Of a stretch of 64,000 bases of DNA, positions 1-64,000 are shown one piece after another (within the stretch, counting starts at the first letter, position 1; each line of letters opens with the position of its first letter). Position numbers and translations under genes: made by a program. The notes beneath the pieces were generated by a model that saw nothing but the letters and a program-made list of their open reading frames with translations, had not been told where the DNA came from and did no database searches. The stretch covers positions 192,001-256,000 of the forward strand of contig JAHQJS010000004.1 in NCBI GenBank assembly GCA_019057385.1. Direction: 5' to 3'. This DNA comes from Candidatus Borrarchaeum weybense (GTDB taxonomy: Archaea > Asgardarchaeota > Sifarchaeia > Borrarchaeales > Borrarchaeaceae).

Positions 1-1509
1 TGCTAGTATTCCTATTGGGACTAACATGAAGTCTATAAAACGTAAAATATCCCAACCTTGTCCATATGGATCTTGGATGAAAAGTAAATTTGCAACAATG
101 AAGATTGAGATGATCCATGCGAATAAGAGTATATCAAAATCTTTCCGTTTTTTAAAACTGATAAACAGGCCAATTAAGGTGAAAATGCCCATTATTCCAA
201 TTATTCGAGGTATATGGATCAAAGAAATCCATGTGTAAATCTGGAAGGGCTGAAGAATTATACTGGGCGAGAGCACCATCAGTGGTAGAAGTATAACTGA
301 CCCAATTGCAACACTAATAATAAAGACAGTCAAAATAGCGATAAAGGGAAAAAGTTTGCTTTTACTGGTAGGACGTTGTAGCACAATCTTTGCAATAAAC
401 AGGCCTCCCATGATGGTACAAACCGCGATAAATGTGAGTCCATGGGTCAGCACTAAATTACCCAGAAGAAACCCTGTGACGCCTAAGTATCTTATGTCAC
501 GATATTTCAATGAAAATTGCAGAAAATACAGAAATGCAATCATAAGAATAAAACCTACTGATTGTGGTTGTGGAGTGAAAAAGTATTCTATTAATGGAAA
601 GACATTCCCATGCCAATGCCCACCAAAGTATCCCCTATTAAGGACAATAAGCCCAATTGGATCATTCGTACTTGAACTAAATATAAGATCTCTAATAAAC
701 CGAACCCAACCTAGTTCATTAGAAAGTGTACAGAAAAAAACTGCGGCAAGTGCAATTTTTTCATTTTGAAAGCCACGAAGGACGAAAAAGAAACATCCTA
801 GAGCAAAAAGAAGGGTATGTATCGTTGGGAGGACACGGAAAAGTTGTAAAATAGGTATACCCGAAACAAGTGATGTTATAGCAAAATGCAGGTGATAAAA
901 CCAGGTATAGACAACGATACTTGCTCCAGCAAAATATGGATTCCCAGGCGGAATCCCATGCATAATCTCTTCTGAAAGTGCAATATGCCAAAATACGTCT
1001 CGTCTGTGCCACGGGGTTTGAAATATATACCCACTATTAGATGGAGCACCAAGTAGTAGATGTGGTATTCCTACAAGAAGTAATAGAATTGAAATAAACA
1101 AGATAAGAAGAATTTTACTTGTCCAACTAAATACAAATTCTTCGTTGATCTCTTGATCTGTCTTATTTAATTTAGCAAATATGATACCCAGTATTGAGAG
1201 AATTGACAAACTTAATGTAATAGGGAGTACACTAAAAGAAAGTAAACCTACAAGAAACCCTACAGTACAAGAAACGGGGATACTCAAGATCATTGAAAAG
1301 GTAAATTTCTCTAGAAGATTTTGCCTTCTTCCCAGCAAAGATGCGTAGAGCGAATAGCCAGGAAAAAAGAGAACTAATGTGCTACCTAAAAAGGCACGGA
1401 GAATAGGAATATTTGCAGCAATTGAAATTATAGCAAGAATTATTGCTAGTATGTCCCAGTAATACAACAGTAAATGACGGGCATTATCTTTAAAAAAAGG
1501 CGGTACCAT
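1..1509 (-). CDS. Multi-pass membrane protein, probable GT-C-fold glycosyltransferase (partial, runs off left edge; not in ORF track)
   Basis: Read by hand from ATG at 1509: MVPPFFKNNARHLLLYYWDILAIILA...LFFPGYSLY..., later DVFWHIALSEEIMHGIPPGNPYFAGASIVVYTW. This loop resembles DVPEH...HPFPNPMAAG in 55549..57267. Frame spot-checked, not read codon by codon to position 1. Confidence 0.75.
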   Translation of the reverse strand, partial: MVPPFFKDNARHLLLYYWDILAIILAIISIAANIPILRAFLGSTLVLFFPGYSLYASLLGRRQNLLEKFTFSMILSIPVSCTVGFLVGLLSFSVLPITLSLSILSILGIIFAKLNKTDQEINEEFVFSWTSKILLILFISILLLLVGIPHLLLGAPSNSGYIFQTPWHRRDVFWHIALSEEIMHGIPPGNPYFAGASIVVYTWFYHLHFAITSLVSGIPILQLFRVLPTIHTLLFALGCFFFVLRGFQNEKIALAAVFFCTLSNELGWVRFIRDLIFSSSTNDPIGLIVLNRGYFGGHWHGNVFPLIEYFFTPQPQSVGFILMIAFLYFLQFSLKYRDIRYLGVTGFLLGNLVLTHGLTFIAVCTIMGGLFIAKIVLQRPTSKSKLFPFIAILTVFIISVAIGSVILLPLMVLSPSIILQPFQIYTWISLIHIPRIIGIMGIFTLIGLFISFKKRKDFDILLFAWIISIFIVANLLFIQDPYGQGWDILRFIDFMLVPIGILA

Positions 1510-1620
1510 TTTCGGAAAGTCACACCTGAATTCATTTATGGATGTAGTGAATGATTGTTAGTTCTTATAAATCGCAATGTTTGTTCTTTGGATAAATGAA
1601 TTATAAATGAGGTTAAGAAA

Positions 1621-2310
1621 GTGCAAAAACAGGGCAAAATCTCGGTGATCATCCCTACTAAGGATGAAGCAGAAAATATGATGCCGCTTGCCCTAGCACT
1701 TCACAAAGCGCTTCAGCAATTTGATTTTGATGTTATTATTATTGATGATAGCGCTTCCACTGTAACAGTTGAAACGGCAAAAAAGGCATACGATCATCTA
1801 GGTATACCTATTACTGTAAATCATCGTAAAAAATCTGGAAAGGGTTCTGCAATCAGAGATGGGTTTCGTTATGTCTCTTCTAGTGACTATATAGCAATTA
1901 TTGATGCAGACCTTCAATACCCACCTCGCAGAATTCCTGAGATGCTTAATTTATTGAATAAGAAAAATCTTGATATTGTAAATGCAAATCGAATACGACA
2001 GGATCCTCCATATCGTCGAATTCTTGGAATGTTTTTCAATCTTCTTCTCAGATTATTGTTTCACCTTCGATGGGACACACAGGCTGGCCTAAAAGTGATG
2101 CGAAGAGAAGTCACAGAGAGTATCGATTATGTTACGGATGGCTGGGCCTGGGATGTTGAATTCTTGGTTAGAGCCGTACAAAAAGGATATTCAATTGATG
2201 AATACCCGGTTGAATTCCTCCAACGCAAAAAAGGAAAAACAAAAATCAACCCACTGACAAGCACACTTTCTATGTTTTTTGCACTCCTTAAAATCCGACA
2301 AATATTGTGA
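1621..2310 (+). CDS. GT2 glycosyltransferase, DPM1/AglD-like polyprenol-phosphate sugar synthase
   Basis: ISVIIPT.DE, IIIDDS, GKGSA, IIDADLQYPP, DTQAGLK, DVEFL motifs. Confidence 0.9.
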   Translation: MQKQGKISVIIPTKDEAENMMPLALALHKALQQFDFDVIIIDDSASTVTVETAKKAYDHLGIPITVNHRKKSGKGSAIRDGFRYVSSSDYIAIIDADLQYPPRRIPEMLNLLNKKNLDIVNANRIRQDPPYRRILGMFFNLLLRLLFHLRWDTQAGLKVMRREVTESIDYVTDGWAWDVEFLVRAVQKGYSIDEYPVEFLQRKKGKTKINPLTSTLSMFFALLKIRQIL

Positions 2311-2441
2311 ACTCGTCTAATCTAGACTAATTTTTGGTTTGAAATCATCATTGATTATTTTGCGTGAGATCGATATCTGACTCAGATGATACCAAAGTAA
2401 AAGAGGTTTCTATCCAAAAAGACTATGCAAGGGTGTGAAAG

Positions 2442-3968
2442 ATGACAATCTACATGGAAGAGCGATTAGAGCACATATTATGTAAATTTTGCAATAAGCC
2501 GACAGCAATGCATGTTTGTTTGGAATGTTATTCGCTTTTTTGCGAGAGTTGTGCTCATATGGAAGTAAGCAACTATTATTTCTGTAGCATATGCTTTTCG
2601 AGTGACATTCGTAAACTGAGAAGGATCAATAAAGACATAACTAAATTGTTTTGTGGGAACTGCGGATCATCAAAGATCAAAGAAGGGAAACAAAAATTAC
2701 AATTATGTCCTGCATGTGAGTCAAGAAACTTTGAACATATTTATACACACCAACGCAACCTATTCATGAAGTATCGTGAATTCTGTGAAAAATTGAATCA
2801 TGCATTAGAGGAGTCCCAGAGATTTGTAAAAAGTCTGGGAGAATATAGAGACCTTATATTGAAGTTACGCAGTCAGGGTTATTTTACATTCCCCTTTCTT
2901 GAAAAAAACCTTCTTGAAGCATATTCTTCCTTTGGCAATATAGAAACGCAACTTATTGAGCGAGAAAGTCTATATTTAAGTTTTTTAAGACGATATATGA
3001 TGGATTTCTTGAATAAGAAGCAAATTCTCCCCTTTCTATTCAAGAATTATAAGGAAAAACTAGAAAGAATTGATGAAGCATGTACAGTCTACAAAACTAG
3101 CGTTGATAAATTATTTGAAGGTTTTGAGAACTCATTTGGAGAAATTGAAAGCACATTAAAGTCTCTAGAAGAGAATAAAGAGCAATTTGAAGAGCGGAAA
3201 GAGGTGCTTAGTTTAGGACTGAAAGAAAAGCCAATATGTAATCTTCCTGACATTACTTGTAAATTAAATAGATCGTCTTTTCCAGTAAAAACAGGTCGTG
3301 GACATCTTTTCTTTACGAATTATCGCCTGGTTTTTATTGCAAACAAAGGATTAGTGTCCAAAAATTCAGTAAAATTATTTGAACTACCTATTTCAAAAAT
3401 CGTTGGTTGTTCAATACGTAAAAGAAAATTTTCTAAAAAACTTCTTCTCAAAACAACGAAAGGCTTAATCAGCTTTTCTGGGGACATGAATACTTTGAAA
3501 GAATTTGTACAACATATCAAATGTATGAAAGAATGGGAGCAAAATTGTGTTAAAGAAGATGTCATAGAGGAGTTAAAGCGCTGTACGATCACTTTATCTG
3601 AAATCAAACGCAAAACGGATAGGGATATTCAAGAATTGCTGGAAAATAAGCACACAAAGATGTTCGATGTCTCACTAAGACCAAGACTAAGATTTCGTGA
3701 TAAAATCTATGGAACGATAAGTCCTTTAGGTCCTATAGGTCCTAATATACGGCCCCGTGTAGGACCTGTACCCTCTCATTTGGCAGAAGAGATCGAACGA
3801 TTAAAACGTGAAATACATTCAATAGAGAAGACCATCGAACTACTGGACGCAAAATTCAAATCAGGAGGAATCCCTAAGGAATATTATCTACAAAAATATC
3901 GCACATTAACTGCAGAATTATATCAGCTTAAAACACAACTCGATGAGCTGAGCGGTGTAAAACGGTAA
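2442..3968 (+). CDS. Multidomain ESCRT-associated protein: multi-CxxC Zn fingers, coiled coil, PH/GRAM(GLUE)-like domain, Pro/Gly linker, C-terminal steadiness box (Vps23/Vps37 core-like)
   Basis: Six CxxC pairs in aa 13-92; GRGHLFFTNYRLVF (GRAM/GLUE-like strand pair); C-terminal SIEKTIELLDAKFKSGGIPKEYYLQKYRTLTAELYQLK matches the Vps23-core helix-G-helix pattern; adjacent to ESCRT-III. Confidence 0.7.
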   Translation: MTIYMEERLEHILCKFCNKPTAMHVCLECYSLFCESCAHMEVSNYYFCSICFSSDIRKLRRINKDITKLFCGNCGSSKIKEGKQKLQLCPACESRNFEHIYTHQRNLFMKYREFCEKLNHALEESQRFVKSLGEYRDLILKLRSQGYFTFPFLEKNLLEAYSSFGNIETQLIERESLYLSFLRRYMMDFLNKKQILPFLFKNYKEKLERIDEACTVYKTSVDKLFEGFENSFGEIESTLKSLEENKEQFEERKEVLSLGLKEKPICNLPDITCKLNRSSFPVKTGRGHLFFTNYRLVFIANKGLVSKNSVKLFELPISKIVGCSIRKRKFSKKLLLKTTKGLISFSGDMNTLKEFVQHIKCMKEWEQNCVKEDVIEELKRCTITLSEIKRKTDRDIQELLENKHTKMFDVSLRPRLRFRDKIYGTISPLGPIGPNIRPRVGPVPSHLAEEIERLKREIHSIEKTIELLDAKFKSGGIPKEYYLQKYRTLTAELYQLKTQLDELSGVKR

Positions 3969-3992
3969 AAACATCTAACCTTACCTTAGAAA

Positions 3993-4030
3993 CTGTTTTT
4001 CCCTTTTTTCTTATAAAATAAGAAATTTAA
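3993..4030. terminator. Putative shared terminator region between convergent genes
   Basis: T-tracts plus short inverted repeat TTTCTTAT-AAA-ATAAGAAA between stops at 3968 and 4061. Confidence 0.35.
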
Positions 4031-4060
4031 AAGAAAGCATACTACATTCTATGCTTGTGT

Positions 4061-4729
4061 TTATCCACCAAGTTCGCGTTCCAATTCCTTTCGCAGTTTT
4101 TCAAGTTCTTTTGTGTCTGTCTTTTTCTTTTCTGGCTTTTCGGTTTCACGGACTGGTTCTGTATCAATCGGGGGTGTGATATCAGGCAGTTCCGTTTCTG
4201 ATTCAATGGAAAGTTCGCCCATGAGTGCTTCCATTTCCGCATCAAGTCCGGATTCTTCTTCAAAGTCTAATTCGCTTTCTGCGAAACTTGTATCACCTAG
4301 GATCTCATCAGTCATTGAGATGCGTTCTATTCCTTCCTGACTGCGAAGCATAGTTTTCTCTATCCTCTCGGGTGAGGCTGCCTTAAGCGCATCTTGTATG
4401 GCAACATCAGCCTCTTCCATTGCATTTGCAACATCGATGTTAGAACCCGCTGTCTCAAGGGCAGAAATGGTTCGTTGCAGGTTGAAGACTTTATTGTAAG
4501 TTGTGTTCATCTGTTTTAGATAGAGTTGACGACGCATAAGGGCTTGTTTGGCTGCAACTTTGTTTCCTGCTTTCAAGAACTCTTTCGCCATAACTCTTTG
4601 TTCGTCAGATTGACGTTTATACTTGACAGCTGTCACATTTAGTTTATTTATCGTACGACGAAGGACCGCTACGGTTTTTTGAGGGGTAACCTTTTTTTTC
4701 CCAAACAGTTTTTCTAAGAACTTTGGCAA
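4061..4729 (-). CDS. ESCRT-III subunit, Vps20/32/60 (Snf7)-type
   Basis: Amphipathic N-terminus FLEKLFGKKK, GNKVAAKQALMRRQLY, basic N-half and acidic C-half, MIM2-like LPDITP, terminal helix; GAGGTGA RBS before TTG start. Confidence 0.92.
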   Translation of the reverse strand: MPKFLEKLFGKKKVTPQKTVAVLRRTINKLNVTAVKYKRQSDEQRVMAKEFLKAGNKVAAKQALMRRQLYLKQMNTTYNKVFNLQRTISALETAGSNIDVANAMEEADVAIQDALKAASPERIEKTMLRSQEGIERISMTDEILGDTSFAESELDFEEESGLDAEMEALMGELSIESETELPDITPPIDTEPVRETEKPEKKKTDTKELEKLRKELERELGG

Positions 4730-4984
4730 TCAATTCACCTCATCTAGACGACGAAGTACGAGACAAAAAATTACTCTTTGATATCCCTCTATACTCATTA
4801 TTGATTGTACCTTCAAGTTATAAATCTCTTTTCTTATTTCGTGCGCGCACCCCCATCATTTACAGTTTTTATAATCAAATAGAGAAATAGCATCTCATCA
4901 ATTGCGTAACCTTCAGGGGTGCTTAAAAGAATTCTTTGAAAGAAAACTTCGATGAAAAACATTTGTTAAAGTAAAAGGATCAGA

Positions 4985-5320
4985 TTAAAGCTGTATAATT
5001 GTTTCTACTCTTTTGTCTTTGGATATTTCTGATAATAATCCCAAAAAATGCTTCTGAGCTTTTTTTAGTTCTTTAAATTTATGAAAATTCTTGATTTTTG
5101 AGTTTTCAGCAATAAAGGAGAAGTATTTTTCATCTTGACCTCGTAATAAACACAGAAAAATATCATCACTAAAGCAGACGCTCTGAATTAACTCCCATCT
5201 GTATGGAATAGGTTCACGATTCCCCCTCATCTTTGCTTTCTCCCTAGATGATTTTAAGTGGATTTGATTAGATAAAAACAACTTCAGAGCAATATCTCGA
5301 AGTAAAACAACTTTTCCCAT
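4985..5320 (-). CDS. Small hypothetical protein within the ESCRT-III locus (start may be 5230)
   Basis: ORF co-oriented with the ESCRT-III genes; no recognised motif. Confidence 0.5.
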   Translation of the reverse strand: MGKVVLLRDIALKLFLSNQIHLKSSREKAKMRGNREPIPYRWELIQSVCFSDDIFLCLLRGQDEKYFSFIAENSKIKNFHKFKELKKAQKHFLGLLSEISKDKRVETIIQL

Positions 5321-5469
5321 AAATATAATTTCAACAGAGTTTAAAAGCCCCGCAAAATTTCAAAATCAGACATAGTTGATTTTCAGAGAAAAGAGATAAA
5401 TTACATATTCAATAAAAACAAGTTTTTGTTCTAGATTCTTGTATTGAGGGTGCATAGATGAATCTAGTT

Positions 5470-6537
5470 TTACATATACAGTTTATTACGTTCTTCTATC
5501 CGTTCTGCCATCCATTTACTGAATTGAGCAAGTGTAGGATCTATTTTTTTTTCTGAGTAGATCAATTCGGCAGAGGCTACTATGGAGGCGATAATATGTG
5601 CTTTATTTGCATCAGGTAGCTGTGGTATCTGTTCTAATTCTTGCTTAACGCGTTTTTCAAAATCATCAATTGTGAGTAATCCCTCCATGACCAGTCGAAA
5701 GCCAGTAAGGATATTTTCTGTGATATTTTCTAGGTCAATTTCCAAATTAAGACCCTGAAGAAATGCTAAAGTAACATTCACAGTCTCAGCATAACATTCA
5801 AAAATAAGGAGAGGATCGTCCATGCGATCTTGTGTTTGTGACAATGCAATTTCTGGTGGAATCTTCGTTTTTAATGCATGTGCAATCTTTAATTTTCCAA
5901 ATTCACGAATCGTATCTAAAAACGGAAGGATAAAAGAAAGTACTAGAGGTGCAAAATCAATATTGTTTTCTTCAAGAAGTATTTCGATTGCATCGTGGGC
6001 TTCTTCAAACGTAATTTCTTCTGTAATATACGCCTTAAAGATTTCAATAATCAATGCACGAATATGAAGGGCTAATTCATAATTTCTGAGACGCAAGGTA
6101 AGTAAAGTAAATACAGTTTCCATCAACTCTCTGTCAAAAAATGTGATAAGAATCCATTCTGCAGTTAATCCTTTAATGTCCCGTATACGTTCTTCAATAT
6201 CTGTATCTATCTCCACTTCTTTCCTAAATTGCTTTGCAAATGTGGTTAATGAATTAACAATGAATTGCTGAAGGGTATCATCAATATCAACTGTATTGTA
6301 TGTTCGTTTCATAAATGAAAATATATCTTCCTCTTTAACTGGCGCAATTAACGCGTTCTTAAAAGATTTGAGTAATTTTTCATGCAGTAAACTTCTTTTC
6401 TTTGGGGTTAGAGTTAAAACAAGTCTTTCAATTATAGGCCAGAAGACAAACTTGAAGAAATCATTTAAGAGTTCTTCATTTTCTTTTAAGAAATTGTTAG
6501 GCAAATTTACTCCCTCTTCTTTTTCAAGAGAAGACAT
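5470..6537 (-). CDS. Acidic all-helical hypothetical protein with ~3 internal repeats and C-terminal HbYX (LYM)
   Basis: Start reassigned from 6627 to MSSLEKE at 6537 by judgement; repeated F...I.xED helical segments; ends ...RNKLYM. Confidence 0.8.
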   Translation of the reverse strand: MSSLEKEEGVNLPNNFLKENEELLNDFFKFVFWPIIERLVLTLTPKKRSLLHEKLLKSFKNALIAPVKEEDIFSFMKRTYNTVDIDDTLQQFIVNSLTTFAKQFRKEVEIDTDIEERIRDIKGLTAEWILITFFDRELMETVFTLLTLRLRNYELALHIRALIIEIFKAYITEEITFEEAHDAIEILLEENNIDFAPLVLSFILPFLDTIREFGKLKIAHALKTKIPPEIALSQTQDRMDDPLLIFECYAETVNVTLAFLQGLNLEIDLENITENILTGFRLVMEGLLTIDDFEKRVKQELEQIPQLPDANKAHIIASIVASAELIYSEKKIDPTLAQFSKWMAERIEERNKLYM

Positions 6538-6720
6538 GATAATTTGTGCTTTCCAAAATCGTTTAAAAAATCTCATAATATGGCCTGTGACACATAGAGA
6601 GCTCAATCTTTTCAAAGAAAAAGACAAGCTTCTATAAAATATACATTAATCTCTGTATCGAACCTAATTTGAATCTAGTGTAAATAAAAGAATACAGCGT
6701 TGATGGAAATAAAAGACTAA

Positions 6721-7374
6721 TCAGTCTTCTTTCAGTTTTTCAATTTCTTTTTGTAGTTCTTTTGATCTAATATCTGGAGAAGGTAGTCCTGTTTCGGCAT
6801 GTACACTCCTTTCAGCGCCAAGTTCCACCATTATCTTATCTACTTCAGTATCCTCGACATCTGCTGCCATTGTACCCTCAAGTCCATCTTCCATCACTTC
6901 ACTAGTGATATCTGCCTCACCGAGCACGCCTTCTAGTTCATTGATAGTTTGTCCAAGTTCAGGCGCTTTAATTTGTGCATTAACTGTACGTAATGACCTG
7001 ATAACCCATTTGAGATCTTTTCCCAGATCACCTACTGCTTGTGCACGTTCCAACTTAAATTGTAGACCATTGATCCTGCTCTGTAATTGACTGTAGCCCA
7101 TGGCCCATCGCCGATAGCGTGCTGCATCTGTTGCATACATCCTTCCATTGTCTAAATTTCCCTGTTGAATCTCTCCACGCGCTTCACGAAGCATTTTTCT
7201 TTCTTTGTTTTTTAGTTTCTTTTTCTGACGCTCAAGTCTTCTGTCCGTGAGTTTTAAGTTTATGATCAAATCCTGAAGGCTTTTTCCTCCACCAAGCCAG
7301 CTCATAAATCTTTTGAATACTATTTTAATCACTTCTTTTACGATCTTTCTTTTATCTAAGAAAAGATCACGCAT
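6721..7374 (-). CDS. ESCRT-III subunit, Vps2/24/46-type (true start probably ~7305-7323)
   Basis: LIINLKLTDRRLERQKKKL..KE, GNLDNGRMYATDAARYRR, L.SRINGL, EVDKIMVEL, C-terminal MIM1-like ELQKEIEKLK. Confidence 0.92.
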   Translation of the reverse strand: MRDLFLDKRKIVKEVIKIVFKRFMSWLGGGKSLQDLIINLKLTDRRLERQKKKLKNKERKMLREARGEIQQGNLDNGRMYATDAARYRRWAMGYSQLQSRINGLQFKLERAQAVGDLGKDLKWVIRSLRTVNAQIKAPELGQTINELEGVLGEADITSEVMEDGLEGTMAADVEDTEVDKIMVELGAERSVHAETGLPSPDIRSKELQKEIEKLKED

Positions 7375-7472
7375 CCTTATAAAACTTTGTATGCGACTTT
7401 TTTCGTCCCCTGCTAGTAATTCTGTCTGATCAAGGGTGTCAGACCTTTATATTTGTTTACAGTTTATTTATT

Positions 7473-8924
7473 TTAAGGGGTGAAGAGATAGACTTTAATG
7501 CTATGAGGTTCTGCCATTAATTCACAATCAGACTCAAGCCACGCTCTAAACTCATAATCTGGATCAATAGATGGTATTCTAGCGTTGTCAATCAGTAACC
7601 ACACTTTTTCTTCAGAATTCTGTATCTCTTCAAGGACACTAGGTTCAAAAAATTCAATAGATAATCTGTAATCGACTTTCCCCAAATAATACTCAACAGC
7701 CTTATCACCTGTAGTTGCAATGAGATCTTCCGGTTCCATATTAGATGTAACATATGCACAGGCAGATTTCCAATCTGGATGGATTTCCTTTGTATAATGC
7801 TCAAAGAGGGCAGGTAGGTTAATTATACTAATAACCGTAGCAAATACAAATCCTAGGGCTAAGAACTTGTTTAACTCCAGATTCTTTAACATTATAACGT
7901 GAAATTTCTTTTCTTTTGCACTTTTCATAATTCTTTCAAAGATTTCTATTATGAGACTAGATGACAATAGTGCAAAAGCGGGCAAAGTAAAAATAACATA
8001 TCGAGGAACAACATTGGTTACAAATGTAAGCACAGAAACCGTAGCCACAGGAATCGCTGCATAGCCCGTTAATAAGTAGCCCGCTTTATTTTTTTGTGAA
8101 ATTAAATAAATTGCACTAACTACGGAGAATAGCGATAACGTTGGTCCAAAAGTGTCTTCAAATAGCGTCAAGAAATAAATGTGGATAGGCAATCCCCATC
8201 TTGAGCTTGTGCCTCCAATCTTGAATGTTAGTGTCTGGGGAATAATGGTAAGAAACAGTGGCAAGGTAAAGATAAAGAACAAAGCAAAAAAGATTATAAG
8301 ATATTTATAATTGATGCTAATTTCTATTTTCTCAAAAAACTTTATTGAGATCAACCAAGCAGCTATTATTACTAGGATAAGAATAGCTAAATAATGCGTA
8401 TAAAAGGCAAGTATAGTAAATAATACCGAAAGTACGTAAGATGTGAGCGTTGTTTTATAAATTGTACGATAAAAGAAATATAAGGCTAAGATGGTAAAAA
8501 CCGTTAATTCAGTATACATTCTTGCTTCTTGAGACCATCTAATATACCATGGAGATAAGGAAATTATAAAAGAGGCAACCAAGCCTTCTTTTTCGCCAAA
8601 TAGTTGTTTTCCAAAAAAATAGATTAAAGGTATTGTAGCAATGCCAAATAGGCATGAGGGAAGTCGTGCAGTAAATTCTGTCGTTCCTAGAGTTTCTATT
8701 ACGATCCTAAGGATCAGGAAAGAGAGCGGTGGATGTGAGATGTTGTATAAATTGCCTCTAGCATCCAGAATAGATGAGGCTTCGTCATACCAAAAACTTT
8801 GAGCACCTAATTTGTAAAACCTCAAAACTGCTCCAATAATGGTAATTAAAATGATAAGAAAAATGTTCAACGTACGTGGAGCTGATAAATTGCGCTTAAT
8901 TGAGGTTTTTGTAAGCATTTTCAC
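7473..8924 (-). CDS. GT-C membrane glycosyltransferase (PMT/ArnT-like)
   Basis: LRFYKLG.QSFWYDE, HPPL, EFTARLPS, SQEARMY, YTHY motifs; multiple TM segments. Confidence 0.88.
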   Translation of the reverse strand: MKMLTKTSIKRNLSAPRTLNIFLIILITIIGAVLRFYKLGAQSFWYDEASSILDARGNLYNISHPPLSFLILRIVIETLGTTEFTARLPSCLFGIATIPLIYFFGKQLFGEKEGLVASFIISLSPWYIRWSQEARMYTELTVFTILALYFFYRTIYKTTLTSYVLSVLFTILAFYTHYLAILILVIIAAWLISIKFFEKIEISINYKYLIIFFALFFIFTLPLFLTIIPQTLTFKIGGTSSRWGLPIHIYFLTLFEDTFGPTLSLFSVVSAIYLISQKNKAGYLLTGYAAIPVATVSVLTFVTNVVPRYVIFTLPAFALLSSSLIIEIFERIMKSAKEKKFHVIMLKNLELNKFLALGFVFATVISIINLPALFEHYTKEIHPDWKSACAYVTSNMEPEDLIATTGDKAVEYYLGKVDYRLSIEFFEPSVLEEIQNSEEKVWLLIDNARIPSIDPDYEFRAWLESDCELMAEPHSIKVYLFTP

Positions 8925-9061
8925 AACTTTCCGTAAATAATCATTCTTGTTACCACTAATGTCAATAAAATGATATTAAGAACTTATCGATTAAGTGGCA
9001 AAAGGACTCGTAAGGGATAGTTTATTATCGATGTAGGAAAAAAGGTGAAAAAAAAAGAAAT

Positions 9062-10831
9062 TCATTTGACAAAAATGTCCACAACTTTTTGCTGTGTGAC
9101 ATCGATAAGCCCTTTGTCAGTGATTTTCAATTCGGGGATCACTGGTAGTGCGATAAATGATATTGTAAAGAAGGGTGACTTTAGAGTACAATTTAATTCT
9201 GTCTTGGCTGTTTTTAGTAAATCAACATAATTTTTAGCCACCGTCATACCAGATGCATCACTAAGTATTCCACCAATTGGAAGTGGAAGATCTGCAAGGA
9301 TTTTTCCATCTTTTGCAACCACTAAACCACCATTCAACTCCATAATATGCTTAACTGCTGTGCTCATATCGTTCGGATCCGCTCCAACAACGACTATATT
9401 ATGTGAATCGTGTGCGACTGAGCTTGCAATGGCTCCAGATGTAATTCCAAAACCCTTGATGAAACCTTTGCCAATATTACCCTCATTTGAATATCTCTCA
9501 ATGACAGCTACTGCTAACATATCTTCTTCAGGATTTGGTTCCAACTTTCCTTTTTTAATAGAGACTGTACCTTCTTCTGCGGTTGTGTAAATTGTACCAT
9601 CCTTTACACCGATTGCTCGAACGCGCTGTGGTTTCTTCTTCTTAGTTTTTACTAAGAGTTGCGCTGGTTTTGGTGGAGTTTTAATTCCTATAGTCTTTTT
9701 AATCGATTCTGAAAACTCAAAATCTGGCGCGGAAACCAGTAATTGTCCTTCGTCTAAAACCGGTTTACCGTCAAAAATGACTGTAGAAGGTTTTATGGAA
9801 TTCAAATCATCTAATATTACAAGATCCGCAGTTTTTCCAGGAGTTATACTGCCAAAAGTCTTGTCTAATCCTAAGTATTCAGCAGGATTTATAGTAGCAA
9901 TTTGAATAGCAGTAACAGGATCTAATCCACTCTCGATTGCTCTTTTTATAACATGATCTATATGTCCCTTTGTAATGAGATCAGACGCTGAAAGATCATC
10001 GGTAGCAAATAAGCAGTGCCTTGTGCCAATCTGTTTGTCGATAATTGCTTTCAAGAGAGTTTCTAAGTTCTTACAACCAGTACCTTCCCTGATTTGGAGC
10101 CACATGCCTAATCTAAGTTTTTCCAGGGCTTCATCTCCTTGTGTGGTTTCGTGATCTGACATAATACCCGCAGAAAGATATGCATTCAATTCTTTTCCAG
10201 TAAGACCTGGTGCATGTCCATCTATGACTCTAGCATCTTTTCCTGTTTCTAACTTAGCTAAGATTGTTGGATCTGCATGAAGAACACCTGGATAATTCAT
10301 CATTTCTCCTAATCCAATTATTGGCGAACGAGGGTATAGCGATAACAGGGTTGCGATATCGTGTTCTTTAATAGTATGTTTTGTAGTTTCCAATTCTGGT
10401 GCCGCCGGAACGCATGTCGGAACAAGGAAATAGATCCTCTGAGGTATATTTCTTGCTTCAAGCAAAAATTCCTTAATACCTGCAATTCCTGACGCGTTTG
10501 CGATTTCATGTGGATCCCATACAATACTTGTTGTTCCATGCAAAAGCGAGTACTTTGAAAAGTTTGTAGGAGTTAACATACTACTTTCAATGTGGATATG
10601 TGAATCAAAAAACCCTGGTGTCACAACACCTTTCGTCTTTATAACAACTGTATCTTTTCCGACGATATCTTCAACATCACCCACACGTACGATTTTATTG
10701 TTTGATATTCCTATATCTGCAGGATAAACCTCTTTCGTTATTGTATTTACGATCTCTGATCCTTTTATTACTAAATCAGCTTTCATCTCACCGATTGCTG
10801 TCTTTATGAGATTTTCTAACATCTTTTCCAC
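9062..10831 (-). CDS. ade: Adenine deaminase
   Basis: DSHIHIESSM, DPHEIAN, GLGEMMNYPG, DGHAP, DHE, ATDD, SVAHDSHN. Confidence 0.95.
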   Translation of the reverse strand: MEKMLENLIKTAIGEMKADLVIKGSEIVNTITKEVYPADIGISNNKIVRVGDVEDIVGKDTVVIKTKGVVTPGFFDSHIHIESSMLTPTNFSKYSLLHGTTSIVWDPHEIANASGIAGIKEFLLEARNIPQRIYFLVPTCVPAAPELETTKHTIKEHDIATLLSLYPRSPIIGLGEMMNYPGVLHADPTILAKLETGKDARVIDGHAPGLTGKELNAYLSAGIMSDHETTQGDEALEKLRLGMWLQIREGTGCKNLETLLKAIIDKQIGTRHCLFATDDLSASDLITKGHIDHVIKRAIESGLDPVTAIQIATINPAEYLGLDKTFGSITPGKTADLVILDDLNSIKPSTVIFDGKPVLDEGQLLVSAPDFEFSESIKKTIGIKTPPKPAQLLVKTKKKKPQRVRAIGVKDGTIYTTAEEGTVSIKKGKLEPNPEEDMLAVAVIERYSNEGNIGKGFIKGFGITSGAIASSVAHDSHNIVVVGADPNDMSTAVKHIMELNGGLVVAKDGKILADLPLPIGGILSDASGMTVAKNYVDLLKTAKTELNCTLKSPFFTISFIALPVIPELKITDKGLIDVTQQKVVDIFVK

Positions 10832-11057
10832 CTTTGCTCTCTTTAGAGCATTTTAATTATTATCAACTGTGCAATTAACGTACATTAGATGTATTTTAAA
10901 CGGAGATATTTGTAGTTTATTGTCAAATCGATACTTCAATACAAAAATAATGAGCACGACTTCTTCTTGATTTGTGAGAAATTTTTATCTTATAGAGTTT
11001 TTAGATTTCGAAACCAAAAGTTCTTAAAATATCTCTCCATAATGCTGATGATATCGA

Positions 11058-12434
11058 TTGGTGGTGACGTTTATCAGAGAAAAGATCTCCTTCCTGCAAG
11101 CTAGCATAATCTCTTTATTTAAAAAAATTGGTTCAAAATCCACTTGGAATGACGATCGCGTTAAAATCTTCTTTATTGCACTTGTAATCTATCTTTTTTC
11201 TCTATCTGTTTTTCGAGCTTTTCACTCGGAGGATGAGTTCAGTTATTTCTACTTGACTTATTCTATTGTCGAAAACCGAAGTTTTACAATCGATCCTATT
11301 GCAGGACATCATTTAAGCAACACCGAAAACTTCGTGCAATATGATGGGAATTGGTATTCAAAGTATCCTCCTGGTTTGCCTTTTCTCGCAATTCCATTTT
11401 ATCTTGTTGGAAGATTCATTTGGCAGTTAATGGGATTCAATGGATTCCCGTTGATTATTATGTGTTCAATTAGTAGTTTTTCTGCCGCATTTTCTCTTGT
11501 CATAGTATATGAGTTCTGTACGTTCTTCAAATTCAGTTATATAGCAAAAAGAGCAACAATTGTCACATATGGATTTGGAACAATAGCGTGGGTGTATGCG
11601 AAGACCTTTTTTTCACACTCTATTGCTACGCTTTTCATTTTATTGAGTTTATATTTATTCATTTCAATGACAAGAGATGAAAAAGAGGATTCAGTTTACA
11701 TGAAGTCGTTACTATCTGGAATAGCAATAGGGCTTGCTACCCTCATTCGCTATACAAGTTTCCTTTTTGTATTTCCTTTGGTCTTTTATTTTGTCCTAAA
11801 ACCTATGTCTCTGAAAAAGGAGCGAGCAACACTTTTTATTTTCCCTCTCCTAATATTCATTCTACTTGCTGGGTGGTACAATTTCATTTGTTTTGATAGC
11901 CCCTTCATTACAGGCTATCATTTAAATCAATTGTATGGAAATGAAACGGAACGATTTACAACTCCTATTTACATAGGATTATGGGGTCTCCTTATTTCTC
12001 CGAAAAGGGGGTTGTTTATTTATTCGCCTGTTCTTTTGTTTAGCATTATCGGTATAAAAGAACTCTATACAGAAGTAAAAGAAGAGACAGTTCTCCTAAT
12101 AAGTTCCTTTATGATACTGTTGTTGGTCTATTCTGCATGGTGGTATTGGCCTGGTGGTCTTTGTTATGGACCTCGTTTGCTGCATGAAGCTATTCCACTC
12201 TTCACAATTCCAATAGGAAAATCCATAGACTCATATAAAAATAAAAGGATATTTTGGATCGCCTTTATTGTGCTTCTATGCTTCAGTATTTATGCACAGT
12301 TTGCTGCCGTAGTTACTGACTTCATAACCACAGATTATCCAACATCATTTAATGAAATTGGACTGATTGCTGTATCGAGGAAATTATTCAATGGAGAATT
12401 CGATACCTTGCTTAGTAGACTTCTTGGAATCTAA
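11058..12434 (+). CDS. GT-C membrane glycosyltransferase; paralog of 32954..34324
   Basis: SEDEFSY, YSKYPPG, GTIAWVYAKTFF, GLLISPKRGLFIYSP, WPGGLCYGPR. Confidence 0.8.
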   Translation: MVVTFIREKISFLQASIISLFKKIGSKSTWNDDRVKIFFIALVIYLFSLSVFRAFHSEDEFSYFYLTYSIVENRSFTIDPIAGHHLSNTENFVQYDGNWYSKYPPGLPFLAIPFYLVGRFIWQLMGFNGFPLIIMCSISSFSAAFSLVIVYEFCTFFKFSYIAKRATIVTYGFGTIAWVYAKTFFSHSIATLFILLSLYLFISMTRDEKEDSVYMKSLLSGIAIGLATLIRYTSFLFVFPLVFYFVLKPMSLKKERATLFIFPLLIFILLAGWYNFICFDSPFITGYHLNQLYGNETERFTTPIYIGLWGLLISPKRGLFIYSPVLLFSIIGIKELYTEVKEETVLLISSFMILLLVYSAWWYWPGGLCYGPRLLHEAIPLFTIPIGKSIDSYKNKRIFWIAFIVLLCFSIYAQFAAVVTDFITTDYPTSFNEIGLIAVSRKLFNGEFDTLLSRLLGI

Positions 12435-12439
12435 GTGCA

Positions 12440-13126
12440 TTACAAATAGATTTTTGCGGTCTCATAAGATTTTTTTATATGAGATTGACCATTATTGACG
12501 ACATCCATATGTCCTGGCGCTAAAATGTCTATGTTTAATTCTGCTAAACGTTCTAGGGAATTTACAAGATCCTTGCTATTTCCTCCTGGAGGTAAATCGG
12601 TTCTTCCAAAGCTCCCATGAGCGAAAACTGTGTCTCCCGAAAATAATATACGTGCTTCTTTTTCGTAGAGGCAAATACTTCCACAAGTATGCCCAGGCGT
12701 ATGAAGCACTTCAAAAACAAATTCATCAAACCTAATAATATCGCCGTCTTGTAATTTTCTTGCTATAGGTGTTCCTTGTAATGGTAAAGAAAATAGTGCT
12801 GCTGCTGTAGCTTCCTTATCTCCTTCCTCGACATAATTCGCTTCGCTTTCATGGATACTAACGTCTGCAGATGTTTTTTCTACTAACTCATTCAGCCCGC
12901 CAATGTGGTCGACGTGCGAATGTGTTAGAATTATATTTTGAAGGCTTTCTAAAGAAATATTAGATTTTTTCATCGCATCAATTAGATTATGAGCGTATAA
13001 ACCAGTATCGATAACCAGATATGCATCTTGGCCTATTAAATAGACATTAGAAGTAAAACTCTCTGAAACTCTGAGTATCTTTATTTGGGGCATAATTTCG
13101 ATAAGATCTGACAAATTAATACACAT
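12440..13126 (-). CDS. Metallo-beta-lactamase-fold hydrolase (glyoxalase II-like); start may be 13093
   Basis: THSHVDHIGG, HTPGHT, FSGDT, PGH. Confidence 0.92.
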   Translation of the reverse strand: MCINLSDLIEIMPQIKILRVSESFTSNVYLIGQDAYLVIDTGLYAHNLIDAMKKSNISLESLQNIILTHSHVDHIGGLNELVEKTSADVSIHESEANYVEEGDKEATAAALFSLPLQGTPIARKLQDGDIIRFDEFVFEVLHTPGHTCGSICLYEKEARILFSGDTVFAHGSFGRTDLPPGGNSKDLVNSLERLAELNIDILAPGHMDVVNNGQSHIKKSYETAKIYL

Positions 13127-13353
13127 CTATGTACATATTATAGGTGAAAATTTACAGGTGAATAGTGAATTTAATTCTTTTGGAAAAAGGCAAACGTTCG
13201 CGCTGTGTTCATTCTTTAAAACATTTAGATGGGTCAAATCATCTGTGAACATGAATTTTTCTTAAATTTTGAATATTCTTCTATTTGAAAAATGCTGACA
13301 GAAAGTAATTAAAAAGAAACTCAAAAAAGTTATACAACTTGTTGAATGGTAGT

Positions 13354-15393
13354 TCACTTTCTGAAAGTCTCTATACATGCAAGACTCAGTTTTTCGTAAT
13401 CTTTGCTGCTGATCAGTTTGTATTCAAAGATTTCTTTTAGCCCATCATAGATTTTAGTTTCGATCTCTTTGTCATTTAAAAAATTGTTTTCAGTGCACAC
13501 AGTATCAAAGATTCTCTGTACTTCTTGACGTTCTTCTAATGCCATTTCTAGACGTTGTTTAATAGCATCGAAAAAGTGCGGATCGATACTAATTGGTATT
13601 CTTTTGCTCACAGATTTAAATTTTGAATGTAAATGGCAGGGTGGGATCACAACAAACCGTGCCCCATTTACATCATCTTTATTAACGAATTTTGTGACGT
13701 AACATGGCATATAAGAAATAACAGCATGCTTTGTAAGAGCGGCAGGAATTGATCCTGAAGGAATTATGAATTTATTTAAATCGCTAAGTTCATTAGTTAT
13801 TTCTTGTTTCAAGGAATCTATCATTTCTAAGAGCTTATCTCGTTTAGATTCTAGCATTTTAGTTGAAACGGATATTGAAGCACGTTTTTCTTCAAATTCC
13901 TTTTTCAGAAGTACAATACGTTCATTCTGCTCAGATACTAAATTGTTGTACTTAACATTTACATCATTAATTTCTTTTTGCAGGGAATATCGAAGTTCAT
14001 CATATTGTATCTCGATTTTATTAAGCGTATCTTCTGTGTTATGGAAAGCTACTTCAATACTGCTTAGTAGAAGTCGTTTTCTTCGAATACTATCAATAAA
14101 GGTTTCTGTAAAATCTTCTTGTGAATTAGAAGAGTTAGACTGTAAGATTTGCCCAGAATATTTTAGTAATGATCTGGTGCTTTCGTCCAAAATTTTTGTT
14201 TCCTTATGAAATGTATCGTATAGTTCTTCAATTTTGCTTTGTGCATCAAGTTTTTTAGCTTCAATTTCATTTTCTCGTTGTTCAACTATTTTCTCAATTG
14301 CCTTTTGTACATCCTCTTTTGTAACTGTAAGCTTACTTGAAAAATCATCTTCTATTTCTTGTAGTTTACCATTAAGTTCTTGTTTCCAATTATTAGTAGT
14401 TGTTATTAAAAGACTTTGAAGTTGCTCTAAACTTTGTGTAGCATCTTGGTTAAATTGAAAACACTCTTCAATTTTTGTTCCATGTATTATGGCCTTATTC
14501 TTGGAAAAAACAGAGCGAAGAGGTTCACTAAATATTTCAGAAGTAGCATAATACTGTACGGTTGGAAATACCTCTAATATTGCTTCTAAAAGATCTGGTT
14601 CAACCATCGCATCAAGTTTGAATTCCTTTTTAGACATTTGATTAAGTAAAACCTCAACTTTATCGAGAGCAAATATTGAATTTGACGCAGAAGTTTTTAA
14701 AATATCTTCGAAAGATGCGAGATTGATCGGGGTTGTAACAGTTTTGTTGTACGTAGTTAAAGCAAATCCATCAACGATTACAGGTCCTTGATTAGTATTA
14801 ATAACCCAAAAAGGCCACAGGACTTTCGTTAAGTATTCAAATTTCTCGTTACGTTTCTTGAATAATCTTCCTCCGCCCTTCTCTCTCAAGTCTTCAAATA
14901 ACGCGAACATAAGAGCGATTTCTTTTTGAAAGTTGGTGATCTCTTCACCCGTATTATCTACAAGGAAAGGAACTGCTATAATATGGCCCATTGTTTGTTC
15001 TTGAATCGTTTGAACAATTCGATCAACATCAGTTTCGAATTTCTTGAAGACACTTACCTCTCCATTGAAATTTTCTAGAAAAGCTCCATATTTCTCTATA
15101 AATACTGTTTTAATCTCATCTAATACGATCTTAAATGTTCCAAGTTGCTTTTCATCGTCTCGATCGATGCCCATTGCTAGAATAAGATCGTACTCTTGTT
15201 CATAGGCGTAAAGAAACTTTAAGTTTTCCATGTCTAAAACATGAATAGACTTTTCCCCTAATTCTTGTGTAAATGTAAAGATCGCAGATGTAAAACTGCT
15301 CAAGAGGTCATCATCCAGATTGAAAGCTATTTGAGTCCAACTAAATATATTTTGACCGGAGCTTTTTAAGATTAGAACATTATGAATTGGCAT
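13354..15393 (-). CDS. Longin-domain protein fused to an unknown domain with a long coiled-coil insertion
   Basis: MPIHNVLILKSSG..IFS...DDDLLSSF.SAIF.F.QEL ... FIEKY...NFNGEVS.F..F is the Asgard longin pattern; heptad-rich region aa ~315-545. Confidence 0.8.
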   Translation of the reverse strand: MPIHNVLILKSSGQNIFSWTQIAFNLDDDLLSSFTSAIFTFTQELGEKSIHVLDMENLKFLYAYEQEYDLILAMGIDRDDEKQLGTFKIVLDEIKTVFIEKYGAFLENFNGEVSVFKKFETDVDRIVQTIQEQTMGHIIAVPFLVDNTGEEITNFQKEIALMFALFEDLREKGGGRLFKKRNEKFEYLTKVLWPFWVINTNQGPVIVDGFALTTYNKTVTTPINLASFEDILKTSASNSIFALDKVEVLLNQMSKKEFKLDAMVEPDLLEAILEVFPTVQYYATSEIFSEPLRSVFSKNKAIIHGTKIEECFQFNQDATQSLEQLQSLLITTTNNWKQELNGKLQEIEDDFSSKLTVTKEDVQKAIEKIVEQRENEIEAKKLDAQSKIEELYDTFHKETKILDESTRSLLKYSGQILQSNSSNSQEDFTETFIDSIRRKRLLLSSIEVAFHNTEDTLNKIEIQYDELRYSLQKEINDVNVKYNNLVSEQNERIVLLKKEFEEKRASISVSTKMLESKRDKLLEMIDSLKQEITNELSDLNKFIIPSGSIPAALTKHAVISYMPCYVTKFVNKDDVNGARFVVIPPCHLHSKFKSVSKRIPISIDPHFFDAIKQRLEMALEERQEVQRIFDTVCTENNFLNDKEIETKIYDGLKEIFEYKLISSKDYEKLSLACIETFRK

Positions 15394-15593
15394 TGCCGTA
15401 GAATCCTCGGAACACTAGTAGATCTAAAAGTGCGATTCTTATTGCGAAATTGTGTGGCTGATTTTTTTCAATTGTTGACAAATAGTTGTTAATAACTATC
15501 GTAGTAATCCTTGTTTAATTTTTAAAAAATCCATCTTAAAAATATTCTCAATAAATTATCCGCATACTTTTATATTTCATACCCGAAGGGAAA

Positions 15594-15742
15594 TGGTAGC
15601 CCGGCCCAGATTTTCGCTCCTTTATCATGTGGATGTTTCGAACTGGGGTCCAGGGATCCAGAGTCCTTGATTTCCAAGATTTAGTGATGTATGTCTTTGA
15701 AGCATACCCACTGAATCCGCTTGGCCACTACACTACCGGGCT
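15594..15742 (-). tRNA. tRNA-Gln(CUG) with two non-canonical introns (15672..15718 at 23/24; 15611..15636 at 59/60), CCA encoded
   Basis: Removing both introns gives 76 nt: AGCCCGG TA GTGT AGTGGCCAA GCAT C AAGGA CTCTGGA TCCCT GGAC CCCAG TTCGAAT CTGGG CCGGGCT ACCA. Both introns form bulge-helix-bulge motifs. Anticodon at 15659..15661. Confidence 0.93.
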
Positions 15743-15816
15743 AAACTATGGGGTTAGAATTTAATTAACGGAATGATAAATTTAACCTTATCGGTCTCTT
15801 AAGGTTGGGATATGTT

Positions 15817-16224
15817 TCATTGATTTTGTGCTAAATAATTGCTATGAGTAAATGCGCCAATCAAAGCCGATAAAATGGCTGTAATAAATATTAGCGCAAA
15901 TGCGATGAAATCCACCGTCTCATTTATCATGACCACATTAATGTTTATTACAAGGCAAATAATGCCCAAGATGATTCCAGTAATTAAACCTCCATGAAGG
16001 GGTACTATTCTAGGAACTTCTAATATAAACATCCCAGAAAAGAGCCCCGCAAAAAAGATTCCGGCGAATAATAGACTATATGAAACGAGTGTACTTGGGT
16101 CTGAAACATAAGTTCGAAAACTCATAAAGAATACAAAAATTATGCTAGACATAGACGCAGAAATGAGGCTGCCCATAATTAGTTTTTCAAAGTAATAAGG
16201 TATTTCTCTTGTTTGTTGTGTCAA
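15817..16224 (-). CDS. Small four-TM membrane protein
   Basis: Four hydrophobic segments; AGGTGA RBS upstream. Confidence 0.75.
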   Translation of the reverse strand: MTQQTREIPYYFEKLIMGSLISASMSSIIFVFFMSFRTYVSDPSTLVSYSLLFAGIFFAGLFSGMFILEVPRIVPLHGGLITGIILGIICLVININVVMINETVDFIAFALIFITAILSALIGAFTHSNYLAQNQ

Positions 16225-16260
16225 CTTGTTCTCACCTAAAACATCACGGTAGTTTAAAAT

Positions 16261-17283
16261 CTACTGAAATACTTCTGGTATTGTAGCTACAACGGTGTTG
16301 ATATCTGACCTTGAGATATTCAAATAGGTGACCATTCTAAACAAGTCTTCTCCCATACGAGATACCTTTATTCCTTTGTTCTCAAATCGATTTTGAATTT
16401 CTGAAGCAGTCCATTTTGTTTTAGACAGGTCACCATAGATAATATTAGTTTCAACAGGTTTAAGTTTAATAGGTATTTTTTCCAGTTCCTTTGCAATTAT
16501 TTTAGCATGCATATGATCTTCCGCCAGTCGATCTATCATGTTATTTAGGGCATATATTCCAGGAGCTGCAATTATACCGGCTTGTCTCATTCCTCCTCCT
16601 AATATTTTGCGGTTCTTACGTGCTCTATGGATGAATTCCTCTGTCCCTACAATTACTGAGCCTACGGGGCAGCCTAATCCTTTACTTAAACATATTTGCA
16701 CACTATCCGCATTCTCAACTAACTTAGCTGCTGGAGTTCCTGAGGCTATCGCGGCATTGAATATTCTTGCACCATCAATGTGAACAGCAACTTCGTTTTC
16801 ATGGGCAATTTTTGCAAGGGTGTCAATGTTTTCCTTGGGGATAACAGTTCCGCCAGCGTGGTTATGCGTGTTCTCTATGCACAACAATTTAGGTTCTGCA
16901 AAATGAACGTTGTAGGGTCGTGTAAGAATTTCTTCTACGTCTTTTGGATTCATTGCACCATTTTTCCCTTTAACGAGAAAAGGATATGCGCCAATAATGG
17001 AGGAGAATCCTCCAGCCTCATTTAAGTAAGTATGACTTTCTGCTTCGAGGACGATACCGTCTCCACTATTAAGATGTGTCATATTTGAAACTAAATTGCC
17101 TTGAGTTCCACTCGTAACTAACAAACCTGCTTCTTTTCCAAGTTTTTTAGCTGCTAGTGCTTCCAGATGCGCGACTGTAGGATCTTCTCCCCAAACATCG
17201 TCTCCTAATTCGGCTGTCAGGATAGTTGCAAGCATTTCACGGGAAGGCATAGTGAATGTATCGGAACGCAGGTCTACTACCAT
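16261..17283 (-). CDS. ltaE: Low-specificity L-threonine aldolase
   Basis: DLRSDT, SGTQGN, ENTHN, HIDGARIFNA, CLSKGLG (PLP Lys). Confidence 0.93.
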   Translation of the reverse strand: MVVDLRSDTFTMPSREMLATILTAELGDDVWGEDPTVAHLEALAAKKLGKEAGLLVTSGTQGNLVSNMTHLNSGDGIVLEAESHTYLNEAGGFSSIIGAYPFLVKGKNGAMNPKDVEEILTRPYNVHFAEPKLLCIENTHNHAGGTVIPKENIDTLAKIAHENEVAVHIDGARIFNAAIASGTPAAKLVENADSVQICLSKGLGCPVGSVIVGTEEFIHRARKNRKILGGGMRQAGIIAAPGIYALNNMIDRLAEDHMHAKIIAKELEKIPIKLKPVETNIIYGDLSKTKWTASEIQNRFENKGIKVSRMGEDLFRMVTYLNISRSDINTVVATIPEVFQ

Positions 17284-17311
17284 TTTTACCTCACCTAAAT
17301 TTGTTTTAAGA

Positions 17312-17962
17312 TCATAAAGCGTTTTTGAGTTTTTTTAATATCTTATTAGTTGGAATAGGGCCTTCTCTTATGACTTTTGGTGGATCAAGAGTCAAGTCAA
17401 GTATTGTGGAAGGGGGCTTTTGTGGAAGAATGCCAATATCCAGATATAAATCTACCTTATTTTCTAATTGGTCAAAGGCGTCTTGTATCGAGTATGTATC
17501 TGGCTGACCAGATACGTTTGCACTGGTTGCAGTGATCGGAACGCCTGCACGTTCTACTAATGCAAGTGCAATAAGATTGTCAGGCATTCGTATACCAATT
17601 GTTTCTTTTCCTCCACTTAAGAGATCCGAAATGATTTCTCTTTTTCTTAAAACAAGAGTTAAAGGACCAGGTAGAAAATGTTGCGCTAAATTTAAGGCAG
17701 ATTCTGGTACAAAAGCATAGTCCTCTGCCATCTGTAAACTTGACACGACAATATGAAGAGGTTTATTAAGTGACCTCTGTTTAAGTTGGAAGATTTTTGT
17801 GACAGCACGAGCGTCAGTCACATTCGCACCTAAGCCATAAGAAGTATCTGTAGGGAATACAACCAGTTTTCCTTGTCGTATAAAATCTGCCGCGATTTGA
17901 ATTTTGCTAAATTCTATCGCCGTTTCACTTAATTTGAGTATGATTGGAGATTGTGTAGAAAT
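17312..17962 (-). CDS. tsaC: L-threonylcarbamoyladenylate synthase (single-domain TsaC/Sua5/YrdC), extended 47 codons upstream of the ORF-track start
   Basis: Frame continues upstream through GKLVVFPTDTSYGLGA; KQR..NKP, PGPLT, TSANVSG motifs; proposed ATT start 7 nt after AGGAGG. Confidence 0.9.
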   Translation of the reverse strand: MSTQSPIILKLSETAIEFSKIQIAADFIRQGKLVVFPTDTSYGLGANVTDARAVTKIFQLKQRSLNKPLHIVVSSLQMAEDYAFVPESALNLAQHFLPGPLTLVLRKREIISDLLSGGKETIGIRMPDNLIALALVERAGVPITATSANVSGQPDTYSIQDAFDQLENKVDLYLDIGILPQKPPSTILDLTLDPPKVIREGPIPTNKILKKLKNAL

Positions 17963-18069
17963 AGATCTTCCTCCTAAAAATCAAAATACCCTATACGTTA
18001 ACCGACGTAAATCATTTTTTCTATATATATGAACTTGTAGGATAACTCCCGTAATATCGAAATTTTTAA

Positions 18070-18924
18070 GTGATGCCTGAAAACAATATTTTGAGATTAA
18101 CCATGCCATCTAAAAAATTATGTGTACATTTTTCTGCTGCCTCCTCACTCTCTTTCTATTGTCTTTTAAAACATGGCGTAATTCCAAATGAATATGCAGA
18201 GCGCGTGTGTAAAGGGGGCGAGTCCCTTATAGAGGCATGCATCAAGTCATATGAAATTGAGAAAGTAAAAAAGGCTATTGACGAGAACGTTACTATCAAT
18301 AAACTGATTACTGTAGAAAATATGAACTCAGAAGCTCAAAAATTAGAAGATACTTCTTCAACTTCGGACGAGGAAGAGACAGATTTTCTCGAAGAATTAT
18401 TACTGAAAGTTCCAAATGCTAAAAATCAACTTAAGAAGATAACCAAAACAACTCCGCCATCACCAACTCCAGCGCTACCATCAACACGACCAAAACTAAC
18501 TCCGCCTCCACCACAATCAGAAAAAACGATAATAAAAACTAAGAATTACCATGATCATGCCAAAGAATACGAGTCAATGGCTTTAAAAATGCGCGATTCT
18601 GAACTCTATTCTGAGGCCGCAATAGATATCTGCTGTGCGAGTTTGGCATGGATTCTTACAGGTGAAATCCCGCGAGCTATTCAATCACTAAAGAATTTTG
18701 TAGATACACTAGATGCCCATATGAAAGAACAAGTGGGGCGACACCCTGCATTCTTGATTTCAAGAGCTCTCATTGCTGCAGCTTATCATAAAGATCATGG
18801 AAAGTTCTACGAGGCCGAGGTTTATTTGCGTGATCTATACTCAAAATTGCAATACGGAGAAGACAAAACATTTATCGCAGAATCTATAAAAAAAATTGAA
18901 GAGATGCTAAAAAACCAATGGTAA
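18070..18924 (+). CDS. Hypothetical protein: Cys-containing N-domain, acidic and Pro-rich linker, TPR/SNAP-like helical C-domain
   Basis: C-x-H...C...C...C; STSDEEETDFLEELL; TPPSPTPALPSTRPKLTPPPP; AA...C.A.L..ILTG....A helical hairpins. Confidence 0.7.
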   Translation: MMPENNILRLTMPSKKLCVHFSAASSLSFYCLLKHGVIPNEYAERVCKGGESLIEACIKSYEIEKVKKAIDENVTINKLITVENMNSEAQKLEDTSSTSDEEETDFLEELLLKVPNAKNQLKKITKTTPPSPTPALPSTRPKLTPPPPQSEKTIIKTKNYHDHAKEYESMALKMRDSELYSEAAIDICCASLAWILTGEIPRAIQSLKNFVDTLDAHMKEQVGRHPAFLISRALIAAAYHKDHGKFYEAEVYLRDLYSKLQYGEDKTFIAESIKKIEEMLKNQW

Positions 18925-18968
18925 CTAGATCCCGCGTTATGTTCAATTTCAATTTTCTATTTCTATTC

Positions 18969-19559
18969 CTAGATTTTGGTGGTAATTTCAAGACCGTCGT
19001 TGCCTACGGGCACAAATTTGCTTGAGTATTTTTTTGACGAGCGAACATAATTCAAATACTCTTTCATCGACTCTGCAAAGCTGCCTGCATTGTCTGCAAC
19101 TAGTACGCTTCTCTTATGAAGTTTGTCTTCAATTAGTTTAAGATATTTAATGTATTCTCTTTTGGCGGCATCAATGAAAACTAAATCAAATTCACCTTCA
19201 AGTTTTGGAAGGATTTTGAGTGCATCACCAACTATTACATCGATTTTTGGTTTTATTCTAGCTTTTTTTATGTTCTCTTCCGCTATTTTCGCCTCGTCTT
19301 CGTCTATTTCAATTGTGGTTATTCTAGCCTCACTTTCTAGTTCTTTAGCCATTAAGATGGTCGAATAGCCAATAAGTGCTCCAATTTCCAATACTCGCTT
19401 AGGTTTGATCTCTCGAAGAACATCCATCAAAACCCTGCCTTTTTCAGGTCCAACAATTGGAAGATACTTTTTATTGGCTAGTTCTTCAATAGAATTTAAT
19501 ACTCTATCAGCTTGGTTCAAATTGATCACAAAAGCCATTGTAAGAAATAGAAAATTCAC
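18969..19559 (-). CDS. Class I SAM-dependent O-methyltransferase (COMT/YrrM-like); start probably a few codons downstream
   Basis: VLEIGALIGYST, FDLVFIDAAK..Y, VADN. Confidence 0.92.
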   Translation of the reverse strand: MNFLFLTMAFVINLNQADRVLNSIEELANKKYLPIVGPEKGRVLMDVLREIKPKRVLEIGALIGYSTILMAKELESEARITTIEIDEDEAKIAEENIKKARIKPKIDVIVGDALKILPKLEGEFDLVFIDAAKREYIKYLKLIEDKLHKRSVLVADNAGSFAESMKEYLNYVRSSKKYSSKFVPVGNDGLEITTKI

Positions 19560-19767
19560 AGCAATTCTTCAAAGCAAGAAAGGGGGATGTTACCCACTTT
19601 GGACACCTTCACGCATCGCTGGGGCTTGTGAAAGCAACGCGGCGGGTATTATTCCCCAACTGCAAATATGTGTTGTGAAACTTATAAAAATATGGGCTTA
19701 TATCATTCTGCTCTTGTATTGAATCAATGACTACAAGATGGCATAGCGTAACTTTCTAGTTAATTAG

Positions 19768-20862
19768 TTATAGAGACCAGTAAGCAGAATGGACGTTCTT
19801 AACTTCTTTCACAAAATTTTTCGCTTGTATCAAAATCGACTCATCATTTATCCATGTTGGCAGTGGAATAGGCTCTTCTAGAGAAAATTCAATATCTGAT
19901 AGCCCTAATATTATAGATATCCATCCGTAAGGGAGTATAATAGGATTGTATCCACTTCCAATTAAAGTAATTCCTTTTGATCCAGAAATTTGCATAATTT
20001 CTCTATGAATCTCTCCCATCCTTCTTAGTCCATTCAGAGACACTCCTAAATCTGTCAATTTATCAGAGAAATGAGGATCTGAACCTCCGTTTCTAATGAT
20101 TATCTCAGGCTTGAATTCTTTAACTAATGGTAAAACAATTTCTGAATAAGCTAGTTCATAGCAAGAATCGTTCCCATAAACTGGCATGGGAATGTTTACA
20201 TTGTATCCTTCTCCATCTCCTCTACCTACTTCTCTTATATAACCCGTACCTGGATAGAGTGTAGAAGGATTTTGGTGAATAGAAATGAATAATACTTCAG
20301 ACGTCTCAAAAAAAATATTCGCTGTTCCATCCCCATAATGGGCATCTGTGTCTAAAATCAAGATTCGCTTTATTTTCTCCTTTTTTCTTAGGTATTCTGC
20401 ACAAATAGCAACATCGTTCACGATGCAAAACCCACCACCTGAGTTTGGGAATGCATGGTGCATTCCTCCTCCTAAACCCACAGCAGCCGCAGCATTTCCT
20501 TCGAGTATATATTTTAAAGCATTTAAAGACGCACCAACAACGTGCTTTGCAGCTTCAAACATGCCTGGTCGAAGTGGAGTGTCTAATGAGAGCGGTTCAT
20601 ATCTTTTTTCTCCTTGTCTTATCATCTCAAGATATTCTTCATTGTGAACAAGCAATAAATCTTCAAAAGAACAAGGGCTCGATTGGATAATTTTAAGACG
20701 TGGGAGTTCATCTAGACCTAATTGTTTAAATGTGATCAGAAAGTCACTAAATCGTTTCCCTCGGAAGGGGTGACCTTCTCCAAAATCATATTTTGTGAGA
20801 TCTTCTGAGTACATTATCCCAACAACATTCACCCCTTGCCCTCCTCGCAACGTTACTTTCAA
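19768..20862 (-). CDS. Zn-dependent deacetylase, HDAC/AcuC family
   Basis: GEGHPF, GGGMHHA, GFCIVND, DTDAHYGDG, YPGTG, GSDPH, GSGY. Confidence 0.95.
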   Translation of the reverse strand: MKVTLRGGQGVNVVGIMYSEDLTKYDFGEGHPFRGKRFSDFLITFKQLGLDELPRLKIIQSSPCSFEDLLLVHNEEYLEMIRQGEKRYEPLSLDTPLRPGMFEAAKHVVGASLNALKYILEGNAAAAVGLGGGMHHAFPNSGGGFCIVNDVAICAEYLRKKEKIKRILILDTDAHYGDGTANIFFETSEVLFISIHQNPSTLYPGTGYIREVGRGDGEGYNVNIPMPVYGNDSCYELAYSEIVLPLVKEFKPEIIIRNGGSDPHFSDKLTDLGVSLNGLRRMGEIHREIMQISGSKGITLIGSGYNPIILPYGWISIILGLSDIEFSLEEPIPLPTWINDESILIQAKNFVKEVKNVHSAYWSL

Positions 20863-20890
20863 ATATGATTAGCTTATTGTATATAAAACC

Positions 20891-22126
20891 GTGGGTGAAA
20901 TGGTGAAATACGACGTCATAGTTGTAGGGGCAGGTCCTGCTGGTTCAACAGCTGCAAAAGAAATGGCTAATAAAGGGCTTAAGGTGATTGTTCTTGAGAA
21001 ACATCGCCTCGACAGGGAAAAACCGTGTGCAGGTGGCGTAACAGAGCGAGCAATACAAAGATTTCAAATTCCTGAGAGCATTTTTGATCGATCTTGTGAC
21101 AAGTTATTCTTATGCTCTCCAAAAGGTAAAACAGTTACACTCACCTATCCTGAACGTATAGTAGCTACAACTATGCGAGCCAAACTTGATAAAACTCTCG
21201 CTGATCAAGCAAGTGATCAAGGCGCCGAGTTCAGAGAAAATACTAGAGTTATTGGTATAATTACTGCAAATGGATCTGTAAAAGGTATTAAAGCAAAAAC
21301 GTCAAATGGTTCAAGTGATATTTATGGAGACCTAACAGTTATTGCGAGCGGAACTCCCAGTATATTAACTAAACATCTTGGCTTACAAACAAGTAATAAA
21401 CACTCTCAAGCACTTTGTTATCAATATCAGATGGCAATGGATGAAAAACTTATTGATGATTTAGTTGGCAATCAAATAGAGGTCTATTATGGATCAGATA
21501 TAGCCCCTGGAGGCTATGCTTGGATTTTTCCTAAAAAAGACATTGTTTCGGTAGGCATGGGTACGTGGCTAGAGTTTTTTAAAGGGACAGATATTCGCTT
21601 AAGGGAAAGATTAGATAACTTTATCAGAAATCATTCGGTAGCAAGTGGAAAACTAGCAGATGCAAAAATACTTTACCCGCAAGCCGCTATGATTTCTTTT
21701 CTTGGAGTAATAAAGAGAAATTACGGAAACGGATTTATGGTTGCAGGTGAGGCTGCCGGACACGTTGATTTTGCAAACGGTGAGGGTATTTATTACTCGA
21801 TGATGTCTGGTGAGCATGCAGGAAAAGTCGCATTAAGTGCTTATAACGCTGAAGATTATTCAGCTGATTTTCTCAGGAAATATAAAATTGCGATCGACAA
21901 AGAGATCGAAAAAGATCTTAAAGCATCCTTTAATATAAGAAGGAATATGTTAACAACTAATAAGCAGCAGGAATTTACTGTAGATACTGCTCTTAAAAAC
22001 CGAGGATTCGGAGATCACCTTTGTAAATACATGCGCGGCGAGGTTTCGCCGAGTGATTTTAAATGGTATGCTTTGAAACACCCTGTGTTTCTTTTGAAAA
22101 TGATCTTTGCGCGCTTTAGATCATGA
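20891..22126 (+). CDS. Geranylgeranyl reductase family FAD oxidoreductase
   Basis: GAGPAGS, KPCAGG, GGYAWIFPK, AGEAAG...GEGIYY. Confidence 0.92.
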   Translation: MGEMVKYDVIVVGAGPAGSTAAKEMANKGLKVIVLEKHRLDREKPCAGGVTERAIQRFQIPESIFDRSCDKLFLCSPKGKTVTLTYPERIVATTMRAKLDKTLADQASDQGAEFRENTRVIGIITANGSVKGIKAKTSNGSSDIYGDLTVIASGTPSILTKHLGLQTSNKHSQALCYQYQMAMDEKLIDDLVGNQIEVYYGSDIAPGGYAWIFPKKDIVSVGMGTWLEFFKGTDIRLRERLDNFIRNHSVASGKLADAKILYPQAAMISFLGVIKRNYGNGFMVAGEAAGHVDFANGEGIYYSMMSGEHAGKVALSAYNAEDYSADFLRKYKIAIDKEIEKDLKASFNIRRNMLTTNKQQEFTVDTALKNRGFGDHLCKYMRGEVSPSDFKWYALKHPVFLLKMIFARFRS

Positions 22127-23362
22127 TTTTGGAGCAGGGATAAGTTGTCTGTAGACATTATTAGCAAGTATTTTAGCTTTTTCTATTGTTATTTCTCTTT
22201 CTTGGCCAGTAACGAAAACGGTACATACCGGATTCGACGGTTCAAGAATGATGCCTTCAACTGGTACATCTACGATATGAGGCATATTTGACAGGTTTGG
22301 AATAATTATTCTCTTTTTTGCATAAAGTATCATTTTTACGGCATAACCTTTTGATTCAAGAGCTTTTTCAGGTAAATTGCCATTAAACGCCTCAATGTGC
22401 AATTTTACTAGATTTGATGATGTAACTGCTTCTATACATTCGAGAGAGCCTTGAAATCGTGGATTAAGTTCGATTAAATAAGGTTGATCACCTCTAATAA
22501 CAAAATCGAATCCATTCGAACCTAAGAGCCCTAATTTTGAACCTAATTCTTCAGAAATACTTTTTATATTATCGATAACTGTTGTTGAATTTTTTAGTGG
22601 AACAATATTTCCGCAATAGCCAAAAGGCATGGAAACTCCTAATTCTGATCTTCCAATTACTTGTTCTGTTACCGAAACAGCTTGACAATCCTTACCTGTT
22701 CCAAGTACTGAACAACTTGCATCAATGCCTTGAATAAATTCTTGAATAAGAATCTTTTTCCCCGAATTTCTTAACTCGTTATATGCCCTATGAAGCTCAT
22801 CTAAATTTGTAATTAATTTAACAAAGAGTCCGCCTGCGCTTCTTGGCGTAGTGAGTACAATTGGATAACCAATATTTTTTGCAATTTCAAGTGCTTCCTC
22901 TGTTTCTTTTACTTCTATAGTCTGTGGGCATTCGATTCCTAATTTCGAGGCTAATCTATAGATACTCAAACGGTCTGAATGACTGATTATCTCTGGAGTA
23001 TTTCCAATAACAGGTGCAATTTTACCAAATCGTTGCCATATTTTAGGTTCATCATCAAAACCGCTGCCTATAAGCAAGAATTTTATCTTTCCATAATAAT
23101 CATCAGCCATTGTTTCGGCTAGGAGGCACATGTATTCAGAAATTGGGCGGAGAAATTTTCTTTTTATTGGATGACTTTTTCTTTGCCGTATAACTGAAAA
23201 AACATGTTCTGCAACAGACCTAAGATCTAAATCTCCAAAAAAGTCAATCGCAAGGACATCATAATTTGCTTTTTTAGCAGAAGTCGCAATGGGTCTTGCA
23301 TTGAACGCAACAACTAAACAGAAGTTGCGATCGTTTTTAGAGTATGTGATATCTTCTTCCAT
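22121..23362 (-). CDS. ATP-grasp fold ligase (COG2232-like)
   Basis: R..A.SA...Y.V.AIDFFGD.DL, QEFIQG..AS, FGYCGN, GSNGFDF, IELNPRFQGS. Confidence 0.85.
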   Translation of the reverse strand: MEEDITYSKNDRNFCLVVAFNARPIATSAKKANYDVLAIDFFGDLDLRSVAEHVFSVIRQRKSHPIKRKFLRPISEYMCLLAETMADDYYGKIKFLLIGSGFDDEPKIWQRFGKIAPVIGNTPEIISHSDRLSIYRLASKLGIECPQTIEVKETEEALEIAKNIGYPIVLTTPRSAGGLFVKLITNLDELHRAYNELRNSGKKILIQEFIQGIDASCSVLGTGKDCQAVSVTEQVIGRSELGVSMPFGYCGNIVPLKNSTTVIDNIKSISEELGSKLGLLGSNGFDFVIRGDQPYLIELNPRFQGSLECIEAVTSSNLVKLHIEAFNGNLPEKALESKGYAVKMILYAKKRIIIPNLSNMPHIVDVPVEGIILEPSNPVCTVFVTGQEREITIEKAKILANNVYRQLIPAPKS

Positions 23363-23509
23363 TATCTTCCCACTAGAATAATAAATACACTAACGAAATC
23401 TTCATTAATAAATTGAAATGAAGTTCATAATGTTAGCATCATTAGAGAATATTGTTAGGACATCTATCTCAAAAAATTATCATATTAAATCTAAATCTAG
23501 GGGGATTAA

Positions 23510-23971
23510 TTGAGCTTAAGTGAAGAAGATTATTGGGCCAGGCTGGCTTATGAAGCAAAACATGTTAAAAGTGAAGAACCTGGGTTCAAACCTGAAAAAG
23601 GGGATATTCGTAAATGGCATGGTTTCATCCTTGGTACTGAATTGTACGAAGGTGGGGTTTTTCAGATCGAAATTGAAATCCCTAGACAATTTCCTTTCGC
23701 ACCTCCACATGTAAGATGGCTCACAGAAATCTGGCATCCGAATATTTACAAAGAAAAAGTTTGTGTTGGATTACTAGGTAAGGATTGGTCCCCCTCAAAT
23801 AGCTTAGTTGATGTCATTGAGACTCTTAGAATATTATTAGCAGCGCCAAACCCTGCAGATCCTCTAAACACTTCTGCTGCTAATCAGATGGAAAATGATC
23901 TAGAACGCTTCAAGAAGACTGTTAAAGATTTTATTGAGCAATATGCTACTTGGGAAAAATTACAAAATTGA
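23510..23971 (+). CDS. Ubiquitin-conjugating enzyme E2
   Basis: YEGGVF, FPFAPP, WHPNI....VC (catalytic Cys), DWSP, PNPADPLN..AA. Confidence 0.95.
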   Translation: MSLSEEDYWARLAYEAKHVKSEEPGFKPEKGDIRKWHGFILGTELYEGGVFQIEIEIPRQFPFAPPHVRWLTEIWHPNIYKEKVCVGLLGKDWSPSNSLVDVIETLRILLAAPNPADPLNTSAANQMENDLERFKKTVKDFIEQYATWEKLQN

Positions 23972-24094
23972 CAAACTCTCTCAAAATAAATACAAATCCA
24001 TTGTGCATCCTATTTTTAAGTTTTAATAATTGTTAATCTGCTAATCTAAAATCAAGAATCTCTGGGATGATTGTGTCTCCTTTCGGTGATCAAA

Positions 24095-25105
24095 ATGAGT
24101 GAAAATGGCGATAGATATCATAGGCAAACTATAATGCCGAACTGGGATCAAAATAAGATTTCTAATGCTACAATATTCCTTGCTGGAGTTGGAGCACTTG
24201 GATGTGTTGTAGCAGAGATATTAACTATGATGGGTGTTGGTAAATTGGTAATTGTGGATTTTGATACTGTTGAACTTTCAAATTTGAACCGTCAATGGCT
24301 ATTCCGTGACGAGGATATTGGAAAATCAAAAGCTTTGGTCGCAAAAGAACATCTTAAAATACTAAATCCTTCTGTCGATGTTATTGCCTTTAATCAAAAG
24401 ATAGAGGACATTCCAGATCGTATTTATGCAATGTGCGATCTGATTGTTTCCTCTTTAGATACCTTTGAGGCACGCCGCTGGTTAAATTCAATGTGTGTTT
24501 CTGTAGGAAAACCATTAATTGATGCAGGTCTTTACGAATTCTTTGGTCATGTTCAGGTAATTATCCCTGGGTCAGATGCTGCATGTCTTGAATGTCAACC
24601 CCTAATCCCCGAAACTCGATTACAGCAAGTTTGTACCCTCCCTGGTGAACCGAGGAAGAAAGAAAGGGATGAACCGAAGGAGGTATTTCCATCTGTTGGA
24701 ACGATTTCTGCCGTAATTGGAGGAATTATGAGCCAAGAAATTGTGAAACTGCTATTAGGGCTTGGGAATCCTATTGGATATCTCTTTTACGATGGTCTTT
24801 CTGAAGAATTCACAAAACTTGATCTTAGTAGAAGATTAGATTGCTTTGTATGTGGTGAAAAGTGGAAACTTGATGAATTAAGATATTTCGCAGAAGGAGA
24901 TGAAAAAATAGGCGAACTACGGAAAAGAATAGCATTGATCTACGGTCTCGCTGATCCTACAATGATAGTGGGAACAAAAATAGTTGATGACGAAATGAGT
25001 ATTACTGAAGCGGAAATATCTGAGCATGCGCTGATCTTCGTTATAGATGCGACTGTGGCTAAACCGATACGAATAAGAGTTGTCTTAACTCATAATTCTG
25101 TTTGA
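24095..25105 (+). CDS. Ubiquitin-activating enzyme E1-like (ThiF/MoeB family) with catalytic Cys and C-terminal extension
   Basis: RYHRQ, GVGALG, DFDTVELSNLNRQWLF, CLEC/CFVC Zn site, CTLPGEPR; GGTGA RBS before ATG 24095. Confidence 0.92.
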   Translation: MSENGDRYHRQTIMPNWDQNKISNATIFLAGVGALGCVVAEILTMMGVGKLVIVDFDTVELSNLNRQWLFRDEDIGKSKALVAKEHLKILNPSVDVIAFNQKIEDIPDRIYAMCDLIVSSLDTFEARRWLNSMCVSVGKPLIDAGLYEFFGHVQVIIPGSDAACLECQPLIPETRLQQVCTLPGEPRKKERDEPKEVFPSVGTISAVIGGIMSQEIVKLLLGLGNPIGYLFYDGLSEEFTKLDLSRRLDCFVCGEKWKLDELRYFAEGDEKIGELRKRIALIYGLADPTMIVGTKIVDDEMSITEAEISEHALIFVIDATVAKPIRIRVVLTHNSV

Positions 25106-25151
25106 TATTATAATTTTTTTCTAGAATCAAGATTAATTGGAAGGAAATCTA

Positions 25152-25955
25152 ATGTCTTTTAAACTAGCTATCGTTGGCAAAGGGGGTGTAGGAAAGACCT
25201 TTTTAGCGGGAACTTTAGCAAGGTTATTTGCGAAAGATGGTAAAAATGTTCTTGCAATAGATGCCGATCCTAATTTAAATTTGCATGCAACATTAGGCGG
25301 TATTTCTAAAACAAAGATGAAAAACCTAACACCAATTCGCGAGATGAAAGACCTCATTGAGGAGAGGACGGGCGTTCCTGCAGGGACGTCAGGCATGTTT
25401 GTTCTAAATCCAAAAGTGGATGACATTCCTGATAAATATCATGTTAAATCCGAGGATGGAGTTAAACTTATTGTTCTTGGAACCATCAAGACTGCTGGAG
25501 GCGGCTGTATCTGTCCAGAAAGTGCTCTTTTGCGCGCATTGTTAAGCCACATTATTTTACATCGCGACGAAGTTGTTATAATAGACTTTTATGCAGGTCT
25601 TGAGCATTTAGGGCGAGGCACAAGTAAAGGCGTTGACGCTATGATAATTGTCGTGGAACCAGGAACTAGATCGCTCGATCTAGCAAAAAGAATCAATTCT
25701 CTTGCAGCAAGTCTTGGAGTCCCTCGACGTTATTTCGTTGGAAATAGAATTTCAAATAAACAAGAAGAGGAATTCCTGCTTAATTCAAGCAAAGAGTTAG
25801 AATTGGAGTTATTGGGGCTCATCCCTTATGATACCGAAGTAATTCAATCCGATATTAAAGGCATAGCGCCAATTGACTTTGCCCCAGAATGCCCAGCGCT
25901 CGTTGCGATTCAAAACATCAAAGAAATACTAGAAAAGAAACTTGCTTCTCAGTGA
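25152..25955 (+). CDS. cooC: CO dehydrogenase/ACS nickel-insertion ATPase CooC/AcsF
   Basis: GKGGVGKT, DADPN.NL, GGGCICP, AGLEHLGRGT..GVD. Confidence 0.93.
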   Translation: MSFKLAIVGKGGVGKTFLAGTLARLFAKDGKNVLAIDADPNLNLHATLGGISKTKMKNLTPIREMKDLIEERTGVPAGTSGMFVLNPKVDDIPDKYHVKSEDGVKLIVLGTIKTAGGGCICPESALLRALLSHIILHRDEVVIIDFYAGLEHLGRGTSKGVDAMIIVVEPGTRSLDLAKRINSLAASLGVPRRYFVGNRISNKQEEEFLLNSSKELELELLGLIPYDTEVIQSDIKGIAPIDFAPECPALVAIQNIKEILEKKLASQ

Positions 25956-26084
25956 AATAAGAGCTATCGGGCAGAATTGAAGTATTGAACATCTAGATTT
26001 TTGCTAGGAGTAATTCATTTCAGGTATATCTAACGTATTGCTAGAGATAATACGAATATTAAATACTTCAATCTTAGTTTGTAA

Positions 26085-26798
26085 ATGTATAATCACTTTT
26101 TGACGGCGACAAAAATGACTCAATCTGAAATTGAAGTTGATGGAAACATCATTATCAATGGAAAGGCGTATCCTGCTATTGAACTTCTAAAAGCAATTAA
26201 CAGGTCAGTCGCACTTTCTTTCGATAATGAAACTGCACAATTGATACTTAATGATATGCCTATTAAGCCGGTTAATAGTTCTACAAGAAAAAACGTGTTT
26301 TCTCTTTTATGTTATCACAGCTTAGCGTATTGTTGCCCTAGAACTCATAAATGTGATAAACGTGACGCTACATTGAAAATGCTTAATATCTCGCCAGATG
26401 AGTATTCTCGTATTAAAGATGAGCATCATTCACTTTTTCTAGAATTTGAACACACGCATTCACATACCACTTACAGTGAGAATTCACCGTCACGTGTTGA
26501 TGATAATTTAGATCTTTCATCCTTTTTTGGTAGTCCAAATGAAGATTCAAAGACAGAAAAAGAAAATACAGAGGATTTCCTTAAGGAATTTCTCTCAGGG
26601 AATGATTTCGACAGCAATAGTATGTGGGATAGTTCTTTAAACCAAAATGAAGTCCGTTATGGAAGAAAAAATGTTCCTCCATCAACAGAAACAGGTTTAC
26701 GTAACTTGAGTTATTCTGGCAAATGTCCACGCTGTAGAAAGCGAAACTCTCCTGATGATAAATTCTGTTCTCGTTGTGGAGCGGAACTTAGAGATTAA
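26085..26798 (+). CDS. Hypothetical protein: Cys-rich domain (methanogenesis marker 9-like motif), disordered acidic linker, C-terminal zinc ribbon
   Basis: CYHSLAYCC.....C..RD..L......EY...K; CPRC...N.....FCSRCG. Confidence 0.75.
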   Translation: MYNHFLTATKMTQSEIEVDGNIIINGKAYPAIELLKAINRSVALSFDNETAQLILNDMPIKPVNSSTRKNVFSLLCYHSLAYCCPRTHKCDKRDATLKMLNISPDEYSRIKDEHHSLFLEFEHTHSHTTYSENSPSRVDDNLDLSSFFGSPNEDSKTEKENTEDFLKEFLSGNDFDSNSMWDSSLNQNEVRYGRKNVPPSTETGLRNLSYSGKCPRCRKRNSPDDKFCSRCGAELRD

Positions 26799-26933
26799 TA
26801 AGTTCTTAAATACTCTAAATTGCTCCCTAATCAGCCGTTTTTCAAGAATCATCCAATTGGCGAGACTCTATCCAAGTCTAGTAGCATGATCAACGAAGTG
26901 TGGTCTTATTCAACTAGTATACATTGAATCTTG

Positions 26934-27944
26934 TTAAGTTAATCCAAGATGGAGTTCTCGTCTCTCCTTGTAAGTCTGAGGGTAGCCCTCTAAAAGGAAC
27001 AGATACGTAGCATTAATGTCTGCTTTCATTTTTTCTAAAGTCTCAATTTCTGGGTCCGTAACTCCCCAATTGAAAATACTATACTTTCTTCCAATTCGAT
27101 TTAAATCGCGTGTGAAAGCTAATTCTGAAAGAACTCTTTCATAATCTGGGGTTTCAGGCTGTGGGAGTGTAGCTGTAAGCGGTAAAACATTGAATAATAA
27201 TTGATCTGCAATATCAGATAACTTCATCACGTCTTGTCCAAAAAATTTTTTAGCTCCTTCAATATAATCGGTTTCGGGGTCAATATCGACGGTAAGGAGA
27301 ACTTCAATATCTGGATTTAATTCCTTGATTGAACTTGTAGTGTTAGAAAGGAATGTAGTTATTTTATTGGCTCGCCATTCATACCATTGAGAAAGGATGT
27401 CCGGGTCATTGAGTAATGTATCAAACACGAATTCTCTCTCTAAGTTCGTTAATTCTGAAAATTCTTTTCTACATGTTTCACAAAAACAAAACTCTTGTCT
27501 AGCAAATTGATTATCCATCAGTATAATACCATTTATTGGATATGTGAGGATTTCCTTGATTACAGCCATAAGATATTTCCAGTACGACTCTTGGACGGGG
27601 CATACGAAAGTGCCTACGGGAGCTCTGGTAATACCAGATCTATATGCACCATATTTTGGATCCTGAGCAAAATAATTGTCTACAAAGGTTGAAACTATTG
27701 CATAAGCCTCTACGGCGATGTCAGAGGCAATCTGGGTAAAGGAAGAGAAAAATTCGGAATAGCGATCGTCGCTCGGTGCGCTCATACTTCTATAAAGTGT
27801 GTATCCAGTATCTCTCTTCGCCATTAACGCAATTCGCTCTAAAAAACTCCCATAACTCGCGAAAAACTCATCGGAAGTCTCTTTAAGCGTATAAGGGTCA
27901 AGTACGGGGATATGTCCTCTTGTTAATATTTCACGGAGTTCCAT
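26934..27944 (-). CDS. Glycoside hydrolase-like TIM-barrel protein (GHL10-like), function uncertain
   Basis: CP....W.Y....I.E....PINGI, CFCETC..EF, W.EWR...IT.F, GQD. Confidence 0.6.
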   Translation of the reverse strand: MELREILTRGHIPVLDPYTLKETSDEFFASYGSFLERIALMAKRDTGYTLYRSMSAPSDDRYSEFFSSFTQIASDIAVEAYAIVSTFVDNYFAQDPKYGAYRSGITRAPVGTFVCPVQESYWKYLMAVIKEILTYPINGIILMDNQFARQEFCFCETCRKEFSELTNLEREFVFDTLLNDPDILSQWYEWRANKITTFLSNTTSSIKELNPDIEVLLTVDIDPETDYIEGAKKFFGQDVMKLSDIADQLLFNVLPLTATLPQPETPDYERVLSELAFTRDLNRIGRKYSIFNWGVTDPEIETLEKMKADINATYLFLLEGYPQTYKERRELHLGLT

Positions 27945-28016
27945 AAGATCACCATTAATTAGAAATAAACCATAAGAGAACTATGCAATTCTTAGATTTA
28001 ACATTTTCCGTCTCTA

Positions 28017-31000
28017 TTACATAAAAAGGTCAAGTCTTCTTATACCGATAATAGATCCAAAATCTACGTTTAATGCGTCAAGAACCTGTGTGAAGATACT
28101 TTCAACATGTTTTTTGTATTTTTCTGTGTCTATTTCATCAATCGAAGCTATTTCAACAGGTTTTACACCAGGCTCCCCCCTCACCTTCACAAATGAAATA
28201 ATGCTACCAGGCTCGATGTCTCTGTTCAATAATCTTGCAGCCTTTACATGTTGAGGTGTCGTCTTTTGATAACTTTTCAAGTTTCTAGTCATTTGAACAC
28301 GAAATGCGAGTTCCTCTAATGAATATTCGAGATTTTTCAATTTATCTAGACATGTCTTTACTATCGTACGTATTTTGTTTCTAGCTATTTCGAAGTCATC
28401 TTGAACTTTTACTTCCGAAAGCACATTCATCATTTCGAAAAATGCGTCTTGAAGGAATAATGGAGTATGACGCTTTTTTCCCGTCAGTCCTTTAATATCC
28501 ACAGAGCCGCTTTCATATACACCTAGATAGTTCTTTTTTCTCCCTGAAAGAGCAACATATCTGTAAATCTTGTCAATATCTAAATCAATATCAAGAGTGT
28601 GTTTGCACCATTGCGTAAGTTCTTCGATTTGGGACTCTGAAGGATTTTCTAAGAATACAGAGTCAGTATCTCCATAGATAACAGAGATATCCATTTTCTG
28701 AGCCTTTTCGATAGTTTGTGTAATGATAAATCTTCCGAGAGCTGTTGTACTTTCAGCCACCGGCAGGCAATATAAGGGAAAGTGTTCTGCGCCAAAGACG
28801 CCATAGAACGCATTAATAATAAGCTTTAAGGCCTGTTGAATAACATAGTATAGTTCTTGTGTTTCTTTGCCTAACGTTTTGTTTTTTGACTGTGGCTTAA
28901 ACCATTTCAGTCTTATGTCTCTTAGAAATCCAATAATAAGACCTGCAAGGCCTCGTTGTTTTTTACAAACCCAATGGTCTGTATCCGGTATAAGATTTTG
29001 TTTACATTCTGGATGTGTACACCTTACAGTCTCATAACTAAGGTTATGGACTTTTATAATGGAAGGATACAAGCTATTTCCAGTTACAGCTGGCTTGCCA
29101 TTACGTCTGACAATAACAGTACTGTTAGGAACTGCAACACACCATACTTTTCCGAAATAATTCTCTCTTTGTATACGATTATGCTGACCGTTAAACACAT
29201 TTTTTCTTGTATAACTTAAAAGGCAGCGATAACTAACATGATCTTTGTATACGGTGTCAAAAATCTTACAATCTCGTACTTCTTTTCTTATTGCACAACC
29301 ATATCCGAGTCTAAGCGCAAGTTCTTGAAAATCGTTTGCTCTTTCCTTATATGTAGAGGAAAAAGAAAGACATTTTCCTTTATACCAACTTCCGTCTCCT
29401 AAAATCATGGAATCAAATAGAAGTTTTAAATGTTTTTTTTCAAATCCAAGAATTTTTCTTGGAATTCTCTTCTTATAAGAACCATTTTCTTCGATTAATC
29501 CTTTTTCTTTGACCAACCAGTTCTTAAATTCCCTTTTGAATTTAACATTGTGAATTTCGAATACTCTATGGTTTTTTCCACGCCTAGTATATTCATATTC
29601 TTTGAATGGAAAACCAAGATGTGTTAAAGCGGATCTTATGTGGTGAAAGTTTTTCGTTTTTGATTGAGAGATTTGAATACCTTTTGTTATAATAGATCCA
29701 TCAGTTAAGAACCATCCTAAAAAGGGAAGAAATTTCTCTGGCGAAAAAACATTATTTCCTATGATAATATTGTCAGACTTACCGACCCATTTGCCAAAAG
29801 AAGGAATTCTGAACCAACTGCGCTCGCTTAGTTCTTGTGCTTCTGCGAATTCAAGCTTATTTTCCCAAACCGTTTTTTTTCTTTCATTAGTTCTTCTGTT
29901 GAACACCACTCTATGATTTGGTGTAACTAGTAGATCTAAACCACCTTTGATTGAGAAATTATACATCTCTCCTTCGTAATCATACTCAAAAATCCTTTGA
30001 TGTTCTTGAAACTCTATCTCACCTGCAGAAATATTTACAGTTGCAATTTTTGGAGAACGATTAGTGTTCTTTAGTCTAGCTAATGTATGCCAGCCATCGT
30101 CTGTAAGTATTTCAGTATCTTCCGAAAAGCATGCAAAATCCAAGACAACAACGTCAAAATGAACGCCCGGCAAGGGGTCAATAACAATGGCACCTTTGTA
30201 TTTCTTTCCTTTTATTATTGCCTGCGTTGAAGCCTCTCCTCCTTTTGCCTCCTTGATGTCGTTTGGTAATGGGATCAGATAATCATTCTTTCTATGTTCA
30301 TAATAAAACAGATTTTGAATCCAAGAAGATACACTTTGACGCGTAACATCTTCAAGAGACAAATGGGAAATTCTCATCAGTAGCATTATCAATTTCCAGA
30401 CAAGGTTTTCACTATAGCGAGTAAGGTCTAAGGTAATCTTTCCATCTCTAAAGCAATAACTGGCTAAATCTAATAGAGGCAACTTCGAAAGTGGGTGCTC
30501 TACTTTTATTTTTTCGATGTCTAATAACGCTTTGGCTACGGTATTGAGGTCAGTAGTTTTATATTTTGCAGAGAATGCATATATCTGAACAGCTCGGTTG
30601 TTAAAGAACCTGTAAAGATCTACATGGATATTTCTCGACAGAGCAACAAAATCTTTTCTAATGATCAATGGGATGTCAGCTCTTCGAAATCCAAGGTGGT
30701 TAAGAGCCCGATAATACAAATAAGGCATATCGAATTTGTCACCATTATACGTTAAAATAACTGGATATTCGTTGAAGATCTGAAATATTTCTCGAAGAAG
30801 TTCTTTTTCCTTTGAAAAATACTCGATCCTTACATCTTCAAGGTTATCTTTGGCGTCTCCAATTTCCACATCTTTTCTTTCAAGGATTAGTATTCGCTTT
30901 TGCCCATCCGATGCTACAACAGAGACACACCCAACAGGGAAATTTGCTTGTTCAGGTCTTGGAATTGCGTCTGCAAAAGGTGAGATAACTTCAATATCAA

Positions 31001-31676
31001 TAGCCACACGTTTTATATCAGGTATGGGTGATAAAAAGAGAGATACATTCTCTTCCAGCAGTTCTTTCACTTCTTTTGGTTCATCTTCAAATAGTCGCCT
31101 AATTTCTTCTTTAATCTCTGCCGGCACGATTGCTGCGCTATTAAGCTGGTTATCAAAGACTTCATAAGGCAAACCGGGTGTTAACTCTAAATCCGCTATG
31201 TAACATTTGTGATATGGAATATTTGCTTCCCACGCCGTTGGTAGTAACTCTCGAATAGCCCCTGTTCTCCCACCTATTGCAAGTGGGTCTTTAGCAATTA
31301 TTTTTGTCATTTTTATAGACCTATCTTGCAAAAGATCCTTTTTTTCAACCGTTTCCATATCCAAAAATCCTGTATGGTTCGTTATCTTAGAGTTGTTTTT
31401 CAGCTCTTCAATGGAAATATTTGAAAAGCAATAAGGATGATGTTCTGAGTAGTCATGCCAGAAATAAATTGACTGATTTCTTGGATCATAAAATCGTGCC
31501 GCCGCACAACTAGTCTTTCCATCATATTCAACTGAAAGCAAAAAATCTGTCTTTTTAGTTGTTAGTTCTTTAGCCTCTAATTCAGTTATTTTCTCTTCTT
31601 TTGAGGATTTTTCTTTCTTTTTTTGTGGTTCATAAGATTCAAAAAACTGATCAAGTGTAGTTTCTGAGAAATCCAT
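28017..31676 (-). CDS. polB: Family B DNA polymerase (B1-type) containing an intein
   Basis: ExoI DIEV, ExoII YNGDKFD, ExoIII YCFRD, motif A DFA|SLYPS split by the intein, KLIINAFYG, YGDTDS, KKNY. Confidence 0.96.
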   Translation of the reverse strand: MDFSETTLDQFFESYEPQKKKEKSSKEEKITELEAKELTTKKTDFLLSVEYDGKTSCAAARFYDPRNQSIYFWHDYSEHHPYCFSNISIEELKNNSKITNHTGFLDMETVEKKDLLQDRSIKMTKIIAKDPLAIGGRTGAIRELLPTAWEANIPYHKCYIADLELTPGLPYEVFDNQLNSAAIVPAEIKEEIRRLFEDEPKEVKELLEENVSLFLSPIPDIKRVAIDIEVISPFADAIPRPEQANFPVGCVSVVASDGQKRILILERKDVEIGDAKDNLEDVRIEYFSKEKELLREIFQIFNEYPVILTYNGDKFDMPYLYYRALNHLGFRRADIPLIIRKDFVALSRNIHVDLYRFFNNRAVQIYAFSAKYKTTDLNTVAKALLDIEKIKVEHPLSKLPLLDLASYCFRDGKITLDLTRYSENLVWKLIMLLMRISHLSLEDVTRQSVSSWIQNLFYYEHRKNDYLIPLPNDIKEAKGGEASTQAIIKGKKYKGAIVIDPLPGVHFDVVVLDFACFSEDTEILTDDGWHTLARLKNTNRSPKIATVNISAGEIEFQEHQRIFEYDYEGEMYNFSIKGGLDLLVTPNHRVVFNRRTNERKKTVWENKLEFAEAQELSERSWFRIPSFGKWVGKSDNIIIGNNVFSPEKFLPFLGWFLTDGSIITKGIQISQSKTKNFHHIRSALTHLGFPFKEYEYTRRGKNHRVFEIHNVKFKREFKNWLVKEKGLIEENGSYKKRIPRKILGFEKKHLKLLFDSMILGDGSWYKGKCLSFSSTYKERANDFQELALRLGYGCAIRKEVRDCKIFDTVYKDHVSYRCLLSYTRKNVFNGQHNRIQRENYFGKVWCVAVPNSTVIVRRNGKPAVTGNSLYPSIIKVHNLSYETVRCTHPECKQNLIPDTDHWVCKKQRGLAGLIIGFLRDIRLKWFKPQSKNKTLGKETQELYYVIQQALKLIINAFYGVFGAEHFPLYCLPVAESTTALGRFIITQTIEKAQKMDISVIYGDTDSVFLENPSESQIEELTQWCKHTLDIDLDIDKIYRYVALSGRKKNYLGVYESGSVDIKGLTGKKRHTPLFLQDAFFEMMNVLSEVKVQDDFEIARNKIRTIVKTCLDKLKNLEYSLEELAFRVQMTRNLKSYQKTTPQHVKAARLLNRDIEPGSIISFVKVRGEPGVKPVEIASIDEIDTEKYKKHVESIFTQVLDALNVDFGSIIGIRRLDLFM
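29076..30131 (-). mobile_element. Intein (352 aa) with LAGLIDADG homing endonuclease, inserted in PolB motif A
   Basis: Starts CFSEDTEILT; block B VTPNHR; LAGLIDADG-like FLGWFLTDG and DSMILGDG; ends RRNGKPAVTGN followed by extein Ser. Confidence 0.95.
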
Positions 31677-31710
31677 GTATTTCTCCTCAAAGTTATTTCT
31701 AATTCTGAAA

Positions 31711-32868
31711 TCAACTATCTTTATTTGAAGCGTTCCTTAATATTTTTTCAATTCTATCAATAACGTTTTGCCAACGATATTTCTCTACATTTTCTAAACT
31801 TTTTTCCACGAATTTATTGTACGTTTGTTTATCGTCAATAAGTCGCAAGATCTCATTCTTTAACGAAACCTCATTATTTGGTTCAAATACGACTCCTCCC
31901 AGACCAATCGTTTCAGCAATTGCCGTACAATCTGAGCCAATAACAGGTGACCCACATGCTTGAGCTTCTAAAATCGGTAACCCAAACCCTTCGTAGAGAC
32001 TTGGTATGACAAAAATGTCACTTGCAGCATAATAACTTGGTAATTCCTCCTCAGAAACGCGACCTGAAAATATTACTCTATCTGTTATATTCAGTCTTTT
32101 TGTAATCTTCACAAGGCTTTTTCTTTCCCTTCCGCTCCCCACAATTATTATTTTAATTCTTACATCCTTTCGATCGTTTTTAATTAATTTTACTGCCTTT
32201 AAAAGGCAATGCAATCCTTTATGAGCCTCAAGACGACCCACATAGAGTATTACGGTAGCATCTCCTATATTAAGGAGATCTCTAATATGTTTCCCAGATA
32301 TATTAGGATTAAATCTATTTAAATCGACTCCATGAGGTACAACTTCACTATTTATACGATAACGCTGCTTAACTTCATCCCTAATATATGAACTATGCGT
32401 TACAATTCGATTAAATTGTACAAATGACAGCCAAAATTTGAATATTGCATCATATTTTATAAGTGAAAGTTTGTCTAAACCTCTTTTATAAACAGAAAAT
32501 GTAAGACCATGATGATCAAATACACAAGGTTTATTATAAAGGCGTTTAATTAAAAAAACCAATAAAAAATCAATAAACGAGTGTGTTTCTACACAGAACA
32601 CATCATACTGACCTAGAAAACGCAATGCTTTTTTAAGATAAGGAGTCAAAGAGATTTCATGAAGAAGAGGTACTTTTGAAAGAATTCGTGGAAAAGAAAA
32701 CACTTTATAATCAGATAGAGTTCTGAGCGCCTGAGAATCATACCATGGTCCCGTAACAAATACAGTTACATTATGACCCATTTTCTCTAAACCCAGTACA
32801 ATTTTCCTGACATAATCGCCTCTACTATCTGGTGATTTGAAATAGTGCATCAAGAAAGCAATTTTCAT
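31711..32868 (-). CDS. GT4 glycosyltransferase
   Basis: HGVD..RF, VGRLEAHKG, PSLYEGFGLPILEAQACG. Confidence 0.93.
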   Translation of the reverse strand: MKIAFLMHYFKSPDSRGDYVRKIVLGLEKMGHNVTVFVTGPWYDSQALRTLSDYKVFSFPRILSKVPLLHEISLTPYLKKALRFLGQYDVFCVETHSFIDFLLVFLIKRLYNKPCVFDHHGLTFSVYKRGLDKLSLIKYDAIFKFWLSFVQFNRIVTHSSYIRDEVKQRYRINSEVVPHGVDLNRFNPNISGKHIRDLLNIGDATVILYVGRLEAHKGLHCLLKAVKLIKNDRKDVRIKIIIVGSGRERKSLVKITKRLNITDRVIFSGRVSEEELPSYYAASDIFVIPSLYEGFGLPILEAQACGSPVIGSDCTAIAETIGLGGVVFEPNNEVSLKNEILRLIDDKQTYNKFVEKSLENVEKYRWQNVIDRIEKILRNASNKDS

Positions 32869-32953
32869 TGAAAAGTCCGCTCTCCCGTTTTTAAGTATTT
32901 ATAAAACGTAAGATAGATTTTACAAACTGTATTACTCAATTATTCTTCTAAAG

Positions 32954-34324
32954 TCAATTGTTTTTTATGAGGTTATAGATAAGAATATCAGGTCCATTCT
33001 GAGCTAGATCTCTTATTTTTCCAGGCAGAGCATATTCTTGGATCCCTGCCAAAGGTGATGTGAGGACACCAATAATTTGCGTGAATATACTAAATCCGAG
33101 TAATATGTAAAAGAAAACCCAAAAATACCTATTGGATGAAAACTTTTCTAGAGTTTTTCCTAACGGCAATACAAAACATGGAAGAATATCTGTTAAGAAT
33201 CGAGGACCAAAAGACAGTCCACCATGCCACCATGTATATGTTGAATAGAATAAAAGAATGGCAAAGAATGAAAGGATAAACAACGTTGCCTCTTCTTTAT
33301 TTGATTTAAAGAAATAGAAAAATCCAGGAATTGACAAAATCAAAATTGGCGAATAGATAAATAAACCTCTTCCAGGGCTGAATAGAAGCCCATATAAGCC
33401 AAAGAAAGGGTTTGTCGAAAATACTGAAGAAATCGAAGTATAATCATAAAGAAGATCGTAATAATATCCCATAATAAATGGATTATCAAAACATAGAAAG
33501 TTATAGAAAAGGAGTAATGAAAGGGCAGGAACTGTTCCGATAATAAAAAGAATGAAGGTTTTCACTATTTGTGATTTTAATACAAAATAAATCAAGATAG
33601 GTATACTTATGAGAATATTTGAGAACCTTACAGTAACTGCTATCCCCATAATAATGCCTGCGAAAAAATGTCCATTGGTTTTCTCATATTTTGTATTTAA
33701 TATAACCAGATATACCACAAAGAAATTCAAGAACATAGATAATGATTGGGCATAGAAAGTCTTAGCATATATCCATGAGGTCGTGCCGAAAGCTAGTGTT
33801 ATTGATGTAAAAAGAGCGGAATTATCATTAAATTCCAGTTCAGTTAATAGATTATGAAACAGTACAATGGTTAAAGCAGCGGAGATTGAACTAAGCATCG
33901 CCATTGGAACGTATGTAACTGAAATGTAAGATAAATTTATTCCTAGGGAATTTAATAGTATCCAGATTCCTTTTCCGATTAAAAAGAAGGGAATGGCGAT
34001 AAAAGATTGGCCTGGTGGTAATGTGGAGTAATAATGTCCATTATAATAACCAATGCCCATTCTTGATTCTAATTTCCAAGGTGTGTATATTTCCAGTGCT
34101 TGATCGACATACAAATTCTGGAAATCGGTGATTGATACTGTTAATAACCAATAGCTAGATTCATCAGGAGAATAATAATGTGCGATTGAAACTGAGTATA
34201 TTATAAAAGTAAGAAGAAATAACTTAAATCTAGTTTTGTCATTCCAAATTAAATTTATAATGAAATCTGCGATATCTTTAAATTTATTGCGAATTGAGAA
34301 GATTCTCACTCTTGATAGCACCAT
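32954..34324 (-). CDS. GT-C membrane glycosyltransferase; paralog of 11058..12434 (start reassigned to 34324)
   Basis: SPDESSY, YSTLPPG, GTTSWIYAKTFY, GLLFSPGRGLFIYSP, WHGGLSFGPRF; the downstream ATG avoids overlap with the divergent gene. Confidence 0.8.
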   Translation of the reverse strand: MVLSRVRIFSIRNKFKDIADFIINLIWNDKTRFKLFLLTFIIYSVSIAHYYSPDESSYWLLTVSITDFQNLYVDQALEIYTPWKLESRMGIGYYNGHYYSTLPPGQSFIAIPFFLIGKGIWILLNSLGINLSYISVTYVPMAMLSSISAALTIVLFHNLLTELEFNDNSALFTSITLAFGTTSWIYAKTFYAQSLSMFLNFFVVYLVILNTKYEKTNGHFFAGIIMGIAVTVRFSNILISIPILIYFVLKSQIVKTFILFIIGTVPALSLLLFYNFLCFDNPFIMGYYYDLLYDYTSISSVFSTNPFFGLYGLLFSPGRGLFIYSPILILSIPGFFYFFKSNKEEATLFILSFFAILLFYSTYTWWHGGLSFGPRFLTDILPCFVLPLGKTLEKFSSNRYFWVFFYILLGFSIFTQIIGVLTSPLAGIQEYALPGKIRDLAQNGPDILIYNLIKNN

Positions 34325-34373
34325 AACTTTCTTATAGCCTTGTTCTTTCCATCTTGGGCAACGAGGTTGTGTA

Positions 34374-36176
34374 ATGTCTAAAATCTGGCGGTCTAACACT
34401 TTTATTTTATTAGTGCTTTTTTGCGTTTCTGTTCTTATTAGGGTTATTCCCATGCAAAAATGGGTTTATGGATTAGATGAAGCTATGCATCTAATTGCAC
34501 CCTCTTTTCTTGCAGGATCTAAAGACCCAGGTACCAAACCAGGCTACGCTTTTATATTGATCATTATTTTTATAATTCTAAATAGTCAGCATCCATTTTT
34601 TGCGCGGTTGTTGACAGTTATCTTTACAAGTTTAATACCTTTTGTTGGTTTTTCTTTTGGCAAAAAACTTGGAGGAGAAAAGACTGGTTTGATTACTGCA
34701 ATTTTCTTAACGTTTCATCATAGGCTTTTTGATCTTTCCTACTGGATTATGACAGATGTTCCATTCACATTTCTCTCATTTCTTAGTACTTATTTCGTCG
34801 TCTGTAATGTTCAAAAGTCTGAGAAATCTGAAACAAATATACATCTCACATTAATTACAGGCATACTTTGTGGGCTCTCATATTTATTTCGACAAATAGG
34901 GATTTATCTTGTCCTCATGGTTATTCTACTGTATTTTGTAACAAAGGGCAACTTGGCAGTCAAGTTTAAGGGTTTTATTGGATTTTTTATGGGAGTAACA
35001 ATCATGTTATTTCCATGGTTTCTTTGGAGTTATATTCAATTTGGTGTTTTAGACCCTGCTACTTCTGTTATTAATATTTCTTCTTTTCCCGTTATCCATG
35101 TCAATTTATTGACCTATATTTTGCTTTTCCTTGTCCTAACCGCTTCTAGTGTAATAATATGTTTGATAATTCATTATAGAAACAAATATTTTGGAATAAA
35201 AAAACAGCTTGGTATTTTTGTTGCATGTAGCATTTCTGCCTTCTATGTTTTTGCATTAATTTATTTTGTATATTTTAAAACAAAAGGTGTCTTTAAACTT
35301 CTACTTTATTATTTCGTACAAATACCTGGGTTGGTATTAGGATTCGATCTAATTAATCAGTATCAGGTAACTCCTTATGCTATCATCATTTCAATCATTA
35401 TCTTCCAAATTTTATTAGTTGGACTTGTGATCGGCTATCGAATGAACAGGCTATTTACGAGGGTTACCCTACTCTCCATTATTATATTGCTTATATTTTT
35501 GGTGAACATTATTTATTATAAATCACGCTATTTTTATCCAATTATTCCTTTGCTAACACCCTTTTTGTGGATTGGGTTGTTTAAAATCAGGGATTCTTCA
35601 ATTTCCGTTTTACGAAAATTTTACTATCGGTATCCTAACTATTTTAGAAAGGGTTTCTTACTCTCATTTCATAGATCATGCAGTCTTATCATAAGCATTA
35701 TGTTTATCACTGTAATTCTATTTCCGAATATTGTAGCAGACGGCTTAGCAAATAATGATTATTTATCAACTGATGACATGGTTGTTACATCTCCATTATG
35801 GAGAGAATATATCGAGGCTGCTCTTTGGTTTAAAGAAACTAGTGATCCGCAAGCTAAAGTGATGGCATTTAAAAACTTTGATTTTGAGTATTATTCGCAA
35901 CGAAAGTGTATCGCACCGTCTCAACGAATATATAATGAATACTTTCGAAACAATAAACAAGCATATGTCACGGAATTAATGACTTATATGAAGGCAAACA
36001 ACATAACCCATATCGTTTTTGGGCCTTTTGGATATTCAGATAATATCCTATTTTGGCTTTCTGATCCAGATACAGCACCTTCTTATGTAGAAGTAATTTA
36101 CTTAAGAAATTCGCCTAAAGTAATCATATATTTGATTCAATGGTCCAAATTTACGCCAGCATCTCCTTTTGATTAA
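34374..36176 (+). CDS. GT-C membrane glycosyltransferase (PMT_2-like)
   Basis: GLDEA.H, PGY, IMTDVPF, YLFRQ.G, SRYFYP; many TM segments and a C-terminal soluble domain. Confidence 0.8.
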   Translation: MSKIWRSNTFILLVLFCVSVLIRVIPMQKWVYGLDEAMHLIAPSFLAGSKDPGTKPGYAFILIIIFIILNSQHPFFARLLTVIFTSLIPFVGFSFGKKLGGEKTGLITAIFLTFHHRLFDLSYWIMTDVPFTFLSFLSTYFVVCNVQKSEKSETNIHLTLITGILCGLSYLFRQIGIYLVLMVILLYFVTKGNLAVKFKGFIGFFMGVTIMLFPWFLWSYIQFGVLDPATSVINISSFPVIHVNLLTYILLFLVLTASSVIICLIIHYRNKYFGIKKQLGIFVACSISAFYVFALIYFVYFKTKGVFKLLLYYFVQIPGLVLGFDLINQYQVTPYAIIISIIIFQILLVGLVIGYRMNRLFTRVTLLSIIILLIFLVNIIYYKSRYFYPIIPLLTPFLWIGLFKIRDSSISVLRKFYYRYPNYFRKGFLLSFHRSCSLIISIMFITVILFPNIVADGLANNDYLSTDDMVVTSPLWREYIEAALWFKETSDPQAKVMAFKNFDFEYYSQRKCIAPSQRIYNEYFRNNKQAYVTELMTYMKANNITHIVFGPFGYSDNILFWLSDPDTAPSYVEVIYLRNSPKVIIYLIQWSKFTPASPFD

Positions 36177-36235
36177 CTGGCGATTCTTTGAGAAACAATG
36201 TGCTTTTTCGGCCAGATATTTGAATTTGTGTTAAA

Positions 36236-36470
36236 GATTTTACAAAGTTAGATTAGTGAACTACCATCCAACAAGTGGAATGGCTTCCTGCTTCACAGAC
36301 GACCTGCGGCGTCTCTAACCATACCGTTACCTGGTATCGGCTTAACACAGGCTTTAAATCGGGTAGTCCCTGCCCTAATGTGTCCCCTTCCAGACCCACT
36401 GGGCTTTACGGCATACAGGGTTCAGAAGGGTACTCGCATGCCGACCTCTTGCCTGCAGGTAGACACATGT
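36236..36470 (-). ncRNA. Putative TnpB omegaRNA-like RNA (scaffold plus ~20-nt flank-derived guide); ends approximate
   Basis: GC-rich multi-hairpin tract ending at the IS right end, downstream of TATA-like TTTAAATA (36496..36489). Confidence 0.5.
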
Positions 36471-36579
36471 CATATGTGTGCGAAAACCTATTTAAAATTT
36501 AGAGTGACATGGGTGAAAGTGAAAATAGTAATGCACTTCATCCCCCCAACACGATGAGGGGTCTTCTTGCGAAGAAATG
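36256..36579 (-). mobile_element. Non-autonomous IS200/IS605-family element (324 bp) with left end, right end and tnpB 3'-end/omegaRNA-like segment
   Basis: Minus strand: target TTTAT | CATTTCTTCGCAAG-AAGA-CCCCTCA..TGGGGGG-ATGAA (left-end hairpin) ... GGGCAGGGACTACCCGATTTAAAGCCTGTG (GQGLPDLKPV, TnpB C-terminus-like) ... GAAG-CCATTCCA..TGGATGG-TAG-TTCAC (right end). Confidence 0.85.
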
Positions 36580-36737
36580 ATAAAATAACTTGAGAAAAAA
36601 TGGACGAACTCACATTGAGTAATGAAGATGACATTATGAAAATCGGATAAGATTATGAGTAATCTAGTTAACTTTGATAACAATAAAATTATCTTTACAG
36701 AAACGTGAATAAAATTTAGATTGGAGTTCAGCAATCT

Positions 36738-39098
36738 ATGCGCGGTGTCCTTTTCGGATTAGGTGTTCTTAGTCTATCCCATGTATTGCTAGTTATATGG
36801 CGATATGGAATCATTCCTTTGTCTTTTGTTTGGCCAATTAGTTTAATTTGTATTGGAGTTATCATTCTTGCGATTTCAGAACTAATAGGGAAGGAGGTAA
36901 CTCGATTCCTTGAGTGTATAACTACATCACATAAATATGCTCTTAGTTTTATAATTCTCGTTTCAGTATTAGCGAATCTTTCCTTAATAGGCCCGGGTAA
37001 TATCCATGGAGACGGTATTTTTCATGTATTCAAAGTTTGGTATTTAAGAAAGGCATGGATGAATGGAATTTTCTATCCAATATGGTGTCCTTACTGGTAT
37101 TCAGGGTATCCTTTTTTGGAATTTTATGGTCCACTTTTCTATGTCTTTGCCGCTTTACTTTCCTTAGGCACAGACTGGATGACAGGCTCTAAGTTTGCAA
37201 TTTACTTTGCGTGTATATTATCATCTCTGACTATGTATGGTCTTATTTATGTTATTACTCAAGATAGATTGGGAGGAATAGTAGGAGGGCTAGCATATAC
37301 TCTTACTTACTATAAATTTCCTCTTTTAACCAAGTTTGGGCATCTTGCTAGCAGTTTAGAATGGTTTTTTCTGCCATTATTATTCTTATTCTTGGAATTA
37401 GCTATTAAAAGAGAAAAACACATTTTTGCTGTATATGCAGGTTTTTGTTGGGCGGGAATTTTTCTTACTCATGCAGGAGACGGATATATGATCTCTTTTT
37501 TAGTAATATTCTATCTTATAATCTCAAGTATAATTAAGTTTAATTTAGAAAATATATACTTCATAGGGCGATTAGCCTTGATTTCAGGGACTATAACATT
37601 GGGTTTATCTGCCTTCTTTTTAATACCTTACCTGCTTGATAGTGTTGAAGCAAATACGAGATTATTTGTATACCCTGGAAAGCTAGGAGACCCCATATCC
37701 TTACCTTTAATTCTCACGAGAGATTTTGTACACATCAATCAACCATTTCCTATTTACATAGGGAATTCAATTCTGATAATAGCGTTTTTAGCAATCTTTC
37801 TTCGAAGAAATAGAGCATCGATTGTTTACACTGCTTCTTTACTCTTTTCTTTATTTTTTGTTCTAGGCTCAGCAGTTCCGTTTTATAGCGAAATTCCTCT
37901 TATTACTAGCCTAGATTATTTTCCTTATCGCTTTTTACTATTAGTTAGTTTTGTGGCATCAGTACTATCTGGTCTCACAATCGCCTCACTTAAAGATATA
38001 CAAAAACCATTTTCAGCCTATTTAAAGAAATTTAAATCAAAGCGTAAGCTTCAAAAACACTTAATCGTTGTGTTGATGGTTATCATAGTTATTGATTTGT
38101 GGCCGGGGACATTAATTTCCAAAAATCGCCCCTTATCTTGGATGCTTGATGATAACTGGATAAATACCTATAATTGGCTTAATGAACATCCCGGTTATCA
38201 CAAAATCATCAGATTAGATAGAGGAGGTCCTCCTAATTATGCTTATCATGCCATTATAGGGAATACATTCGATACTGCTGGTGCGTTTGGTCAAGCTGAG
38301 AATCAAGAGTATTCATCTTTTAAAATCAAATTTGAGGGAGACATAAAATCTTTAAAAAATACTCCTAGAAAGGGATTACTAACTCCCTTAAGACTTTTAG
38401 GTGTCAGATATTTGATTATAGATAGTTCTCGTAGTTATGCTAAATACTTGATTGAATCTTCTAAATTGGATATAATGCAGACTAATGGCAACGTAATGAT
38501 TCTAGAATATAACGAATATACTTCGCCTGTTATTATTTCTCAAGCAGCTGCACTTGTTGAAGCAGATAATGAAATCAATGAATATTATTCTTATGTAACA
38601 GATCCAGATTATGATCCTTCAAAAATGATTTTTCTTAAGGCAACAAAATTTGATTACGAATCAAATGTCCCACTTAACTTGCCTGAGGATTTTATAGATG
38701 ATAAAAGTAACTTCAATTCCGATACACTTGAACTAGAGATTAAGGAGAACACGATCTCTGCAAAGGTATATATCTCTGCTCCTTCTTTTGTATATTTCAG
38801 TTTTAGCTACTTTCCTGGCTGGAAAGCCTTGGTTGATGGGACAGAAAGTAATATCTTAATTGCAGAACCAAATTTTATGTGTTTATACATTGATAAGGCT
38901 GGAACACATAACATCTCACTTAAATATAGTTTAAATCCGCCGAAAACTGTCGGAATAGTTATCACATTAAGTACCTTTCTGGTGTCACTTTTTATGATGG
39001 CCTGGCCTTCTCGACAGACATTTAAAGAAACTATAGAACTGATTATATTCAGAAAACGCAAAGGAAAAAAAGTTAATCAAGATCTCAAAAAAAGTTAA
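36738..39098 (+). CDS. Large membrane protein, PTPS-related/YfhO-like GT-C family (tandem copy 1)
   Basis: D...H.FK, P.WCPYWYSGYPFLEFYGP, YPYRF-like, SYFPGWKALVDG. Confidence 0.82.
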   Translation: MRGVLFGLGVLSLSHVLLVIWRYGIIPLSFVWPISLICIGVIILAISELIGKEVTRFLECITTSHKYALSFIILVSVLANLSLIGPGNIHGDGIFHVFKVWYLRKAWMNGIFYPIWCPYWYSGYPFLEFYGPLFYVFAALLSLGTDWMTGSKFAIYFACILSSLTMYGLIYVITQDRLGGIVGGLAYTLTYYKFPLLTKFGHLASSLEWFFLPLLFLFLELAIKREKHIFAVYAGFCWAGIFLTHAGDGYMISFLVIFYLIISSIIKFNLENIYFIGRLALISGTITLGLSAFFLIPYLLDSVEANTRLFVYPGKLGDPISLPLILTRDFVHINQPFPIYIGNSILIIAFLAIFLRRNRASIVYTASLLFSLFFVLGSAVPFYSEIPLITSLDYFPYRFLLLVSFVASVLSGLTIASLKDIQKPFSAYLKKFKSKRKLQKHLIVVLMVIIVIDLWPGTLISKNRPLSWMLDDNWINTYNWLNEHPGYHKIIRLDRGGPPNYAYHAIIGNTFDTAGAFGQAENQEYSSFKIKFEGDIKSLKNTPRKGLLTPLRLLGVRYLIIDSSRSYAKYLIESSKLDIMQTNGNVMILEYNEYTSPVIISQAAALVEADNEINEYYSYVTDPDYDPSKMIFLKATKFDYESNVPLNLPEDFIDDKSNFNSDTLELEIKENTISAKVYISAPSFVYFSFSYFPGWKALVDGTESNILIAEPNFMCLYIDKAGTHNISLKYSLNPPKTVGIVITLSTFLVSLFMMAWPSRQTFKETIELIIFRKRKGKKVNQDLKKS

Positions 39099-39231
39099 AC
39101 TAAGACTTTTTACGCTAGCTTTCATCTCATCTTCAAAAAGAATCATTTAGATATTAACTTAATCGCTGTGTAAGCTGAAGAAAATACTAACTAAATCCTT
39201 GAATGTAAATTTAGAACCGGAGTTCAAAACT

Positions 39232-41568
39232 ATGCGTGGTTCTCTTTCAGGAATTGGAATTCTTAGTCTTTCACAAATTTTATTAGTCCTTTGGCGATAT
39301 GGACTTCTTCCCTTCTCTTTAATTTGGCCTATTCTTTTGAGTTGCTTAGCAGTTATTATACTGGTGGTTTCTGAATTGTTATGGCACGATGTAACAACCT
39401 TCGTTGAATTAATGACTACTTCTCATCGATTTGCACTTGGTTTCATTATTCTAATTGCCGCATTGGCGAATCTCACTTTAATAGGTCCTGGTTATATTCA
39501 TGCTGATGGTATTACTCATGCTTTTAAGGTGTGGTATCTTAGGAAAGCGTGGCTAAATGGAAGCTTTTATCCACTTTGGTGTCCCTATTGGTATTCAGGA
39601 TATCCATTTCTGGAATTTTATGGCCCTCTATTTTATGTTTTTGCTGCTTTACTTTCCTTGGGAACAGATTGGATGCTTGGCTCTAAACTGGCTCTGTATC
39701 TTGCATGTATAATGTCTCCCCTCGCCATGTATGGTCTTGTATATGTCATTACTGAGGATAGACTTGGAGGAATAGTGGGAGGGGTAGCCTATACCCTTAT
39801 CTACTATAAATTTCCTCTATTAACGAAGTATGGACATCTTGCTAGCAGTTTGGTGTTGATTTTTCTTCCTTTATTATTCTTATCTTTTGAATTAGCCATT
39901 AGAAAAGAAAAACAAGTGTATGCGATATTAGCAGGTTTTTGTTGGGCTGGGGTATTCCTTTCTCATCAAGGAGCCGGATATATGGTCTCTCTTTTGGTAT
40001 TTTTTTATCTTCTATTTTCCTGTGCTATTAAGTTCAAATTTGAAAATATCTACTTAATAGGTCGCATATGCTTAATTTCAACAGTCGTAGCGTTAGGTCT
40101 GTCTTCCTTCTTCATTATACCTTACTTTATAGATGGTATTGGAGCAAATACAAGAATCTTTGATTCACATTGGCTAGGATATCCTATATCTCTACCCTTA
40201 ATTCTGACAAGAGATTTTGTAAACGTTTATCAACCGTTTCCTGTATATATTGGGGATTCTATATTGGGAATAGCTTTTGCAGCGATATTTCTGCGTAGAA
40301 CTAGGTCAACCATCGTATATACTGCATTGTTGCTTTTTTCGTTCTTTCTTGTACTCGGATCAGAACTTCCATTCTATACTGCAATTCCTTTTATTGTCAG
40401 TCTTGAATATCCGTATCGATTCCTCATACTAGTTAGTTTTGTGGCATCAGTATTATCTGGCATTGCAATTTCATCAATAAAGAATATACAAAAACCATTT
40501 TCAGGGTATCTTATGAAACTTAAGTCGAATCCAAGAATTCAAAAAAGGGTAATCGTAATATTGATGGTCATTATAATCATTGATCTATGGCCAGGAACCT
40601 TAGTTTCCAAAAACAGACCTTTGGATTGGTTAGTTGATGATGAATGGTTAGGTGCCTATAATTGGCTTGATACACAGACTGGTTACCATAAAATCATGAG
40701 ATTTGGGAATTCTGGACCCAGTTATGTAGTTTCTTCTTCTATTATTGGAAACACATTCGACACCGCAGGCTACTTTAGACAATCTACGAATAAAGATTAT
40801 GGTGAGTTTACCTCCACATTTAAGGGAGAAATAAGATCATTGAATAATGCCCCTAAAAAAGGGCTTCTAACGCCTCTTCAACTTTTAGGTGTTAAATATG
40901 TGCTTTTAGATACTTCTAAAAATTATGCTACACATTTAGCAAAATCATCTGAATTAGAAGTAGTGCATACTTCCGGCAAGGTAACTATTTTGGAATATAG
41001 TGGATATACTTCCCCGATCATAATTTCTCAGTCTGCAGCGCTTGTTGGAGGCGAAAACGAAATCGATACTTTCTATGATTATGTAACAAATCCAGATTAT
41101 GATCCTTCTAAAATGATTTTTCTCAAAGAAGATCAGTATTATAACGACATTGAGACCCCTCTCCAATCTTTTGAGGACTCAATAGAGTATGACGCCAGTT
41201 TTATGTCACAAATTATTGATTTAGAGGTGAGAGAAGACATTATCTTGACAAATATATTTGTTTCTGCATCTTCTTTTGTATTTTTCAGTTTTAATTTCTT
41301 CCCTGGCTGGCATGCTTTAGTTGATGGAAAAGAAAGTAAAATCCTAATAGCGGAACCCTTTTTTATGTGTATATATCTTAACGAAGGCGGAACGCATAAT
41401 GTCTCGCTTAAGTACCAGCTTAATACACCTAAAACAGTAGGATTACTAATTACACTGAGTACATTATTTGTAGCACTCTTTGTTACGTTTTGGTCGTATA
41501 AACAGAAAATCAAAGAGATAATAGAACAGAGCTTATTGAGCAAATACAGAGGATGGAGAACTAAATGA
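39232..41568 (+). CDS. Large membrane protein, PTPS-related/YfhO-like GT-C family (tandem copy 2)
   Basis: Colinear and highly similar to 36738..39098; start aligned to MRGSL. Confidence 0.82.
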   Translation: MRGSLSGIGILSLSQILLVLWRYGLLPFSLIWPILLSCLAVIILVVSELLWHDVTTFVELMTTSHRFALGFIILIAALANLTLIGPGYIHADGITHAFKVWYLRKAWLNGSFYPLWCPYWYSGYPFLEFYGPLFYVFAALLSLGTDWMLGSKLALYLACIMSPLAMYGLVYVITEDRLGGIVGGVAYTLIYYKFPLLTKYGHLASSLVLIFLPLLFLSFELAIRKEKQVYAILAGFCWAGVFLSHQGAGYMVSLLVFFYLLFSCAIKFKFENIYLIGRICLISTVVALGLSSFFIIPYFIDGIGANTRIFDSHWLGYPISLPLILTRDFVNVYQPFPVYIGDSILGIAFAAIFLRRTRSTIVYTALLLFSFFLVLGSELPFYTAIPFIVSLEYPYRFLILVSFVASVLSGIAISSIKNIQKPFSGYLMKLKSNPRIQKRVIVILMVIIIIDLWPGTLVSKNRPLDWLVDDEWLGAYNWLDTQTGYHKIMRFGNSGPSYVVSSSIIGNTFDTAGYFRQSTNKDYGEFTSTFKGEIRSLNNAPKKGLLTPLQLLGVKYVLLDTSKNYATHLAKSSELEVVHTSGKVTILEYSGYTSPIIISQSAALVGGENEIDTFYDYVTNPDYDPSKMIFLKEDQYYNDIETPLQSFEDSIEYDASFMSQIIDLEVREDIILTNIFVSASSFVFFSFNFFPGWHALVDGKESKILIAEPFFMCIYLNEGGTHNVSLKYQLNTPKTVGLLITLSTLFVALFVTFWSYKQKIKEIIEQSLLSKYRGWRTK

Positions 41569-42644
41569 CCAAAGCACAAAAAAAAGTGTTAAAACTCCTT
41601 ACGCCAGGTTTTATTACACCGCATAAGGGGGTTCATTTAGTCTTTGACGCTATTGATGGGCTCAATGACGTGGAATATATTGTCGCAGGTTCAATTAGAA
41701 CTGATTCACGTGTTCATAAGACATACTTGACAAAAATAAAAGAAAATGCTCCTTGTAATGTGAAAATAATTGAAAAATTCTTTTCGAAAGAGGAGTTTCT
41801 TGAAATAATTGCAGATAGCGATATAGTTATTTTACCTTATTTAGATGTATCTCAAAGTGGCTCTGGAATTCTCCATTTATCATTAGGTCTTGGAAAGCCG
41901 ATTATTGCCTCAAAAATTGGAGAATTCGTAGAATTATTAAGAGGAAACGCTTTATTGGTCGATCCTTACGATAAAATTGCATTAAGAAACGCTATTCTTA
42001 AAATGAAGAATAGCAAATTGAAGAAGTTTTATGAATCTCGTACAAAAGAATTAGCCTCTAAAACATCATGGAGCAACATTGCTAATGAACATCTCAAAAT
42101 ATATCGTAATCTGCTAAAAACATATCATCCTTCACACATAGCGATAGTTAGTACCTTTGGGGAACGTTGTGGCATAGGCGAATATGCATCATTCTTGGCA
42201 AACTCGTTAGAAAATCAACAACTGAAAGTTCTGCGGATTAAACTTAAGAAGAACTGGAGTTTTAGCATCGCTTTGGTGAAAATTATTGATCGGTACCATC
42301 CCCAACTTGTGCATATACAATTTGAATATGGTTTATTCAAATGTTTTCCATTTCTCCAGATAGGCACTTCTATTTTACTCTTCTATTTCCTCTCAAAATT
42401 ATTTAACGTTAAAACAATAACAACAATGCACACTGTTTATAACCCTCATTATCTCTGGAACAAAAAATGGAAGAATATATTATCAAGGGTTGCAGGAACG
42501 TTTTTGCGAGTATTCCTTGTGAAATTAATAACCGTAATGTCAAATCGAATTATAGTACATACAAATGAATCTAAAAAGGCGCTTTCAAACGACAAGAAAA
42601 CGTTTGTAGTGCGTCACGGCACATTGATTAAAAGGCGCAAATAA
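41565..42644 (+). CDS. GT4 (GT-B) glycosyltransferase with inverted domain order
   Basis: aa 1-190 carry GFITPHKG, DIVILPY, SGIL...LGKPII, SW..IA..H..IY; aa 191-359 carry IAIVST...CGIGEY, VHIQFEYGLF, ITTMHTV, IIVH, VVRHG. Confidence 0.85.
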   Translation: MTKAQKKVLKLLTPGFITPHKGVHLVFDAIDGLNDVEYIVAGSIRTDSRVHKTYLTKIKENAPCNVKIIEKFFSKEEFLEIIADSDIVILPYLDVSQSGSGILHLSLGLGKPIIASKIGEFVELLRGNALLVDPYDKIALRNAILKMKNSKLKKFYESRTKELASKTSWSNIANEHLKIYRNLLKTYHPSHIAIVSTFGERCGIGEYASFLANSLENQQLKVLRIKLKKNWSFSIALVKIIDRYHPQLVHIQFEYGLFKCFPFLQIGTSILLFYFLSKLFNVKTITTMHTVYNPHYLWNKKWKNILSRVAGTFLRVFLVKLITVMSNRIIVHTNESKKALSNDKKTFVVRHGTLIKRRK

Positions 42645-42657
42645 GGTAGAGCGAGAA

Positions 42658-43542
42658 ATGGATGCTTCTATAGTTATTTCAACTTATGGGAGAGGACAAG
42701 ACGTTGTAGATTGTATTAACAGCCTCCTTAATCTCAACAAACATAATTTTGAGATTATTGTTATTGAGTCATCCCCCAACGTGTTAACAGCGCTTGATTT
42801 AAAAAAAAGATATAAGGATAATTTATTAGTAAGAATAACTCATTCTAAAATTCCCATAGGTCTGTCCAGAGCCAGAAATCTCGGCGTTCTCCTTGCAAAG
42901 AATGATATTGTGGTTTTTATCGATGACGATTGTATAGCCTGTCCTAATTGGCTTCAAAATCTTTTAAATGTATTTAATACTAAAAAAACAGGCATTGTTG
43001 GGGGTCGATCAATCCCGCTTTTCTTAACTGAACGCGTTCCTCGATGGTTAGATGATCGATTGACTCCAGCAATAGGAATTTCACATTTTTCAAATAAAAG
43101 GCAAAAAGTTGAATATGTACTTGGCTGCAATTTTGCAGTCCGAAAGGAATTATTCAATGAAATGAATTTGTTTAGAGAAGATTTAGGTCGTAGAGGAAAA
43201 CTTCTTCTATCAAATGAAGAGGTCGAGTTTTGTAAGAGAGTTAAGGAAGCAGGTTATCTTGTTATTTACACGCCCAAAGCTGTGGTGAGACATAAGGTAT
43301 ACCCTACAAGGTTGGACAGAAGTTACTTTTTCAAACGATTCTTCTATGGAGGTTTGAGTGAGGGGATAATGCATACTTTTGGCATTAGAAAATTGTTTTT
43401 CGTAGCGAAAGAATTGCTGAAAAACATAATATATTTCTTTAGAAATGCCAATATGTTTTCCTTGTGTTTAATTTTTGAAAAGTTAGGTCTATTTGTAAGC
43501 ATTCTCTATATACCTAAAAGCGGAGAATCTTATTCAGTCTAA
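42658..43542 (+). CDS. GT2 glycosyltransferase
   Basis: SIVISTY.R, GLSRARN.G, FIDDD, GCNF, EE.EFC.R. Confidence 0.92.
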   Translation: MDASIVISTYGRGQDVVDCINSLLNLNKHNFEIIVIESSPNVLTALDLKKRYKDNLLVRITHSKIPIGLSRARNLGVLLAKNDIVVFIDDDCIACPNWLQNLLNVFNTKKTGIVGGRSIPLFLTERVPRWLDDRLTPAIGISHFSNKRQKVEYVLGCNFAVRKELFNEMNLFREDLGRRGKLLLSNEEVEFCKRVKEAGYLVIYTPKAVVRHKVYPTRLDRSYFFKRFFYGGLSEGIMHTFGIRKLFFVAKELLKNIIYFFRNANMFSLCLIFEKLGLFVSILYIPKSGESYSV

Positions 43543-43571
43543 TTTCATAATGAACTACAAAAAAGAAGTCA

Positions 43572-44768
43572 TTGGAGTTCAATTGGGTAATGTCAATAAA
43601 AATAGATACAAGTAGAGAACTTGAGGAGATCCATCTTAGTCTAACTCGAATTCTCGACGAAAGGGATAGATTATTCCCAAAACACGATCCCCAAAATACA
43701 AAAGATGTGCGAAAGATCCTCAAGGCATATGCAAATGTTCTTAAAAGTATAGAAGTGCCAAACTGGGAGCCCGATAATAAACTTATAGACTCAGCGAAGA
43801 ATTTGACCCAAAAATGTGTTTTCATCTGTGGTTTCATGAAAAGTGGAACAACATTACTTTTAGAACTCTTGGATAACCATCCTGAACTTATTGTCATGCC
43901 TGGTGACTCAAATCTGATAAATTGGATAAATAATACGCTGAATACACCTTTAGAGGAGCGTCTAACAAATTGGGATGTGCACTGGATCTCTCGCCTTATC
44001 AATCCCACAGGTCAAAAACCATTCTGGATAATGGGTGAAAAAGTTCATCCATATTTGGAATTTCTTTACTATCTAAATTATTGGCTTGAAGATTTACCTT
44101 CTTCTGACACTAGCCCTTTTATTGCAGTTGTCTTAGCTTTTTATTGTGCAAATCCACAGCGTGCAACCGATCCTAAGTTTTGGGTTGAAAAAAACCCTAG
44201 GAATGAATTGAAAGTTGATCAGATCTTAAACTATTTTCCTTCTGCACGTTTCATTCACATTATACGTGATCCTCGCTCGAATATGGCTTCCTTGAAGCGA
44301 CGTTGCAAACTCCATAAATTGAATTGGGATGTAGAAGGTTATTCTTATGCAATCCAGAAATCAAATAAACTCGGATTTTTTTACCAAAAAAGACTTGGAA
44401 AAAGCAGGTATCATATTTTACGATATGAAGATTTAATAAAGAATCCAGAAATTGAGATGAAAACTATCGCTAATTTCTTAGGAATCAAAATTGACAACAA
44501 TCTGCTTTACCCTACAGTGAATGGTCTTCCCGCCAAATCAAATACAATGTTCAAAGATAGACAGATCCAAGGCAAAATTTTTGCCAACTTAAGCGAGAAA
44601 TGGCGAACTGAATTAGACCTTTCTGAGCAAAAGGAAATATATGCTATTTTATATCCTATAGCAAAACGTCTAGGTTATGATTGGAAACTTGGATCTATTA
44701 GTTGGGCTAATTATCTTTACTATTGCCAAGCTAGGATTAGATATCTTGCATCTCGAATGCTTAAATGA
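43572..44768 (+). CDS. PAPS-dependent sulfotransferase
   Basis: VFICGFMKSGTTLL (5'-PSB loop), WVEKNP, IRDPRSN.AS, RYEDL. Confidence 0.9.
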   Translation: MEFNWVMSIKIDTSRELEEIHLSLTRILDERDRLFPKHDPQNTKDVRKILKAYANVLKSIEVPNWEPDNKLIDSAKNLTQKCVFICGFMKSGTTLLLELLDNHPELIVMPGDSNLINWINNTLNTPLEERLTNWDVHWISRLINPTGQKPFWIMGEKVHPYLEFLYYLNYWLEDLPSSDTSPFIAVVLAFYCANPQRATDPKFWVEKNPRNELKVDQILNYFPSARFIHIIRDPRSNMASLKRRCKLHKLNWDVEGYSYAIQKSNKLGFFYQKRLGKSRYHILRYEDLIKNPEIEMKTIANFLGIKIDNNLLYPTVNGLPAKSNTMFKDRQIQGKIFANLSEKWRTELDLSEQKEIYAILYPIAKRLGYDWKLGSISWANYLYYCQARIRYLASRMLK

Positions 44769-45000
44769 TTTAGAAACTAAAAATAACGACTTTGGAAATA
44801 TCTTGAATCACGATTGCTTTAGTTATCGCAAAAAAGCCAAACCAGATTTATAATTAACTTCATAGCCCTTTCCATGTTTCCTGATAAAAGCTTTTTTGGT
44901 CTATTAAGAAAATCATAACGGTCTTAATTTCAAAGCGATAGACATAAATTCATAACTTAATTGAATTTACCCCAAATATCAAAGTTCTTGTGGGCTGATT

Positions 45001-45849
45001 TTGGGCGAAAAAAAGATCGCAATATATGAACCCGATCGTACAGTAAAACAAGGTTATATTACACTCTGGAAAGAAAATTTCCAGGATTTAAAAGAAAACT
45101 TATGGCTAATCCGTCAATTTTTTTTCAGAGAATTTAAAGGGCAGTATAGTCAATCTCTATTGGGTATTATATGGGCTTTTATACTGCCTCTTGTAACACT
45201 AGCAATTTTTATTCTTCTAAGAAGTTCAGGGTTATTTAATGTTGGAGTTATAGAGGTGCCTTATGTAATCTATGCGCTCCTAGGATTATCTTTCTGGCAG
45301 TTATTTGTCACAGGGATTGTACAGAGTACAAATTCTTTGGTTAGTGCGGGATCTATGATTAAAAAGGTTAATTTTCCTCGGGAAACCTTGGTCTTTGCAT
45401 CATTAGGAAATGCACTATTCTCATTTGCTCTTCAGATGGGCATTGTTTTTATCTTGTTTGGTATTTATGGATTTTTTCCTCACTGGAAATTTTTGCTGTT
45501 TCCATTAATGATAATCCCGATATTATTATTAACTTGTGGATTAGGCTTCATTTTTTCGTTAATAAATGGTATAATACGAGATTTAGGAAGAATTCTTGGC
45601 CTTGGATTAACTTTTTTGCTGTTTATCACTCCTATCGCGTATGAACTTCCTGAAATGGGATTTTTGGCAACATTGGCCCGCATCAATCCCTTGTATTATC
45701 TTTCCATAGCACCTAGGGATCTTGCACTAACAGGAACATTAAGCCATCCGCTGGGCTACTTTATTTCTTGTGGTCTTTCTATTTTCGTCTTTTTCTATTG
45801 CTGGATGACGTTTCATTTGACAGAAACCAGAATTCCAGAGAGGCTCTAG
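45001..45849 (+). CDS. wzm: ABC-2 polysaccharide export permease
   Basis: REFK.QY.QS.LG.IW..I.P, IKKVNFPRE, RD, TPI.Y, NP. Confidence 0.92.
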   Translation: MGEKKIAIYEPDRTVKQGYITLWKENFQDLKENLWLIRQFFFREFKGQYSQSLLGIIWAFILPLVTLAIFILLRSSGLFNVGVIEVPYVIYALLGLSFWQLFVTGIVQSTNSLVSAGSMIKKVNFPRETLVFASLGNALFSFALQMGIVFILFGIYGFFPHWKFLLFPLMIIPILLLTCGLGFIFSLINGIIRDLGRILGLGLTFLLFITPIAYELPEMGFLATLARINPLYYLSIAPRDLALTGTLSHPLGYFISCGLSIFVFFYCWMTFHLTETRIPERL

Positions 45850-45853
45850 TAAT

Positions 45854-47152
45854 ATGTCTTTAAAAAATACAGATGTTAGGTCGTTAAACGATAACGAAGT
45901 CGTTATCAAAGTCGAAAACGTATCAAAAAAATTTTCTAAGTCACTTAGGCGATCTATGGTTTATGGCTTGAAAGATATCCTTAGAAATACTTTTAAAATG
46001 CACTCAAAATCTGACAGACTTAGAAAAAGTGAATTTTGGGCAGTAAAGGACATCTCATTTGAATTAAAAAAAAGCGAATGTCTTGGAATAGTTGGCCCTA
46101 ATGGTTCTGGAAAGACAACACTATTGTCTATGTTAAATGGCATTTACATGCCAGATCAAGGTAAGATTACAGTAAAAGGAAAAGTAGGTGCATTAATAGC
46201 AGTTGGAGCTGGTTTTCATCCTATGTTATCAGGGCGGGAGAACATCTATATTAACGGTGCAGTATTAGGAATGGGCAAAGAAGAAATTAACAAGAAATTT
46301 GATTCTATAGTTGAATTTGCTGATATTGGTGATTTTCTCGATATGCCTGTGAAGCATTATAGTTCTGGCATGTATGTGAGACTTGGATTTGCGGTGGCAA
46401 TTCATTGTGAGCCAGATATACTTCTAGTTGACGAAATCTTGTCAGTAGGAGATATCAAATTTAGAGATAAGTCACAACGAAAATTCATGGAATTGGTTGA
46501 AAATGGTACTTCAGTCGTTCTTGTTTCTCATAATCTTAATACCGTGAGACGAGTTTGTGATAAGGCACTTATGTTAAACAAAGGAGAAGTTATTGATTAT
46601 GGAGAGGTTGAAGATGTTATCAATAATTATAGTCTGCTAATGAACAGAGAGGAACTAAAAACTCTCAAAGAAAAAAGTGATCTCATTCCCCTGCAAAGGA
46701 AAGGGGAAACAGGAAGGATAGAACTTTTTAATTGCAAAGTTTATGAAGAAGGAGGAAATCCGGAATTTAATGAGATCGAATTTGGAAAAAATATTATAAT
46801 TGAGTTTGAGTATAAATGTTATGAGGAACTAAAAAATCCAGAATTTCGTGTAATTATCTCTTCTGCTTTTAATAGAAAATCGATTGCAAAGATAAGTTCT
46901 TATTCTACGTCCAATTTACCATCTTTCTTCAGTGATACCGGGAAAATTAGATTTACAATTACAAATAATAGACTGCATCACGGAGTTTATCTTATTAGTC
47001 TGGCAGTAGTGAGAGGCTCCTTTGGCCATTTATTTACTTTTAACAATTGTCAACAATTTCTCATTAAGAATCCGGATCCTAGAGTATATCGTGTAGAATA
47101 TTCGAATTTATTATTTGTTCTTGATTTTACCGTGGATCATATTAGCGAATGA
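45854..47152 (+). CDS. wzt: Polysaccharide export ABC ATPase with Wzt C-terminal domain
   Basis: FWAVKDISF, GPNGSGKTT, YSSGMYVRLGFA, LLVDE.L.VGD, C-terminal beta domain. Confidence 0.94.
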   Translation: MSLKNTDVRSLNDNEVVIKVENVSKKFSKSLRRSMVYGLKDILRNTFKMHSKSDRLRKSEFWAVKDISFELKKSECLGIVGPNGSGKTTLLSMLNGIYMPDQGKITVKGKVGALIAVGAGFHPMLSGRENIYINGAVLGMGKEEINKKFDSIVEFADIGDFLDMPVKHYSSGMYVRLGFAVAIHCEPDILLVDEILSVGDIKFRDKSQRKFMELVENGTSVVLVSHNLNTVRRVCDKALMLNKGEVIDYGEVEDVINNYSLLMNREELKTLKEKSDLIPLQRKGETGRIELFNCKVYEEGGNPEFNEIEFGKNIIIEFEYKCYEELKNPEFRVIISSAFNRKSIAKISSYSTSNLPSFFSDTGKIRFTITNNRLHHGVYLISLAVVRGSFGHLFTFNNCQQFLIKNPDPRVYRVEYSNLLFVLDFTVDHISE

Positions 47153-47298
47153 ATCAATTTGATAGACATTAACACACTTGAAATCGTATCCGCAAATGTT
47201 CGATAGTGATTAGTATAAGCACATCTAAAATATCAAGTATTGGATAAAATTTATCTTCTGTTAATCTGTGAGCTTAGGACATTATTGGGGTAAATTAG

Positions 47299-48297
47299 AT
47301 GTCAAATATGAAGGATCTCTTACCTAATGTAGTTGTATTAGGTGCCCAGAAATGTGGGACAACTTGGTTATTCAAAAATTTACAAAATCATCCAGACATT
47401 TTAATACCACGAAAAGAGATCCATTACTTCACTAGACATCATTTAAAAGGGATTGAGTGGTATTCGAATTATTACAAAGACGCCTATAATGGGCAGAAAA
47501 TTCTAATGGACATAGCAACAAACTATCTTTATGATCATGATTATTTTAGACGATATATGCTTACTTATCACAGAAATATTGCAAAAGAGATTTACAATAC
47601 ACTAAATGAACCAAAATTGATATTAATGGTCAGAGATCCAATAGATCGAGCATTTTCGCAATATATCAACTTATTACAAGAATCAATTACTTATGGTGCG
47701 ATATATAGTGGTAAAATTAAACCAATTGATTCTCCAAAAGCTAGAAAAATGGGGTTTAAATATCCTAAACACTGGCCGTTAGGTTTTAAATTACAAGACC
47801 GTGATGCTTTTTTTTATGTGCCAGATACGTTTGAGAAAGCAATAATTACTCATCCTTATCTAATTACGCGTGGCTTTTTTGCTACTTATGTGAAAAAATA
47901 TTTAGAGTATTTTACGAAAGATCAATTTTTATTTTTAGAATTTGATATGCTAAAAAAGAATCCAAAAGGGCTTCTAAATTCTGTCTACGATTTTTTGGGA
48001 ATAGATAGGTATTATAATGAGGAATTTCTATACAAGAGAATCAATCCAGCAAGTAAAAGAAAAATTGTTAGAAATTGGAGTTTAGAATCATATATAGTAC
48101 GGATTCTGAGAGAAGAAACTATTCCAAGCACATTTAAAATCCCTTTAAAAATTCTATCGAAATTGAATTTGGCTTTAAGTAAGAAAGAAAAACCTAAACC
48201 AAAAAAAGAAACGATAAAAATACTGTCTAGATGGTTTAAGCCACATAATCTAGAATTGGAAAGAATTACTGGCCTAAATTTAAGTCATTGGAAATGA
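47299..48297 (+). CDS. PAPS-dependent sulfotransferase (heparan-sulfate ST-like motifs)
   Basis: LPNVVVLGAQKCGTT, HP, KEIHYF, RDPIDRAFSQY, LSHW. Confidence 0.9.
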   Translation: MSNMKDLLPNVVVLGAQKCGTTWLFKNLQNHPDILIPRKEIHYFTRHHLKGIEWYSNYYKDAYNGQKILMDIATNYLYDHDYFRRYMLTYHRNIAKEIYNTLNEPKLILMVRDPIDRAFSQYINLLQESITYGAIYSGKIKPIDSPKARKMGFKYPKHWPLGFKLQDRDAFFYVPDTFEKAIITHPYLITRGFFATYVKKYLEYFTKDQFLFLEFDMLKKNPKGLLNSVYDFLGIDRYYNEEFLYKRINPASKRKIVRNWSLESYIVRILREETIPSTFKIPLKILSKLNLALSKKEKPKPKKETIKILSRWFKPHNLELERITGLNLSHWK

Positions 48298-48411
48298 AAA
48301 GACCCAATTATTGTTTACTTCATCAGAAAGAAAAGTGAAGAAATGTTCAGTAGCATTCTGGTTATATAGGGCAAATCTTACAGATACTCGATCGAAAAGG
48401 AAAGATAATGA

Positions 48412-49335
48412 ATGTTGCCAAATTTCTTAATCATAGGTGCACAGAGATCTGCTACCACTTTCGTACATAAATGTTTAGAAGATCATCCCGATATTTTTAT
48501 GCCTCCAAAAGAAAAGGCCTTTTTCGAGAATCCATATTTCTTTCAAAAAGATTTTAATGAATTTGAAAAATTATTTGAAAACTTATCTCAAAAAGCAATT
48601 GGAATCAAACGTCCTAACTATTTAGGTAAAATAGAATGCCCAGAAAGAATCTATCGATATATTCCAAATGCTAAACTTATAGTGATACTTCGAAATCCTG
48701 TAGAGAGAGCGATATCCGCTTATTTTCACCAGATGAAATCAGGTTTTATTCCAATAAAGCCTCTGGAAAAAGGATTACTCAATGTAATTAACCGAAAATA
48801 CTACAAATTGTATCCTAGATCCAAAGAAATTATTGAGTTCGGTTTTTATTATAAGCATTTGATGCATTACTTACATTATTTTAAAAAAGATCAATTATTA
48901 GTAATTATCTATCGTGATCTCAAGGCGAATCCACTTAAGACAATTCAACATATTTTCAGGTTTCTTAAAGTTGATGAGAATTTCATTCCAAAAACATTAC
49001 AAAGCAAACAAAATCCAGGTGTGTACTCGCTCACAAGGCTCAGACTACTCAATATCCGTCATCGATTTGTTTCAATTTATAATGAAGACAAAACCGCAAG
49101 ATATGGTAAGAAACAAAAAACAGTCTTAGATAGACTAATTGATAAACTAATTCTTTTAATTGATAGAAAATTACTCTTTCAAATTTGCAAAAACTCGAGG
49201 TTAGAGTTAAGTGCAAAACTTTCTAGAAGCCTATTCAAGATATATGAAGAAGATATCAATGGGCTGGAAGTTTTTTTAGGTAGAAAATTAACATATTGGA
49301 AGTCGTACTCGTTAATGCAAGATGTCAACAAGTGA
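48412..49335 (+). CDS. PAPS-dependent sulfotransferase (heparan-sulfate ST-like motifs)
   Basis: LPNFLIIGAQRSATT, KE..FF, LRNPVERAISAY, FG.Y...L..Y. Confidence 0.9.
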   Translation: MLPNFLIIGAQRSATTFVHKCLEDHPDIFMPPKEKAFFENPYFFQKDFNEFEKLFENLSQKAIGIKRPNYLGKIECPERIYRYIPNAKLIVILRNPVERAISAYFHQMKSGFIPIKPLEKGLLNVINRKYYKLYPRSKEIIEFGFYYKHLMHYLHYFKKDQLLVIIYRDLKANPLKTIQHIFRFLKVDENFIPKTLQSKQNPGVYSLTRLRLLNIRHRFVSIYNEDKTARYGKKQKTVLDRLIDKLILLIDRKLLFQICKNSRLELSAKLSRSLFKIYEEDINGLEVFLGRKLTYWKSYSLMQDVNK

Positions 49336-49455
49336 CACCTGTATTTTAACAGAATGAAGCAAAGGATTTTATTACATCTTTCAATTGTTATACCGAAGAT
49401 ATTTATGGTGATATAAGGGAACAACTTAGATGTTTAAAGGATTTCTATTTGTTAT

Positions 49456-50331
49456 TTGCGAAATCTAAGTTATTGGAAGAGGAAAATGGAGATCAATAGA
49501 TTTCTTTGTCAGATTAACAAGCATATTGTTAGAACACAAGTTAAGAACAAGAAGTCTAAAAAAATTACAATTGTATTAGACCGACTCACTTCATTTCCTT
49601 GGAAAGGCTTATACACTAAATTGAATCCGGAAAGAAAATTTATTATTAGAGTGGATGATTACCCTCGCTTAGATCACAAATTCGACAATTTTAAAAGATT
49701 TCATTTACTTACAAAGAAATATAAAATAGATTACTTGCTGTGTGTTACTCCATTTGAGAAGTTTTATGGTAGAGAAATTGACTTTCTCAATTCTGAATAT
49801 TTTGATTTTTTATTAAAAGAACACATAGAATTCGGGTTACATGGGTTCACGCATCAGAGAAGAAAAGATAAGAGCGAATTATTACTAATGGGAATTCAGA
49901 AACTGAGAAAAAGAGTTTTAAAAATATTGAACATGTTTTCTGAATATTCTAATTTCAGAAAAGTATTCATTCCGCCCTTTAACCAGATAGATTATGATAC
50001 ATTTATTGAATTATCAAGACATTTTGAAATAGTGACTGGTGGTCCTGAGTCATTATATTTATTTGGCGCTTATCCACCAATGATACTAAATGGTTGCGCT
50101 TATATGCCCTCTTATTACGGTTTTTATGGTCGTTCAGAGCGAATCAATGAATTTCTAAAAAATAGGACATATTTCAATAATCTCATGCCCATCACGTTAC
50201 ATTGGGCATGGGAATGCAAAGATAATTACGAAAACTTGAATAATCTCCTAAAAAACTTTAGTAGGAAAACGAGAACTTGGAAAAACTTCATAGAAACTCT
50301 AACAGACCATAAACATCTTAAGAGGGCGTAG
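49456..50331 (+). CDS. Polysaccharide deacetylase-like protein (CE4/DUF2334)
   Basis: IIRVDD, GLHGFTH, SE, FIPPFN, ITLH. Confidence 0.8.
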   Translation: MRNLSYWKRKMEINRFLCQINKHIVRTQVKNKKSKKITIVLDRLTSFPWKGLYTKLNPERKFIIRVDDYPRLDHKFDNFKRFHLLTKKYKIDYLLCVTPFEKFYGREIDFLNSEYFDFLLKEHIEFGLHGFTHQRRKDKSELLLMGIQKLRKRVLKILNMFSEYSNFRKVFIPPFNQIDYDTFIELSRHFEIVTGGPESLYLFGAYPPMILNGCAYMPSYYGFYGRSERINEFLKNRTYFNNLMPITLHWAWECKDNYENLNNLLKNFSRKTRTWKNFIETLTDHKHLKRA

Positions 50332-50484
50332 TCAAAAAATAGCGAAGATAATGCTATATATGAATACATCATTCTTGTCGTCGATTGAGATCATTATTAA
50401 CAGCTAACTGCCGTTTATATTTATGACTAAGATTTACTTGAATCAAGACTAATTAGGTTAGAATGATGAAAGGGGAATATCTTA

Positions 50485-51726
50485 TTGGACAAGATCTCTA
50501 TTAAATCTCTATGCTGGCTGTATCAAATATACTATGGTGGTGTCGAGAATAGAGCTTACAATATGGCAGCCTTTCTATCACGATTTGCGAATGTAGAATT
50601 CCTTTTTGCAAGACCATTTATTTCCGATAATACTTTTCAGAGATTTTTTCCAAAAAAAGTTAAAATTAGAGTACATAAGATAGCTCCGTTTCTATTAAAA
50701 TTTGCTGATATAGAATTTTTGTTTGCAAGACCAATTTATTCCAATACAAGTTATCAGAATAAAGCCAATCTCAGATACAGACCTATACAAATCTATTTTA
50801 ATCCCTATAAGGTTTATAGAAAAGATTTCTGGGAAGACTTCTTTATAAAAAAGGCGACAATGTATCTAAATAGAGAAAAACAAAATATAGATCTAGTAAT
50901 AGGACATGGTTTAAATGCAATCCCTGGCATTAACGTGGGGCTACCTACTGTAACTACAATGCATGGAGTAGATCGCTGGATATCAAATCCGCCAAAACTG
51001 AGAAAAATTCTTTTAAGAAAGTCGAATAAGATAATAGCGATAACAAAAAGGGTACAATCACAGTTGATAGAAAAAGGGGTGGATGAAAAAAAAATATCAG
51101 TCATTTATAATGGCGTTGACTTTAATGATATCGATAATACAAAACTTAAATCAAAAGATTTCTTGGAAAAATATGGTATAAATCCTGATAAAAGAATAAT
51201 TCTTTCAGTCCATAATTTCAATAAAGTAAAAAACACGATGAGAATCATACAGTCTTTCATTAATATAAAAAGAGGTTATGATGACTATCAACTGGTATTT
51301 ATTGGTGACGGCCCTGAAAAGCGGTATTACGTTAACTATATCAAGAGAAAAAAGATTAAAGATGTTTACTTCATAGGAAAACTTTTCAAAACAGATCTCT
51401 ACCCCTTTTATAAGGTTGCCGATGTGTTCCTTATGCCGAGTTTAAGAGAAAGCTGGGGTATCGTTTTTTTTGAAGCAATGGCAGCAAAATGTGCAGTAAT
51501 TCTTAGTAAAAATTGTGGTGTTACAGAAATCATAGAAAATAACAAAGATGGGATAATTGTCGATCCAAATAGCCAGCCAGAGATTGATAATGCATTAAAA
51601 ACTCTGATAGATGATGATGAGTTTAAAAAACAGTTAGGAGAAAATGGATACAAACTTGCTCGGACATTGGACTGGGAGAATCAAGGAAAAATATTATGGA
51701 AGGAATTGCAAGAGTTTTTTAACTAA
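50485..51726 (+). CDS. GT4 glycosyltransferase with internal duplication
   Basis: GGVE, T.HG, YNGVD, IGDGP, PSLRESWGIVFFEAMA. Confidence 0.92.
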   Translation: MDKISIKSLCWLYQIYYGGVENRAYNMAAFLSRFANVEFLFARPFISDNTFQRFFPKKVKIRVHKIAPFLLKFADIEFLFARPIYSNTSYQNKANLRYRPIQIYFNPYKVYRKDFWEDFFIKKATMYLNREKQNIDLVIGHGLNAIPGINVGLPTVTTMHGVDRWISNPPKLRKILLRKSNKIIAITKRVQSQLIEKGVDEKKISVIYNGVDFNDIDNTKLKSKDFLEKYGINPDKRIILSVHNFNKVKNTMRIIQSFINIKRGYDDYQLVFIGDGPEKRYYVNYIKRKKIKDVYFIGKLFKTDLYPFYKVADVFLMPSLRESWGIVFFEAMAAKCAVILSKNCGVTEIIENNKDGIIVDPNSQPEIDNALKTLIDDDEFKKQLGENGYKLARTLDWENQGKILWKELQEFFN

Positions 51727-51827
51727 TTCGAGAAAGTTCACAAACAAATCAATACTTAAATATTTGAAGGAATTGGAGATAGATTGAAGGCTTGTTTACA
51801 AAATGTAGAAGGTAATGGTGATATCCT

Positions 51828-52775
51828 ATTCTCTCAATTATTGTCCCAACATTTAATCGAGCAAAGTATCTGAAGGCCACTCTTGAATCTTTACTTCAGC
51901 AAAAATATAAAGATTTCGAAGTTTTTATCGTCGACAACGGACCTTCAACAGACAAAACGAAGGAAATTGTAGAATACTCTGCTAAGAACGATAATCGTAT
52001 TCACTATCTTTCAATAACTCAGAAAGGGTGTATTTTTGCACGAAATATGGGCATTGAAAATGCAAAAGGAGAAATATTTTTAACTCTTGACGATGACGTT
52101 GAATTCTTAGAGCCAGATACTCTACAAAAACTCGTAAATACTTTTAAGTCAGATAATAAGATCGGAATTGTGGGATCTATTGAACTCAGGGAACCCAACC
52201 AAAGAGTTCCAAAAGGTCCAGATCCGCTTCCTGCTGAGACCGGTCGGATTTCTCAAAATGGTGAGTTCAATACGGCCTTTGGATGGATTGAAGGTCATGG
52301 AATTACTGAAGTAGATCACGTAAGGAGTGCATTCATGGCTATTCGAATGGATCTATTTAAATTAGTTGGCAGCTTTGATGAAATATATGATGCAATGGGG
52401 CTGGGATTTCGTTACGAAACTGACATTTGCATGAAAATTAAGAAAATTGGGTTCAAAGTCGTCGTGAATCCTGAAATTAAGATATGGCACAAAGTAGCAA
52501 AGCGTTCTCACGGATTTGAGAGAGGAAAAGGCTTTAAATACTTTTATTACGCGAATAGAAATCATATTTTTTTCATGAGACGGTTTTTTTGGAAGAAAAA
52601 CTCTTTTGAAAAACTTATAATGGATATTCTTAGAGGCACAAGGAGATGTCCAGGCATAAAACAAGGAATCATCAGAATGAGAAATGATTTCAATTTTATG
52701 TGGCCTATTTACATCCTTGCATCAATATCAGGGAAAATTCTAGGTTATTTGAGGTACTCAAAATATGGCTCTTAG
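51828..52775 (+). CDS. GT2 glycosyltransferase; N-terminus extends upstream of the ORF-track start (ATT start or frameshift)
   Basis: In-frame upstream ILSIIVPTFNR...FIVDNG.STD...ARNMG, then LDDD and ETD; in-frame TGA at 51819. Confidence 0.85.
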   Translation: MLSIIVPTFNRAKYLKATLESLLQQKYKDFEVFIVDNGPSTDKTKEIVEYSAKNDNRIHYLSITQKGCIFARNMGIENAKGEIFLTLDDDVEFLEPDTLQKLVNTFKSDNKIGIVGSIELREPNQRVPKGPDPLPAETGRISQNGEFNTAFGWIEGHGITEVDHVRSAFMAIRMDLFKLVGSFDEIYDAMGLGFRYETDICMKIKKIGFKVVVNPEIKIWHKVAKRSHGFERGKGFKYFYYANRNHIFFMRRFFWKKNSFEKLIMDILRGTRRCPGIKQGIIRMRNDFNFMWPIYILASISGKILGYLRYSKYGS

Positions 52776-54117
52776 AAAAATCTTGATTACTTGCGATAAT
52801 TATTACCCCGTCCCAGGCGGAATTCAGCAATATGTCCGAGGACTCGGATTAGAATTAAGTAAACAGGGGTACAAAATTAATATCTTGACAAGTTCGGTTG
52901 AAGGTCAACGCAAAAGAGAAAAAATGCCAGAAGGACATGTCATTAGAACATCACTAATGAACAATGCGATATGGCATCCAGAAATTGTTTTATCAAAATG
53001 GAAACAACTTGCATCGCTAATTAGTTCAATTAAACCAGATATAGTACTTGCTAACAATCATGCATCAGTAGCAATTATCAAAGCGGCGAAATCTTTAGGA
53101 ATTCCAGTTATCCATTGCTGTCGGGGGTGGGGGTTACTTTGTCCTTTAAAGGTTAGGTTGATTAAACCAGAAACTGATGAACTTTGTTTCAATGAACGAT
53201 CATTTGAAAATTGTTCAGTATGTGCTAAGAGAAAAGGGAAGCTTTTTGAGTATAGTGATAAACTAGAACATTCAAAACAGGAGCTTTTCTATGGAAATCA
53301 GATTTCTTTGAAACGAAAATTGAAATTGTTATTAAATTGCGTTTCTCCTATTCCCATTCCTAAACTAAAAGCGATGCTTTCTTTAAAGGCGCTCAAATCC
53401 TTGATAGATCGCTATGACCAGTATCAATTAATTCTAGAATCTGCAGACAGAGTTATATCTCTTTCAAAAATGTATTGTTCCTTTTTTGATTCTAAAAAAG
53501 CAGAAGCAATACCTACAGGCATAGATGAAGAATTTTATCATCCAGTTGATGAAACTTCATTTCTAAATAAACTCAATATAATAGAACCATATGTTCTTGT
53601 TACGAGCCGTATTCATCATAATAAAGGTCAAAAATGGGCTGTTGAGGCGCTGAAATATCTATCTACTGATATAAAACTAGTCCTAGCTGGCAAACTTAAA
53701 AACAATATACACACCAGAGAGATTGTTGAAACAATAAAGCAGTTAGATCTTGAGGACCGGGTTGTTTTTACCGATTTTCTAATGCCGAAAGAGTTGAAAC
53801 AATTATATTCAGGGGCTATCGCAACAATCGTTCCTTCAATATGGGCTGAGCCTTACGGACAAGTTACTATTGAAGCAATGGCTTGTGCTTGCCCAGTGAT
53901 TATTACAGAGAATTCTGGTTCTGCTGAAGCCGTGGATGACGGAGTTGATGGTTATATAGTTCCACGAAAAGATTCAAAGGCAATTGCTTGTGCAATAAAG
54001 ATGATACAGAAGAAACGTGATGAGTTCGGACAGAAAGCACGTGAAAAAATCCTGAAAAAATATGCTTGGCCAATTTTATCAAAAAAAATAATCGGGATTT
54101 TTCGCGAAGTATATTGA
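52765..54117 (+). CDS. GT4 glycosyltransferase with Cys-rich insertion
   Basis: YYP..GGI, LLCP...C...C..C, PSIWAEPYG.V.IEAMAC. Confidence 0.9.
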   Translation: MALRKILITCDNYYPVPGGIQQYVRGLGLELSKQGYKINILTSSVEGQRKREKMPEGHVIRTSLMNNAIWHPEIVLSKWKQLASLISSIKPDIVLANNHASVAIIKAAKSLGIPVIHCCRGWGLLCPLKVRLIKPETDELCFNERSFENCSVCAKRKGKLFEYSDKLEHSKQELFYGNQISLKRKLKLLLNCVSPIPIPKLKAMLSLKALKSLIDRYDQYQLILESADRVISLSKMYCSFFDSKKAEAIPTGIDEEFYHPVDETSFLNKLNIIEPYVLVTSRIHHNKGQKWAVEALKYLSTDIKLVLAGKLKNNIHTREIVETIKQLDLEDRVVFTDFLMPKELKQLYSGAIATIVPSIWAEPYGQVTIEAMACACPVIITENSGSAEAVDDGVDGYIVPRKDSKAIACAIKMIQKKRDEFGQKAREKILKKYAWPILSKKIIGIFREVY

Positions 54118-54120
54118 AAA

Positions 54121-55533
54121 GTGATCATGATAGCGAAGTATTTTCGTTTAAAAATTTTGAAGAGAAGGAAAGTAAGAATGAGCAAAATCATTAGGGTTTT
54201 TCTAAAAAGAATAGATCGGATTGTACAGACTTTTTGTTTAAAAAGACGCGAACTACATACGATCCTTTTCATAATTACTGTTAATTTCTTGTATTTCCTC
54301 ATTGTGTTTTTAAGTTATTTCTTAATATTAGATGGGAGGTGGGCATTTTACGGAAACCCGCTTGCATGGCTTGCTGAATGGATTGATTATAATACAATTT
54401 TAAGAAAAGCAGTTTCAAATCAGTTTACTTCATTGAGGTTTCCTATCTTAGGTTCATTATATCTATATTTGGTTGGACGCGCTGCTCTTATCAGCAGCAC
54501 CTTGGTTTCTTCAGTTCTTTTACGTCCAATTTTCTATTTATATATGGGTCTATTTAATGTACTTTTTGAGATTATTACCGTTATTTTAACAATGAGGCTT
54601 GTTTCTCGCTATTTTGGACAGATTTATGCCTCTAATATCACATTCATCTTCATTTTATTACCAATAGTATGGTGGACAACGATTTGTCGATGGGATCTGC
54701 TTCCCTTAGCTCTTACAGTTTGTACTATATATTTTGCAGTGGAAAATAAGGCTTGGTATGCGTGGTCCTCGCTTACTATTGCCGTTTTGGCGAAATTATA
54801 TCCAATAATTTTCGCAATTCCCTTATTGTTTTATTACTTCGAAAAAAACGGTGCTAAAAAAACGTTAATTTATGTATCGAGCATGATCATCGTGACAGTG
54901 CTTATTTATATTCCATTTTACTTAATTTACGGATGGAATATTTTTAATGGAGTTTCTCAGAATATAATTGTAAATGCTTCTCGATCTTCAATTTGGTATT
55001 GGATTTCTATCTTATGCGGAGAAAAAGAAAAAGCTTTATTATTTTCAGTCTCAGGTTATATTCAAGCAGCGGTTATTTTCTCATATGTTCTTTTGGATTA
55101 TTTTCATGAAAGAAATCAAGAGAACCCACTAACTGTAGATAAGGCCCTACTAAAAAGGTGCTCAATTGTTATTTTACTTTTTTTGGTGACCTTTAAGTTT
55201 AGTAAACCACAAGGCATAATGTATGGATTGCCATTAGTAATATTTTTCAGTAATAGCTTTAAAAAGTTCTTTTATTTTCTTATATGGCTTATAACTTTGC
55301 ATGTAGTTGCGTATCCGAGAATTATGATTTACGCATATTTGAGGGTTAAACCTTCGCTTACAATATATATTCTTATTGGGATCGCATTCCTTACTCTTTA
55401 TACAGCAGTTGTTGCTCTAATTCTTTTTAACAAAAATCTATTTGAAAATGACATTCAAATTTTGAGTGAAAGAGATTTCATAATAGAGTTACACAATTAT
55501 GTAAAAAAGATTAAGAAATTTCTAATGAAATGA
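54121..55533 (+). CDS. GT-C membrane glycosyltransferase (GT87/PIG-M-like); start uncertain
   Basis: RWDLLP, AVLAKLYP, PQ; multi-TM. Confidence 0.7.
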   Translation: MIMIAKYFRLKILKRRKVRMSKIIRVFLKRIDRIVQTFCLKRRELHTILFIITVNFLYFLIVFLSYFLILDGRWAFYGNPLAWLAEWIDYNTILRKAVSNQFTSLRFPILGSLYLYLVGRAALISSTLVSSVLLRPIFYLYMGLFNVLFEIITVILTMRLVSRYFGQIYASNITFIFILLPIVWWTTICRWDLLPLALTVCTIYFAVENKAWYAWSSLTIAVLAKLYPIIFAIPLLFYYFEKNGAKKTLIYVSSMIIVTVLIYIPFYLIYGWNIFNGVSQNIIVNASRSSIWYWISILCGEKEKALLFSVSGYIQAAVIFSYVLLDYFHERNQENPLTVDKALLKRCSIVILLFLVTFKFSKPQGIMYGLPLVIFFSNSFKKFFYFLIWLITLHVVAYPRIMIYAYLRVKPSLTIYILIGIAFLTLYTAVVALILFNKNLFENDIQILSERDFIIELHNYVKKIKKFLMK

Positions 55534-55548
55534 AGAAGAACCTAAAGG

Positions 55549-57267
55549 ATGTTTATAATGAAGTTAGAGAAATACGATAGAAATATGCTTTTGGTCGTTA
55601 TAATTAGCACGTTTATCAATTTTTTAGCCCATGTTTATGATTATGTCTTCTACAAAGGCAATTTCGTCGTTAATGGTTTTAGTGCTTATTATGATGTTCC
55701 CGAACATTTGCTTTATACGATGGAACTTCTAAGAAGTGAACATCCCTTTCCAAATCCAATGGCTGCTGGCTTCGCGATAAATTACCCGATAGGTCTTCCC
55801 CTTCTGATTGCAATTTTTGTAACAATAACTGGGGCTCCTGTTCTCCAGGTATTTAGAGTTTTTTCCATCATTTTAAATATTTTTATTGGATTAACAAGCT
55901 ACATAATGGTCTCTTCACTTTTTAAAAACAAAAGAATAGGTTGCTATACTACATTTTTCATTCTCTTTTCAGGTGGATTTTTTTGGACCACCTATTTATT
56001 CCCGATCTTGAATTTAGGCCAAAGTGGATTTTTATACGAATTCCTGAGAGTGGAGTACAACTATTATACTTCTTTGATCAGTGTCAACCTTTTTAGACCT
56101 TTGTCAAGAACTTTCGGATTCGGACTATTTTGTTTTTATTTTTATTTTCTAAACATGTTTTTAAAATCAAAGAAAATTAAGTATATGCTTCTTAATGGGC
56201 TCCTATTAGGCATACTGCTTAATACATCGCCTGGCATGATAATTGAACTCTTTATTTTATCAATAATGGCTTTATTGTATTTTAAACCGCCTCTAAATAA
56301 TAGCTTAAGATATTTTTTAACATTACTAATTTCATTATTCCTGTTTTCTATCCCATTATCTTTTGAACTTGTCGCCGGGGCTTTGACAGGTAAAACAATA
56401 GTAGGTGTTGGTAGGTATCTATCTCCCCTGTTCTATTTGCCATTTTTTGGGATCGCTTTTTTTTTAATGATCATTGGTGTGCTATTCTATCCAATGAAGG
56501 AAAAAAAGATCAGAGATTTTTTTCTTTTATGGCTAGCTATTGCGTTAATTCTCGCTAATATTCCCCTCATTGGGACAACATATCAGGCAGCCATAATTGC
56601 TTTATTACTAGCGAATACACATGTTTTTACATTATTACTAAATATTCCCGTCTATATATTTTCTAGTTTAGGTTTAGTCAAAATTCTTGATTTAAAACCA
56701 GTTAGATGGCCAATGAGATGGTTCAGCTTTAAACGTTACGGAATTCTTCTTGTAGTACTAACTTGTTGCTTTTCCACATTACTATTAATTTACATTAGAG
56801 GCTACAAAATACGCGCAGGAAGTATGGCAACCGAAGAAGAATATAATGCGCTAATGTGGGTGCGTAAGAATACCAAAAAAGATGACTTATTCTTGACATT
56901 CCATTATATAAATATGGAACAAACAGAAATTCGAGGAAAACTTGTCAGAGCTGGTAGAGGTCATTCATGGGTTACAATCATTGGCGAAAGGAGAGTTCTT
57001 TTGAATTTGAAGTCAGTATTTCTTTCAAGAGGAATTAATCGTAGTGAACTTGTTGTGATTGCATCTGACATTGATTTCATATATACCTCAACTAATGAAC
57101 AAAAAACCATTCAATTGCTAGAATCATATTCTGTTTCATATATCTATGTAGGACCAGATGAACAGGAACAATATGAAGTTGCTATGAACAAGTTTGGAAA
57201 TCAGAAATATTTTGATAATGTTTATCTGAATGATTTAGTTACGATTTACAAATTAAAAACCACTTGA
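55549..57267 (+). CDS. Multi-TM GT-C-like membrane protein with C-terminal soluble domain
   Basis: D..EH...PFPNP, A..WVR.NT..D, GERR, L..Y.V.YIYVG..E. Confidence 0.7.
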   Translation: MFIMKLEKYDRNMLLVVIISTFINFLAHVYDYVFYKGNFVVNGFSAYYDVPEHLLYTMELLRSEHPFPNPMAAGFAINYPIGLPLLIAIFVTITGAPVLQVFRVFSIILNIFIGLTSYIMVSSLFKNKRIGCYTTFFILFSGGFFWTTYLFPILNLGQSGFLYEFLRVEYNYYTSLISVNLFRPLSRTFGFGLFCFYFYFLNMFLKSKKIKYMLLNGLLLGILLNTSPGMIIELFILSIMALLYFKPPLNNSLRYFLTLLISLFLFSIPLSFELVAGALTGKTIVGVGRYLSPLFYLPFFGIAFFLMIIGVLFYPMKEKKIRDFFLLWLAIALILANIPLIGTTYQAAIIALLLANTHVFTLLLNIPVYIFSSLGLVKILDLKPVRWPMRWFSFKRYGILLVVLTCCFSTLLLIYIRGYKIRAGSMATEEEYNALMWVRKNTKKDDLFLTFHYINMEQTEIRGKLVRAGRGHSWVTIIGERRVLLNLKSVFLSRGINRSELVVIASDIDFIYTSTNEQKTIQLLESYSVSYIYVGPDEQEQYEVAMNKFGNQKYFDNVYLNDLVTIYKLKTT

Positions 57268-57580
57268 TTTAATGTAAAGACCCAAAACTGTGATATAGGC
57301 CTTTAAAATCTTGTTCTAGCAATAGAAGTCGTGATGAAGACAGCAGTTCATAAAGGAATCATGAAAATAGCCTTAAGTTTTGCTATACAGAATATAGAAA
57401 TCTAATGATTTTTTTTACTACTATAAAAGTGTTCATTTTCTCACCAACTTGAAAATGACATCGCAATTTAAATGAATAGATTTCATGGCGTAATTATATA
57501 ATTTTGTAAAGAGGATTAAATTCTTCATATTAAATAAGGAACTTGCTTCTTAACGTACCAATGTACCCATCCAAAGTGAT

Positions 57581-58231
57581 TTAGTCGGTATTTTGGCATA
57601 CAACAACCATCGCTGGAGCATAATTGCGCAAAAGTTTGGTTGGCAGGTGAAGGTAGTAACCACCAGGAAATAAAAACCTATAAATGCCACGCCACTTTTT
57701 AATCAAAAAATATTTTTCTGCCCAGTATAGCCAAAAGTTTCGTGATTTTTTGTGGACATGAGTTGGATCCTTGTCCATGATTTTAATCAATAGTCCTGTG
57801 GGACCGTCATAAACAGGAACTGAGAATATAAAGTGTCCAGAAGGACTCAAATTTGACTTCACAGCATTAATGACTTTGCTTAAATCCTCAATATGTTCAA
57901 TTACATCAAATGCGGTAATTATATCAAAGGAATGATTAAACGGAATTTTTTCAATGTCAGATTGAACCAGATTGGAGGAGATTTCTGGATTTTTCTGCTT
58001 CGCCTGAGAAATTGCATAATTACTTGTATCAATGCCAAAGCATTTATAGTGTGGGTGTAGTTTGGAAAGAAAGTTACCTAATCCACACCCCACATCTAAC
58101 ACAAATTGATTTCGCGTAGTAACTTCTTCTACTAGTTTGCAATAAAAAGCCATTTTGGTGGGGGGATTTTGTAAATCATAATTTTTATATACACAATGAA
58201 AGTATTCGGCATCAAACCTATGGTTTTTCAT
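57581..58231 (-). CDS. Class I SAM-dependent methyltransferase
   Basis: VLDVGCGLG, GID.S, FD.I.AFDVIEH, DPTH. Confidence 0.9.
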   Translation of the reverse strand: MKNHRFDAEYFHCVYKNYDLQNPPTKMAFYCKLVEEVTTRNQFVLDVGCGLGNFLSKLHPHYKCFGIDTSNYAISQAKQKNPEISSNLVQSDIEKIPFNHSFDIITAFDVIEHIEDLSKVINAVKSNLSPSGHFIFSVPVYDGPTGLLIKIMDKDPTHVHKKSRNFWLYWAEKYFLIKKWRGIYRFLFPGGYYLHLPTKLLRNYAPAMVVVCQNTD

Positions 58232-58974
58232 ATTCCCAACCTTCTTTTGATAAGCAAAACCATAGTGTTTTTGATAGTGGCAGGTATATTCATCTTGCTT
58301 TTGCCTTTCTTACTGTCATACCGTAAAATGAGTGGAACCTCTCCAAATGTAATATTGGTTTTCCTAAACTTTAAGAGGATGTCCACCATGCATTGAAATC
58401 CATCCTGATCAATGAAACTTTTCCCGTATCTGTTAATAGCGTTTTTAATGACTTTTGAACTATAAGCCCGATACCCGCATGTATAATCCCTGACACCATT
58501 GATAGGCATTATTAAGCGAAATAACCAAGACGCCCCAAAACTAAGAATCTTTCTGATTAGGGGAACTCCTATGGTTTTTGATCCGGGTTGAAAACGTGAT
58601 GCAATCACTACGCAATATCCCTCTGAAATCATTCTAACCATTCTTATAATAACTTTTGGAGTGTGGGTATCATCGGCATCCATTGTGATAAGGATGTCCC
58701 TGTCAGAAGCCAATTTTGAGGCAGTATAAAGCCCATCACGAATTGTAGCGCCTAGTCCCATGTTTTTATCATGTTTTTCAAAGATTATCGGCATTTTTTT
58801 TGATCGAGAACTAACAATTTTCTCAGTAGAATCATTGCTTCCATCGTCTATCAAAATAATTTCATATGGGGTAAGAGAAAACTTATTCATTGTTTCTTCA
58901 ATTCTGTCCAATAACCGTCCGATGTTTCCTTCTTCATTATAAGTAGGAAGTACTAAGAATACTTTTCTCTTCAT
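58228..58974 (-). CDS. GT2 DPM1-like polyprenol-phosphate sugar synthase
   Basis: LPTYNEE.NI, IDDGS.D.T, MDADDTH.P, ASRF, D.TCGYR. Confidence 0.92.
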   Translation of the reverse strand: MKRKVFLVLPTYNEEGNIGRLLDRIEETMNKFSLTPYEIILIDDGSNDSTEKIVSSRSKKMPIIFEKHDKNMGLGATIRDGLYTASKLASDRDILITMDADDTHTPKVIIRMVRMISEGYCVVIASRFQPGSKTIGVPLIRKILSFGASWLFRLIMPINGVRDYTCGYRAYSSKVIKNAINRYGKSFIDQDGFQCMVDILLKFRKTNITFGEVPLILRYDSKKGKSKMNIPATIKNTMVLLIKRRLGI

Positions 58975-59676
58975 TTACATAGCCCCAATTCAAGAGCATT
59001 ATTGATTTTCTAGATTTGTTTAACTATATCATTTATTGAACCCTTCTCATAAACTCCTGGGGCACCTCACCTTTTTACTGAACAATTATTGAAAGAAATA
59101 CTTTTTGGCTATTGAGATAGGTCAACTTAATAATTCTCCATTTAGGTTTTTACGTCTCGATTTTATAGCAGTCTGTAAGCCTATTTAATTAGATCAGATT
59201 TTTCCATAAATTATTTATCTCCTCTTTGAAAAAATGGAGCCTTAATTAGAGAAGACAGATATGGACTATACAAAATATTCTTCGAAGTTTGTGGAACAAT
59301 TTAAAACTTTTAAAACAATGGAAATCAATATACGTATTCAAGGATATTCTATCAAAATTCAAAAAAGAAAGTTGCTGCTCTTACAGACAAAAACGCTCCC
59401 TATCTTGTCTAGAATCGATCCTAATTTAAATTATCATTATACAAGTTTCTTGTTAGAGGAAATCAGATGAAATTAGAAAATGTTTATTTAAATGATTTAG
59501 TGAAAAGCTAAAGAATAAAATCTACATGATTTCATGTGAATACTCAAAACTATTGAAAAGACGTTATGAGATTTATTCGAAAAAAAAGATGTAAAGTTAT
59601 AGACAGTGCAGATAGACACATTAAATGTAGCCAAAAATCCTATTAATCCAAACAGCAAAATCAGAGGATATTAGAT

Positions 59677-60867
59677 ATGCCTACTCGGAAAGTGTTTATT
59701 TTTTCGCCAATTCCTATCTTTCCGGCAATTGCGGCTAACCAAAAAGATATTTTGGGCCATGTCTTGTTATTCAAAGAACTAGGTTACGATATTACTCTTT
59801 TTTGCTACAATAGGGAACGATATCCGACTGATTTTGATCTGAATCGACAAAACGCTCTTAAATATGGCATAAAAATTGAATTCTTGAAAAGAAAGAGAGA
59901 ACAAGACAATATTTATACCTATTGGTATCAGGTAGGACCTCTTGTTAATGTTCATGCAATTCGAACAATACAGTCTCACATTGAGAGCGAAAAACCTGAT
60001 ATACTTCTTTTTGAATATACTCGTTTTGCTTATTTATGTTCGTTATTGAAAAAAGGCGATGCTAAAATAATATTTAGAGTTCATAACTTCGAACTCTTTC
60101 ATAATTATGATAAAGCGAAAATAAATATGGGAGATGGGTTATATAATTGGTTAAAAATGATAAAAAGGGACTGGCGCGTATGGCTAAGCATTTTATTCGG
60201 TGAAAGGCTTATGTTAAAGCTGTCTGACGAAATTCTTTGCATTTCTTGGGGGGATTTTGAATTTTATAAAAGAATATTCCTTACAAATAAGCCAATTTAC
60301 TTCCCTCTATATCTCGGAGAGTTCACAAAAGTTGATGTGAAAGACAAGGAAACTCTTGATGTGATTTACATGGGGGGCAATTTCTCTAACAATGTGAATC
60401 GTAGTGGTGGCGACTATCTTGTAAAAAAAATAATTCCATTAGTCAATAAGAAACATCCAAAAAAGTTTAGATTCCATATAACAGGAAGAGGAGCAAGAGA
60501 AGTCTATGATATGAAACAAACAGAAAATCTTATTGTCCACGATTTTGTTGAAGACATAGAATCTTTGTACAATAAAATGGATATTGCTTGTATTCCCATA
60601 AAAGCAGGGAGGGGTTGCAAGATAAAAATGTTAGAGGCACTTAAGAAAGGTGTTCCTACAATTGGTTTCAGGAGAACTTTCTCAGGAATTCCATATATAG
60701 CAAATTCTTTCATATTTGCTGAAAATGCAAAAGATTACGTAAAAGCATTTGAAAAACTTCTTTCGGTATCTATTCGTCAAGAGCTATCTCGAAATTCACA
60801 AAGAGAAGTTGATATTCTCACGAACAAAGAACGTCTATTGTCTTGTTTACGAGATTTAGGATTTTGA
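59677..60867 (+). CDS. GT4-like glycosyltransferase
   Basis: HNFE, N..G, FV.D, P...G.G.KIK.LEA. Confidence 0.88.
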   Translation: MPTRKVFIFSPIPIFPAIAANQKDILGHVLLFKELGYDITLFCYNRERYPTDFDLNRQNALKYGIKIEFLKRKREQDNIYTYWYQVGPLVNVHAIRTIQSHIESEKPDILLFEYTRFAYLCSLLKKGDAKIIFRVHNFELFHNYDKAKINMGDGLYNWLKMIKRDWRVWLSILFGERLMLKLSDEILCISWGDFEFYKRIFLTNKPIYFPLYLGEFTKVDVKDKETLDVIYMGGNFSNNVNRSGGDYLVKKIIPLVNKKHPKKFRFHITGRGAREVYDMKQTENLIVHDFVEDIESLYNKMDIACIPIKAGRGCKIKMLEALKKGVPTIGFRRTFSGIPYIANSFIFAENAKDYVKAFEKLLSVSIRQELSRNSQREVDILTNKERLLSCLRDLGF

Positions 60868-61182
60868 TTTATCCACAATATAAACTCCAAAGGAAATATT
60901 TAGTCTTATAAAGCATTCGACAAATGCAGAGTGACTAACAAATTAAGCCACATAATAGAATCATTAATATGAAGATCAACGTTACAGAAACAACAATTTC
61001 AGTTATCTGTAGAGATGCATATCCTTTTGTAAATTCAGGATCTCCAAAATTGTAATCTTTTCATTCAGATTGAAAAAACTAAAACTACAAAATGCTTTAA
61101 TTAGTTAGCATATCCTGATGTGTTAGAAAACTTGAAAATCTATATATAATATGATTTTAGGAAATTTCTTGAGATATCTAAG

Positions 61183-62262
61183 ATGCTGGACATATTAAAC
61201 GAACTGAAAGAAAAACTTCTCTTTTTTTTGAATAAGATGAAGGGGAAAAACGGATTTTACAAATATTCGCTCTCTGGAGATTTATACGATGAAAACGTAC
61301 ATTGGGGGCTTGGAAACTCCGTTTTTGCTTTAAAGATATATTATATGATTGATGCACTCAAACAAATCGACATAGATGCGATTTATGACTTCATTGTTTC
61401 ATTTCAAAAATCAAATGGTTACTTTTACGATGATTATCTACATAGAAGAACACTTTCATGGGGAAGGATTTTTCGCTCATTAAAAAAACTTCGCTTACGA
61501 AATTTACTCAGAGGAAATGAAAAAAGGGCTGAAACTAGACAATCCTTTTCCACACTTTTTATGATTAATAAAAAACCACCTATTCCTTTTCGGAATTTTC
61601 CAAAATCAAAGAAATCTATAGATAAATATCTCTCTTCCTTAAATTGGAATATGCCATGGAACGCAGGCAGTCATTTTAGTCATTTAGTTTTCTTTTTATT
61701 TAATATGAAGAAATTTTACCCGAACCTTTTTGATTATGATGTTGACAAACTGACCAATCATGTCCTAGAATGGTTAAATAGGCGGCTTCAAAGGAATGAT
61801 GGAAGTTGGTATATAGGAAATACGACATTGAGCCAAAAGATTAATGGTGCTATGAAAATAATTACAGGATTAAATATAATGGGCGAGCCAATTAATAATC
61901 CAGAGAAACTCATAGATTTGGCTTTAAATGCGATAAACAATAGACAAGCATGCGATAATTTTAACATCGTCTATGTTCTGTATAACTGCGCAAAAACGCT
62001 CAATTTCTCCTATAGACAGCATGAAATTGAAGAATTTTTCAAGGAAAGGTTAGAAATCTACCGCCAGTATTATTATGAAGATATTGGTGGATTTTCTTTT
62101 TATCCAAATAGATCAGATAGTAGTTATTACGGAGTAAAAATAACAAAAGGATTTAATGAACCTGATATTCATGGAACTGTAATGTTTACATGGGGGATAG
62201 GTTTCATCTTAGAAGCTTTAGGCATAAATAAAGAAATAGGTCTGAAATCATTCGAACCATAA
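61183..62262 (+). CDS. Hypothetical protein, possible alpha/alpha-barrel (prenyltransferase-like) fold
   Basis: Repeated Q..DG.F/W motifs, AETRQ, W..PW.AG, GGFSF, PDIHGT. Confidence 0.6.
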   Translation: MLDILNELKEKLLFFLNKMKGKNGFYKYSLSGDLYDENVHWGLGNSVFALKIYYMIDALKQIDIDAIYDFIVSFQKSNGYFYDDYLHRRTLSWGRIFRSLKKLRLRNLLRGNEKRAETRQSFSTLFMINKKPPIPFRNFPKSKKSIDKYLSSLNWNMPWNAGSHFSHLVFFLFNMKKFYPNLFDYDVDKLTNHVLEWLNRRLQRNDGSWYIGNTTLSQKINGAMKIITGLNIMGEPINNPEKLIDLALNAINNRQACDNFNIVYVLYNCAKTLNFSYRQHEIEEFFKERLEIYRQYYYEDIGGFSFYPNRSDSSYYGVKITKGFNEPDIHGTVMFTWGIGFILEALGINKEIGLKSFEP

Positions 62263-62385
62263 GATTTTTGTTTAAAAATAAGGAATGAATTCTTACTCGA
62301 ATTAAAACTTTACAAATGAACCTGCTGGTTAAAGAAAGCATCCTGACCTGTAAGATATGAGCAATAGTTAACATGAGTGAAAGAT

Positions 62386-64000
62386 ATGTATAAAGTGTTT
62401 TTAACAGGCGGCGAACCAATTAATTGGGCAACTGATGATGACCTCAATCTCTTACGCAAATGTTTATCACCGTTCTGTGAATTTACCAATCTTCAAAATT
62501 GTGATGTTATTCATTCAGTGAACTGGTATTGGCTAAGAGATATTGATCCTAAATATCTTGCGGAGAAATATGTAATCGCACACATCCCGCATGACGTTAG
62601 ACATATGCTAATGCGTTCAGAATATCATAGGATACTGCCGTTTGTGGACAAATGGATTGTGATGTCCAAAAGGGCTAAGAAAATGCTTAAAGGTATAGGT
62701 TGTGAGGCGAATTATGTACCATATACTGTTGACTTGGAGATATTTCACAAAATAAATGGACGAGACGAAAATTTAGATGAATTTCGAAGGAAATATAGTA
62801 TACCTAATGATAAATATCTCATAGGGAGTTTCCAAAGGGATACTAAAGCTAAAGATCTTAAAACACCTAAATATATGAAAGGACCTGATGTTTTTTTTGA
62901 GATAATCAAAAAACTCTATCAACAGAAAACAGATATTTGTGTAATATTAGCTGGACCGCGAAGGTTTTGGCTTATCAATCAATTTTTAAAATATTCAATT
63001 CCTTTTGTCTATATCGGAGAGAGGCTAAAGGAACTGAAAGATGATATCTTTATTAATAATCTTCCACAAGAAACCATCAATTATCTCTATAATATAATTG
63101 ATCTTTATCTGGTAACCAGTCGCATAGAAGGTGGACCAAAAGCCCTGACAGAATGCGCTGCAACTAAATGCAAGATACTTAGTACAAATGTTGGTCACGC
63201 TGCTGATATTTTGGAAACAGAAACTATCTACTTTGATCCAATAGAAGGAATCGACCTAATAGTCAACGATATTGAAAATAATAGTTTGTTAAAGTTCATT
63301 GAACCTAATTATAGAAAAATATTAGAAGAACACACCCTGGAGAAAGTGAAGGGATATTGGGAGCGCATTTATCGTGAATTGACTAGCAGAAATGTACGAA
63401 CAAAAACTGTTGGTAGACAGAAAGTTGAAGAAACAACTGAAATACCCTTTTTCGATCGTTTACATAATAAGTTTAGAAAACTTGGATTCATCACAATTTT
63501 ACATACTTTTCATAAGCCACCTTGGGGTGGTGGCAATCAATTTCTAATTGCTTTGAAGAAAGCAATGCAAGCTAAGGGATGGAAAATCTCCACCAAACTG
63601 AGAAGCAATAATAAGATTTGTCTATTTAATTCTTTTTTATTTGATATGAACATCTTAAAGGATTCTGGAGTAAATTATAACCGTATCTGCATGATAAATA
63701 GAGTGGATGGACCCACATTTTTAGTGAGGGGTAAGGATAAAGACATAGATGATGCGATATTTAAACTTAATGAGATGGTAGCTGATTTTACTGTATTCCA
63801 ATCTTATTGGAGTTATCAAAAAACTATTGAAATGGGGTATACTCCAAAAAGACCCATAGTCATTCCAAATGCAGTAGATCCAACAATTTTTCACAGTAAA
63901 GGACGAATTCCATTTTCTTCAGACAGAAAGATCCGCTTAATCTCTACAAGCTGGTCACGTAATCCACGCAAAGGATTCGAGGTATATAAATGGATTGAAG
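62386..64000 (+). CDS. Tandem-domain GT4-like glycosyltransferase (partial, runs off right edge; not in ORF track)
   Basis: Read by hand from ATG 62386: MYKVFLTGGEPINWATDDD..., GSFQRD, KGPD, SRIEGGPKA..E, then second module PWGGGNQF...RVDGP...PNAVD...NPRKG. Confidence 0.85.
   Translation, partial: MYKVFLTGGEPINWATDDDLNLLRKCLSPFCEFTNLQNCDVIHSVNWYWLRDIDPKYLAEKYVIAHIPHDVRHMLMRSEYHRILPFVDKWIVMSKRAKKMLKGIGCEANYVPYTVDLEIFHKINGRDENLDEFRRKYSIPNDKYLIGSFQRDTKAKDLKTPKYMKGPDVFFEIIKKLYQQKTDICVILAGPRRFWLINQFLKYSIPFVYIGERLKELKDDIFINNLPQETINYLYNIIDLYLVTSRIEGGPKALTECAATKCKILSTNVGHAADILETETIYFDPIEGIDLIVNDIENNSLLKFIEPNYRKILEEHTLEKVKGYWERIYRELTSRNVRTKTVGRQKVEETTEIPFFDRLHNKFRKLGFITILHTFHKPPWGGGNQFLIALKKAMQAKGWKISTKLRSNNKICLFNSFLFDMNILKDSGVNYNRICMINRVDGPTFLVRGKDKDIDDAIFKLNEMVADFTVFQSYWSYQKTIEMGYTPKRPIVIPNAVDPTIFHSKGRIPFSSDRKIRLISTSWSRNPRKGFEVYKWIE

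Follow-up and report, generated by a model that had tools for sequence, protein, structure and literature searches.

The open reading frame at 2442-3968 of the window (the whole stretch of 64,000 nucleotides that was analysed) encodes the sole member of the family Znr_CC_PH_SB (asCOG cog.011556) in Candidatus Borrarchaeum weybense, and its product probably serves the ESCRT machinery as an adaptor close to the membrane. This Asgard family, whose name is also spelled Znr_PH_CC_SB, was defined by Makarova et al. 2024 (mBio, PMC10936438), who described it computationally and proposed that it is a membrane-associated ESCRT-I component. The earlier note on this DNA had suggested a fused ESCRT-I/II-type adaptor; our analysis supports that idea, which is right but not new, since the same inference had already been published for Znr_CC_PH_SB. 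Both the family and its likely ESCRT role have been known since 2024. What is added here is a phylum-wide count, a conserved tail-to-tail pairing with ESCRT-III and a variant of the family that ends in wH-wH domains. For the open reading frame itself the outcome is mainly a correct annotation, while the three additions could guide experiments; our literature search turned up no experiments on the family and no binding, lipid or ubiquitin results for any member. The features discussed below are as follows.

2442..3968, + strand: Znr_CC_PH_SB-family gene, 508 aa (open reading frame and translation; homologs found)
2481..2594, + strand: first eight cysteines (C14-C51), C-x2-C-x8-C-x2-C-x4-C-x2-C-x10-C-x2-C, Cys invariant
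2652..2717, + strand: third predicted Zn site, C71/C74 ... C89-P-x-C92, zinc-ribbon-like beta hairpins
2739..3209, + strand: helical region of four helices (aa 100-256), called 'CC' in the name under which the family was published (AF2 DSSP, pLDDT >90)
3225..3536, + strand: GRAM/GLUE-class PH domain (aa 262-365; Pfam, Foldseek, VIA, PH profile against PDB)
3660..3773, + strand: disordered Pro/Gly-rich linker (aa 407-444; pLDDT <50)
3774..3962, + strand: steadiness-box (SB) helical hairpin (aa 445-507; Pfam, profile against PDB, own Vps23)
4061..4729, - strand: ESCRT-III gene, Vps20/32/60 type (Snf7/CHMP4, 'ESCRT-IIIB'; Pfam Snf7 1.5e-18)
6721..7374, - strand: second ESCRT-III gene, Vps2/24/46 type (CHMP1/2/3, 'ESCRT-IIIA'; Pfam Snf7 1.2e-13)

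A search of the organism's own genome with the family profile returned one full-length match only, so the gene is single copy. Searching the PDB with the single 508-aa sequence gave matches at noise level only. The AF2 model of the protein has a mean pLDDT of 88.8 and a pTM of 0.71.

The N-terminal cluster with three Zn sites that marks the family is present as six CxxC pairs (C14/17, C26/29, C34/37, C48/51, C71/74 and C89/92). These pairs, including the CxxCxxxxCxxC at 26-37, had been recognized earlier, and all 12 cysteines proved invariant in 34 diverse homologs, as did the CPxC motif of the third site. That third site consists of beta hairpins with pLDDT >90 in the AF2 model and is matched by Pfam Zn_Ribbon_TF and DZR in some of 70 family members. 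The first eight cysteines form a predicted binuclear Zn module resembling B-box, RING and ZZ domains, and their spacing fits the cross-brace ligands of B-box and RING. Makarova et al. 2024 (PMC10936438) read the module as three Zn ribbons, whereas the first eight cysteines may instead make up a cross-brace of the B-box/RING/ZZ kind, which they resemble more than a pair of separate ribbons.

Such a module raises the prospect of a RING/B-box-type E3 or E2-docking domain, in which case the product would chiefly be an enzyme or adaptor of the ubiquitin pathway, brought to ESCRT sites by its PH domain and hairpin. Profile matches in the PDB to the RNF4 RING (8e-7), the TRIM2 B-box (9e-6) and TRIM21 (8e-5) point in this direction, but Cys content biases these scores upwards. 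Of the 70 family members, 19 are matched by Pfam zf-B_box (in one case above the cut-off) and 12 by an ANCHR-like B-box. A ubiquitin/RING/JAB set accompanies the ESCRT-I/II genes of the same genome. Matches by VIA are mostly to ZZ, RING and B-box domains, yet they are structurally weak (Z <=4.8), and Foldseek against the PDB found no match below E 0.1 for the module folded alone. In the full-length AF2 model the module is nearly all beta hairpins, its one helical element being a short turn at 35-37, and a complete central helix, as RING domains usually have, is absent. With the published reading as ribbons also standing against it, we regard this explanation of the protein as unlikely.

The cluster is followed, as in the rest of the family, by a helical or coiled-coil region and then a PH domain (AF2 pLDDT >90 for both, structural matches at Z 12-13 for the latter). 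A helical stalk of ~150 aa had been noted here. Helices are indeed predicted at 100-116, 119-144, 152-184 and 197-251, but a free coiled-coil stalk is not what AF2 builds, as it places these helices beside the PH domain. DH-PH (RhoGEF) structures top the Foldseek list for the AF2 model; a DH-like reading of the region was rejected, and no DH homology is claimed because the VIA rmsd is at least 5.8 A when both domains are aligned.

The PH domain is a seven-strand beta domain with a C-terminal helix (aa 264-363 in the AF2 model) and contains the GRGHLFFTNYRLVF motif, from which membership in the GRAM/GLUE class had been suspected; VIA, Foldseek and the PH profile agree with that assignment. In VIA the best match was the GRAM-PH domain of MTMR2 (Z 13.4, rmsd 2.6 over 109 residues), with the EAP45 GLUE domain (108 residues aligned) and Lam6 both at Z 12.4, and Foldseek recovered the Vps36 GLUE structures 2cay (TMt 0.61) and 2hth (TMt 0.65). 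The PH profile matched bacterial PH domains and the yeast Vps36 GLUE domain (E 0.0075) in the PDB and nothing else. GRAM and bacterial PH domains score equal to or above Vps36 GLUE. With the single sequence, Pfam GRAM (PF02893; E 4e-4, 20.6 bits where the cut-off is 23.6) and bPH_3 (E 0.046) are both sub-threshold.

The linker between the PH domain and the steadiness box ranges from ~50 to ~385 aa across the family. In the protein studied here, pLDDT is <50 at 407-440, which spans most of the Pro/Gly stretch at 426-443 and agrees with its earlier reading as a linker. A stalk helix directly before the box is absent from the AF2 model, which has this disordered segment instead. The placement of the hairpin after a disordered linker, and not after a coiled-coil stalk as in Vps23 and Vps37, counts against the adaptor reading.

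The C-terminus itself forms a hairpin in the AF2 model, in which the turn KSGGIPK joins helix 445-473 to helix 479-507, just as the helix-GG-helix pattern had implied. Its identification as a Vps23-type steadiness box, the C-terminal mark of the family, is confirmed by a C-terminal profile whose top PDB matches are the Vps23 core (E 1.3e-6), TSG101 (5.9e-5) and VPS37B (0.03), all spanning the entire hairpin including the conserved G-x-I turn. Within the same genome the family profile also picks up the C-terminus of Vps23 (E 1.8e-11), BLASTP aligns the hairpin with that C-terminus at 30% identity (E 2e-5), and hhalign pairs it with the Vps28 N-terminus at a probability of 55%. Pfam Vps23_core (PF09454) does not reach its gathering score with the single sequence (E 0.0019, 18.6 bits against 26.8) and is found at E <=0.01 in 14 of 70 family members, the best at E 7e-6. 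The sub-threshold GRAM and Vps23_core scores likewise count against the adaptor reading. An ABC_tran_CTD coiled-coil match on the same residues is as weak as the Vps23_core match. A complex prediction with the organism's own Vps23 C-terminus, Vps28 N-terminus and the hairpin (score 0.09, mark 0.32) speaks neither for nor against binding.

The gene converges on the Snf7-type gene at 4061..4729 as previously described, the two lying tail-to-tail with a 92-nt spacer. The product of this neighbour matches Heimdall ESCRT-IIIB (5e-37) and yeast Snf7 (1.8e-8) in the PDB, and that of the second ESCRT-III gene matches CHMP1B (4e-13) and CHMP2A (9e-13); a genome-wide Snf7 search found these two genes only. 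The same contig carries, 58-68 kb upstream, the UEV-Vps23, Vps28, Vps22, Vps25 and Vps4 genes together with the ubiquitin/RING/JAB set. Of these, Vps22 is a 245-aa protein covered over nearly its full length by EAP30. Scanning 2200-4900 for promoters and terminators revealed no signal above that of shuffled sequence.

The pairing is conserved. Among 20 diverse family loci, an ESCRT-III gene lies within ~5 kb in 13, tail-to-tail in 12 of those 13, and within the phylum this arrangement recurs in five families or more. Some loci have Vps4, Vps25, Vps22, Vps23 and Vps28 in their wider surroundings as well, and the gene's neighbours in one large family are ESCRT-III, Vps4, Vps25 and a Vps22 that is probably fused to a steadiness box (SB-Vps22). 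The survey thus bears out an ESCRT linkage of the homologs in many lineages. An apparent Vps28 linkage in one large family was rejected: the open reading frames of 250-277 aa at the same offset from the gene match Vps22, so that the 'Vps28-like' matches in all likelihood reflect the box of SB-Vps22 fusions and not Vps28. Gene order also ties the protein to a published member. Makarova 2024 (PMC10936438) gives the order L35Ae, gene, MetE and a reversed Vps20 for the Lokiarchaeum GC14_75 member, As_004-p_01543. Homolog P0021 (E 1.3e-28 to the query) stands in the order L35Ae, PHP_C, gene, MetE and a reversed Snf7, differing by the extra PHP_C alone, and orthology to the listed member is judged from this gene order and the match to P0021.

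Could the hairpin be a generic coiled coil and the ESCRT-III adjacency incidental? The sub-threshold Vps23_core score, the equally weak ABC_tran_CTD match and the several loci without an ESCRT neighbour (e.g. L014, L105-L107) would suit a protein with no relation to ESCRT. This explanation is already disfavoured and we hold it to be highly improbable, given the matches to Vps23, TSG101 and VPS37B over the entire hairpin, the match of the family profile to the organism's own Vps23, the recurrent tail-to-tail pairing and, in one lineage, the replacement of the hairpin by an ESCRT-II module.

The family is nearly universal in the phylum, with a match in 341 of 400 Asgard genomes, in 75 of 85 genera and in 79 of 90 high-quality genomes. 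Homologs at E <=1e-3 fall into 81 representative clusters, and chance is excluded by these clusters together with the matches in 341 genomes. One large Asgard family lacks the gene altogether (0 of 22 genomes). Vps28 was matched in all eight genomes of that family that were searched, and Asgard ESCRT-I therefore does not strictly depend on the Znr_CC_PH_SB gene.

Three MAGs, one of them labelled Hodarchaeota, encode a variant (P0049, P0097 and P0098) that ends in Vps22-like wH-wH domains in place of the steadiness box. The resulting architecture, Zn-helical-PH followed by wH-wH, resembles the GLUE plus wH-wH of Vps36. The variant genes hold the same genomic position as the SB-ended family members, no SB-ended copy was found in the three MAGs, and a separate Vps22 accompanies the variant. 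We tentatively suggest that Zn-helical-PH may be a swappable membrane-targeting cassette, used for ESCRT-I via the steadiness box or for ESCRT-II, and that the variant may be an archaeal subunit of the Vps36 type, which is said in the literature to be missing from Asgard archaea. If so, the GLUE domain of Vps36 would derive from the Znr_CC_PH_SB family, and the protein described here would be the ancestral-type ESCRT-I/II bridge.

The variant also bears on whether the protein acts on the ESCRT-II side, as a Vps36-like bridge and not as an ESCRT-I subunit, with its PH domain on the membrane and its hairpin on SB-bearing Vps22 or Vps25, feeding ESCRT-III nucleation. Since the conserved neighbour is ESCRT-III, joined in some lineages by Vps4, Vps25 and Vps22, and not Vps23 or Vps28, the docking partner may not be the ESCRT-I headpiece. 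Fusions of the steadiness box to Asgard versions of Vps22 and Vps25 (Makarova 2024, PMC10936438) and the large family with SB-Vps22 next to the gene fit the same arrangement, as does the substitution seen in the three MAGs. The hairpin sequence, however, is closest to Vps23-type boxes, the organism's own Vps23 included, and its own Vps22 has no obvious steadiness box. A role confined to the ESCRT-II side is possible but doubtful.

In the protein, a compact N-terminal unit, predicted to bind three zinc ions through its 12 invariant cysteines and carrying the GRAM/GLUE-class PH domain, is joined to a Vps23-type hairpin tethered by a flexible linker of variable length. The Zn module might bind ubiquitin, cargo or an E2. 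The PH domain would place the protein on the membrane, and the hairpin may dock on steadiness-box proteins of the same cell, namely Vps23, Vps28 or SB-bearing versions of Vps22 or Vps25. Once docked, it could take the role of eukaryotic Vps37, as the third hairpin of the headpiece, and/or that of the Vps36 GLUE domain, and so couple upstream ESCRT-I/II to ESCRT-III assembly.

Asgard ESCRT-I and ESCRT-II attract study as forerunners of the sorting machinery of eukaryotes. According to Hatano 2022, Asgard archaea have neither Vps37 nor a full-length Vps36 bearing a GLUE domain. Being nearly universal and combining a GLUE/GRAM-class PH domain with a steadiness box, the family is the obvious candidate for one or both of these gaps. 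The protein shows no essential difference from Znr_CC_PH_SB (PMC10936438): the same set in the same order (three Zn sites, helical region, PH, steadiness box), restriction of the family to Asgard archaea, and in GC14_75 a member that likewise converges on a Vps20-type ESCRT-III gene. With 508 aa it is shorter than the GC14_75 member (651 aa), owing to its short linker between PH domain and box.

Among eukaryotic systems, Vps23/TSG101 and Vps37 (PF09454) share the C-terminal hairpin, with its conserved turn and heptad pattern, and provide the best PDB match. Unlike them, the protein has no UEV (neither UEV nor UQ_con was matched by Pfam) and carries a disordered linker before the box, and its combination of Zn fingers and PH is found in no eukaryotic ESCRT-I subunit. 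Vps36/EAP45 shares a PH domain of the GLUE/GRAM class, and yeast Vps36 also has Zn fingers in the same polypeptide, but these are NZF inserts in the PH domain and not N-terminal. Vps36 further consists of GLUE plus two winged helices, whereas Pfam found no EAP30 match here; only the P0049/P0097/P0098 variant has Vps22-like wH-wH domains. The best structural matches of the PH domain are GRAM folds (myotubularins, Lam/GRAMD) and bacterial PH domains (bPH_3, DUF1696), with which it has the motif G-x-L-x-x-T-x-x-R-L-x-F in common, although its sequence scores lie under the Pfam cut-offs of those families. Unlike GRAM proteins, it has no phosphatase or lipid-transfer module, and its context is ESCRT.

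The 508-aa protein encoded at 2442-3968 belongs to the Znr_CC_PH_SB family. Its domain composition, conservation and ESCRT gene context were all observed, and they support the earlier note's reading of it as a candidate Zn-finger, PH and steadiness-box ESCRT adaptor. Both the family and the adaptor idea had been published before: Makarova et al. (2024, mBio, PMC10936438) defined asCOG cog.011556, a family restricted to Asgard archaea in which three Zn ribbons are followed by a coiled coil, a PH domain and a steadiness box. They regard it as missing from eukaryotes and probably ancestral in Asgard, and suggest that it belongs to ESCRT-I, with membrane binding expected of its PH domain. In their table, the Lokiarchaeum GC14_75 member lies in the order L35Ae, gene, MetE, convergent Vps20-type ESCRT-III gene, and the homolog P0021 has this same order plus one PHP_C gene after L35Ae. 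Given that description and the shared gene order, the earlier interpretation is the published one. A literature search turned up no experiments on the family, whose biology makes an attractive subject for them.

The gene and its surroundings in the window are as follows.

1-1509 and 7473-8924 (both minus strand): large multi-pass membrane protein and PMT_2-type glycosyltransferase, near the Znr_CC_PH_SB gene
1621-2310 (plus strand): GT2 glycosyltransferase, directly upstream of the Znr_CC_PH_SB gene and syntenic in the related locus L013
2442-3968 (plus strand): Znr_CC_PH_SB-family gene, ORF of 508 aa
4061-4729 (minus strand): Snf7-family gene (E 1.5e-18)
4985-5320 (minus strand): 111-aa ORF between the two ESCRT-III genes
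5470-6627 (minus strand): all-helical 385-aa ORF between the two ESCRT-III genes

All the features read earlier from the sequence were recovered in the ORF: six CxxC pairs (C14/17, C26/29, C34/37, C48/51, C71/74 and C89/92), the GRGHLFFTNYRLVF motif, a Pro/Gly-rich stretch and a C-terminal helix-GG-helix. AlphaFold2, using an alignment of 70 homologs, gave a confident model (mean pLDDT 88.8, pTM 0.71) with beta hairpins (residues 10-99), four helices (100-256), a beta domain of seven strands and a C-terminal helix (264-363), short helices up to residue 409, disorder at 407-440 and a helical hairpin (445-473 and 479-507).

The C-terminal hairpin (445-507) is a steadiness box, as had been proposed. 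A profile of 34 C-termini searched against the PDB matched the yeast Vps23 core best (E 1.3e-6), followed by TSG101 (5.9e-5) and VPS37B (0.03), with alignments spanning the entire hairpin. Within its own genome, where the family gene is present in a single copy, the full-family profile also matched the C-terminus of the UEV-Vps23 protein (E 1.8e-11), and BLASTP of the two C-termini gave 30% identity (E 2e-5). Alignment with the N-terminal hairpin of the genome's Vps28 was weak (hhalign probability 55%).

In the predicted structure, the beta domain adopts a GRAM/GLUE-class PH fold, in agreement with the domain type suggested earlier. VIA-align matched the model to MTMR2 GRAM-PH (Z 13.4, rmsd 2.6, 109 residues), EAP45 GLUE (Z 12.4) and Lam6 (Z 12.4), while Foldseek found Vps36 GLUE (2cay, TMt 0.61; 2hth, TMt 0.65). 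Searched against the whole PDB sequence set, the family PH-domain profile matched only four chains: two bacterial PH domains and two of yeast Vps36 (E 0.0075 and 0.018).

In the Zn module, 12 of 12 Cys are invariant across 34 diverse family members, and the spacing of the first eight is compatible with B-box/RING-type binuclear fingers. Pfam zf-B_box matched 19 of 70 members and an ANCHR-like B-box 12; PDB matches of the module profile were to RING and B-box chains, with strongly Cys-biased scores. Folded alone (pLDDT 92.7), the module gave no significant Foldseek match and weak VIA matches (Z ≤4.8), mainly to ZZ, RING and B-box domains. It may comprise a cross-brace domain and a single ribbon, or the three ribbons of the published description.

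Convergence on the Snf7-type gene was confirmed, the two stop codons lying 92 nt apart. This neighbor is of the Vps20/32/60 type (Heimdall ESCRT-IIIB 5e-37, Snf7 1.8e-8). A genome-wide search found just one other ESCRT-III gene, of the Vps2/24/46 type (CHMP1B 4e-13), also in the window. The two ORFs between them had no Pfam match at E ≤ 0.1; in L013, the corresponding interval is occupied by other genes, namely ORFs of 83 aa and 345 aa and a HerA/DUF87-like ORF of 906 aa. With GT2 and the PMT_2-type enzyme nearby, the ESCRT-III locus is flanked by glycosylation genes. The main ubiquitin-ESCRT cluster is separate: it lies on the same contig, 58-68 kb upstream (G000:C4:124000-135200; loci L016, L017, L019), and comprises RING, ubiquitin, JAB, a coiled-coil ORF, UEV-Vps23, Vps28 and Vps22, with Vps25 and Vps4 following on the opposite strand.

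In many Asgard lineages, the homologs proved to be ESCRT-linked. We took 20 genomes representing ten families and searched the roughly 17 kb surrounding the gene with the ESCRT proteins of this genome; 13 of the 20 loci have an ESCRT-III gene no more than about 5 kb away. The arrangement was tail-to-tail in 12 of these, in many cases with a gap of 7-100 nt; at the remaining locus, L104, the gene is convergent with Vps25/Vps4 instead. Locus L013, from a relative 50% identical, is syntenic with the window (GT2, gene, convergent Snf7, second Snf7, adenine deaminase). One large family has the order SB-Vps22, Vps25, Vps4, ESCRT-III, Znr_CC_PH_SB gene, and one 9.5-kb contig carries the gene with Vps25, Vps4, both ESCRT-III genes, Vps23, Vps28 and Vps22. 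Some fetched loci had no ESCRT gene nearby. In family f8 (L077, L084, L088, L089), Vps23 and Vps28 are fused in a single 469-489-aa ORF, which agrees with the UEV-Vps23-Vps28 fusion reported in Heimdallarchaeota (Hatano 2022).

Among 1.8 billion representative proteins, the homologs fall into 81 clusters, the close relatives being annotated "hypothetical protein", Promethearchaeota. In a survey of 400 genomes of this phylum, the family profile matched 341 (75 of 85 genera; 79 of 90 high-quality genomes) at E ≤ 1e-10; a handful of these matches, with E around 1e-11 to 1e-12, may come from steadiness boxes in other proteins. Family f11 (genus g21) had no match in 22 genomes at this threshold; Vps28 was matched in all eight of its genomes searched, and at each of the loci fetched Vps23 lies next to it. 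The absence looks like a lineage-specific loss.

Asgard archaea are described as lacking Vps37 and full-length Vps36 (Hatano et al. 2022). In the working mode we propose, the PH domain would bind the membrane and the tethered hairpin would dock on the steadiness boxes of Vps23/Vps28, in a Vps37-like position. Alternatively, the hairpin might dock on SB-bearing versions of Vps22/Vps25 as a Vps36-like bridge. The Zn module could bind ubiquitin, cargo or an E2.

In one homolog, P0049 (601 aa), the Zn-helical-PH module is retained and the C-terminus consists of EAP30 winged helices (Pfam EAP30 1.8e-11; phmmer against the Vps22 of this genome, 3e-29), with no steadiness box; its PH part matched Pfam Vps36_ESCRT-II (GLUE) below the cut-off (E 1.8e-4). 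Two relatives from other samples, P0097 and P0098 (76% and 65% identity), share this architecture, so an assembly error is unlikely. The variant occurs in three GenBank MAGs: H2M.186 and H2M.176, both labelled Promethearchaeota, and DZ1B.307, which carries the label Candidatus Hodarchaeota. Loci with the variant are listed below.

L059:6001-7806 (JBHLPL010000001.1): variant gene
L060:6001-7815: variant gene
L061:4159-5613: variant gene
L012:1641-3446: variant gene
L058:1185-3002: variant gene

The variant genes occupy the position of the SB-ended gene (Metallophos, gene, convergent OB-fold gene and Snf7). Their genomes also carry a separate Vps22 gene of 248 aa and, at a distance of about 7-10 kb, a Vps23-Vps28-Vps22 cluster; no SB-ended family copy was found in them. 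We found no description of this variant in a literature search.

The 508-aa protein shares its Zn sites, helical region, PH domain and steadiness box with cog.011556. The variant resembles Vps36/EAP45 in combining a GLUE-like PH domain with EAP30 winged helices; these are Vps22-like, being closer in sequence to Vps22/SNF8 (1e-6) than to Vps36 (6.5e-4), and the variant is therefore best described as Vps36-like in architecture rather than as a demonstrated Vps36 ortholog.

Follow-up and report, generated by a model that had tools for sequence, protein, structure and literature searches.

A protein-less IS200/IS605 mini-element of an Asgard archaeon that is probably a promoter-driven, stand-alone omegaRNA cassette

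The window analysed here, a 64,000-nucleotide stretch of the genome of Candidatus Borrarchaeum weybense, carries on its minus strand a gene-less mini-element of the IS200/IS605 type, 324 bp long (36256-36579), in which both subterminal hairpins are present (Table 1). A PMT-like glycosyltransferase gene lies on one side of the element and a gene for a YfhO-like membrane protein on the other, and the G+C content is 0.46-0.51 within the element versus 0.30-0.35 in its surroundings. On the minus strand, the sequence TTTTAT (36585-36580) is followed by the element, which runs from 36579 to 36256. The ends are asymmetric, each bearing an imperfect subterminal hairpin, and are without terminal inverted repeats. 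The right hairpin, CCATTCCA CTTG TTGGATGG with one bulged T, is preceded directly by GAAG and followed directly by TAGTTCAC; it is located 8 nt from the element end, with its CUUG tetraloop at -20..-17. A first-pass annotation of the locus had described 324 bp with both subterminal hairpins, and all features named in it are present in the sequence.

Single-base insertions and deletions between copies break every reading frame of the element, which rules out a conserved one, and no conserved ORF was found in the 324 bp. What is left of tnpB amounts to about 10 codons (GQGLPDLKPV), and further translated similarity to TnpB was not found in the window element; the earlier statement that tnpA and nearly all of tnpB are missing is therefore correct. 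In an independent assembly (L225, the Logan assembly of SRR14802572), the contig with the YfhO-like neighbour gene stops 300 nt upstream of that gene, inside the element, as is expected where repeats break assemblies; the contig of a related genome (G002) that bears the left flank also stops at the element.

Table 1. Positions of the features of the mini-element and its immediate flanks within the window, listed in the direction of the minus strand
Feature	Position	Strand	Remarks
Target and presumed TAM, TTTAT (cleavage tetranucleotide TTAT)	36580..36584	-	Directly 5' of the left end; TTAT precedes every family member, mostly as TTTAT
Protein-less mini-element "type A", 324 bp	36256..36579	-	Boundaries from a 14-copy alignment; flanks unrelated
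Left DNA guide AAGA	36562..36565	-	Element positions 15-18; 14 nt separate it from the element end, and the left hairpin follows directly
Left-end subterminal hairpin (CCCCTCA..TTGGGGGG)	36542..36561	-	Element positions 19-38
TATA-box-like TTTAAATA	36489..36496	-	Element positions 84-91; core TTAAATA
Conserved RNA-like block, 212 nt	36256..36467	-	94% identity among copies; 79% of columns invariant
5' domain	36379..36467	-	S1 (UGUGUC/GACACA), S2 (ACCU/AGGU), pseudoknot P1 + P2; not tnpB-derived
Hairpin H3 (GGGCAG GGA CUACCC)	36360..36375	-	Also present in tnpB elements, with GQGLP as its translation; corresponds in position to ISDra2 stem 1
Stem 2, GCCUG (36348-36352) with CAGG (36287-36290)	36287..36352	-	Encloses stem 3, i.e., H4 (36319-36340) and H5 (36297-36314); RNAalifold
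Right end	36256..36287	-	DNA guide GAAG 36284-36287; hairpin 36264-36283; TAGTTCAC, whose TCAC (36256-36259) is the cleavage site
Flank predicted to supply the 20-nt guide (TAATCTAACTTTGTAAAATC)	36236..36255	-	Position only

The genome to which the window belongs (4.18 Mb in 8 contigs) was searched with the element. Two full-length eukaryote-like actin genes of this genome (C4:895388-896497 and C5:134969-136078, both on the minus strand; Pfam Actin, 455 bits each) fit an Asgard archaeon. The search yielded three further near-full-length copies, which are 86-89% identical to the window element, as well as some 45 others whose similarity is confined to the ends. Each of these copies and places follows TTAT, in most cases as part of TTTAT, and has GGTAGTTCAC as its last letters; the flanks become dissimilar precisely there, and for this reason the window element is not a chance resemblance. 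Pairing of left with right ends separates the family into four groups. Group F comprises 13 tnpB-only elements of about 1.37 kb with an ISDra2-like TnpB and the same ends and target as type A; type B consists of deletion minis about 255 bp long, of which there are about 13; type A comprises 4 elements of about 325 bp, the window copy included, one of which has no left hairpin; the remaining group is a single 330-bp element akin to a 1.6-kb element. Of what the first-pass annotation had proposed to look for, further copies and, with the same ends, tnpB-only elements do exist.

Type B (for example, C4:23290-23553, C4:119663-119929, and C7:58342-58611) is a plain internal deletion of F, in which the left end, the promoter with its TATA box, and the mRNA leader are still joined to the last ~110 nt. 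The leader and the sequence downstream of it are predicted to form one long 5' hairpin. To judge from its sequence, type B is a second, independent protein-less guide-RNA lineage with the same H3-to-end block as type A. The type A copy without a left hairpin (C6:788455-788731, minus strand; L004) has in addition lost 1 nt of the TATA box, and its RNA block is still ~92% identical; lacking the left hairpin, this copy is presumably immobile.

Type A is also found in four related genomes: six copies in the sister genome G004, two full copies and two contig-end fragments in G002, two copies in G005, which belongs to another family, and one decayed copy in G003, a member of the genus that is otherwise without type A. 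In the decayed copy (L200:1501-1619, i.e., G003:C261:13451-13569), H3 and parts of the pseudoknot described below are broken, and the bit score drops to 53 versus ~150 for intact copies. A fifth genome, G018, has two minis with the type A 5' domain. A covariance-model search of 151 related genomes recovered the 5' domain in genus g1, G005, and G018 only, and never within a tnpB element. A tight sequence pattern had no match in viral contigs and 11 matches in metagenome contigs, all with bit scores identical or nearly identical to those of known copies and thus of little or no added diversity. A loose, degenerate pattern gave 120 matches in genome contigs, which were discarded as chance matches; the archaeal ones among them failed the covariance model.

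The ends of the element obey the base-pairing logic of IS608, whose guide and cleavage pairs were used for comparison and for which the target TTAC and the left guide AAAG are known. At the right end of the window element, TCAC is paired with GAAG. At the left end, the target and the left guide covary across three IS families of the genome, as TTAT/AAGA (family 1), TTAA/AAGT (family 2), and TTAC/AAAG (family 3), with position 4 covarying across the three pairs. The left guide is located 14-15 nt inside the end in all three families, all of which end in TAGTTCAC after GAAG. The assertion made from the window alone, that the IS608 rule holds at both ends, thereby gains independent support. Moreover, both end hairpins, the right one included, are maintained by compensatory changes in the copies of G005 and G018; in the G005 copies, the left hairpin has been swapped for a different, still complementary one.

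Full-length TnpB frames (383-402 aa) are present in 12 of the 13 F elements, the thirteenth being truncated to 108 aa. The one F TnpB tested has three Pfam TnpB domains and matches ISDra2 TnpB structures at E 5e-54, and the RuvC motifs GLDVG, YENL, and RDHNSA are found in the F TnpB sequence. The genome as a whole has 41 TnpB-domain matches versus one Y1 tnpA (C7:194221-194586). The sole tnpA-bearing IS (C7:194106-195885) belongs to family 2 and encodes a Y1 TnpA frame of 156 aa together with a 428-aa TnpB; it shares the right-end design of type A, but has a different left hairpin and the target TTAA rather than TTAT. Right ends of this design, reading GGYAGTTCAC, number 103 in the genome. If any of these elements still move, 41 TnpB-domain matches and 103 right ends depend on a single tnpA gene. 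The description of the window element as a non-autonomous IS200/IS605 element agrees with all of this, i.e., with a gene-less element that has both ends, a cognate tnpB-only family, and one Y1 tnpA in the genome.

Type A has been mobile. For four type A copies of G004, the orthologous site in the window genome is empty and scarless, TTTAT being joined directly to the flank, with no target duplication; the flanks at these sites are mostly 90-97% identical, with one left flank at 75%. The empty allele proposed by the first-pass annotation is thus found for the type, through these four copies, and was not found for the window copy itself: G001 and G003 hold another gene at its site, and the G002 contig ends at the element. 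The orthologous site in G004 holds a 47-bp remnant, a left-end/right-end hybrid: the start of the left end leads into one half of the left hairpin, which is joined through the CTTG loop to one half of the right hairpin, and TAGTTCAC closes the remnant. The presence of this hybrid at the same site indicates that the window insertion predates the split of the two genomes, whose flanks are 77-81% identical there. The RNA block of the window copy is 93-96% identical to that of the G004 copies.

The G004 remnant (L070; G004:C124, ~11822-11868), which occupies the exact orthologous site of the window element, is one of several "solo hairpin" micro-elements of 47-52 bp. In each, TTTAT is followed by the beginning of the left end, AAGA included, then by a single left/right hybrid hairpin whose loop is CTTG, and finally by TAGTTCAC; in the window genome, such units are located at C5:7213-7263, C5:113907 (-), C7:714463 (-), and C8:17166-17212. 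By their sequence, they look like either collapse products of recombination between the similar end hairpins or minimal transposable units.

Conservation within type A is distributed very unevenly. Pairwise comparison of the 11 full copies from the genus gives a mean identity of 0.94 in the RNA block, 0.79 from the left end to the predicted start, and 0.29 in the flanks; between the genus copies and those of G005, it is 0.87 in the RNA block and 0.45 in the left end. Analogously, invariant columns make up 79% of the last 212 nt but ~40% of the left end, where the only stretch that stands out is TTAAATA, with all seven columns invariant in the 11 full-length genus copies. The same TATA box is also found upstream of tnpB in the full-length elements. 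The usual spacing of archaeal transcription starts is 25-26 nt downstream of the TATA centre, and a transcript is predicted to start at that distance, at ~36467-36468, and to run into the flank. The internal TATA box that the annotation had noted ahead of a ~215-nt hairpin region accordingly has an invariant core, and conservation begins at the predicted start site. In silico, the evidence supports a 212-nt interior that behaves as a selected, structured RNA extending from the TATA-predicted start to the transposon boundary. This block, the putative guide RNA, is much more strongly constrained than the end of the transposon by which it is moved.

The structure of this block was modelled from 16 sequences with RNAalifold, which predicts helices S1, S2, P2, and H3, the long-range pairing GCCUG/CAGG around H4 and H5, and the right-end hairpin; H5 shows compensatory changes. 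The 5' domain contains an H-type pseudoknot, in which P1 (CGGCAU/AUGCCG) crosses P2 (CCCUUC..ACCC / GGGU..GAAGGG). Covariation in this domain was assessed on an alignment fitted to a covariance model without P1. In this alignment, 96.9% of cells are paired, and 12 of 32 pairs are compensatory, that is, changed on both sides, compared with 2.2 +/- 1.3 pairs in shuffled controls, none of 500 of which reached the observed count, and with at most 4 pairs in slid controls. Three of the six P1 pairs are compensatory as well. It should be noted that two divergent sequences, both from the genome G018, account for most of the compensatory changes, and that the energy of the single-sequence fold is unremarkable (z = -0.9).

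The ~90 nt of the 5' domain are as conserved as the scaffold downstream and have neither translated nor nucleotide similarity to tnpB. No Rfam family reaches its gathering score over the window, and a search of 36100-36700 at E <= 10 gave chance-level matches only (E >= 0.8) on either strand of the element. Both the suggestion that the 5' ~100 nt are structured but not recognisably tnpB and the covariance model envisaged for the RNA are borne out, with ~90 nt of covarying helices far above the shuffles. An HDV-like ribozyme topology was considered for the domain and rejected: the nested P3/P1.1 is missing, and cleavage would split the covarying helix S1. In G018, the domain is carried by minis that have family-2-type left ends and follow TTTAAC. 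Because it also occurs on this other end type, the 5' domain behaves as a module moved between element types.

The 3' part of the RNA block is related to the guide RNAs of TnpB. The last ~120 nt of type A align with the right-end tails of F and type B, and the F tails share the predicted fold, with H3 and stems 2, 3, and 4; the parts common to the three are H3, GAGCCUG, the stem-3 hairpin, CAGGAAGCC, the right-end hairpin, and TAGTTCAC. The same ~120 nt also align with the tails of family 3, which encodes a TnpB of 430-445 aa and whose tails (e.g., C5:24040-24292 and C6:794359-794610 (-)) follow the same scaffold plan. In family 3, compensatory changes preserve an H3-type hairpin with a GGA loop inside the tnpB reading frame, so that this stretch is under both protein and RNA constraint. 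Stem 3 of type A (H4 and H5) differs from that of F, the family with the same target, and is closer to that of family 3, whose target is TTAC. This makes the scaffold a mosaic, and the fit of type A RNA with any resident TnpB a candidate pairing only. Among 41 related genomes, no tnpB element with the exact type A scaffold was found.

A layout reference is provided by the cryo-EM structure of the ISDra2 TnpB omegaRNA (PMC10097598). Type A RNA resembles it in that it ends at the boundary with GUUCAC, has a tetraloop at -20..-17 and the 3' strand of stem 2 at -35..-32, contains a variable stem 3, and has a 6-bp hairpin just upstream of stem 2; moreover, the resident F TnpB is a close relative of the ISDra2 protein. 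It is in this layout, together with the alignment to tnpB tails, that the earlier identification of the 3' part as the tnpB-tail/omegaRNA region finds its confirmation. Type A departs from ISDra2 in its target (TTTAT instead of TTGAT), in the 3-nt loop of its stem-1 counterpart, in a stem 3 divided between two hairpins, and in an RNA that lies outside any tnpB frame. Since the loop of the stem-1 counterpart has only 3 nt, the partner of the omegaRNA pseudoknot must lie elsewhere. The 3' strand of that pseudoknot, GUUCAC, is present, and there are several upstream GAA candidates, including GGAAG in the 5' domain, with none singled out. When the pseudoknot partner and a stem-1 equivalent were sought in full-length tails, the region upstream of H3 proved to be length-variable, with no consistent helix.

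Protein-less relatives of such elements have been described. According to Meers et al. 2023 (PMC10055086), PATE elements "often encode omegaRNAs" and would need TnpB in trans, and the PATE-like minimal IS200/IS605 elements of Geobacillus stearothermophilus encode omegaRNAs. Like these, type A is protein-less, has the ends of resident tnpB elements and an omegaRNA-type region at the right end, and presumably needs TnpA and TnpB in trans. It differs from them in being archaeal, in having a TATA-type promoter placed for a start at the first helix, in the added ~90-nt pseudoknotted 5' domain, which is not found in its protein-coding relatives, and in an RNA that is far more conserved than the left end. 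For the stand-alone omegaRNAs associated with OMEGA systems, activity in trans has been demonstrated (Altae-Tran et al. 2021, as recounted in PMC10691335). These, too, are guide-RNA loci that are mobilised although they encode neither effector nor transposase, and compatible effectors are present in the genomes that carry them; their activity was established by experiment, whereas that of type A is predicted from sequence, and the mosaic of two resident TnpB families plus an extra domain is a trait of the type A scaffold. Haloarchaeal PATEs (Dyall-Smith et al. 2011; PMC3119063), which predate knowledge of TnpB guide RNAs, are by description similar to type A in being archaeal, protein-less, palindrome-associated, and akin to IS1341-type tnpB elements.

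In our opinion, the window element is best explained as a non-autonomous element that has lost tnpB and has kept both ends, the TATA promoter, and a complete TnpB-type guide scaffold with a 5' pseudoknotted extension. We consider it probable that it is a promoter-driven, stand-alone omegaRNA cassette, i.e., a non-autonomous IS200/IS605 element (PATE/MITE) moved by TnpA and served by TnpB in trans. In the course of events that we infer, archaeal RNA polymerase would start on the first base of S1, ~25 nt past the TATA box; the ~212-nt scaffold would be transcribed, with read-through across the transposon boundary, so that the flank supplies the guide. TnpB from a 1.37-kb sister element, which has the same ends and the TTTAT target, would bind type A RNA in trans. 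TnpA would move the element in trans to new TTAT sites, and after excision TnpB would cut the vacated site (TTTAT plus flank), whereupon recombination would restore the element. Elements of this kind are already published (stand-alone omegaRNAs and PATEs acted on in trans; PMC10055086, PMC10691335); what type A adds is a pseudoknotted 5' domain that is conserved and covaries, a dedicated promoter geometry, an RNA constrained so differently from the left end, and the Asgard setting.

The only full-length match of the window guide in its own genome is its own flank, the other matches being 14-19 nt long and none of them following TTAT; likewise, for each of the 32 family-1 elements, its own flank is the only place where the guide matches over its full length, and a second-site target of any guide was not found in the genome. 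In viral contigs, the window guide had no match, either alone or with the TAM.

A rival reading, to which we give a minor share of credence, is that the conserved RNA does something other than direct TnpB to the vacated site, the omegaRNA-like 3' part being kept mainly through its overlap with the right end. Such an RNA might titrate TnpB as a decoy or competitor, regulate transposition, reach as antisense into the 3' end of the glycosyltransferase gene, or serve for self-processing or stabilisation. It would account for the equal conservation of the 5' ~90 nt, which do not derive from tnpB and have no Rfam family, for the mismatch of stem 3 to the same-target TnpB family, and for the presence of the 5' domain on different end types (TTAT in g1 and G005, TTAAC-type in G018), which suggests a partner-independent module. 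The full conservation of the scaffold from H3 to the boundary, however, extends well past the ~40 nt needed by TnpA, and the parallel ~255-bp lineage has retained exactly the same H3-to-end block; moreover, the unrelated contexts of the copies make a common antisense target unlikely.

Less probable still is an inert deletion derivative with no RNA function, in which the interior is conserved through recent spread or as single-stranded DNA structure for transposition. Because IS200/IS605 elements transpose as a single strand and the top strand has the RNA sequence, G.T wobbles and compensatory changes cannot separate DNA folding from RNA folding, and both the modest fold z-score and the decayed copy in G003 are in keeping with inertness. 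Recent spread, though, predicts a left end as similar as the interior, contrary to the 0.79 and 0.94 observed, and the window copy dates back at least to the split from G004, yet its RNA block agrees closely with the G004 copies. In G005, the left end has been replaced and the RNA is still 87% identical. The known cis requirements of transposition are the subterminal hairpins only, while the conserved block begins at the promoter-predicted start, behind an invariant TATA box. The domesticated guide that the first-pass annotation had ventured, here taken as an immobilised cassette that would aim TnpB, or a dead derivative, at a host or viral target, is very improbable: the retention of the RNA at 92% in the C6:788k copy, which has lost its left hairpin, would suit it, but in the genome the family-1 guides match in full only their own flanks, the window guide matches no viral contig, and type A is multi-copy and polymorphic between genomes, so that a selfish cassette fits better.

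If the window element is a stand-alone omegaRNA cassette, the type A family offers a clean natural case for asking why such RNAs persist, combining constraint, an own promoter, and a gained pseudoknotted domain within a large, active community of TnpB, TnpA, and mini-elements in an Asgard-type archaeon. A bolder extension, which we regard as rather unlikely, is that RNA-only cassettes are hyperparasites of TnpA/TnpB elements, held by RNA-guided homing, with the 5' domain as a new RNA module that gives them an edge; this edge would lie, for example, in 5' protection, self-processing, or better capture of TnpB. An improvement of RNA stability or TnpB loading by the 5' domain would be useful for compact TnpB editors and would also make type A an example of an RNA-only parasite living on a parasite.

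Two further features of the flanks deserve mention. In several elements, the first 4-10 nt of the left end are repeated as the first nucleotides of the element's own 3' flank: in L051 and L052 (type A of G004) and, in the window genome, at C4:893216 (-), C4:113253 (+), and C7:194107-194116 versus C7:195886-195895, with lengths of 7, 6, 6, 4, and 10 nt, respectively. When left ends and flanks were swapped between elements, matches of >=4 nt occurred in 0.5% of pairs. The repeat is an oddity, since IS200/IS605 elements should not duplicate their target. It could be a repair scar of TnpB-guided homing, left by incomplete trimming of a flank flap and subsequent microhomology priming at the edge of the left-end core, and thus possibly a physical trace of an empty site that was cut by TnpB and refilled from an occupied copy. 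The second feature concerns the flank beside the right end, the guide region included, where a comparison of window positions 36198-36255 with L070 shows 38 nt that are identical within surroundings of ~81% identity, and G004 has lost the RNA at this site; this stretch may reflect a terminator or chance heterogeneity.
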